Shown here piece after piece: positions 1 through 38,462 of a stretch of 38,462 bases of DNA. Origin of the DNA: a bacterium (GTDB lineage: Bacteria; Babelota; Babeliae; Babelales; JAUWHS01); contig JBDRFY010000075.1 of NCBI GenBank assembly GCA_043818275.1, forward strand, positions 1 through 38,462, in the 5' to 3' direction. Positions within the stretch are counted from its first letter, which is position 1; each line of letters starts with the position of its first letter. The notes under the pieces were generated by a model. It was not told where the DNA came from. It was given only the letters and a program-made list of their open reading frames with translations, and ran no database searches. The position numbers and the translations under genes were made by a program.

Positions 1-11
1 CAAACAAAAAA

Positions 12-31
12 AGGCGGTGTTTATACCGCCT
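12..31 (-). terminator. Intrinsic terminator downstream of 53..1285
   Basis: AGGCGGT...ACCGCCT hairpin with a flanking A-run (U-tail on the minus strand), just past the stop codon. Confidence 0.65.
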
Positions 32-52
32 GAAATTTTTTTACTAATTCTT

Positions 53-1285
53 TTAATCATTTTCCTCTTCATCTTCACCTATCGATGCGCGTCTCTTTTC
101 AAGCGCAATCTCCAAAGCGCTTTTTTCTTTTTCTTGTTTTGCTACAGCCTCAACCTGTTTTAATTTTTTTGTTACCTCCGCCAATTGTTCAACCAAAGAA
201 CGGCTTTCGCCTTCGCCAGGTTCTTTAAAAGTTGGAGTTTTTTTAGGTAATTCAGGTAATTCTGGAAGAGGCAATTTTAGTAATTCTTCATCACTCAAAA
301 AGCCTTTTTCCACTTGAGCGGCAAGTCCTGATTTTTTTTCTACTTCTTCTGATGGAATTTCTGAAAGCACTTCTTCACGCTTTTTTTTCAATTTTTCCAT
401 TTCGCTTTCCATTTTTTTCATATTTGCTGAAATTTTATTTTTTAAATCTTTTTTTTCCTGATCAGAACGTGTTTCATCTTTGTCAACCAAATCTAATTGT
501 TTTTTCCAGTAAGATAATTCACTCTCTCTTAATTTTAATTCACCCCTTCTCAATTCATCTTCCGCGTCAAGCATTTTTTCCATTGCATCATCATGGCCTA
601 AAGCAGCCCGCCTCAGATCATCTTGCGTAACTCCAACTTTTGCATAATCCTCTAATGAAAATTCAGGTTTCTCTTCTTTTTCCCGTTGTAATTCAGATCG
701 CTTACGCGATAATTCCGCGGCACTCTCTAAAGCCTCACTCTGTTCCTCAAGTCGTTTGTCCAACTCATCTTGCGATATTTTTAATTCTTCTTCTGTTTTT
801 TTAATATTCTCTTTATATTTTTTTATTTTTTCTTCATGTTCTTTTACATTTCCCCAACCTGTTTTTTTTGCTAATTCCAGTGATTCTGTTTCCAGCGCCA
901 AATCATTTTCCAGCTTTTTTATTTTTTCTTTTCCGGAGTCTATATCTTGCGTCAACCGATTAAATATTTCAAAATCCAAAGATCTTTCAGCTGCACCCCT
1001 GTAATAAGCCTCTTTTGTTTCCAGTTTTTGCAATTCAGACATTACAGGCGCCGGAGGTTTTTCCGGATCTATTTTTTTCCCTGGAATTATTTTGGCTAGT
1101 TTTTTCTTTAATTCTGCTAAAGCATCTTTAATTTTAGTCTTTGCTTTCGTTAATTTTTCTGATGGTTTAACAACTTCTGTTTGTTGTTTTTTAGTTTTTT
1201 TTGCGCTAGTGTTAGAAACTTTTTTCGCTATTACTCCTCCGGAAAATAAACAAAATAAAATCACGACAACAAAAATTTTTTTCAT
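53..1285 (-). CDS. Secreted coiled-coil protein with Pro-rich segment and WH2/C/A-like C-terminus
   Basis: 410-aa ORF; AAGGAG SD; N-terminal signal peptide (MKKIFVVVILFCLFSGGVIA); long E/K-rich helical body; C-terminus RSLVEQLAEVTKKLKQV...ALEKRRASIGEDEEEND. Confidence 0.75.
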   Translation of the reverse strand: MKKIFVVVILFCLFSGGVIAKKVSNTSAKKTKKQQTEVVKPSEKLTKAKTKIKDALAELKKKLAKIIPGKKIDPEKPPAPVMSELQKLETKEAYYRGAAERSLDFEIFNRLTQDIDSGKEKIKKLENDLALETESLELAKKTGWGNVKEHEEKIKKYKENIKKTEEELKISQDELDKRLEEQSEALESAAELSRKRSELQREKEEKPEFSLEDYAKVGVTQDDLRRAALGHDDAMEKMLDAEDELRRGELKLRESELSYWKKQLDLVDKDETRSDQEKKDLKNKISANMKKMESEMEKLKKKREEVLSEIPSEEVEKKSGLAAQVEKGFLSDEELLKLPLPELPELPKKTPTFKEPGEGESRSLVEQLAEVTKKLKQVEAVAKQEKEKSALEIALEKRRASIGEDEEEND

Positions 1286-1377
1286 CCTTTCACTCCTTAT
1301 TCAAAAGAGCCGGTTTTTTTACACCGGCCCTAAATTTCAAATCAAAAATTTATTCATTTTTTCAAAAAATTATTTTT

Positions 1378-2457
1378 TTACCAATAAAATTCTTCTTCCT
1401 CTTCAAACACACCCTTAAATGGATTTTCTTCCTCTTCAGGCTTCTGAAATTTAGATGGCTCTTCTTTTTTAAGTCCAAATTCTTGTGGTGTTAATCCTCT
1501 GGTTGCAAATTCTTCTTTTGACAATCCACCTGGTTCTTCCTCAAATCTACGCGGTTCTGTTTCCTCTTCGTAAAAAAACATTTCTTCTTTTTCTTTTGGA
1601 TATAATTCGCTTTCAAGTGATCTAATTATTTCATTTATTTCAAGCAATCTTTCTGCATTTTCTAAAGAAATTTTACCTTCAAGCCCGCCAGTTAATATTT
1701 CGGCACGTTCTTCTTTTAATTTATTTAATTCTTCATTCTTTTCTTTTAATTCTTTTTCAGCTTTTATATCTCTTTCAAGGCTAAATTGTTTACGGTTCAA
1801 ATCGTCAGCCTTTTTATCAAGACTCTTTAATGCATCACTTTGACCGTTTAAAGATTTAGCCAAATATAGTAATAAATTTTTTTCCTTATCCTGTTTATTA
1901 AAACCGCTTTCTTCTTTTATCTTTTCAAGATTATCATACTTTAATGCTTCATCTTGCCATTTTTCCAATTTTTCAATTTCTGTTTCTATTCTTGTTTTAT
2001 CAAATTCAACTTTTTTTAAATTTTCTTCTATATCTTTCAATTCTTCTTCAGGCGTTTTTCTTAAAAACGGCTGTATAGTCGCAACTGGTTCTTTAACAAA
2101 TTCTTTACCTGTAACTTTGGCAACCGCTTTCTTTGTCAATTCTTTAGTTTCTTTTCCTATCTTTTTTATTGATTCAAGAAATGTTTCCAAATCTCCTTTT
2201 AAACGTTCTTTTGCTTTTAATTTTTCTTTTTCTATATTTTCTTTTTTTTGTTCAACGTCAGCAGCCTGAGCTTCATCAGCTTTATCAAATTTATAAAATT
2301 TTTTTGGTGTACTAAAAGTCTTGATATCTGTTGCTGTCTGCTTAATTTTTTGTCCTGCTTTTTTAGCCGTTCTCATATACTCCCTAGCTGATAAATCTGT
2401 AAAAGATAAAAAAAATGCAAACAATAAAATAACTGAAAAAATTTTAAATATTTTCAT
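1378..2457 (-). CDS. Secreted coiled-coil hypothetical protein with acidic, Trp-terminated tail
   Basis: ORF 1378..2499; ATG at 2457 preferred (AGGAGA SD, followed by signal peptide MKIFKIFSVILLFAFF); E/K-rich; ends EEEEEFYW. Confidence 0.75.
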   Translation of the reverse strand: MKIFKIFSVILLFAFFLSFTDLSAREYMRTAKKAGQKIKQTATDIKTFSTPKKFYKFDKADEAQAADVEQKKENIEKEKLKAKERLKGDLETFLESIKKIGKETKELTKKAVAKVTGKEFVKEPVATIQPFLRKTPEEELKDIEENLKKVEFDKTRIETEIEKLEKWQDEALKYDNLEKIKEESGFNKQDKEKNLLLYLAKSLNGQSDALKSLDKKADDLNRKQFSLERDIKAEKELKEKNEELNKLKEERAEILTGGLEGKISLENAERLLEINEIIRSLESELYPKEKEEMFFYEEETEPRRFEEEPGGLSKEEFATRGLTPQEFGLKKEEPSKFQKPEEEENPFKGVFEEEEEFYW

Positions 2458-2508
2458 AATTTCTCCTTGTCCTTTTCTAACACAGTGTTTTTTACTCATA
2501 AACCTTTT

Positions 2509-3105
2509 TTAATTTTTCTTAGTTTTGTGTTTCTTAAATAAGTTTTGTAAATAGTTTTGTATTTTTTTAAATAAATTTTGTAAAAAAGATTCCTTATTTA
2601 ATTCAGTGCCAATTTTTTCTAATTTTTTAGCAGAAGAAGCTTCAATTACCTTAAAAGATTCTTCGCTTCCTTTATTCAATCTTTCATGATTTTTTTCAAT
2701 AACTTTATTTTTAAATTTTTCAATAGATTCATCTGGAAACTCGTTGGAAACGACTGATTCAAGCACCTCTTCCTCGTTATCTGACTTTTTAATTGGCTCT
2801 TTTAATTTCTCCATCTGTTCCTGATCTTTTAATTTCTCTATACCAACAAAAGCTGCGCAATCTCCAGCCACCGGCCTTTTTGTTCCGAATTTATTTTTTC
2901 TTTCTAATTTTGGCTCATTCTCTTTTTCTTTTTTTCTTTTTTCCTTTCTTTTTCTTCTTTCCATGTTTCTTGTTTCAGGTTTGTTGTAAACTCTTGGCTT
3001 GGAATTATCTTTATTCCTTCCCAAATAACTTCTGGCAAATAATTTATCTGAAAATAAATTCATCAAAAGTATTAAAAACAATATTGTAAGCTTAAACAAT
3101 TTCAT
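2509..3105 (-). CDS. Secreted K/E-rich hypothetical protein
   Basis: 198-aa ORF, AGGAG SD, signal-peptide-like N-terminus. Confidence 0.7.
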   Translation of the reverse strand: MKLFKLTILFLILLMNLFSDKLFARSYLGRNKDNSKPRVYNKPETRNMERRKRKEKRKKEKENEPKLERKNKFGTKRPVAGDCAAFVGIEKLKDQEQMEKLKEPIKKSDNEEEVLESVVSNEFPDESIEKFKNKVIEKNHERLNKGSEESFKVIEASSAKKLEKIGTELNKESFLQNLFKKIQNYLQNLFKKHKTKKN

Positions 3106-3198
3106 AAAAGCTCCTTTTAAAAAATTATTAATTCAAAAAACCATTATGTATGTTACTACCAACCAAAAACAAAACTCAACAAATTTACCGAAAAGGAA

Positions 3199-3230
3199 AA
3201 AAGGCCAGACGTTTTAACGTCTGGCCTTTT
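3199..3230 (-). terminator. Intrinsic (possibly bidirectional) terminator
   Basis: AAAAGGCCAGACGTT-TT-AACGTCTGGCCTTTT perfect inverted repeat after the DUF378 gene. Confidence 0.75.
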
Positions 3231-3253
3231 ATTTAAATCAAAAATTGAATTAT

Positions 3254-3454
3254 TTATTTCCAAAACATATAAAGCAATAAATACAATCCCGAAAGAGCTA
3301 TTAACAAGTAAACAAGCAGCTTTAAATTTCTGTTTTTACCTGGAACCAATAAAAAATCAACCATATCCAGGTTCAGGAATTTGTACAACCCCCAGTTGAT
3401 GGCTCCAATAGCAGACAAAAATTTTGCCGCGTATATTAACCACATATATTCCAT
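3254..3454 (-). CDS. DUF378 family small membrane protein
   Basis: 66 aa with two hydrophobic segments; AIGAINWGL...LDMVD matches the DUF378 signature (IIGALNWGL...FDLV); AGGAG SD. Confidence 0.8.
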   Translation of the reverse strand: MEYMWLIYAAKFLSAIGAINWGLYKFLNLDMVDFLLVPGKNRNLKLLVYLLIALSGLYLLLYMFWK

Positions 3455-3555
3455 GCTTTTCTCCTTTTTTTATTAAACAAAGACAGCAAAAAATTTATTT
3501 TTTGTCTGTCTTTACAACAACACTCCACCACTTTGCCCAAATTTTAAATAAAAAA

Positions 3556-4254
3556 TCAAGAAATTAATGACAAAAGTTCCTTTAATCTTCTTGTGTCATT
3601 ACATTGATTGATCGCAAAACGGACAGATTGTCTGAAAAAGCGTTCGATTTTTTCAGGCAAAACTTCTAATTTTGTGAGTGTATTTTTCAATTCAGCTTCT
3701 TCAAGTTCTTCTGCATTTTTTATAATAAGTCCGCGGGACTGGGCGACAAGACCAATTTTGACCTCATTTAAATCATCTTCGTTTGTAAACGTGCCATTCT
3801 CAAACATAAAATAATTTTCAAGTTTATATTTATCCAATTTATCAAAAGAGGATTCAACATTTTGCAGTTCAAGTTTTACAAGTTTTTTCATTCCTTCAAT
3901 TTTTGCTTCTTTGACAAATTGCTCTTCTTCCATTTTGCGAGCCTGCATTTCTTCCTGCGCTAACCTTAGCTCTTGCATTTTTTTTCTTTCTGCCTCCTCG
4001 CGCTCAAGTCTTTTTTCTTCGTTCTCCGCCCATGCAAACTTTTTAAAATAATCCTGCTGAGCAACCCATTCCTCATTTATTGAAAAGCTTTGCGTAATTT
4101 TACCATTTAGGTTTTGATATTTTTCTGTAAAAACCATCGGCTCATTTTCCAGGATAAATTTAACCTGTTTTACAGAAGAATTTGCCTGAAGCAAAACTTC
4201 TTTTGCGTTTATAAAAGACGTAGTAAGTAAAATAAAGAATAAACATTTTTGCAT
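3556..4254 (-). CDS. Secreted hypothetical protein, helical/coiled-coil
   Basis: ORF 3556..4260; AAGGAG SD favours the ATG at 4254; signal-peptide-like start. Confidence 0.7.
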   Translation of the reverse strand: MQKCLFFILLTTSFINAKEVLLQANSSVKQVKFILENEPMVFTEKYQNLNGKITQSFSINEEWVAQQDYFKKFAWAENEEKRLEREEAERKKMQELRLAQEEMQARKMEEEQFVKEAKIEGMKKLVKLELQNVESSFDKLDKYKLENYFMFENGTFTNEDDLNEVKIGLVAQSRGLIIKNAEELEEAELKNTLTKLEVLPEKIERFFRQSVRFAINQCNDTRRLKELLSLIS

Positions 4255-4281
4255 TTCCACTCCTTAAAAAGCACCCGCTTT

Positions 4282-4307
4282 GTCATCCTGAACTCGATTC
4301 AGGATCT
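4282..4307 (+). repeat. REP-like palindrome, family A (GTCATCCTGAAC...TTCAGGATC), single copy
   Basis: GTCATCCTGAACTCGATTCAGGATCT with ATCCTGAA/TTCAGGAT stem; related copies at 6315-6478 and 29231-29343. Confidence 0.8.
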
Positions 4308-4407
4308 TTTGTAATTAATAATAATCCAGATTTATTAAATTGCTAAAAAATAAAAAAAGAGCAAGTATTTTTCAACTTGCCCTTCAAAAAAAACGTATTT
4401 TTTTGCA

Positions 4408-5487
4408 TTAATTATTTGAATCTACAAAAAGTTCTTTTATTTGCATCAATTGTTCATAAGAAATACCAAATAATTTTGCTAAACCTTCAAAACCTGCCTT
4501 AGCATTTCTTTTTATTTCATCCGGGTCTTTATGGAAAAAATGCCTTTCCTCACTTCCAGTAAATGCTGGTCTGACAGCTCCAACAAACGCAACTTTTAAT
4601 TTTAATTTATCATTTGCGACAGAACCTAAAAAAACATTTTGCGGAGTCATATCCCATAAACCCGCATATTCAATAACTGCAAACAATTCTGTTAGCAATT
4701 CTCTTAAAAAGATATCCTCTTTTTCACTTTCAAGAATTCGTGGAAAACAGGAATATGAAAAAAGTTTTCGAAATAATGCAGCATTTGTTGAAACTAATGG
4801 CAAATCAATGTTTTCCTGAATAACAACATAATTTTCATCGCAAACTTCACGCTCTTTTCCCGGCAAATTATATAAATACTCTTCTATTGGATATACATAT
4901 TTAAAATTTTTTGCTTTTACAAAATCATTTATTTTTTGATTATAAAAAACGCGACTTACAAGTTGGTATTTTGAAATTGCTTTATCAAAATATGGATCAC
5001 ATAATTCTTTCGATTTTTCCTCATTAAAATATTGATAAATATCTTTTCCTGGATCGCCAATTAATGGAACATTAAATCTTGGAATTTTTACAACATACCC
5101 AAATAAAAGATTGTCTATCAAATAAGGACCTGCAGGCAAAAATTTTATATTAAACCTATCTTTTATTGTTTTTATTTTTTCCAAATCTTCCCGAGAAGGG
5201 ATAAACATTTCATCCGAATGCGCATGAATATAACTAACGGTTCTTTCAGATGGCTTAATATTTCGATACATCCATCCTAAATCAAAAATTCTTTTTCTAT
5301 CAATCAACACTTCTTTAACAGATGCGTCTTCGAAAAAAAGATCTAATGTTGCTTTAATTTCAGGTTGATTCCCATCGGTTATTTCACATTTTTCTAAAAT
5401 TTCACGTTGTTCTTCATCAGTTAAATAAGCGCTTAAATTAACAAGACCAAAAACTAAAAATATGAATAAAAATAATCTTTTTTTCAT
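4408..5487 (-). CDS. Secreted hypothetical protein, possible atypical/pseudo-kinase fold
   Basis: ORF 4408..5514; ATG at 5487 (GGAG SD) gives a signal peptide; motifs YVVKIP, YVVIQENI, WDMTPQNVFL, VAFVG. Confidence 0.65.
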   Translation of the reverse strand: MKKRLFLFIFLVFGLVNLSAYLTDEEQREILEKCEITDGNQPEIKATLDLFFEDASVKEVLIDRKRIFDLGWMYRNIKPSERTVSYIHAHSDEMFIPSREDLEKIKTIKDRFNIKFLPAGPYLIDNLLFGYVVKIPRFNVPLIGDPGKDIYQYFNEEKSKELCDPYFDKAISKYQLVSRVFYNQKINDFVKAKNFKYVYPIEEYLYNLPGKEREVCDENYVVIQENIDLPLVSTNAALFRKLFSYSCFPRILESEKEDIFLRELLTELFAVIEYAGLWDMTPQNVFLGSVANDKLKLKVAFVGAVRPAFTGSEERHFFHKDPDEIKRNAKAGFEGLAKLFGISYEQLMQIKELFVDSNN

Positions 5488-5558
5488 GAAACTCTCCGGG
5501 ATAAATATTAACAAAACAATAAGAAAAAAAAGATTATATTTAATTCAACTTTTTGCAA

Positions 5559-6236
5559 TTAAAAAAAACTTTTAATTTTTCCCCAAAATGATTCTTGTTT
5601 TGGTTCTTGTGGCTTTTCTTCTTTCATTTCAAAAGGCTTACCCTGTAAAATTATCTCTTCTTGCTCAACTACTTCCATCTTCTGATTAACCGAATTTTGT
5701 CCGTTTTTAATTTTTTCAAGAGTTTGCCTGTCAACCCGAACCAATTTTTTTCCAAAACGGGTTGTTATTAATTTAAATAAATTTTCTTTGGTGGCCGTTC
5801 CGGAAAAAGCCGGTAAAATCATTTGTCCGTTTTTAAAAAATACAATTAAGGGAAGTTGCGCTTCATCAAAGCCTAAGATTTTTTGCAACATTAACTTTAA
5901 CTGATGTGATAAATCCGTATTGATTGCTCCAAAAAAAATAACATCTGAAAGCTGATCCGCCAAAGACTGATAAACAGGTTTCATTTCACTATTCAAAGTT
6001 TTATTTGAAATAATTTTTACAATAACCGGCCTAGGGTTATTTACAACCTGTGCTGCAAATTGCGGCAAATCTTTAATAAATACAACATTACTTTCGTATC
6101 CAAAAGAATTATTTTCATGTGATAAATTACCTAATCCGGCGCTCACCAGATATTTTTCCTGCATTTGATAAGAAAACAATTTGATAATTAAAAAAAGTAT
6201 AATTAAAGAAATTAAGAAAAATTTTATTTTTTTCAT
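5559..6236 (-). CDS. Exported thioredoxin-fold protein lacking CXXC
   Basis: ATG at 6236 behind a G-rich SD-like run; RPVIVK...MKPVYQSLA and LPLIVFFKNGQ match the thioredoxin pattern; no Cys in the protein. Confidence 0.65.
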   Translation of the reverse strand: MKKIKFFLISLIILFLIIKLFSYQMQEKYLVSAGLGNLSHENNSFGYESNVVFIKDLPQFAAQVVNNPRPVIVKIISNKTLNSEMKPVYQSLADQLSDVIFFGAINTDLSHQLKLMLQKILGFDEAQLPLIVFFKNGQMILPAFSGTATKENLFKLITTRFGKKLVRVDRQTLEKIKNGQNSVNQKMEVVEQEEIILQGKPFEMKEEKPQEPKQESFWGKIKSFF

Positions 6237-6314
6237 TTCCCTACCCCCTGATAATAATATGTCCCCCTTATTCAAAATTATTTTTTACCTTGCCTTTAAA
6301 TATTAGCCTCCCCA

Positions 6315-6478
6315 TTTTGTCATCCTGAACTTGTTTCAGGATCCACATTCAGCCAAACTAACAATTTTTTAAAACACACAAAATTACCTTCCAATTATTT
6401 TTAGTTAAACAAAAGTTCAAAGCATGGATCCTGAAACAAGCCTGAATCGAGTTCAGTCCATGGTTCAGGATGACAAAA
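6315..6478. repeat. Inverted pair of family A palindromes (REPIN-like), right arm interrupted by a 23-nt nested insert
   Basis: TTTTGTCATCCTGAACTTGTTTCAGGATCCA (6315-6345) and TGGATCCTGAAACAAG[CCTGAATCGAGTTCAGTCCATGG]TTCAGGATGACAAAA (6425-6478). Confidence 0.85.
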
Positions 6479-6626
6479 AAGGATTATTTTCACCAATTTC
6501 GTCTGACTTAATAATTAGGGCAAGTTTAAGTTTTTAATTACTCAGAATTGAATCAAATACAAGTATTTTCATTATTCGACTGCCCCTTAGTCCCATATTA
6601 AGAATAGAAAAATAGCAAGACCAATA

Positions 6627-7286
6627 TCAAATACTTATAGAATCAAGCAATTTTTGTGCTGTTTCATGCGTTGGCTCTAAAAATAAAACTGTGGTTAATT
6701 CCTTTTTTGCCGAGTCAAATTCCTTTAAATTTACAAATATTTGGGCCAGAGAATAATGAGCGTCCAGATAACCGGGCTCAAGAAATACTGCCTGAAGTAA
6801 TTTTCCTTTTGCTTTTTGCGGTTCATTCAGTTCAAAATAAACCTTGCTCTGATTAAAAAGAGCAACCTCTGGCGTCAGATAATTTTTATCATTTTGCAAA
6901 TCAGCCCAAATTTTCAACGCCTGACCGGTGTTACCAAGCTGCGCTAAAAGACACGCGTAATTATTTAATATTTCCGTTTTTAAACCGTCATCAATTTTTT
7001 TGGCTAAAATTTGCTCAAATATTTTTTTAGCGTCCGGCAGTTGATTTAATTTAAATAAAATAGAAGCCTTTAGAGCCAAATATTTAGAATCATCATCATA
7101 ATTTAAAGCTAAATCTAAATTAATTAATGCTTTTTTTAATGATTCGGTATTCCCATCTTGTCCTCCTAATTCCAAAAGGGACAACTTGTAATAATCATTA
7201 GCCAGTTTTTTGTTAGTTTTTTTGGAACAGGTTGTAAAAAACAAAAGAAAAACAGTCAAACAAAAATAAAAATAAACATACTTCAT
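6627..7286 (-). CDS. TPR lipoprotein, PilF/PilW(Tgl)-like
   Basis: Lipobox-like FTTC; TPR helices; NNYACLL...G...A...NYLTPEVALFN resembles type IV pilus pilotin PilF/PilW. Confidence 0.7.
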   Translation of the reverse strand: MKYVYFYFCLTVFLLFFTTCSKKTNKKLANDYYKLSLLELGGQDGNTESLKKALINLDLALNYDDDSKYLALKASILFKLNQLPDAKKIFEQILAKKIDDGLKTEILNNYACLLAQLGNTGQALKIWADLQNDKNYLTPEVALFNQSKVYFELNEPQKAKGKLLQAVFLEPGYLDAHYSLAQIFVNLKEFDSAKKELTTVLFLEPTHETAQKLLDSISI

Positions 7287-7371
7287 TTCTTTGATATCCT
7301 ATAAAAAACGATTATCATATTTCCCTATAAATATTTTTTAACACAACAAGGTTAAAGTTAAGAGGACTCAA

Positions 7372-8805
7372 GTGCAACTTATTTGGGAAGAATTTTTAAA
7401 AATCATAAAAGAGGAAGCCGGAAGCCAGGTTGTTGAAACATGGTTCAAGGCCGTGGTTTTGCAACATTGGGACTCTGAAAAAAAAACAGTCTTTTTAAAA
7501 ACTCCAAATGTGTTTGTAAAAAACTGGATAAAAAATCACTATATAAATTTAATAAAAACACACCTGAGCCGCTTACTTAATGTTGCCGAAATTAATGTTG
7601 AACTGACAAACAATTTTCAAAGCGAAGAAATTAAACCACAACTTCATAAAAAAGATTTTATTCCGGCGTCCGCGCTAAAAAACAATAATTATGCCCAGGT
7701 TATAAATTTACCCACTGTTATACCAAATCATTCAACATCAACGGCTTTGCAAAAAACCAAATTAGATTTTTCCAATCTTAATGAAAATTACACCTTTGAC
7801 AGTTTTGTTGTCGGACCAAATAATTCACTGGCGCACGCTGCAGCTTACGCAATTACAAAAAGTCTGGGAACGGTATACAATCCTCTTTTTATTTATGGTG
7901 GTACCGGATTAGGCAAAACACATCTTTTACATTCAATAGGAAATGAAGTCAGAAAAAACAATGTAGACGCAAAAATTTATTATGAAACTTCAGATAAATT
8001 TATTAACGACTTTATAAATTCAATTCGTTTTGACAGAACAAACAGGTTTAGACAAAAATATCAAAAACTGGATCTTTTTTTACTTGATGATATTCAATTT
8101 TTTTCAAATAAAGAACAAACCCAGGAAATGTTTTTTCACATTTTCAACACATTATTTGAACAAAAAAAACAGATAATTTTTTCAAGTGATACTTTTCCCC
8201 AGGAAATAACGGGCCTGCAAAGCAGGTTAAAATCCAGACTGGAATCAGGACTTGTGGCAGACATTCAAACACCAGACCTTGAAACTAAAATTGCAATATT
8301 GAAAAAAAAAGCAATTTTACATTCAATTTTAATTAATGATGAAGTCGCGGAATTTATTGCTTCCAGAGTTTTATCAAATATCAGAGAACTTGAAGGAGCG
8401 CTAATAAGAGTTGGTGCTTTTTCTTCATTAACCAATCAAAAATTAACACTGGAACTTGCGCAAAAAGTTTTAATAAATATCAAAGATATCAACAACAGTA
8501 AAAACGGAGCTCAGGAAGCCCAACTGCAAAAAGTTTTAAAAGTTTTGGCCAAAACTTATTGTCTGTCAGTTAATGATCTTAAATCACATAAACGACAAAA
8601 AGATATTGCCGCAACACGCCAGATTGCATTTTATTTGATGAAAAAAACAACTTATTTATCTTTAAAAACAATCGGGGATTTTATTGGCGGCCGTGATCAT
8701 TCAACAGTAATTCACGCAATTACAAAAGTTGAAAAACAACTGGAATCAGATTCATCATTTGCTAAAAAATTAAAACTCTTGGAAGAAGAGGTTTTGGCAA
8801 GTTAA
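7372..8805 (+). CDS. dnaA: Chromosomal replication initiator DnaA
   Basis: YNPLFIYGGTGLGKTHLL Walker A; LLDDIQF Walker B; SNIRELEGAL; GGRDHSTVIHA domain IV; GTG start with GAGG SD. Confidence 0.98.
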   Translation: MQLIWEEFLKIIKEEAGSQVVETWFKAVVLQHWDSEKKTVFLKTPNVFVKNWIKNHYINLIKTHLSRLLNVAEINVELTNNFQSEEIKPQLHKKDFIPASALKNNNYAQVINLPTVIPNHSTSTALQKTKLDFSNLNENYTFDSFVVGPNNSLAHAAAYAITKSLGTVYNPLFIYGGTGLGKTHLLHSIGNEVRKNNVDAKIYYETSDKFINDFINSIRFDRTNRFRQKYQKLDLFLLDDIQFFSNKEQTQEMFFHIFNTLFEQKKQIIFSSDTFPQEITGLQSRLKSRLESGLVADIQTPDLETKIAILKKKAILHSILINDEVAEFIASRVLSNIRELEGALIRVGAFSSLTNQKLTLELAQKVLINIKDINNSKNGAQEAQLQKVLKVLAKTYCLSVNDLKSHKRQKDIAATRQIAFYLMKKTTYLSLKTIGDFIGGRDHSTVIHAITKVEKQLESDSSFAKKLKLLEEEVLAS

Positions 8806-8845
8806 ATTAAAAAGAATATAAAAATCAAATTAAGGAGAAAAATAA

Positions 8846-9964
8846 ATGAAACTTAAAAACTTTTTTATCTTATCACTAATACCATTATTTTTTGCATCCG
8901 GTTGTTTAAAGGATCAATACAAAAATGATGTTGAACAAAAAACACCAATGGAATATAAACCACTTGAAAAACAACTTCTCGAGTCAGAAGAAAAACTGTC
9001 GGTAGCAGAAGAATTAGCCCAGAAATATCCGGAAGAACAAAGTAAACATACAATTGAAAGAAGAATCCAATCCGCAAAAGAAAAAATTATAGGTGAAGAA
9101 ATAAAAAGATATGAAAAAAAAGTAAAAAGAGAAGAAAAAAGAAAAAGGTTATTAGAAAACAAAAGCGAAATTGATTTTGAAATAGAAAATTTAACCGGAA
9201 AAACTAAATATATTGTTTGCTTTACATACATTAAACAGGAAGAATTTACCCGTTGGCGCTGGGATAAATCTGAAGTTATAGAATTAAAAGATGGAGAAAG
9301 TATAATTGTCGATGTTGATACAATTGCAGACAAATTAGATCGGGATAATGTTTATGGTTATTTAGGAATTTTTGATGATAAAAAAGAAGCAGAAGATTCA
9401 ATATATCAACTCTTACCAGATGAAAACAAAATAGATATAGACAAATTAATAAATTTAAAAGGCAAAAAGGTTGTAATTGGAATAGAAAAATATGGATTTA
9501 AAAAAGAAAATTTAGATTTCAGATTTGTCAGTGAAACAGAAGATAAAATTCCGGAACTTGACTTTATTGTTGAAAATCAGACCGGACGACCTTTATGGCT
9601 AACCTGTTTTGTTTATCAAAAAAAGGCCGATCATCCTGTCTGGCAATATGATAAAACTCCTGTAAAAAAACTTATGCCAAATGATATGACCATAATTGAT
9701 GTTGATCCAATTTCAGAAAAATATGACCGCGTATACTTAAGAGGCGTGCTGGGAATTTTTGACGAAACAGAAGAACAACAAGCTAAAGATGTAACATATG
9801 AACTTTTACCGGAAAATAATAAAATTGAACTTTATCGATTAATGATGTTGAGAGATAAAAAAGTTGTTCTGGAAGCAGAAAGATATGGTATTATAGGTGA
9901 CATAATCAAATTTGATATAAAACCTATACGAAAAATTGAATATATAAAAGCCAATGAAAAATAA
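8846..9964 (+). CDS. Lipoprotein with two tandem copies of an unknown ~125-aa domain
   Basis: Lipobox FASGC; AAGGAG SD; internal duplication EIDFEIENLTGKT..CF.Y..WDK..DVD..LGIFD..Y.LLP..NKI..KKVV..E.YG. Confidence 0.8.
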   Translation: MKLKNFFILSLIPLFFASGCLKDQYKNDVEQKTPMEYKPLEKQLLESEEKLSVAEELAQKYPEEQSKHTIERRIQSAKEKIIGEEIKRYEKKVKREEKRKRLLENKSEIDFEIENLTGKTKYIVCFTYIKQEEFTRWRWDKSEVIELKDGESIIVDVDTIADKLDRDNVYGYLGIFDDKKEAEDSIYQLLPDENKIDIDKLINLKGKKVVIGIEKYGFKKENLDFRFVSETEDKIPELDFIVENQTGRPLWLTCFVYQKKADHPVWQYDKTPVKKLMPNDMTIIDVDPISEKYDRVYLRGVLGIFDETEEQQAKDVTYELLPENNKIELYRLMMLRDKKVVLEAERYGIIGDIIKFDIKPIRKIEYIKANEK

Positions 9965-10847
9965 AAATTACCATACAAGTGTTCTGACAAAAGAAGTTTT
10001 GCAATACTTAAATCCACAACCTGGAAAAATTTATGTTGATGCGACTCTTGGCGGAGGCGGACACACACAGACAATTTTAAACGCTGAACCAAAATGCACC
10101 GTAATCTCAATTGACTGGGATGAACTGGCGCTGCAAAACGCTCAAAGTCTAAAAAAAAATTATGGCGACAGATTAGAACTTGTCTGGGGAAATTTTGCCC
10201 AACTTTACAAATTGCTAAAACAAATTCAAATTAAAAAGATCGATGGTATTTTAGCAGACTTTGGAACATCACAATATCAGATTCATCATAAAGCCGGTTT
10301 TTCTTTTCAACAAAAAACACCACTTGATATGAGAATGTCACCAGCGCATCAAAAAATAACCGCTCAGAATATAATAGATAAAATGTCTGAAAAAGAATTA
10401 GCTCAAATATTTTTTAAATACGGCGAAGAAAAAAAAAGTTTTGCTATAGCGCATGCGATAGTTGAACAAAGAAAAATAATACCGATTCAAAATACCAGGC
10501 AACTGGCAGACTTAATTTATCGAATTAATCCACCGAAAAAGGATCAAAAAATTCATCCTGCAACTAAAGTATTCCAAGCATTACGGATTGTAGTAAACAA
10601 AGAACTTGAAAATATTAATACTTTATTAAAGACATCACTTTCTTTGTTAAATGTTGAAGGAAAAATGGTTTTTATCAGTTTTCATTCACTGGAAGACAGA
10701 ATTGTTAAAAACTTTTTCCGTGAAAATAGCCACATTCTTAAAATTTTAACGCCCAAGGCAATCACCGCAACAGAAACTGAAATTAAATTAAATCCTTCCG
10801 CCAGATCGGCTAAATTAAGGGCCGCTGAAAAAACAGTAAAAGATTAA
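9954..10847 (+). CDS. rsmH: 16S rRNA m4C1402 methyltransferase RsmH (MraW)
   Basis: HTSVL..E; DATLGGGGHT; PLDMRM; HPATKVFQALRIVVNKEL; ISFHSLEDRIVK; NPSARSAKLR. Confidence 0.97.
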   Translation: MKNKNYHTSVLTKEVLQYLNPQPGKIYVDATLGGGGHTQTILNAEPKCTVISIDWDELALQNAQSLKKNYGDRLELVWGNFAQLYKLLKQIQIKKIDGILADFGTSQYQIHHKAGFSFQQKTPLDMRMSPAHQKITAQNIIDKMSEKELAQIFFKYGEEKKSFAIAHAIVEQRKIIPIQNTRQLADLIYRINPPKKDQKIHPATKVFQALRIVVNKELENINTLLKTSLSLLNVEGKMVFISFHSLEDRIVKNFFRENSHILKILTPKAITATETEIKLNPSARSAKLRAAEKTVKD

Positions 10848-10854
10848 ACAATAG

Positions 10855-10883
10855 TTGACAAAATTAGTTACAAACTTTAAATT
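10855..10883 (+). promoter_or_regulatory. sigma70-type promoter for spoVG/tRNA-Gln
   Basis: TTGACA-17 nt-TAAATT. Confidence 0.55.
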
Positions 10884-10952
10884 AACTTTTGTTTGAAGCA
10901 GTAGTAAAGGTTTTCACGCTCCCAACAGAGCACTTCGAAGCAAGGACAATTC

Positions 10953-11207
10953 ATGGATATTACAGAGGTAAAAGTTTTTCCCGCCAGTGAGGGAAAATTG
11001 AAAGGTTACGCAACAATAGTCATTGACGGATGTTTTATCGTCAGGGATCTCAAAATCATAAAAGGGGAAAAAGGTTTATTCGTCTCAATGCCATCAAGAA
11101 GAAAAAAAGATGGTACGTTTAAAGATATCGCCCATCCATTAAATGCTGAAACCAGAACAATGGTTGAAGAGCGAGTCATCGAAGAATACAAAAAAACAGT
11201 AGAATAA
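10953..11207 (+). CDS. spoVG: SpoVG family nucleic-acid-binding protein
   Basis: MDITEVKV...LKGYATIVIDGCFIVRDLKII.G..GLFVSMPSRR..DG.FKDIAHPLN. Confidence 0.95.
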   Translation: MDITEVKVFPASEGKLKGYATIVIDGCFIVRDLKIIKGEKGLFVSMPSRRKKDGTFKDIAHPLNAETRTMVEERVIEEYKKTVE

Positions 11208-11216
11208 AATTTGCGT

Positions 11217-11288
<72 letters not shown>

Positions 11289-11291
<3 letters not shown>

Positions 11292-11320
11292 ACTTTTGCC
11301 AAGGCTTCAGTTGGCACAGC
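11289..11320 (-). repeat. Family B ~30-nt hairpin module abutting the tRNA 3' end
   Basis: Minus strand reads GCTGTG-CCAACT-GAA-GCC-TT-GGC-AAA-AGTTGG, the same architecture as the modules at 25381, 25856, 29248 and 29298. Confidence 0.7.
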
Positions 11321-11433
11321 CAGTTTTTTAAAGGAATAATTTTTAGGCGCTTGTAAATTCTTCGTAGAGAAAAGCGAAGTAGGACTGGCACTGTCAATGT
11401 TTTGTTTCAACTTCCTCAAAGGCTCCCACAAAA

Positions 11434-12243
11434 ATGCTCATACAAGCAAAAAAAAGAGAATCTATAAAAAAAATAAATTTCGAAGAACAATTTTTTAATT
11501 CAGATAAAATTTTTATTCATCAATCATCTATCATCGGCAAAAATGTTTTGCTTGAAGAAAATGTAAAAATTGGTCCGTTTTGCACAATCACAGGAAATGT
11601 TTTAATCAAAAAAAATACCGTCATTTATCCAAATGTTTCAATCGGTTTTCCCGCGCAAAATTTAAGTACAACAAAAAGTTTGGGAACAATTGAAATTGGT
11701 CAAAATTGCCAAATTCGTGAATTTGTAACAATCAGCGCGTCAAAATATGAAACAGGAAAAACTGTAATTGGAAACAATTGCTACATTATGAGTTATTCTC
11801 ACATCGCTCACGATGTAATTTTGGAAGATAATGTGACGCTGATAAATAATGTTAATCTGGCTGGACATGTTCACGTAGAAAAAAATGCTTTTTTAATGGC
11901 AAATGCGGCGGCGCATCAGTTTTGCAAAATTGGTCAATACACAGCACTTGCTCCATACAGCGCAATCAGAAAGGATCTCCCACCTTTTTGTATGTTTAGC
12001 GGACTGCCGGCAACTTTTTATGGTTTAAATATAAATTTATTAAGACAAAAATTTGATTCACAAACAATAAATTCATTGAAAACTGTTACAAAATTATTTT
12101 ATCAGGATAAAATATTGCTTTCCGAAATAAAAAAAATAATTGAACAAAATGAAGAATTAAAAAATAATGAACAAGTTAAAAAATTTATAAATTTTATTGA
12201 AAATAGTAGTCGTGGCGTTTCAAAAAAATCGGCAATAAAATGA
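11434..12243 (+). CDS. lpxA: Acyl-ACP:UDP-GlcNAc acyltransferase LpxA
   Basis: Hexapeptide repeats; IGPFC; IREFVTI; SHIAHD (catalytic His); AGHVHV; HQFCKIG; GLN; helical C-terminus ending SRG. Confidence 0.9.
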   Translation: MLIQAKKRESIKKINFEEQFFNSDKIFIHQSSIIGKNVLLEENVKIGPFCTITGNVLIKKNTVIYPNVSIGFPAQNLSTTKSLGTIEIGQNCQIREFVTISASKYETGKTVIGNNCYIMSYSHIAHDVILEDNVTLINNVNLAGHVHVEKNAFLMANAAAHQFCKIGQYTALAPYSAIRKDLPPFCMFSGLPATFYGLNINLLRQKFDSQTINSLKTVTKLFYQDKILLSEIKKIIEQNEELKNNEQVKKFINFIENSSRGVSKKSAIK

Positions 12244-13187
12244 AAAAAATTAAATTAGGTATAATTGGTCTTGGCCATATGGGTGGTTATCATGCATCAG
12301 CAAGCTCTCTAATAAATGATGCAGAATTAATTGCAGTCGCTGATCCTGATAAAAAAAATTGGGAAAAAATTAAATCAAAAAAAATTATTACTTCTATTAA
12401 TTATAAAAATTGGATTAATGATGTTAATGCAGTAATAATTGCTGTCCCAACAGAGTTGCATCATGAAATTGCAAAAAATTGTCTTTTAAGCGGCAAGCAT
12501 GTTTTACTTGAAAAACCATTAACCAAAACGGTTGAACAGGCTAAAGAACTTTTCAAAATCGCAAAAGAAAAAAAACTGGCGTTACATGTTGGTCACGTCG
12601 AACGCTTTAATGGCGCAATTCAGGAAGTAAAAAAAAGAATAAAAGCGCCTGATTTAATTGAATGTCACAGAATGGGACCATACTCATCAAGAGTACAAAA
12701 GGACAGTGTCGTTTTAGACTTAATGATTCACGATCTTGATCTGGTATTAAGTCTTGTTGATTCGCCGGTAAAAAGCTTTAATGTTTTTGGCAAAAAAATA
12801 AAAACCGATTCCTGCGATATTGCCACAGCTCAAATTGAATTTGAAAATGGAACAATTGCCAACATAACTTCAAGCAGAGCCAGTCACATAAAAAAACGCA
12901 CAATGAGCATTCATCAACAAAATTCTTTTATTAATCTGGATTTTACAACACAGGACATTTCTATTTATCGCAACCCAACCGATAGCGTTCAAATTGGAAC
13001 AAATGAATTAAAATACAAACAGGAAAAAACAATAGAAAATTTAATTGTTTATAATGATAATCCTTTAAAACTGGAAATAGAAAATTTCATTAAGGCTATT
13101 AAAACCAAAACAAAATTAATTGATGAAAAACAGGATACAACTGCTCTTAAATTAACATTGGAAATAGAAAAAAGGCTGGGCTTATGA
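12240..13187 (+). CDS. Gfo/Idh/MocA oxidoreductase (GnnA-like)
   Basis: GIIGLGHMG; IAVPT..H; HVLLEKP; VGHVERFN; DLMIHDLD; ATGA overlaps with lpxA and lpxI. Confidence 0.9.
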   Translation: MKKIKLGIIGLGHMGGYHASASSLINDAELIAVADPDKKNWEKIKSKKIITSINYKNWINDVNAVIIAVPTELHHEIAKNCLLSGKHVLLEKPLTKTVEQAKELFKIAKEKKLALHVGHVERFNGAIQEVKKRIKAPDLIECHRMGPYSSRVQKDSVVLDLMIHDLDLVLSLVDSPVKSFNVFGKKIKTDSCDIATAQIEFENGTIANITSSRASHIKKRTMSIHQQNSFINLDFTTQDISIYRNPTDSVQIGTNELKYKQEKTIENLIVYNDNPLKLEIENFIKAIKTKTKLIDEKQDTTALKLTLEIEKRLGL

Positions 13188-13987
13188 TCGCGATAATTGC
13201 CGGAACCGGAAACCTTCCAGTTGAGGCATGCAAAAGTCTACTAGAAAAAAAACAATCATTTTTTGTTATTAGCCTTTTTCCTCAGGACAATCTGGATAAA
13301 ATATTAAATATTGTTGGCAACAGTAAATTAGTTGTTACACAAAAATTTTATAAAGCCACTCAAATATTAAAAATTTTAAAAGAAAGAAACGTAACAAAGG
13401 TTTTACTTATCGGGAAAGTTGATAAAAGAAACACTTTAAAAAAAATTAAACTGGATTGGATTACAATTAAATTTTTTGCCTCTCTTGTTTGTAGAAGTGA
13501 CACAACAATGATGGAAAAAATTGTTTCTTCTTTTAATGAACGTGGATTTCAGGTTTTAAATCAAAATGAAATACTGCAATCACTATTTATCCCACCCGGA
13601 ATATTAACGGGAAAATTAACACCCGAATTAAAAGAAAATATTGATTTTGGAATTAATATTGCCGAAAAAATTTCTGAATTTGATATCGGACAAACAGTAG
13701 TTGTAAAAGATAAAATGATTTTGGCCATTGAGGCAATTGAAGGAACTGACAGCTGCATTAAACGTGGAATTGAACTGGGACAAAATAATGTGGTTATTTG
13801 TAAAGCTGCAAGAAAAAATCAAAGTAAAAAATTTGATCTACCCACTCTTGGTCCAGACAGTCTGAAAAATATTAAAAAAAATGAAGTCCAAGCAATCGCC
13901 TGGACTTCCAATCAAACATTTATTGCGGATAAAGAATTATTCATTGCAAAAGCACGTGGGCTCGGAATCACTTTAATTTCTGTTTAA
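13184..13987 (+). CDS. lpxI: UDP-2,3-diacylglucosamine pyrophosphatase LpxI (DUF1009)
   Basis: IAIIAGTGNLP; GKVDKR; DIGQTVVVKD..ILAIEAIEGTD; FDLPTLGP. Confidence 0.9.
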   Translation: MIAIIAGTGNLPVEACKSLLEKKQSFFVISLFPQDNLDKILNIVGNSKLVVTQKFYKATQILKILKERNVTKVLLIGKVDKRNTLKKIKLDWITIKFFASLVCRSDTTMMEKIVSSFNERGFQVLNQNEILQSLFIPPGILTGKLTPELKENIDFGINIAEKISEFDIGQTVVVKDKMILAIEAIEGTDSCIKRGIELGQNNVVICKAARKNQSKKFDLPTLGPDSLKNIKKNEVQAIAWTSNQTFIADKELFIAKARGLGITLISV

Positions 13988-16593
13988 GCAAAATAATTTT
14001 GAACTCTTGGATAAACTGGACCATATTTATCTATCGCCCATTGAGTACCCCAAAGAGCCGTTCTAGACCCAACAAATCTACCGGTATAACCAATAAATCT
14101 CTTGGCAACAGAATCAAAAATATCATCAAAAATACTGCTTATTTCCAAAATATTACCAAAGTTATTTTTAATTTTTTTATAATATTGAGCAGCATCCAGA
14201 TAACTTAACAATCCAATTCCGGCAAGATTATATAAAAATATACCAGCAACTTCATTTTCTCCTGATGCAGTAAGAAGCGCAACCATAACTTCTTTAAACA
14301 TAAAGAAACTTTCGGTAAAATCTTCGCCCATTTCTTGTAATGCCTGAGTTGTGTTTTTTCCTGTTAATTTATCCCAAGCAGAAGCGCAACCTTTTACCCC
14401 AGTTATCAAAGAAGAATAAATAAAATCGCTATTTTTTTCTGCAACTTTTCTTCCAATATGTCCACCAACGCTTGAAGCCAAATAACCTAAAATTTTACCT
14501 TCATAATATTCTTGTCTTGTATAAATCTTTAATTCGTTAAGTCGATTAGTTTTTTCTTCAATTTGATTTGTTACAAATCTCGTTTGATGCGGTTTCTCTT
14601 TCAATTCTTTTATTTCACCTCTCAACCTGGATATTTCACCTTTTTTAAGATCAACAAAATTTTTGCCTAAACTTAAACGATTATAAATATCAAAATCATC
14701 CAGAAAACGATCTTCTCTTTTAATTTTCGCTATTTGTTCCGGAAAATTATTTATAATATCTGGATAAGACATATCAATAAATAATTCTGCTAACTCAGGT
14801 CTTAAAATTCCCAAAGTATTGTTATCAAGCTTTTCAAAAAATTCCGGATTGACAACATAAAAAAGAACCTCAACAAATTCACCTAAACTTTTTTTTGCAA
14901 GATTAAGCATGCTTAAAGTCGCGTTTTTTATTCTTATATCATTATTTGGCCAAAAAACTTTAGCCGCATCAGTCGCTTTATCAAGTAAATGATATGAGGT
15001 AAAAGCAGCAACATATTGCAATAAACTGGCCAATGGTAAAATATTTCTGCTAAATGTATTTGTAACCTTATAAATATATGCCGCTTTAAATAAAGCCATG
15101 CCCAGTAACAATTCTTTTTTTGATAAGCCATTTAAAAGAAAAGTATTAATATCAATTTTACCCTGCGCGACATCTAACAAAGATAAACCATCTTTACCCA
15201 GGGAGGTAAGCTCACCTTTACCCTGCATAATCTCAACTAAAGATAAAGCCTTTAGCGCCATATAATAATCAAAAAAACTGGTTGCGGCAGTTAAAAGTCT
15301 TACGGCTCTATCTGTCCAACCGTAATAACTAAAAAATTTTGTCTTCCAGCCATTCCAATCAAAAAAACTAAATGTTTTATTTTCGGAATCATAACCGATA
15401 TTTAAAAGGCTTTTTTTGCGAACATCAAGCGGATCAATTCTGCCATATAAATCATAACTGGCTAAAAGAAAGTTATTAAATAATTGCGACCAGAAACTTT
15501 TTTGAATTTTTAAATCTTTACCGTAAGCATTAAAAACTTCTAATGATTTTTTATGAGTCTGAATTTCTGTCAGGAAATGTTGAACCGCTTGAGCCAATTT
15601 AATTTCAGTTGTATTTTTTTGTAAATTTTCAAATTCTTTTTCAATTATTTTAAAACCGTTATAAACTTTTTGCGCTTCTATCTTTAAATAATTAAGGCAT
15701 ACATCAATTAATTTACTTAAATTTTTATTGCTCAAAGCTTCTAAAATTTCACTTAAAGAATTTAATTCTCTTTTAATATTTAAACGGTTAAAGGATTTAA
15801 GTTTAACTGAAAATTCCTTTAATTTTGTAACTACTACATCCAAAACCCTTTGTTCTTTCGCGCTTATTTTTGGTTTATTTGCATATCCAACACCCGCAAA
15901 AGGCATAAAAAATGGAGCCTGATTATAATCATAAAAACTTGTCACAAGCTCATCCTGTTTGCGTTTCAAACCGGGTAAAGATCCCCGTGAAATTAAAAAA
16001 CTTATCAAACCTTCCCGCAATAAATAATCAACTTTTTTTAAAATTTCAGATATTTCTTCGGATTCAGATTTAAGATCTGTTAAATCTATTTTTTTGATCT
16101 CTTCATCTATCTTATTTAAAAGTTTTACAATACAGTTTTCAAAACAAATGGAAAGGCTCATTTCCTCCATTCTTCGTTGTTGCAATAAAAACATTTGTTG
16201 ATATTTTTCAGGTAAAAGATCAAATTTTTCCTGAATTTCTTTTCTTCTTTTTTCTTGTAACGCTTTCTCAAAGGTTGCAATAAAACTTTGTAATGGATCA
16301 GAACCATTAGCCGAACCAGCCCCAAAAAGAGACAATAAAGAATTTAGAACTTCCCTGTCTTCATTAATATCTTCATCATTTTGAATAACGGGAATATCTG
16401 TTAAATCATTTGAGTTTTGTAAATTATCTGTCTTTTGAATTTGGTCGCCTGAACTTTCATCTGAAACAGCCTTTTGTAAATTTTCATTTTTGGCAACAAC
16501 GTCTAAACCGCCATTACTTCCAACATCAAAACTAAATAATTGGTTAAAAATAGATACGCAAATTAAAACAATGGCTAACCGTTTTTTAAGCAT
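13984..16593 (-). CDS. Large secreted/membrane-associated hypothetical protein
   Basis: 869-aa ORF with signal peptide, coiled-coil and hydrophobic segments; no family recognised. Confidence 0.75.
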   Translation of the reverse strand: MLKKRLAIVLICVSIFNQLFSFDVGSNGGLDVVAKNENLQKAVSDESSGDQIQKTDNLQNSNDLTDIPVIQNDEDINEDREVLNSLLSLFGAGSANGSDPLQSFIATFEKALQEKRRKEIQEKFDLLPEKYQQMFLLQQRRMEEMSLSICFENCIVKLLNKIDEEIKKIDLTDLKSESEEISEILKKVDYLLREGLISFLISRGSLPGLKRKQDELVTSFYDYNQAPFFMPFAGVGYANKPKISAKEQRVLDVVVTKLKEFSVKLKSFNRLNIKRELNSLSEILEALSNKNLSKLIDVCLNYLKIEAQKVYNGFKIIEKEFENLQKNTTEIKLAQAVQHFLTEIQTHKKSLEVFNAYGKDLKIQKSFWSQLFNNFLLASYDLYGRIDPLDVRKKSLLNIGYDSENKTFSFFDWNGWKTKFFSYYGWTDRAVRLLTAATSFFDYYMALKALSLVEIMQGKGELTSLGKDGLSLLDVAQGKIDINTFLLNGLSKKELLLGMALFKAAYIYKVTNTFSRNILPLASLLQYVAAFTSYHLLDKATDAAKVFWPNNDIRIKNATLSMLNLAKKSLGEFVEVLFYVVNPEFFEKLDNNTLGILRPELAELFIDMSYPDIINNFPEQIAKIKREDRFLDDFDIYNRLSLGKNFVDLKKGEISRLRGEIKELKEKPHQTRFVTNQIEEKTNRLNELKIYTRQEYYEGKILGYLASSVGGHIGRKVAEKNSDFIYSSLITGVKGCASAWDKLTGKNTTQALQEMGEDFTESFFMFKEVMVALLTASGENEVAGIFLYNLAGIGLLSYLDAAQYYKKIKNNFGNILEISSIFDDIFDSVAKRFIGYTGRFVGSRTALWGTQWAIDKYGPVYPRVQNYFA

Positions 16594-16706
16594 AAAGAAA
16601 GCCCCCGGATCTAAATTTTTATGTAAATTTTCTTTTAAAAAATTGGGTGAAAGTGAAGTATTGCGAATTATGGATTAATTGTCAATTTAAATTGAGACTT
16701 TTTGCT

Positions 16707-17813
16707 TTACCACCGCTGTTTTCTTGAGAAATTTACAATCAGACCAATCATTGAAAGAACAGCGATTAATGAAGTTCCGCCATAACTGACAAAAGGAAGC
16801 CCTAATCCCTTAGTTGGAAGTAATCCGGTTGTGACCATCAGATTTACACATGCCTGCAGACAAATAAGAACAACAAATCCCAGGGTTGTAAAAAATGCAA
16901 ACAGGTTTTCCTTTAACTGCAAAGCAATCCGAAGGCCAAAATAACAAAATAAAAGATAAAGCAGAATTATAAAACATGAGCCTACAAAACCGGTTTCTTC
17001 TGCAATAATTGAAAAAATAAAATCTGTATGCTGCATGGGTAAATAAAAGAATTTTTGTCTGGAATTTGAAATTCCAAGCCCCCATAAACTGCCCGAACCA
17101 ATTGCTATTAAAGATTGTATTATCTGAAAACCTCTTCCTTTTGGATCAGCCCAGGGATTTAAAAATATTAAAATTCTGTCCAGTCTATATTTCTGTGAAT
17201 AAATTAAGGCAATAATTAACGGAAATGAACACATAACGGTTATAAACAAATGCAAGATATTAAATTCGGCAATGAATAATAAAGCAACTGATGTAGCAAA
17301 AATTGTAATAACTGAACCAAAGTCAGGCTGTTTAAGCAAAATCACAAAAGTAACACCTAAAATCATTAAAAACGGTAAATAACTATTCCAAAATGATTCT
17401 ATCTTTTTTTGCTTTTTTTCTAAAAAATAACCTATGTACATAAACAAAAATAATTTTAAAAACTCACTGGGCTGAAAACTAAACCCAAATAAACTTAACC
17501 ATCTTGATGAACCATGAATTCTAAAGCCAGTTTTTGGAAGCATTGTCATAGAAGTGACAAGTAAAGAAATAAGAAAAAATATTGGTATATGTTTTTTCCA
17601 AAAACTCATTGGTAAAATTGCAAATATTAAAAATGAAATTATTCCAAGACAAAGATATATAATTTGTTTTTTTAAAAAATAATGAGCAGCTCCAAACTTT
17701 TCCAAAGCATAAACTGAACTTGCTGAATAAATAAAAATTAACCCAAGAATTATTAATAAAGAAACAATAACTAATAAAATTCTTACATCACTTTTCAACT
17801 TATTCTGAACCAT
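16707..17813 (-). CDS. ftsW: SEDS peptidoglycan polymerase FtsW
   Basis: GSSRWL..FQPSEFLK; KQPDFG; GFQIIQSLIAIGSG; PMQHTDFIF; PTKGLGLPFVSYGGTS; follows murD. Confidence 0.95.
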   Translation of the reverse strand: MVQNKLKSDVRILLVIVSLLIILGLIFIYSASSVYALEKFGAAHYFLKKQIIYLCLGIISFLIFAILPMSFWKKHIPIFFLISLLVTSMTMLPKTGFRIHGSSRWLSLFGFSFQPSEFLKLFLFMYIGYFLEKKQKKIESFWNSYLPFLMILGVTFVILLKQPDFGSVITIFATSVALLFIAEFNILHLFITVMCSFPLIIALIYSQKYRLDRILIFLNPWADPKGRGFQIIQSLIAIGSGSLWGLGISNSRQKFFYLPMQHTDFIFSIIAEETGFVGSCFIILLYLLFCYFGLRIALQLKENLFAFFTTLGFVVLICLQACVNLMVTTGLLPTKGLGLPFVSYGGTSLIAVLSMIGLIVNFSRKQRW

Positions 17814-17847
17814 TTAGATCTCCAGGTTTAAAATGTACTAAAATTTA

Positions 17848-19194
17848 TTAAACCTGATTATACATTTTCAAAACCAAATCTTTAAAGACTTTTCCTCTAT
17901 GCATGTAATTATCAAATAAATCAAAGCTTGAACCGGCTGGAGAAAATAAAATCTGATCGCCAGATTTGGCTATTTTTTGAATTTCTTTTAAAACAGAATC
18001 AAGAGTTGGATAAGTTTTTAAATTTTCAAATAAATTTGATTCTTGACCAAAAAAGAAAAGCTCTTTTAAATTTTTATATTTTTCAGGTAATAATTTTATA
18101 AAAACAGAACGATCAACGCCTTTGCTTAATCCACCCAAAACTAAAATTATTGGTTTACCGTTTTTATCAAGCTCTTTTAATGCGGAATCTGTTGCCTGTA
18201 TAACAGTAGATTTTGAATCATTATAAAAATCTATTCCATTAATCGTAACAAAAAACTCCAGACGATGTTCAAATGTTCTATCTTTCAAATCAATATCATT
18301 TGAATCTATTTTTAATTTTTTTAAATCAACCCCATAAACATAAACAGCGGCTAAAGCAAATACCCAATTTTGAATAAAACTAAATTTAGGTAATCTTCTT
18401 AAATCAAAAATTGTTTTATTCTCAATAATTTTTAAATTATCGATTTGGACCAATTTCAACATTTCATCATCAACATAAAAAACAGAAAATTTTTTTTTCG
18501 ACAACAAATATTTGTCAGCAGAAAAATTTTCATTGCAAATAAAACACAGTGATGAATCTAAATTATTAAAACTATCAATATTTTTTTCATTTAAAAGTTC
18601 AATTGGCATTAACGAAAATTGCCCATCTTTTTGATATTTAAAAATGTTAAATTTCGAATCAAAATAATGTGATTCAGTTTGATGCCAGTCTAAATGATTA
18701 AGATAAAAATTAGACCATATGGCAACATCTGGCGCAAATTTTTTATTTAAATAAAGCTGAAAACTTGAAAGTTCTAATACTGATAAATCCAGATTTGTCT
18801 GATTTTTTATCAAATCCATCATTGGTAAACCAATATTTCCGGCAAGACCAACTTTGTAATTATTTTTCTCAAGTAAAAAACTAATTAATTTAGCTATTGT
18901 GGTTTTGCCAAGAGAACCTGTAACAACAATAGATTTTCCAAAAAAAGAATTTTGAAAAATATCTAATTCACCCGAACATTTTTCAGGATATTTTTTATAA
19001 AAGCTTTCATATTTTTTATATGGAATTCCGGGGCTAATAATATTTAAATCATTTGATTTTAAAAAATCTAAAATAGATATTTGGGATGTTGTATCCTTTT
19101 CATCCCAAATATCTATTTGAAAATTCTTATTTTTATAAAATTCCAAAACAGATTTACCAACAACTCCTAACCCCAGGATGCCAATTTTTTTCAT
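17848..19194 (-). CDS. murD: UDP-MurNAc-L-Ala:D-Glu ligase MurD
   Basis: GLGVVG; SPGIP; TGSLGKTT; GNIG.P; LELSSFQL; NHLDWH; EHRLE; YNDSKST; SPAGSSFDLF...RG. Confidence 0.93.
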   Translation of the reverse strand: MKKIGILGLGVVGKSVLEFYKNKNFQIDIWDEKDTTSQISILDFLKSNDLNIISPGIPYKKYESFYKKYPEKCSGELDIFQNSFFGKSIVVTGSLGKTTIAKLISFLLEKNNYKVGLAGNIGLPMMDLIKNQTNLDLSVLELSSFQLYLNKKFAPDVAIWSNFYLNHLDWHQTESHYFDSKFNIFKYQKDGQFSLMPIELLNEKNIDSFNNLDSSLCFICNENFSADKYLLSKKKFSVFYVDDEMLKLVQIDNLKIIENKTIFDLRRLPKFSFIQNWVFALAAVYVYGVDLKKLKIDSNDIDLKDRTFEHRLEFFVTINGIDFYNDSKSTVIQATDSALKELDKNGKPIILVLGGLSKGVDRSVFIKLLPEKYKNLKELFFFGQESNLFENLKTYPTLDSVLKEIQKIAKSGDQILFSPAGSSFDLFDNYMHRGKVFKDLVLKMYNQV

Positions 19195-19196
19195 AT

Positions 19197-19736
19197 CTAA
19201 AACATTTTAATCCAACAATCAATCAGCCTAATTTGATCCTCAATATCAATATCATTTTTTGCAATATGATCAAGATATTTCAACACTTTATCACAAAATT
19301 CTTTGCTAAACTTTTTATGTAAAGCATGAGTATCAAAATCATTTTTAATTTTTCCAATAATTTCCTGAACAGAATTATTTACATAAAGCCGGTCATCATC
19401 GTCAAGTTTTTTTATATTTTTAAACATAATTAAATCTGTTTTTAACTTGGGAAATAAATTTCTAATTTCCTTAATTTTTTTGTAATAAGAATGTTTAATA
19501 ATTCTGTGAATAACCCAAAAACAGAAAAAAATAAACGCTATTAAAATAGCAAGAATTATAACATTAGTTACCAAATGAATATTTTCTGCAATATTAGACA
19601 ATGATGATTCCATCCCAGCTTTTTTGGCTGCACCACCTCCCAGGCCAGCCAAAAATCCTCCACCAGCTCCTAAAGCAATCATAATAACTCCTCTGAATAA
19701 ATTTTTATGAAAAACTCCTTTATTTTGAAACATCAT
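19197..19736 (-). CDS. Hypothetical membrane protein
   Basis: 179-aa ORF with a Gly-rich hydrophobic segment and one strong TM helix; ends 2 nt before the murD start. Confidence 0.65.
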   Translation of the reverse strand: MMFQNKGVFHKNLFRGVIMIALGAGGGFLAGLGGGAAKKAGMESSLSNIAENIHLVTNVIILAILIAFIFFCFWVIHRIIKHSYYKKIKEIRNLFPKLKTDLIMFKNIKKLDDDDRLYVNNSVQEIIGKIKNDFDTHALHKKFSKEFCDKVLKYLDHIAKNDIDIEDQIRLIDCWIKMF

Positions 19737-19872
19737 AATAAATTATACTACGAATTTAAAACAACCTTGCTGATTTACCAAAAAATGCTTAGTTTTTTAT
19801 CAATTAAAGCCTATTTATCTCAAATTAATAATATTTAAAGTTTCTTCACCATCTTAACTCATATTTAAACTT

Positions 19873-19910
19873 CAAATTATTGACAAGCGACAAATGACAA
19901 ATGATAAAGT
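19873..19910 (+). promoter_or_regulatory. Shared promoter motif, copy 1
   Basis: CAAATTA-TTGACA-19 nt-TAAAGT with TG extended -10; near-identical at 20445 and related at 22450. Confidence 0.6.
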
Positions 19911-19947
19911 TACATTGTTTAATAAAAATAATTTAAAAGGAGTTTTT

Positions 19948-20316
19948 ATGAAAAAAAATTTTTTAATCATCATATTTTCTTGTACTATGTTAACCGGCTT
20001 ATTTTCAATGTCTCAACCAGATATCTCTCGTGAAACCTTGGGTTGGGACATAGAAGGAACTGTAAAAGGTTTGGTTGAAAAATTCATTGTACCATACATA
20101 AACGAAATAAAAGGAACAATCTCTAAATTTACAGCCACCGTGGACACACAAATAAAAAATAAATTCGAGGAACATAAAGAAAAAATAGACAAAATTTTAG
20201 AAAATAAAACAAAAGAATACACAGAAAAAATTGATAAAATTTTTACAAAAAAAACAAACGATTTCCTAAATCAAATTGAACAAAAAGTAAACGAAATGCT
20301 ACAAAAGCTTGAATAA
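19948..20316 (+). CDS. Small secreted amphipathic-helical protein (paralog 1)
   Basis: AAGGAG SD before ATG 19948; signal peptide; similar to 20519..20854 (P.IN.IK...NKF....ID..L..KT..Y...ID.IFTKK..D..NQ.EQK.....KLE). Confidence 0.8.
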   Translation: MKKNFLIIIFSCTMLTGLFSMSQPDISRETLGWDIEGTVKGLVEKFIVPYINEIKGTISKFTATVDTQIKNKFEEHKEKIDKILENKTKEYTEKIDKIFTKKTNDFLNQIEQKVNEMLQKLE

Positions 20317-20332
20317 AAACACACAAAAAATT

Positions 20333-20358
20333 ACAGATCCTTATATAAAAGGATCTGT
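20333..20358 (+). terminator. Hairpin / putative terminator
   Basis: ACAGATCCTT...AAGGATCTGT inverted repeat just after the stop codon. Confidence 0.55.
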
Positions 20359-20444
20359 TGATTATCAAAATACAGACTAAAATATTTTTTCAGCAAATAA
20401 CATTTCTATAAATAAGCATTAAATTATTCATTAACATTAAACTT

Positions 20445-20482
20445 CAAATTATTGACAAGTGATCAACAACAAATGATAAAGT
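20445..20482 (+). promoter_or_regulatory. Shared promoter motif, copy 2
   Basis: CAAATTA-TTGACA-19 nt-TAAAGT; the upstream region is duplicated with 19866-19950. Confidence 0.6.
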
Positions 20483-20518
20483 TATTTTTGTTTAAAAAAT
20501 TATTTAAAAGGAGAATTC

Positions 20519-20854
20519 ATGAAAAAATTATTATTATTTTTTTTATTTTCGTTAACCATCTCAACCGGATTATTTTGTTACCCATTTGAAGATGAAATAA
20601 AAAGCACAATTATCTCAATCGTTGACCCAAGAATAAACGATATTAAAATTGTATTTAATAAAGAGTTAAATAGCATAAAAACTCAATTAGATAATAAATT
20701 TAAAATCTATATTGATCAAATAGACGCAATGCTGCAAGAAAAAACAACTAAATACATAAACCAGTTAGATACAATTTTCACAAAAAAATCAAAAGATCTT
20801 ATCAATCAATTAGAACAAAAAATAGATGCGGCATTGAAAAAGCTTGAAGAATAA
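20519..20854 (+). CDS. Small secreted amphipathic-helical protein (paralog 2)
   Basis: AAGGAG SD; signal peptide ending TGLFC; tandem duplicate of 19948..20316. Confidence 0.8.
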   Translation: MKKLLLFFLFSLTISTGLFCYPFEDEIKSTIISIVDPRINDIKIVFNKELNSIKTQLDNKFKIYIDQIDAMLQEKTTKYINQLDTIFTKKSKDLINQLEQKIDAALKKLEE

Positions 20855-20897
20855 GCGCTAAACAAACTGGAAGCATAAACAACAAAAAATAAGATTT

Positions 20898-21593
20898 TTA
20901 TTGTTTTTCTAAAATGTAATTTTTTACACCCTGACTAATGCCGTAAGCTAAAATATTTCTATATTTATAGTCAGCCAAGTGCTTGGCTTCTTTAGGATTC
21001 GTCAGAAAGCCAACCTCTACCAATGCTGTAAGCGCGTCATTAAATAAATGAATTCTAAACCAGTCTTTTTTCAATCCTCTGTCGTAAACCTGAAATCCTC
21101 TTTCATTTACAAAATTCAAAATGCCGTTATGAATACAGGAAGCCAAATTTTTTGAAGCCAAATCTTTTTCGTAAAAATATTTATTTATAAGTTGTATGCT
21201 ATCTTGATTACTTTTGTTTTGTAAAAAAGATAAAAAACCATTTCGGGCTCCAGGTTTTTCAATATTTTTATCTCCCCAATAATAGGTTTCAAGTCCATTT
21301 GCATTTTGTGAAATTCCCGCGGAATTAACATGAATAGATACAAATAAATCCGCTTTTAAATGATTCGCAAAATCAGAACGTTCCAATAAAGATACATCTT
21401 TATCATCATTTCGCGTTAAATAAACATTTAAGCCATCTTTTTTTAAAAAAGCTTTTGCCCTGCGGGCAATATCCAGAGTAATATCCTTTTCTTTTAACGA
21501 ATAAACACCATTAGCCCCAGAATCTTTACCTCCATGTCCAGCATCAATAACAATTCGTATTTTTTTTTTTAAACATTTCAGGGCTATTAAGAA
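20898..21593 (-). CDS. N-acetylmuramoyl-L-alanine amidase (Amidase_3) catalytic domain; no canonical start, probably joined to the upstream ORF by a frameshift
   Basis: The frame of 20898..21386 stays open up to a TAG at 21596-21594 and reads IRIVIDAGHGGKDSGA..KEKDITL..LTRNDD..ADLFVSIHVNS..LVEVGFLTNP; all Zn/catalytic residues are present. Confidence 0.9.
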   Translation of the reverse strand, partial: FLIALKCLKKKIRIVIDAGHGGKDSGANGVYSLKEKDITLDIARRAKAFLKKDGLNVYLTRNDDKDVSLLERSDFANHLKADLFVSIHVNSAGISQNANGLETYYWGDKNIEKPGARNGFLSFLQNKSNQDSIQLINKYFYEKDLASKNLASCIHNGILNFVNERGFQVYDRGLKKDWFRIHLFNDALTALVEVGFLTNPKEAKHLADYKYRNILAYGISQGVKNYILEKQ

Positions 21594-22170
21594 CTAAAGA
21601 CTTTTTTTTTTGACTCAAACCTGGTAACAGATAATCATTTTTGGCTTGCAGAATTAAAGCTTTATCCCGTTTTAAATAATCAAGCTTATCCTTTGTAAAA
21701 ATATCCAGAATTAAACGATTAGGATCTTCAGTTTTACTCCATTTGATAACAAAATTGTTTTTATCCGCAGCAGAATTCTCAGGAAGTGATTTAAATTTTA
21801 TCACCAGAACAACTCTGTCTATCGGTTTGGTTCTTTTTTCCAGATACACATTTTTAACAATATCTATATTTTGTATTTTCGAAATAACATTATCCTTTTT
21901 AAAATCTTCTAAGTTCATTGTCGGAAAAGAGAGTTCCAATTTCATCTCTTTTTTATCCATACTCTTTTCAAAGTAAAAAGGCTTAGAAAAATCAAACATT
22001 ATTTGCGTTGAAAATCTTCCACTGGATACATCAACCCAATTTAACTTATTTTGTCCAGAAATATTGCCAATTCTTGTTAAATCCGGTGGTATCTCGGTAC
22101 TCCGACAATTATAAACCCAAAACCCAAGAAGAGTTGCAAATAGTATTATTAGAACAAATTCTTTCTTCAT
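21544..22170 (-). CDS. N-terminal (signal/TM + AMIN-like) part of the amidase
   Basis: GGAG SD; hydrophobic N-terminus; beta-rich AMIN-like segments (RVVLVIKF, DPNRLILDIF); its 3' end overlaps the amidase frame across an A11 tract. Confidence 0.75.
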   Translation of the reverse strand: MKKEFVLIILFATLLGFWVYNCRSTEIPPDLTRIGNISGQNKLNWVDVSSGRFSTQIMFDFSKPFYFEKSMDKKEMKLELSFPTMNLEDFKKDNVISKIQNIDIVKNVYLEKRTKPIDRVVLVIKFKSLPENSAADKNNFVIKWSKTEDPNRLILDIFTKDKLDYLKRDKALILQAKNDYLLPGLSQKKKSLVLNSPEMFKKKNTNCY

Positions 22171-22449
22171 TGCTCCCCCTCCCCAAAAAACCCCTAAACT
22201 TTTATTACTTTAAAAGCGCTTTTCTCACTTTCTATATCATCTTAAACCTATCAACCCTCTTTTCTATTAGTCAATCAAATCAAAATTTACCTTAAAAAAC
22301 CGCTGTCTTATTACAAAGCATAACTTTAAGCTTTTTATTTAAACCCTAAAAAACACCCTTTTAAAGAAAAAGAATTAGTCATTACCCTAAAAAAAGCTTT
22401 TTTTTAACATTTTAAAGCAAGCAATTGATTATCGACCTGATTCAAATGG

Positions 22450-22487
22450 CAAATTATTGACAGATAGCCATCCTTAAGTGTTAAGAT
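22450..22487 (+). promoter_or_regulatory. Shared promoter motif, copy 3
   Basis: CAAATTA-TTGACA-19 nt-TAAGAT with TG extended -10. Confidence 0.55.
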
Positions 22488-22527
22488 TAAATTGTATGCA
22501 AAAAACAATTATTTAGGGGGGAAGATT

Positions 22528-22957
22528 ATGAAAAAATATTTTTTTAATGTTTTGATCACATTAACAATGTTATCAAACCTAACTGCAATGAATGTTTCGG
22601 TACAGCAAAAAAAACCTGGAAAATCAAAAAACCCAAATTACAGCGCAAAGACAAGAAAAAATAGATCAATATACAAAACAATTAAATGATGCTACCCAAC
22701 AAAAAATTAATGATTACGCAAAGCAAATGGAAGAATTCAAAAATCAAAAAATCGAAATATACAAAAAAAGAATAGATGAAGAAAAAAAGAAAAAGTTGGA
22801 TCAGTTTATAGAAAAATTAGATGTACAAATGGCAAAAATAACAAATGATATAGACAGGCAAATCATTCAGCTACAACAAACAGCTCAAACACAAACTCAA
22901 CAAAATGCAGTTCTTACTCCAACTCCAGCATCAACAATGACCATGCAACCTAAATAA
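22528..22957 (+). pseudogene. Secreted helical protein (likely paralog 3), split by a +1 frameshift at an A8 tract
   Basis: G-rich SD and signal peptide from ATG 22528; helical body in the +1 frame (22592..22957); removing one A at 22607-22614 gives a 142-aa protein. Confidence 0.6.
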
Positions 22958-22970
22958 ATCTGAATAATCT

Positions 22971-23006
22971 AAAAAAGGTCACTGTAATTTTACAGTGACC
23001 TTTTTT
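22971..23006 (+). terminator. Intrinsic terminator
   Basis: AAAAAAGGTCACTGTAA-TT-TTACAGTGACCTTTTTT. Confidence 0.8.
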
Positions 23007-23112
23007 ACCAATTCAATCTTTTATGTTTTTCTTTTGACAACCAATTTATAAAAATAATATCATAGCGTTATGTCAAAATAAGATCTGATATATTCTAAAA
23101 AAGGAGAAAAAC

Positions 23113-24336
23113 ATGAGAGTAAAATTTCTTTTCATTGTTTATATTATTTCTATTTTATTTATCAATTCAGTTAAAGCAGCTGATCCTTCCTTAATATTCC
23201 ATAACGAAGAATCTCAAATAACAATGAATCCTGGGGCTCAAGTCAGAATTGGCGATAATGAACTTGTTCAGGGCTGGAGAGATCTTTCTATAGTTCAACA
23301 AACCGGTGGTACCGGTTCCTCTTTTGGTTATCCAAGTGGAGTAACAGATTTTAATAGCGTATATATTCCTAAAATAGAACAAATGAATATCCGATACGAT
23401 CAGGAATATTATTCCGGCGATGAATCCGAATCACATATGACCTGGTTAAAAGACGGTTTCAAATTAGCGCCAGACGCGCATCTTTACATTCAGATACCAT
23501 TTCCTCTTGCATGCCCCTTTGATCTTAGCGGCGGATTATTAGAGCTTGGAATTGATTGGCACCTTTCAACAAGTACGACAATTTGTCCTCAAGGCGGCGG
23601 AGGAAGAATTCAGGGAAATGGTTATGCTTTAATTCTTGATGGAAACTTGGTAATTCCGCCAGGTGAATATTTGGAATTTACAAATAACACAATTATCGAT
23701 GGCCTCGGTCATGAATTAATTTTATCCGGAAGCGGACAATTAATTGTTGATATGAATACAACTTTATCATTCAGAAACGTCGTTATCAAAAGTTTGCGCA
23801 ACATTCCAATGCAACCAAGTTTAGTAATGAATGATACAAGTAGTGCTGTTTCATTTCAAAATACAAAAATTTTATTAGGTAGTGATTATACGTTTACTCA
23901 AGGTTATTTTTATATTCACGATGACGTAATTTTATCCGGAACTTCACAATTTATTTTTGAATCAAATCAGAATTTATGGATTAATGACCACTCAACTTTG
24001 ATTTTAGATCTTGGATGCACTTTTTCTTACGCACCACAAAATGGTTCACGTAATTTAATTTCAATGAAAGATCAGACATCATTTTTATATTTAAATGGCG
24101 CAACGTTTACTGCTCCTGGTAATGGTGTTAACAATGGAATTGAGTTAACAAAGGGCTCATTAATTTTGGATAATAAAATTAATTTGCAAAACATGAATGG
24201 AACAATTCCTAACACTGTTCAAAGTAAAGCAATTTCATTTGGTAACGGTACCGCATCTGATGATTTATCTATCAATTTACTTGCAAGCGCTCAAGTTAAT
24301 ATCAATGGATATGTTGATTATCAAAACGTAAATTAA
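23113..24336 (+). CDS. Secreted beta-strand-rich (beta-helix-like) surface protein
   Basis: AAGGAG SD; signal peptide; G/N/S/T/L-rich alternating pattern (IQGNGYALILDG, IIDGLGHELILSG, LYLNGATF); TTGACA-18-TATCAT upstream. Confidence 0.7.
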   Translation: MRVKFLFIVYIISILFINSVKAADPSLIFHNEESQITMNPGAQVRIGDNELVQGWRDLSIVQQTGGTGSSFGYPSGVTDFNSVYIPKIEQMNIRYDQEYYSGDESESHMTWLKDGFKLAPDAHLYIQIPFPLACPFDLSGGLLELGIDWHLSTSTTICPQGGGGRIQGNGYALILDGNLVIPPGEYLEFTNNTIIDGLGHELILSGSGQLIVDMNTTLSFRNVVIKSLRNIPMQPSLVMNDTSSAVSFQNTKILLGSDYTFTQGYFYIHDDVILSGTSQFIFESNQNLWINDHSTLILDLGCTFSYAPQNGSRNLISMKDQTSFLYLNGATFTAPGNGVNNGIELTKGSLILDNKINLQNMNGTIPNTVQSKAISFGNGTASDDLSINLLASAQVNINGYVDYQNVN

Positions 24337-24337
24337 A

Positions 24338-24376
24338 AAGTTAAGAACCTCTGACAATGTCAGAGGTTCTTAACTT
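24338..24376. terminator. Perfect 19-bp inverted repeat, probable terminator
   Basis: AAGTTAAGAACCTCTGACA-A-TGTCAGAGGTTCTTAACTT immediately after the stop codon. Confidence 0.6.
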
Positions 24377-24410
24377 GCCATTATTTTGCATCCCGGTATA
24401 TTGCACAATT

Positions 24411-25451
24411 ATGAAAATACAAAAAAATATTTCTTTAAAAAATAAAAACTGGTTTCAAACTGGTGGAAATGCAAAATTCTATTGCGAACCAGAAAATGAA
24501 ACTCTTTTTCAAGAAGCTTTAAATTTTTCCAAAGAAAATAATTTAGAAACTTTTGTTCTTGGTTCTGGTGCAAATATTTTAATTAGTGATGCCGGCTTTG
24601 ATGGATTAGTTATAAAACCAACTTTGAATAAAATCGAAATCAATCAGGATTTAGTAATTGCTCAGGCCGGTGTAACAATTGAAGAACTAATAAATAATTG
24701 TCTGGATAATAATTTGGTTGGACTTGAAGAATTTAGTGGAATTCCAGGAACTGTTGGTGGATCTGTTTTTATAAATATTCATTATTTTAATTATTTTTTA
24801 AGCGATTTTTTGGTTAGCGCAAAAGTTATAGAAAAAGAAACCGGACAAATTAAAACAGTTAATAAAAATTGGTTTGAATTTGGTTACGACAAATCAAAAC
24901 TTTTTGAAAAAAAACTTTTTTTAATTGACGCAATATTTCAATTAAAAAAAGTTGATAACATACAAACAGCACATGCAAAGGGTAAAAGTGATGAAAGAAT
25001 TTTGCAACGAAATAACCGGTATCCAAATTCAAATACATGCGGAAGTTTTTTTAGAAATTTTCACGCAGATGAAATAGTTAAAACAAACAATAAGCTTCCA
25101 TTCATCGCATATTATTTAGATAAACTTGGAATAAAGGGAGAACTTTTTGTTGGTAAAGCCAAAGTTTCGCACCAACATGCAAACATGATTGTAACAGAAG
25201 AAGGGGCTACAAGTTCAGACGTAATTAAACTTGCTCAAAAAATGCAACAACTAGTGTTTGATAATTTTGGAATTCTTCCACAGCCAGAATGTCAATTCAT
25301 TGGATTTGATGAATATCAATCGTTAACTAAATTCTCGATAAACAATAAACTTAGAATTTTACCCCCACCCGCTCGTCCTGCCTGCCCGTCGAAGCCTTGG
25401 CGAAGACTGGAACGAAGTCGAAGGATCACGAGCGGCAAACTAATGAAATAA
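24411..25451 (+). CDS. murB: UDP-N-acetylenolpyruvoylglucosamine reductase MurB, with a repeat-derived C-terminal extension
   Basis: TGGNA; LGSGANILISD.GFDG; GLEEFSGIPGTVGG; FGYDKS; CGSFFRN; VSHQHAN; PEC; ATG 24411 preferred because the upstream ATG lies in the hairpin. Confidence 0.93.
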   Translation: MKIQKNISLKNKNWFQTGGNAKFYCEPENETLFQEALNFSKENNLETFVLGSGANILISDAGFDGLVIKPTLNKIEINQDLVIAQAGVTIEELINNCLDNNLVGLEEFSGIPGTVGGSVFINIHYFNYFLSDFLVSAKVIEKETGQIKTVNKNWFEFGYDKSKLFEKKLFLIDAIFQLKKVDNIQTAHAKGKSDERILQRNNRYPNSNTCGSFFRNFHADEIVKTNNKLPFIAYYLDKLGIKGELFVGKAKVSHQHANMIVTEEGATSSDVIKLAQKMQQLVFDNFGILPQPECQFIGFDEYQSLTKFSINNKLRILPPPARPACPSKPWRRLERSRRITSGKLMK

Positions 25452-25903
25452 ATTTATTGTTTATTTAAAGAAATATTCTACGAAAAATTACAATTCAATA
25501 AATAGTATTCATAATTTTACCGCTCGTAATCCTTCCTTCGATGCCACTTCGATAAACTCAGTGTTACTCAGGATGATCGGGACTAAATTTTATTCCGCTC
25601 ATACTGAGCGAGTACTGAGCATAATCGAATGTACGAGTCGAAGTAAGGACGAGCGGGTGGGTTCAAAATTCTAAGTTTTTAGAATGTAAATTTATTCGCT
25701 CATCCTGAGTGGAGTATCGCGAAATCGAAGGAAGGGTTTCGAACGGTTATAAAAAAAAATCAATTGTTGAATTGTAATTTTATAGTCACATGCAAATTTA
25801 CAAAGTCAATAATTTTTATTGCCTTAATTTACCACTCATGACCCTTCGACAAGCTCCAGTCTTCGCCAAGGCTTCGACGGGCAGGCAGGGCGAGCGATTG
25901 GAG
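25349..25903. repeat. Gene-less, nested cluster of family C palindromes with family B inserts (REPIN/MITE-like)
   Basis: Left arm 25349-25435 matches 30722-30778; right arm 25519-25676 matches 31091-31148; extra copies at 25697-25736 and 25831-25903; identical 30-nt inserts at 25381-25410 and 25856-25885 in opposite orientation. Confidence 0.88.
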
Positions 25904-25970
25904 GTGATTTAGCTTAACAAACAATTATCGAATTCGCGTTAAATAATTATTTTATAACTTCGGACAACCT

Positions 25971-27101
25971 TTAAATTTCATCCTTCAAAATCTTCTCGCG
26001 ATATTCTTTCATCAAATTCACCATAAAGGCAACGTTGTGAATGCTTGCTAATTGCAAACCGGTAATTTCATGCGCTTTAAATAAATGATGCAAATAAGCG
26101 AGTGTAAAATTTTTGCATGTATAACAATTGCAATTTTTTTCAATCGGTTCAAATTTATTTTTGTTCCCACTTTGTAAAATTCGTAATCCACCATTTTTTG
26201 TAAAAAGTAAACCATGTCTTGCGCAACGTGTCGGATGAGAACTGTCAAAGGTATCAATTCCAGATGTTACACAATGTTGAACTGAATGAAGATCTCCAAT
26301 TCCCAATAAATGATTAGGTTTATCTTCGGGTAAAAGTTTTGGCACAAAATCCAAAAGTTCAAATAGTTCTTCTCTGTTTTTTCCGACACTTCCACCAATT
26401 GCAAAACCATCAAAAGGTAAACTTGAAAGATATTCACAACTTTTTTTTCTTAATTCTTTATCAATTCCACCGTGGACCACTGCATACAAAGCCTGATCTT
26501 TTTTATTTTTCATGTGAGCGTCCAAAGATCTTTTTTCCCAACGATGAGTTCTGTCCAATGATTTTTTTAAATTTTCCGGATCAATGTGATATGGAGGCAA
26601 CTCATCAAAAGCAACAATAATATCCGCGCCAATTTTTTTCTGCGCCTCAATAGAACTTTCTGGTGTAAGCAAAATTTTTGATCCATCTTTATATGATCTG
26701 AAACAAACACCCTCTTCAGTAATTTTTACAACAGAATTGTTTCCTTTTTTTGTTCCCCTGCTTTTCAGTTCATCACAAACTCCACCATAAGCAAGACTAA
26801 AAACCTGAAAGCCTCCAGAATCTGTAATAATTGGTTTTTCTCTACCGATAAATTTATGAATACCCTCAGCCTTTTCAATTAAATCTGCACCTGGCTGAAC
26901 TAATAAATGATAGGTGTTCGCAAACATTAATTGCAAACCTAAATCTTGAACCAATTTATTATCTAACGCTTTTAATGTCCCATTTGTTCCAACCGCAACA
27001 AAATTTGGCGTTTCAATTATTCCATGTGGTGTATGAATTCTTCCTACCCGCGCTCGTGATTTTTTAGATTTATGTAAAACTTCAAATTTAAATTTGTTCA
27101 T
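25971..27101 (-). CDS. tgt: tRNA-guanine transglycosylase (Chlamydia-like, probably queuine-inserting)
   Basis: ARVG.IHTPHG.IETP.F..VGT; NTYHL; TDSGGFQVFSL; HLLGIG; DTFDS; CNCYTC...H Zn site. Confidence 0.96.
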   Translation of the reverse strand: MNKFKFEVLHKSKKSRARVGRIHTPHGIIETPNFVAVGTNGTLKALDNKLVQDLGLQLMFANTYHLLVQPGADLIEKAEGIHKFIGREKPIITDSGGFQVFSLAYGGVCDELKSRGTKKGNNSVVKITEEGVCFRSYKDGSKILLTPESSIEAQKKIGADIIVAFDELPPYHIDPENLKKSLDRTHRWEKRSLDAHMKNKKDQALYAVVHGGIDKELRKKSCEYLSSLPFDGFAIGGSVGKNREELFELLDFVPKLLPEDKPNHLLGIGDLHSVQHCVTSGIDTFDSSHPTRCARHGLLFTKNGGLRILQSGNKNKFEPIEKNCNCYTCKNFTLAYLHHLFKAHEITGLQLASIHNVAFMVNLMKEYREKILKDEI

Positions 27102-27153
27102 AATTCAACCATTCTATTAATTTAATCTTTGCCTCGTTAGAGGCTAAAGTTAT

Positions 27154-27301
27154 TAGCCTCGGGTTTTAACCCGTGGTATTGATAAAAAAACATTCCACCC
27201 CATTTTATGGTGGTGGTAGAAATTAAAAATTTCTTTCGTACCATCAAATGGCACGATATTATGTGATTAAATTTTGAACCACGGGTTAAAACCCGAGGCT
27301 A
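27154..27301. repeat. Inverted pair of TAG-tagged REP-like palindromes (family D)
   Basis: TAGCCTCGGGTTTTAACCCGTGGT (27154-27177) and its exact reverse complement (27278-27301), with a 100-nt spacer containing small hairpins. Confidence 0.85.
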
Positions 27302-27314
27302 TTATCTACAACCC

Positions 27315-27992
27315 TTAACAGGGTTTTCTAAGCTTATTAATTAACTTCTTAGACAAAATAACAACAGGTGAAGAAAGAAAAATAATACTAACTTTAACAA
27401 TCAAACTTAAAAACATAACATCAAATAAACTTGCGACAATTCCATAAAGGCCTAAAAAACTAAACAAGGCAGTATCAATTATTTGACTTAAAATTAAAGC
27501 ACTAACATTTCTTGCCCAAAGATATTTATCATTAAAAAAACTTTTCAAAAAACCATAAACAAAAACATCTAATCTCTGAACAACAAAAAATGTAAAAACT
27601 GAAGCAAATATAATTCTTGGCATAAATTGTAAAATCTGGGCGTAAGAATTATGCACAAAATCTAAAGAACTCGGTTGATACAAAACATGAATCTGAGAGG
27701 CAACCAGATAAAAAAGTAAAATTAATAAATTTAAATATACAGTTTTTTTTGCTATTTCTTTTCCGTAATATTCCTGTAATAAATTTGTTCCCAAAACAGC
27801 CCCTATTATAAAGACATCTGTGCAGGTAACTGTAAGGCCAAATAATGAGATTTGTTTAATTACAAAAAGATTTGCCAATACTGACTGTAAACAAATAAAA
27901 GTGATTAAAGCTTCTTTTGATACAAACAGAAAAAATAGAGTAAAAAATCCAATAACGGCAATCTGAAAAAAAAACAATAATTCATTAAACAT
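27315..27992 (-). CDS. yhhQ: Queuosine precursor transporter (YhhQ/COG1738)
   Basis: LANLFVIKQI.LFG; LLQEYYGK..AK; PRIIFAS; R...S..LSQIIDT.LF.FLG; multi-TM; upstream of tgt; ATG 27992 preferred over TTG 28049. Confidence 0.92.
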   Translation of the reverse strand: MFNELLFFFQIAVIGFFTLFFLFVSKEALITFICLQSVLANLFVIKQISLFGLTVTCTDVFIIGAVLGTNLLQEYYGKEIAKKTVYLNLLILLFYLVASQIHVLYQPSSLDFVHNSYAQILQFMPRIIFASVFTFFVVQRLDVFVYGFLKSFFNDKYLWARNVSALILSQIIDTALFSFLGLYGIVASLFDVMFLSLIVKVSIIFLSSPVVILSKKLINKLRKPC

Positions 27993-28212
27993 GTTTAAAA
28001 TAACCTTGATAAATCCCCCAAATACAACTAAATAAACATTATAAATCAAAGAGTTTTATTGTAAAACCCCCGCTAAACTTCAATTACTTACAAATAGAAA
28101 CTTTTCTTTTCAAAGATACCCTTTTGCATGGTATCCAAAAATAATTAATATTCAGATTCAAATGGTTAGATCAGGTTTTTAAATGCATTAATTAAAAAAC
28201 GTGGAGGATTAT

Positions 28213-29088
28213 ATGAATATTAATAAAAGTAATTTTATTAAAATATTTATGGTTATTATTTTTTCGCTTTCATTATTTCAAATCACAAAAACTCAGGATA
28301 TTGTTGAAAAAACAGAAACAACAACCGCACAAAACAATGCTGATGGTGTCTACACAAAAACAAAAGAAAAAACTCAAACAACCAAACCGTCTATGGTTAA
28401 ACCAAAAAATTCAATTTCCATTTTGACAAATAATCCCAAGGTCATTTCATCGATGCGTGATGTAACGGAAAATATGTCAGAAAGTAACAAACTCTTTTTT
28501 TACAATCACACACAACTTATACCTGTTAGAATTCAGATAAAAAACAATTCTGACACGGCTTTATTAATAAATAATGATGCCCTAAAATATAACTTGCAGG
28601 TAAATTCAAAAAAGGCTTCTTACGCCCTGGGTTTACAAATTTTACGACATACAGCTTCACAATACATAAATTATTTCACTTATATCTCAGCTCTTGGTGG
28701 AACAGGTTTTATTGGTTATAAATTTAACGATAAGTTATTAAACACGATAATAGATATTTCTAAACAATCTGTTGATTTTTCCGCTAAACTGGTAAATCCA
28801 TATATGTTGATACCAGCAGGCTTAGCTATATTTACATTAAATAAATTGGATAGCAAATATGCTTTAACTTCAACCGCGATAAATAAAGTATTTGGATTTT
28901 ATAATCACTTAAGAGCGGAAGATTTTCAACCAATTTTTGATATAAGAAATGAATTTAATCAACAACAAGAAACAACAACTATTCAACCATCAGGCCAAGC
29001 TGAAATATTAGTATTTGTAACACAAAAAAATAAAGAAGATCTCTGGAATAATAACATTCAACCAGCATTAAATTTTAATATTCAATAA
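28213..29088 (+). CDS. Secreted/membrane hypothetical protein
   Basis: GGAGG SD before ATG 28213; hydrophobic N-terminus; T/K-rich linker; two further hydrophobic segments. Confidence 0.7.
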   Translation: MNINKSNFIKIFMVIIFSLSLFQITKTQDIVEKTETTTAQNNADGVYTKTKEKTQTTKPSMVKPKNSISILTNNPKVISSMRDVTENMSESNKLFFYNHTQLIPVRIQIKNNSDTALLINNDALKYNLQVNSKKASYALGLQILRHTASQYINYFTYISALGGTGFIGYKFNDKLLNTIIDISKQSVDFSAKLVNPYMLIPAGLAIFTLNKLDSKYALTSTAINKVFGFYNHLRAEDFQPIFDIRNEFNQQQETTTIQPSGQAEILVFVTQKNKEDLWNNNIQPALNFNIQ

Positions 29089-29120
29089 AAATCAATAAAA
29101 TCTCATAACCTCTATTTTTT

Positions 29121-29148
29121 AGGCCGGTGTTTTTCACCGGCCTTTTTT
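29121..29148 (+). terminator. Intrinsic terminator
   Basis: AGGCCGGTG-TTTTT-CACCGGCCT followed by a T-run. Confidence 0.8.
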
Positions 29149-29230
29149 ATGCATATTTGCCATAACACAATTTAACCAGTAAAATTTACGAATTATTAAC
29201 TAAAATAAAAAGATTGAAATATTAAATAAA

Positions 29231-29343
29231 AGACCCTGAATCAAGTTTCCGTCTACGTTAAAACTTCGACGGACAGGCTAGGATGACCGTCATCGTGCTT
29301 GTCGACCGAAGCTTAGCGAAGGTTGAAACTTGATTCAGGGTCT
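29231..29343. repeat. Head-to-head family A pair, each arm carrying a family B insert
   Basis: 19-bp perfect outer IR AGACCCTGAATCAAGTTTC/GAAACTTGATTCAGGGTCT; inserts at 29248-29277 (-) and 29298-29326 (+). Confidence 0.85.
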
Positions 29344-29382
29344 CTGCTCTTAAAAATTATTAATTCTTTATAAAGGACAAAA

Positions 29383-30690
29383 ATGACTGGTGAAGTAACA
29401 CTGGAAAAAATAGTATCACTTTGTAAAAGAAGAGGTTTTGTATTCCCTTCAGCTGAAATTTATTCCGGATTAAATGGTGTTTATGATTTTGGTCCATTAG
29501 GAGTTGAGCTTAAACAAAATATTAAAAAACTATGGCTTGAAAATATGCAAAAATGGCCGGAAGATGTTGTTCAGCTTGATGGCGCAATTTTAGGCCCAAA
29601 ACCTGTTTGGAAAGCATCTGGGCATATCGATAATTTTATTGATCCGATGGTTGACTGTCTAAATTGCAAAAAAAGATTTCGCGCGGATGAAATTGATTTG
29701 AATAAACCATGTCCATCATGTGGAGTAAAAAAATGGACTGAAGTTCGTAAATTTAATCTGATGTTTAAAACCGAAGTTGGCGCTGTAACAGGCCAAGAAA
29801 ATTTTGGTTATCTCAGACCAGAAACAGCTCAATCCATTTTTATCAACTTTAAAAATGTTCTTACCAGTACACGCGTAAAAATTCCATTCGGAATTGCGCA
29901 AATCGGTAAAGCTTACAGAAATGAAATTACACCAAAACAATTTTTATTCAGAATGCGTGAATTTGAACAAATGGAACTGGAATTTTTCTGCAAACCAGAA
30001 CAAACGGATAAATACTTTGACAACTGGGTTGAAAGAAGAATGCAATTTTACAAAAATTTTGGTCTTGATGCTAAAAAAGTCAGAACGAGACCACATGCAA
30101 AAGATGAACTTGCCCACTACTCCAAATGCTGTATCGATGTTGAGTATGAATTTCCTTTTGGATGGAAAGAACTTGAGGGAATCGCAAACAGAACAAATTA
30201 TGATTTAACACAACACATAGAACATTCAGGCAAAGATTTGTCTGTTTTTGATGAAGAAACAAAAGAATCTTATGTACCACACGTTGTAGAATGTTCCGTT
30301 GGTGTTGAACGATTATTTTTAACAATCCTTTTTGATGCTTACAAAGAAGATGAAATAGATGGCGAGCAAAGAATTGTTTTAAAACTTGATCCAAAACTTG
30401 CGCCTGTTAAAGCGGCAATTCTTCCTCTTGTAAAAAAAATATCTGAACCAGCGCAAAAAATTTATGACTTTTTAAAAAGTAAAAATTATAAAATTCAATT
30501 TGATGAATCCGGTTCAATTGGAAAACGTTATCGACGTCAGGATGAAATCGGAACACCAGTGTGCTTAACTTACGATTTCGATTCTGAAAATGACAAAATG
30601 GTAACGGTAAGAAATCGCGACACATTAAAACAGGAAAGAATTGCAATTGATCAAATTGAAAATTATTTAGATAATTTATTGAAAAAATAA
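29383..30690 (+). CDS. glyQS: Glycine--tRNA ligase (alpha2 / GlyQS type)
   Basis: LCKRRGFVFP..EIY.G; YDFGPLG; ASGH; LRPETAQ; GIAQIGKAYRNEITP; REFEQMELEFF; SIGKRYRRQDEIGTP. Confidence 0.97.
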   Translation: MTGEVTLEKIVSLCKRRGFVFPSAEIYSGLNGVYDFGPLGVELKQNIKKLWLENMQKWPEDVVQLDGAILGPKPVWKASGHIDNFIDPMVDCLNCKKRFRADEIDLNKPCPSCGVKKWTEVRKFNLMFKTEVGAVTGQENFGYLRPETAQSIFINFKNVLTSTRVKIPFGIAQIGKAYRNEITPKQFLFRMREFEQMELEFFCKPEQTDKYFDNWVERRMQFYKNFGLDAKKVRTRPHAKDELAHYSKCCIDVEYEFPFGWKELEGIANRTNYDLTQHIEHSGKDLSVFDEETKESYVPHVVECSVGVERLFLTILFDAYKEDEIDGEQRIVLKLDPKLAPVKAAILPLVKKISEPAQKIYDFLKSKNYKIQFDESGSIGKRYRRQDEIGTPVCLTYDFDSENDKMVTVRNRDTLKQERIAIDQIENYLDNLLKK

Positions 30691-30722
30691 ACGACTTCCT
30701 TGAATATTTTACATTTTTAACA

Positions 30723-30779
30723 CTTAGAATTGTAACCCACCCGCTCGTCCTAAGCGTAGTCGAAGGATCACGAGCGGTA
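30723..30779 (+). repeat. Left structured inverted repeat (family C) of the GIY-YIG cassette
   Basis: CTTAGAATTGTAACCCACCCGCTCGTCCTAAGCGTAGTCGAAGGATCACGAGCGGTA; internal stem CCGCTCG/CGAGCGG. Confidence 0.9.
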
Positions 30780-30798
30780 CGCTAAATAAAATAATATT

Positions 30799-31074
30799 AT
30801 GACTTTTTACGTTTACATGCTTAGATGTGCTGATGGCTCATTTTATATTGGTCATACAGATAATCTTGAAAATAGAAGATATGAACATCAAATGAAAAAA
30901 TATAACGGTTATACAAGTACTCGCTTGCCAATTCAGCTAGTATTTCATGAAGCTTTTCCAACCAGAGATGAAGCTTTTGCCGCAGAAAGGAAATTAAAGG
31001 GTTGGATGCGAAAAAAGAAAATTATTTTAATTAAATATGGTTGGGAAGGCTTTGTTAAAAACAAATGTAAATAA
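30799..31074 (+). CDS. GIY-YIG nuclease family protein (UPF0213/YhbQ-like)
   Basis: FYVYMLRCADGSFYIGHTDNLENR..EH; YT..R.P..LV; EAFAAERKLKGW.RKKK. Confidence 0.93.
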   Translation: MTFYVYMLRCADGSFYIGHTDNLENRRYEHQMKKYNGYTSTRLPIQLVFHEAFPTRDEAFAAERKLKGWMRKKKIILIKYGWEGFVKNKCK

Positions 31075-31090
31075 TTTTAGCTTTTTAGTT

Positions 31091-31148
31091 TACCGCTCGA
31101 TATCCTTCGACTACGCTCAGGACGAGCGGGTGGGGATAAAATTCTAAG
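31091..31148 (-). repeat. Right structured inverted repeat (family C) of the GIY-YIG cassette
   Basis: Reverse complement CTTAGAATTTTATCCCCACCCGCTCGTCCTGAGCGTAGTCGAAGGATATCGAGCGGTA, nearly identical to the left arm. Confidence 0.9.
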
Positions 31149-31168
31149 AAATATATTAAATTATATTG

Positions 31169-31233
31169 CGCTCATCCTGAGTAAAGCGTAGCGAAATCGA
31201 AGGAAGGACGAGCGGGTGGATTTAAAATTCTTA
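31169..31233. repeat. Composite extra family C copy
   Basis: CGCTCATCCTGAGT...GCGAAATCGAAGGA (as at 25697) fused to AGGACGAGCGGGTGG..AAAATTCT (as at 25646 and 31119). Confidence 0.75.
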
Positions 31234-31288
31234 AAATTTAAACGAATGATCATAACAAATTAATATTAAAATTATAAAAAAAAGAAAT

Positions 31289-31867
31289 ATGAAATTTATA
31301 AGAAAATTTTATGACTGGTTGGGAGAAAAAGTAAAATCACCAAACGCGTTAATCTGGCTTTCGGTTCTTTTTTTTATTGAAGCAATTTTTTTCGTTCCTG
31401 TTGATCCATTATTAATTTTATTTTGCCTAAATAATTATAAAAAATCTTTAAACTACGCACTCATTGCAACTGTTTCTTCTGTTGCCGGAGGTGTAACCGG
31501 TTATTTTATTGGCGCTTTCATGTGGGAAAGTTTAGGCGTAAATTTAATAACCTGGATAATAAGTGAGCAAGCTTTTAATAATGCGATTATCAAATATAAA
31601 CTATACCAAAACTGGGCTGTATTTATTGCGGGATTTACTCCGTTGCCATATAAAGCAATAACTTTATCTGCCGGTTTTTGCAAATTAAGTTTACCGGCCT
31701 TTATTTTATTTTCTTTTCTTTCCAGGGGAGCCAGATTCTTTTTATTGGCAGGAATAATTAAAATCGGTGGAGAGAAAATCCACTTTTTTATTGACCGCCA
31801 CTTTAACCAATTAGTAGTCTTGTTTACGTTGTTACTTGTAATAAGTGTCTGGATGTTAAAATTTTAA
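31289..31867 (+). CDS. DedA/YqaA (VTT domain) family membrane protein
   Basis: FIEAIFFVPVDPLLI; SVAGGVTGYFIG; AGFTPLPYK..TLSAG; SRGARFF. Confidence 0.9.
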   Translation: MKFIRKFYDWLGEKVKSPNALIWLSVLFFIEAIFFVPVDPLLILFCLNNYKKSLNYALIATVSSVAGGVTGYFIGAFMWESLGVNLITWIISEQAFNNAIIKYKLYQNWAVFIAGFTPLPYKAITLSAGFCKLSLPAFILFSFLSRGARFFLLAGIIKIGGEKIHFFIDRHFNQLVVLFTLLLVISVWMLKF

Positions 31868-31883
31868 AAAACAAGGCCACATT

Positions 31884-33233
31884 ATGAATCCTAAAATTGC
31901 TGACGTTTCTCCAGGAAGAATTTTAATTGCTTCATTTTTATTTGTTATAAGTTTGGGAACATTTCTTTTAAGTTTGCCCGCAAGCCGGGTGGTTAACATT
32001 CCATTTATAGATATTCTATTTACAGCTGCATCAGCAACATGCGTTACCGGACTTCAGGTTGTTCCAATTTATTATTTTAGTTTTTTTGGCAAATGCGTAA
32101 TTTTAAGTCTTATTCAAATTGGCGGACTTGGATTAATGACATTATCGTTCTTTTTAGTTTCATTAATTTTAAGAATGCGTTTTTCAACCCAGGTTATTGC
32201 CGGACAATTATTGGAATTTGAATCCGCGGATAAAGTTAAAACATTTTTAAGTTCTATTATCAGTATTACCGTAATTACAGAATTAATAGGCGCAATATTA
32301 CTTTATCCATCATTTAAAGAATTATTCGCAACAAAAAAAGCTGTTTTTTATTCTGTCTTTCATTCTATTTCAGCCTTTTGTAATTCTGGCGTCAGTTTAT
32401 TTGAAAACAACATGGCCGATTTTGCAAAAAATCCATTTCCATTATCTGTTCTTTCTCTGCTCGTCTTTTTAGGCGGCATTGGTTTTATTGTCTGGTATGA
32501 AATGATAAATCTGGTTAAAAAATTTATCCGGTCTATCAAAAGAGACAAAACACCAATCTATTCTGTTTCTCTTCATACCAAAATTGCTTTAAATACTTCA
32601 CTTATATTAATTGGTTCAGGCACTATCATTTTCTGGTTTTTGGAAAAAGGTAACGCTTTGCGCAGCTTGGGTTTTATAAATAAATTTGTAAACTCATTTT
32701 TTATTGCATCAACAGTGAGATGTGCGGGATTTCAGACTGTTAGCGTTGATGAACTTGCATTGCCAACTTTGTTAATTTTAATGATATTAATGTTTATTGG
32801 CGCAAGCCCAAGTTCCACAGGAAGTGGAATAAAAACAACAACATTTGCTCTTTTTATTGCATCCATCGCCTCAATAGTAAGAAACAGAACATCTATAGAA
32901 ATAGGAGGAAGAACAATTCCAAATGATCAGGTTTACAAAGCAACTGCAATAGTTTCATTAGCGCTAGGTTGGCTTTTATTTACAATATTTTTACTTTTAA
33001 TAACTGAAAAATCATTTAGCTTTATTCAGGTTTTTTTTGAAGCAACCGCAGCTTTTTCAACTGGAGGACTCTCAACTGGAATAACACCGTATCTTTCCAA
33101 AATTGGAAAACTAATATTAATGATTTCCATGGTTGTTGGAAGGATGGGTTCACTAACATTGGTTCTTGCTTTGATCAAGAAAAAAGAAAAACAATTATAT
33201 CGTTATCCGGAAGAAAGAATAATTATTGGATAA
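31884..33233 (+). CDS. trkH: Trk/Ktr K+ uptake membrane subunit (KtrB/TrkH)
   Basis: FTAASATCVTGL; LIQIGGLG; FHSISAFCNSG; RCAGF; MFIGASPSSTGSGIKTTTF; GLSTGIT; YPEERIIIG. Confidence 0.93.
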   Translation: MNPKIADVSPGRILIASFLFVISLGTFLLSLPASRVVNIPFIDILFTAASATCVTGLQVVPIYYFSFFGKCVILSLIQIGGLGLMTLSFFLVSLILRMRFSTQVIAGQLLEFESADKVKTFLSSIISITVITELIGAILLYPSFKELFATKKAVFYSVFHSISAFCNSGVSLFENNMADFAKNPFPLSVLSLLVFLGGIGFIVWYEMINLVKKFIRSIKRDKTPIYSVSLHTKIALNTSLILIGSGTIIFWFLEKGNALRSLGFINKFVNSFFIASTVRCAGFQTVSVDELALPTLLILMILMFIGASPSSTGSGIKTTTFALFIASIASIVRNRTSIEIGGRTIPNDQVYKATAIVSLALGWLLFTIFLLLITEKSFSFIQVFFEATAAFSTGGLSTGITPYLSKIGKLILMISMVVGRMGSLTLVLALIKKKEKQLYRYPEERIIIG

Positions 33234-33281
33234 GCAGTATTTGCCAAATAAATTTGGCTATACATACCGAAGGGACAATAA

Positions 33282-33935
33282 ATGAAATTTTGTATTATAG
33301 GATTAGGCAGATTTGGATATCAGCTGGCAATAACTTTGTCTGAATTGGGAATGGAAGTTTTGGGAATAGATAAAGACGAATCAATTATCGCTTCCATAAG
33401 AGATAAAATAACGCAAGCCGTATGCATGAATATTACCGATGAAAAATCTTTACATACGCTTGGAATTGAGGATATGGATACAGTTGTAATTTCAATGGGT
33501 GAAAATTTTGCGCAATCTATTTTACTTACAGCGTTACTTAAAAAACATTTAAACATTCCAAAAATTCTGGCGCGCGCAACAAATAAAATTCATGAAGATG
33601 TCTTAAAACTGGTTGGCGCGGATATTGTTGTGTTACCTGAAAGAGACATGGGAATTAAAGTTGCCCACAAATTAAGTCAGCCTTTTGTTGATGTTGTAAA
33701 CATAACTGAAACATTTGCTATCACTCAGGTAAAAGCGCCAAAAAGTTTTGTTGGAAAAACAATCTCTGAACTTCAATTAAAAAAATCAAGAAACGTATCC
33801 TGTGTTGGAGTTAAAAAAGAAGGTGAAGAAAAAATCAATCTAGCAAGTCCGGATTATGTAATAACTGAAGATGATCATCTATACTTAGCTGGCGAAACAG
33901 ACGATCTAACTGACCTGGTTAAAAGTGCCGGATAA
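33282..33935 (+). CDS. trkA: Trk/Ktr K+ uptake NAD-binding subunit (KtrA/TrkA)
   Basis: IIGLGRFG; GIDKD; VGAD.VV.PE; RCK_C-like C-terminus. Confidence 0.93.
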   Translation: MKFCIIGLGRFGYQLAITLSELGMEVLGIDKDESIIASIRDKITQAVCMNITDEKSLHTLGIEDMDTVVISMGENFAQSILLTALLKKHLNIPKILARATNKIHEDVLKLVGADIVVLPERDMGIKVAHKLSQPFVDVVNITETFAITQVKAPKSFVGKTISELQLKKSRNVSCVGVKKEGEEKINLASPDYVITEDDHLYLAGETDDLTDLVKSAG

Positions 33936-33955
33936 CTTTTTTAAAAATTCACATA

Positions 33956-33989
33956 AAAAAAATAACCCCAAATTTGGGGTTATTTTTTT
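33956..33989. terminator. Bidirectional terminator between trkA and rplU
   Basis: Perfect palindrome AAAAAAATAACCCCAAATTTGGGGTTATTTTTTT between convergent genes. Confidence 0.8.
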
Positions 33990-34332
33990 AGATACTTTCA
34001 ATTCGTAAAACTGTCATCGGTTGACGATGACCGCGTTTTACTCTCATTTTTTTACGTCTTTTGTGCCTGAAAACTATAACTTTTGGGCTTTTCATTTGTT
34101 TGACAATTGTTGCTTTTAACTCTGCGCCTTCAACATACGGTTTGCCAATTTCATATTTATCATTTTCAGTTTTACGGAACAAAACTTCTTTAAAGGAAAC
34201 TGAACTTCCTGATTCACCTTCAAGTTTTTCTACAGCTACTGTTTTACCAGGAATAGCCTGATATTGTTTCCCACCTGTCTGAAAAATGGCATATTTTTCA
34301 AAAGTAGGAATATTTTTTAATTCTCCAGCCAT
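33988..34332 (-). CDS. rplU: 50S ribosomal protein bL21
   Basis: YAIFQTGGKQY; IGKPYVEGA; KVIVFRHKRRKK...GHRQPMT. Confidence 0.96.
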   Translation of the reverse strand: MAGELKNIPTFEKYAIFQTGGKQYQAIPGKTVAVEKLEGESGSSVSFKEVLFRKTENDKYEIGKPYVEGAELKATIVKQMKSPKVIVFRHKRRKKMRVKRGHRQPMTVLRIESI

Positions 34333-34574
34333 TTTAATTAACCTTTCTGGGCAGCAAAAAATTCATTTTTTTTATAATTTATCTCATTAAACGGGGATTA
34401 AATGAGATTTAATTTTAACAAAAAAGGGCTTTCTGTCCATAAAAACATTGTTATTTAATAATCTTTAAATAAATAAATTTTTTTTAAATAAACTAAAAAC
34501 CGCATTTTTTCATGCTTTTTTGGAAAAAACTTAAAAAAATGATAAAAATTTCATCCCACCCCTAAAATAGGCTT

Positions 34575-34603
34575 TTGACGCAGAGAAAACATTAATTTAA
34601 AAT
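34575..34603 (+). promoter_or_regulatory. sigma70-type promoter for the ankyrin genes
   Basis: TTGACG-17 nt-TAAAAT upstream of 34660. Confidence 0.5.
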
Positions 34604-34659
34604 GAATAATATAAGATTTACAATAGAAAAAATTTTGAATAAAAAATGGGGGTAAAAAA

Positions 34660-36708
34660 ATGAGAACTTATATTTCAGCAATTTTTTTATTGCTAACAAT
34701 TTCATTAACTCAAAATATTAAAGCCGGAAATACAGGATCATGGTTTTACAATGCAAACCAACAACTTCTTTCGGCTGTTCAAAAAAATTCAATAGATTAT
34801 ATAAATTCTGCCATACAAAATGGCGCGGATGTTAATTCAAAATTTGGTGAAAATCAAAATACCGCTCTTCACTTTGCAGCAGCAAACAATTCTCCCGAAA
34901 CAATAATTTGCCTTTTGCAAAATAAAGCACACATAAATTCCAAAAATAAATTTGGCGCAACACCATTGCATATCGCCGTAGATAAAGCAGCAGAAAATAC
35001 TGTTTCAGTTTTACTTGAAAATAATGGCTACGTTGATGCAAGAAACGAAGATGGACAAACTCCACTTCATATTGCTGTAACAAAAGGAAATACAAAAATA
35101 ATAGGAATTTTAATGGATTACGGCGCAAATCCAGAAATTAAAAGTAATTCTGGAAATACGGCGCTTGATTTGGCAAAAAGGAATGACGATATATTAAAAT
35201 TTATTAACAAGAAAAAGAAAAGCTTAAAACAAAAAGCTGAAAAAGAAAAAAATCTAAGTAAAAAAAATCTTGCTAAAACCAAAAAACTCGAAAAGGAAGA
35301 AAGCATTCGAAGAGTAAATGAAATTAAAGAAGAGGATAAAAAACAAAATGATTCAAGAAAATTTTATTTAACTACAGTAAAAAAACTTGAAGAAAAAGAA
35401 CGCGAAAGAAGAATTAAAGAAATAGAAGACATAAGAAAAGAAGAAAAAAAACAAAGGGAAAAAAATTTAAAGGAAACAATAAAACTTGAGGAAGAGGAAC
35501 GCAACAGGAGAATAAAAGAGAACAAACAAAAAGAATTAGACGGATTAAAAAAACAATTGGAACAAGTAGAAATAGATAAAGAATCATTAGATGCTGAAAT
35601 AAAACAAATAACTAAAGACTTATTGCTTATGAAATTAGATGAATCAGAAAAACAAAACACAGAATTAGAAAATAAAAATAAAGAAGCAGCAGAACAAATT
35701 AAAGCCTTAGAAAAAGAAAAAATTTCAAAAATCACAAATAAACTTCTTGAAGAAATCGCATTAATTGGAAAACAAGAATTCGCTTCTTTTGATCAAATAG
35801 GAAAACTCGAAAAATTAAAACTAGAAGTAATAAATAATCTGCAACATTTTGCTAAATTAAAAGATGAAAACAATAATACAATTTTACATTTATTCGCGCA
35901 TAACGGTTTATTGGATAAAGAATTTATCGAAAAACTTGTTGGCTATGGTTGCGATATTAATGTTCAAAATAGTTCTAACATTACTACAGCACTGCACTTA
36001 TCAATTTTGCAAGGATATAACAATCAGGCTAAATTATTAATTAATCTTGGCGCAGATATAACAATTGCAGATAATCAACAAGATACTCCTTTAAATTGGG
36101 CAATTCTTACACACAACAATAAAACATTTTTAAATCCAGAAAATGGTACACCAAGAGATAACACAGAATTAATTAAAAAATTAATTAATGAAAAAACAAT
36201 AAAATTTAAAGATAAAGATGGCAATACACCTCTTCACCTGGCAGCATACAATGGACATACAGATTTAATAAAAATTCTTGTTGATTTTGGCACGAAAATA
36301 AATTTGCAAAATTATATAAATTTTCAAAATAATATAGGTCAAACACCGTTGCATTTGGCTGCGATAGCTAATAAATCAGAAACTGTCGCAAAATTAATTG
36401 AACTTGGCGCAAGAGCAAGAATCAAAGATTATTACGAAAGAAGAATTGAAAAAGGTAAAAAAATTACTAGTTTTACAGCGTGGGATTGGGTAAGAGGCAA
36501 AGAAGGATTTGAAGAAACCGAAAGAATTCTGGATGATGCATATTTGCCACAACTATCTACGGAAGATTACAGAAGATACAAACAAGAATTAGATTATTTA
36601 CAAAAAACAAATAAAGAAAAATATAATCAAGAACTAGAAAGAATAAAAACAAAAAAATCTGAAATATACAAAAAAGTAGTAAACGGAAAAAATGGGAACA
36701 GAAAATAA
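34660..36708 (+). CDS. Secreted ankyrin-repeat protein with central coiled coil
   Basis: Signal peptide; multiple G.TPLH.A / TALH.A repeats in two blocks flanking an E/K-rich region. Confidence 0.92.
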   Translation: MRTYISAIFLLLTISLTQNIKAGNTGSWFYNANQQLLSAVQKNSIDYINSAIQNGADVNSKFGENQNTALHFAAANNSPETIICLLQNKAHINSKNKFGATPLHIAVDKAAENTVSVLLENNGYVDARNEDGQTPLHIAVTKGNTKIIGILMDYGANPEIKSNSGNTALDLAKRNDDILKFINKKKKSLKQKAEKEKNLSKKNLAKTKKLEKEESIRRVNEIKEEDKKQNDSRKFYLTTVKKLEEKERERRIKEIEDIRKEEKKQREKNLKETIKLEEEERNRRIKENKQKELDGLKKQLEQVEIDKESLDAEIKQITKDLLLMKLDESEKQNTELENKNKEAAEQIKALEKEKISKITNKLLEEIALIGKQEFASFDQIGKLEKLKLEVINNLQHFAKLKDENNNTILHLFAHNGLLDKEFIEKLVGYGCDINVQNSSNITTALHLSILQGYNNQAKLLINLGADITIADNQQDTPLNWAILTHNNKTFLNPENGTPRDNTELIKKLINEKTIKFKDKDGNTPLHLAAYNGHTDLIKILVDFGTKINLQNYINFQNNIGQTPLHLAAIANKSETVAKLIELGARARIKDYYERRIEKGKKITSFTAWDWVRGKEGFEETERILDDAYLPQLSTEDYRRYKQELDYLQKTNKEKYNQELERIKTKKSEIYKKVVNGKNGNRK

Positions 36709-36722
36709 ATGGAGGTTGGGGG

Positions 36723-38462
36723 ATGAGAAAGCTTTTTAAAAAATTAATTTTATCATTTTTATTTTCATTTCTATTTTCAACTCAATCAATTCCCATACCT
36801 CCAAAAGCTACAAATCATGGATTATCTGAAGTACAAGCTAAAGTAATTAATGACTTTTTTGAAGTAGTAAAAAAAACAGAAGAAGATCGTTTTGCTCAAA
36901 TACAGGAAGCTGTAAGAAATGAAAGAATAAATAATACACCACTTCATGATGCGATATTGGAGCACAACTTAGAAGAAATAAAAATTTTATTAGATAGTCA
37001 ACCTCAACAGTTAGCAATGCAAAATGAAAATGGAAACACACCATTGCTTTTAGCGGTTGCCACGGTTGTGGAAGAAGATATTGAAGACATAGAAGAAAAA
37101 CAAAGAATAATCGATGAAATAATAAATAGATTAATTGAAAAAATAGAACAACAGGAAAATGCTGAAGCTATATTTAACACACAAAATATATTTGGTTTAT
37201 CAATATTACACGTAGCAGCAGGTACGAATAAAAAAGAGACTGTAGAAAAATTAATCAATACAAATAAAGTTTTTGAAAATATACAGGATGACACTGGAGC
37301 CACACCACTCCATGTAGCCTCAAAGTTCGGTTTAACAGAAATTGTCAAACTTTTGGCTAATCCTGGAAATATATTTTTCATCGATGACAATGGAAATACA
37401 GCTCTTCACGAAGCAGCAAAATCCGGAAATAGTGAAACAGTTGTCGCTATTTTAAATCAAACAGATAATCCCAATAATGATAAAAACATTCTTTATATAA
37501 AAAACAACTTTGGTAAAATTCCAATTCAATGTTGTAAAAGTATACATGCCAATTCTTACAAAATTTTAGAGACTATTCAATTTCAAATATTTCAGGATCT
37601 GTATAAATCATTAAAAAATGATTCTATTGATAATTTCATATTAAAAATAAAAGGAATGCAAAGGAATGAAGATATAACAAACATAGTAGATATAGGCTAC
37701 CTTAATACAATTTTGCATATCGCAGCAAAACAAGGTTTTTTTGAAAAGGCTGAAGCTATGCTTGAAAACTTTAAAATAGATGTCAATGCCAAAAATATAA
37801 GAATGGAAACACCTCTGCATATCGCTCTTATAAATATAGGAAATGACGCATTAAAAACGGTAAATCTTTTAATCAGTCATGGAGCGGATATAAATGCTAT
37901 GAATATAGATGGTAGGGACATATTACATTTAGCTATAACCGTAGCAAGAGATGATGTGATTGATTTTTTATTGCAACAAAACAAAGTAAACGTAAATCAT
38001 ATAGATAACAATGATGTCAGTACATTACAAGCTGCTGTAATGGGAAATAAAATTGGAATTATTAAAAAATTAATCGATCTGGGCGCTCAGGTTACACCAA
38101 ATGTTTTTAAGACAGCAGCTCAAAATCCTTTCTTAATAAAAATCTTAAAAAAAGCTCAACAACAAACAAAAAATGAAATAACTCATATAAATGAAGAAAC
38201 GGAAAAGGAACGCCTTGAAAATATAGAAAATTTAATTCAGGAGCTAGAAATAAAAAAGAATCCTCAAAAAAAACAAAAAAAGGATAAAAAAAAGATAAAA
38301 ACTAAAAAAAATAAAACTAAAAATAAAGAAGAAAACGAATTGTACAAGCAAATGGAAAAATTAAAATTAGAAGAAGAGCAAAAACAAATAGAACGAGAAA
38401 AAAAACAAAAAGAAAGAAAAATGCAACAACAAGAATTTAAACTTAAACAGCAACAGGAACAA
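36723..38462 (+). CDS. Secreted ankyrin-repeat protein (3' truncated by the window; absent from the ORF track)
   Basis: ATG 36723 after GGAGG; MRKLFKKLILSFLFSFLFST signal; in-frame NTPLHDA, GNTPLLLA, GATPLHVA, GNTALHEA, ETPLHIA; in frame and open wherever I spot-checked, through to the window end. Confidence 0.9.
   Translation, partial: MRKLFKKLILSFLFSFLFSTQSIPIPPKATNHGLSEVQAKVINDFFEVVKKTEEDRFAQIQEAVRNERINNTPLHDAILEHNLEEIKILLDSQPQQLAMQNENGNTPLLLAVATVVEEDIEDIEEKQRIIDEIINRLIEKIEQQENAEAIFNTQNIFGLSILHVAAGTNKKETVEKLINTNKVFENIQDDTGATPLHVASKFGLTEIVKLLANPGNIFFIDDNGNTALHEAAKSGNSETVVAILNQTDNPNNDKNILYIKNNFGKIPIQCCKSIHANSYKILETIQFQIFQDLYKSLKNDSIDNFILKIKGMQRNEDITNIVDIGYLNTILHIAAKQGFFEKAEAMLENFKIDVNAKNIRMETPLHIALINIGNDALKTVNLLISHGADINAMNIDGRDILHLAITVARDDVIDFLLQQNKVNVNHIDNNDVSTLQAAVMGNKIGIIKKLIDLGAQVTPNVFKTAAQNPFLIKILKKAQQQTKNEITHINEETEKERLENIENLIQELEIKKNPQKKQKKDKKKIKTKKNKTKNKEENELYKQMEKLKLEEEQKQIEREKKQKERKMQQQEFKLKQQQEQ

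Follow-up and report, generated by a model that had tools for sequence, protein, structure and literature searches.

A GIY-YIG nuclease gene between inverted hairpin repeats in a Babelota genome: a candidate mobile cassette with gene-less copies

What spreads tagged palindromic repeats that surround a small nuclease gene and no RAYT transposase? The question is raised by a contig of 38,462 nt (the window, i.e., the whole stretch of DNA analysed), part of a 1.33-Mb genome with 30.8 % GC and an assembly completeness of 94 %. A 91-aa GIY-YIG gene is located there between two inverted hairpin arms, as an earlier note on this DNA had described. The features are:

30799-31074, plus strand: GIY-YIG nuclease gene, 91 aa, single domain, UPF0213-like fold (Pfam GIY-YIG, PF01541 only, E 2.4e-17)
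30708-30798, plus strand: left arm including outer and inner extensions (inverted-repeat comparison, folding)
30741-30767, plus strand: minimal hairpin unit of the left arm (tag, 4-bp stem, loop), tag outward
31075-31148, minus strand: right arm, inverted (inverted-repeat comparison)
31103-31129, minus strand: minimal hairpin unit of the right arm, tag outward
31169-31233, strand undefined: composite third arm, a forward unit nested inside the stem of a reverse arm
29383-30690, plus strand: upstream host gene, glycyl-tRNA synthetase (class II aaRS domains), context only; the name glyQS follows the earlier note
31289-31867, plus strand: downstream host gene, DedA/VTT family, context only
25347-25676, strand undefined: gene-less head-to-head dimer between murB and tgt; spacer AT-rich and palindromic, both arms with nested inserts
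25697-25905, strand undefined: second gene-less dimer with a 111-nt spacer, adjoining the first

The locus and its repeat family

The arms are inverted as claimed, but their description as near-perfect was too generous: 30736-30786 and 31084-31134 are 90 % complementary over 51 nt, and 85 % over 79 nt with the outer and inner extensions. Each arm folds on itself with about -9.5 to -9.9 kcal/mol as DNA, and the third arm was present as described; its nesting recurs at other copies in the genome. In the hairpin unit, the tag CCGYTCR precedes a 4-bp stem whose two halves enclose GA, a loop of variable length (4 to more than 30 nt) and TCGA; the left arm carries an A where most family copies have a G. 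Contig pieces from three public DNA runs, one of which may be the source sample, bridge the junctions glyQS/left arm, gene/right arm and third arm/dedA with zero mismatches, each piece covering a part of the locus and none the whole. Joints skipping 30777-31089 were left out, as they likely derive from gene-less copies elsewhere. The ends given for the window locus are approximate, the nearest relative with DNA for comparison sharing about 63 % protein identity.

A single gene-less pair with the same two ends had been reported for the murB-tgt region. The pair exists at 25347-25676, its arms being variants with nested inserts and not the same ends, and the cluster at 25.3-25.9 kb comprises two gene-less dimers. 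The reported flank homology was reproduced: the reverse complement of 30708-30731 is identical (by eye) to 25667-25690 at 21 of 24 bases. The murB frame (24357-25451) reads into the first repeat arm, thus its C-terminus differs from those of relatives. Genome-wide mapping revealed 102 arms, forming 69 clusters on 39 contigs, and 85 matches to the core hairpin pattern versus 0-2 in five shuffles. Beyond the tag, the copies of the window's genome have another 20-45 nt in common, so that the ends are not sharp everywhere. Nine head-to-head gene-less dimers have spacers of 102-112 nt, which are mutually homologous and palindromic. The match of the gene-less spacer to the full element in a profile search was weak (E 0.009); in a post-hoc test, the spacer halves resembled the first codons of the nuclease more than 1496 of 1500 control sites did, a likeness that is no more than suggestive.

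Among seven GIY-YIG matches in the genome, two belong to the group of the window gene and are flanked by arms, four small ones of another group are unflanked, and the seventh lies in a 567-aa frame. A paralog on contig C18, 62 % identical to the window nuclease, carries its own long-loop arm pair. A second group of GIY-YIG genes of about 80 aa was observed at C50:67836, C18:26387, C21:10479 and C6:11653, three with a tRNA-like gene just upstream (by eye); the own hairpin of this group resembles loop inserts in some copies of the window family. Matches to transposases comprised six Y1, three IS4 and one IS110 genes. None of these ten had the arms within 900 nt, in a search over an assembly of 94 % completeness in which several flanks are cut by the end of a contig. 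An assignment of the repeats to Y1/RAYT genes was rejected; three of the six Y1 genes are bounded at either end by terminal repeats of another, unrelated kind. A different inverted-repeat family occurs at 27136-27319, and its arms flank Y1 transposase genes on contigs C59, C60, C76 and C36 in a TIRYT-like layout.

Pairing of gene and hairpin across phyla

The flanks of 107 loci were surveyed; 102 had full flanks and five were dropped. An inverted-repeat score of at least 40 was obtained for 13 of 24 loci of the order (4 Ssn-type) and for 53 of 78 cross-phylum loci versus 1 of 190 shifted windows, an enrichment for which the earlier note had proposed to test. Matches in direct orientation were also present (7/24 order loci, 25/78 cross-phylum loci), because copies cluster. 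The core pattern flanked 85 of 98 clade loci, on both sides in 62, and occurred in 6 of 183 distal windows; these counts are circular, as the pattern was derived from the surveyed loci. In 50 of the 62 loci flanked on both sides the nearest arms stand head-to-head with the tags outward. A metagenome set served as independent test: with the pattern relaxed at one position, 28 of 32 in-clade loci (at least 48 % identity) carried it versus 1 of 25 out-of-clade loci below that identity, for the 57 of 80 loci with enough flank and with near-duplicate contigs included. All four stem positions pair in 118 of 138 short-loop arms taken without a pairing filter, the shuffled mean being 38 and the maximum 54; the hairpin stems covary.

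For 44 loci, similarity was higher between the two arms of one locus (0.66) than between arms of different loci (0.23); this likeness of neighbours could stem from homogenisation within genomes. The proposal that repeats co-occur and co-vary with the protein held for the co-occurrence, the correlation between protein and arm similarity being weak (Mantel rho 0.21, 3 of 999). By their sequences, each nuclease gene appears to be paired with its own, cognate hairpin variant. At least 20 repeat copies were present in 42 of 46 Sphingobium genomes with the gene versus 5 of 15 without a detected gene, and at least five copies in 9 of 16 genomes of the window's order with the gene versus 11 of 44 without, all among related genomes that are non-independent samples. 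Two Sphingobium genomes have the gene, yet zero pattern matches.

On the protein level, Y6, Y16, G18, R26, H30 and E63 are invariant or nearly so in 38 homologs. The predicted structure (pLDDT 86) matched only GIY-YIG folds, UPF0213 and Slx1 among them; the closest solved structures are the UPF0213 proteins PDB 1zg2 and 1ywl with a similar catalytic spacing. The window nuclease shares 39.5 % identity with YazA of B. subtilis, 38 % with an SRM-flanked Ssn stand-in and 30 % with YhbQ of E. coli. NCBIfam had no family above cut-off for four proteins. A quick tree of 76 rows, which lost E. coli YhbQ, L022, L037 and L104, placed the SRM-flanked proteins, a tRNA-adjacent group and YazA on separate branches (support 97-98), while the hairpin-flanked group was broad and poorly resolved with YazA nested within. 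The Ssn clade was represented in it by the SRM-flanked stand-ins, including L161 (94 aa, Y6/Y17/E64 as in SsnA); they branch apart with an SH-aLRT of 98, and the loose criterion of E<1e-10 of Chenal 2025 might still catch some members of the window's group. The two tyrosines are spaced by 10 here versus 11 in SsnA, a difference that is not diagnostic alone because one row of the Ssn branch also has 10.

Insertion sites and traces of movement

Relatives were compared at both loci, for which the earlier note had suggested a search for empty sites. None of 29 relatives has a GIY-YIG gene after glyQS, and dedA directly adjoins glyQS in 18 of them; the spacer measures 4 nt in a genome of the same genus versus 598 nt here. 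The genes murB and tgt overlap in three of five relatives, a fourth is without visible repeat, and in the fifth tgt is non-adjacent. As judged from these comparisons, the window cassette was inserted between two housekeeping genes. Homologs were detected in 20 of 61 genomes of the order (E<=1e-10), with 1-5 copies each and a few of Ssn-type; 25 loci fall into 24 neighbourhoods, so that a fixed locus, which the earlier note had named as contrary evidence, is not evident.

These data bear on the idea of a housekeeping repair nuclease of the YazA/YhbQ type that happened to collect repeats. The UPF0213 structures as nearest neighbours and the YazA rows nested in the window-gene group of the poorly resolved tree speak for this idea. 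YazA/YhbQ-type genes, unlike the window gene, sit in host operons without hairpins: four YazA-type controls had no hairpin within 400 nt and two of the four share the same yabA-rsmI operon, whereas the window-type gene is missing from its site in all 29 relatives. Flank survey, empty site, metagenome set and variable loci already largely refute this explanation, which we regard as barely credible.

Where similar genes occupy unrelated loci, homology stops at the tags in the pairs L052/L186 and L189/L194, with no target duplication, and extends 20-50 nt past the tag in L185/L187. At another locus (L042; G032 C3), the nuclease frame does not stop at the right arm but traverses it and forms a 460-aa frame together with a downstream host gene.

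A site in Sphingobium (the genus of L068) lies between two genes that we take, with the help of a Pfam SpoU match, to be nrdR and trmJ. There, 21 loci are filled. Fifteen further Sphingobium genomes were chosen by hand, ten without the gene and five with the gene elsewhere; nine have a spacer of 17-32 nt at the site, three a longer spacer without evident arms, and three carry remnants. In L311 and L308 the left arm and the first codons are kept, followed by a jump to the right end, i.e., an internal deletion. Between hosts that share 99.6-100 % identity in TrmJ, the nucleases are only 65-72 % alike, and some new cassettes sit within a leftover old right arm. By sequence comparison, the nrdR-trmJ site thus bears alleles without insert, cassettes that were swapped, and copies with an internal deletion. 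Full-length elements exist beside their deletion derivatives, as the earlier note had it, and the hairpin-nuclease cassette and its gene-less copies are a real mobile pair of full-length and miniature element. Of the top 30 Sphingobium loci, 20 have an in-frame fusion of the nuclease with a SpoU-family methyltransferase (trmJ-like), the right arm being translated between the two; these fusions lie downstream of nrdR (L268-L297, e.g., L269:724-1779, minus strand).

Relation to known systems and candidate mechanism

The layout and the comparison to RAYTs made in the earlier note were already published for Ssn, where the gene between hairpins was likened to IS200/IS605 and REP transposases (Chenal 2025, PMC11893778). 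The two systems share a single-domain GIY-YIG gene of about 90-100 aa between tagged hairpins that are also dispersed (SsnA, CDD cd10448; NTS/SRM hairpins), as well as cognate gene-repeat pairs, the window gene lying within a single-domain range of about 90-150 aa. The window protein differs in belonging to another group, outside the cd10448/SsnA clade according to the quick tree with its stand-ins. Its hairpin has a shorter stem of 4 bp, a conserved inner motif and an expandable loop. The published SRM motif was absent from the 98 clade flanks, the window's genome and the 32 metagenome loci; two of four Ssn-type loci matched. Empty sites, swaps and deletion copies as evidence for movement are present here and were not found in the text of the Ssn paper, where the mobility of nuclease-hairpin cassettes is a hypothesis (PMC11893778).

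A second relation exists to the CGTC super-family of REPs (Di Nocera 2013, PMC3733652), which likewise have an unpaired 5' tag, head-to-head dimers and no associated or dedicated transposase. By description, its families 1-4 have a CGTC or TGTC tag, a stem of 8-9 bp and a loop of 4-5 nt; the window family would be a tag variant with one extra pyrimidine and appears to differ in its 4-bp stem with inner motif. What spreads the CGTC-type repeats was left open; the term GIY-YIG is absent from the main text of that study, which names no partner enzyme (PMC3733652). Beyond these two papers, our literature search yielded none on this GIY-YIG clade or its hairpin.

The window system works like Ssn/SRM in layout and, by analogy, probably resembles it in chemistry. 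By clade and motif it is not an Ssn member, nor is it a RAYT system. With REP/REPIN-RAYT systems (TnpA-REP, HUH/Y1) it has in common a single gene between repeats of its own, a large number of inverted pairs without gene, and the lack of a target duplication. Unlike a RAYT, the partner is a GIY-YIG protein without HUH domain, and none of the six Y1 genes carries the arms. RAYTs are described in abstracts as single-copy and mostly vertically inherited; the window-type gene, in contrast, is patchy, multi-copy (1-5) and at variable loci, with one fixed but swapping site in Sphingobium. It differs from DDE-type MITEs as well by the lack of target-site duplications at the tags; such duplications and sharp terminal repeats belong only to a separate IS4 element that carries some copies.

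GIY-YIG enzymes hydrolyse DNA without a covalent phosphotyrosine link and are not known to join DNA. That the nuclease takes the RAYT role, as the earlier note proposed, is unproven because a RAYT links and joins DNA. RAYTs, as HUH enzymes, form a 5'-phosphotyrosine link and perform strand transfer (PMC8266576). The strong form of the proposal, in which the nuclease itself cuts and rejoins as a full transposase, finds a parallel in the layout, which equals a REPtron, and in homology that stops at the tag with no duplicated target, a feature of HUH elements. The protein is, however, a single 91-aa domain matching only GIY-YIG folds, a family whose chemistry is hydrolytic, and we found no strand transfer reported for SsnA (PMC11893778). 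We consider a full transposase very improbable. The designation as structure-specific nuclease may also be too narrow: SsnA, the characterised relative, depends on sequence in addition to structure, binds its tagged hairpin in single-stranded DNA alone and cuts just upstream (Chenal 2025, PMC11893778).

By analogy with SsnA, the window nuclease would likely bind its own hairpin in single-stranded DNA and cut just outside, i.e., 5' of the tag. The outward tags would place one cut per end, on opposite strands. As the enzyme, going by the general chemistry of its family, would do no strand joining, the host repair would finish the move; through repair or recombination, the cassette would probably be copied into, or exchanged at, sites that are new or that already bear a hairpin. 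Some miniature copies also travel inside an IS4 element. We favour the reading that the nuclease drives the spread of the hairpin cassette via host repair, with a probability of roughly 0.55.

According to a competing view, the hairpin-recognising nuclease works for the host, cutting single-stranded DNA that enters the cell, and the repeats spread otherwise. The sole in-vivo role shown in the text on SsnA is of this kind, a restriction of transforming DNA and not a mobilisation of repeats: integration of hairpin-bearing transforming DNA in Neisseria is lowered (PMC11893778). A ComEC-type competence gene is present in the window's genome, and the fixed trmJ site with its in-frame fusion in Sphingobium hints at domestication. 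A selfish element accounts better for the patchy presence, the variable loci, the several paralogs whose arm variants differ, and the swapping of cassettes. We hold host service alone to be unlikely, although the two readings are not mutually exclusive.

The IS4 element opens another route, in which ordinary transposases (IS4 miniature element, Y1, IS110) would act in trans on cassette and miniatures as passengers, with the nuclease gene as cargo. Six gene-less units lie inside an element of 242-272 nt with 16-nt terminal repeats, and a 9-bp duplication was found at three of six complete pairs of that element. Its copies are:

C6:25388-25629, C27:23170-23412, C30:6185-6429, C30:6534-6805, C50:25431-25673 and C71:3795-4049: IS4-derived miniature element copies in the window's genome
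C130:3719-4976 (L247): entry of the IS4-derived element in the same-genus genome G001

An IS4 transposase of G001, not found in the window's assembly, is the autonomous partner; the Y1, IS4 and IS110 matches listed above would be further candidates for such help, and L116 holds a whole nuclease cassette inside an IS4-derived element. Against a general passenger role, only 16 of 102 arms (about 16 %) have an IS4-type terminal repeat at a distance of up to 80 nt, the loci of the window are outside the IS4 element, and this element occurs in 4 of 101 genomes of the order, whereas the pair of hairpin and gene extends across many phyla. The cognate pairing of gene and arms would be left unexplained. 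We rate transport as mere cargo as quite unlikely, more so than the host-service view. The IS4-derived miniature targets other hairpin repeats at their centre, and its cargo consists of different hairpin dimers. At 25954-25966, beside the murB-tgt cluster, 13 nt agree with the inner portion of the IS4 terminal repeat and are possibly a remnant.

A wider proposal built on nuclease-driven spread is more tentative and has, in our estimate, clearly less than even odds: a class of mobile elements without transposase, in which a hydrolytic 91-residue nuclease would cut beside its own hairpin and host repair would copy the cassette. Sister clades (this one, Ssn and the tRNA-end group) might then be the long-missing engines of tagged palindromic repeats without RAYT. 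With the second nuclease clade, alleles that are empty, filled, swapped or deleted are available from nature, and the question of mobility becomes testable in culturable Sphingobium. The clade would also contribute many candidate nucleases with sequence specificity for single strands; their target hairpins, which the published motif misses, are readable from the flanks.

Minor observations concern the remainder of the window. An Rfam scan of 24500-32000 gave four weak matches, all far under the family cut-offs. A weak fluoride riboswitch match at 28306-28359 (20 bits, cut-off 34) is inside an ORF and probably due to chance. Three related regions (19865-19964, 20437-20535 and 22442-22544) are located upstream of small secreted-looking ORFs and share a promoter-like and a ribosome-binding stretch.
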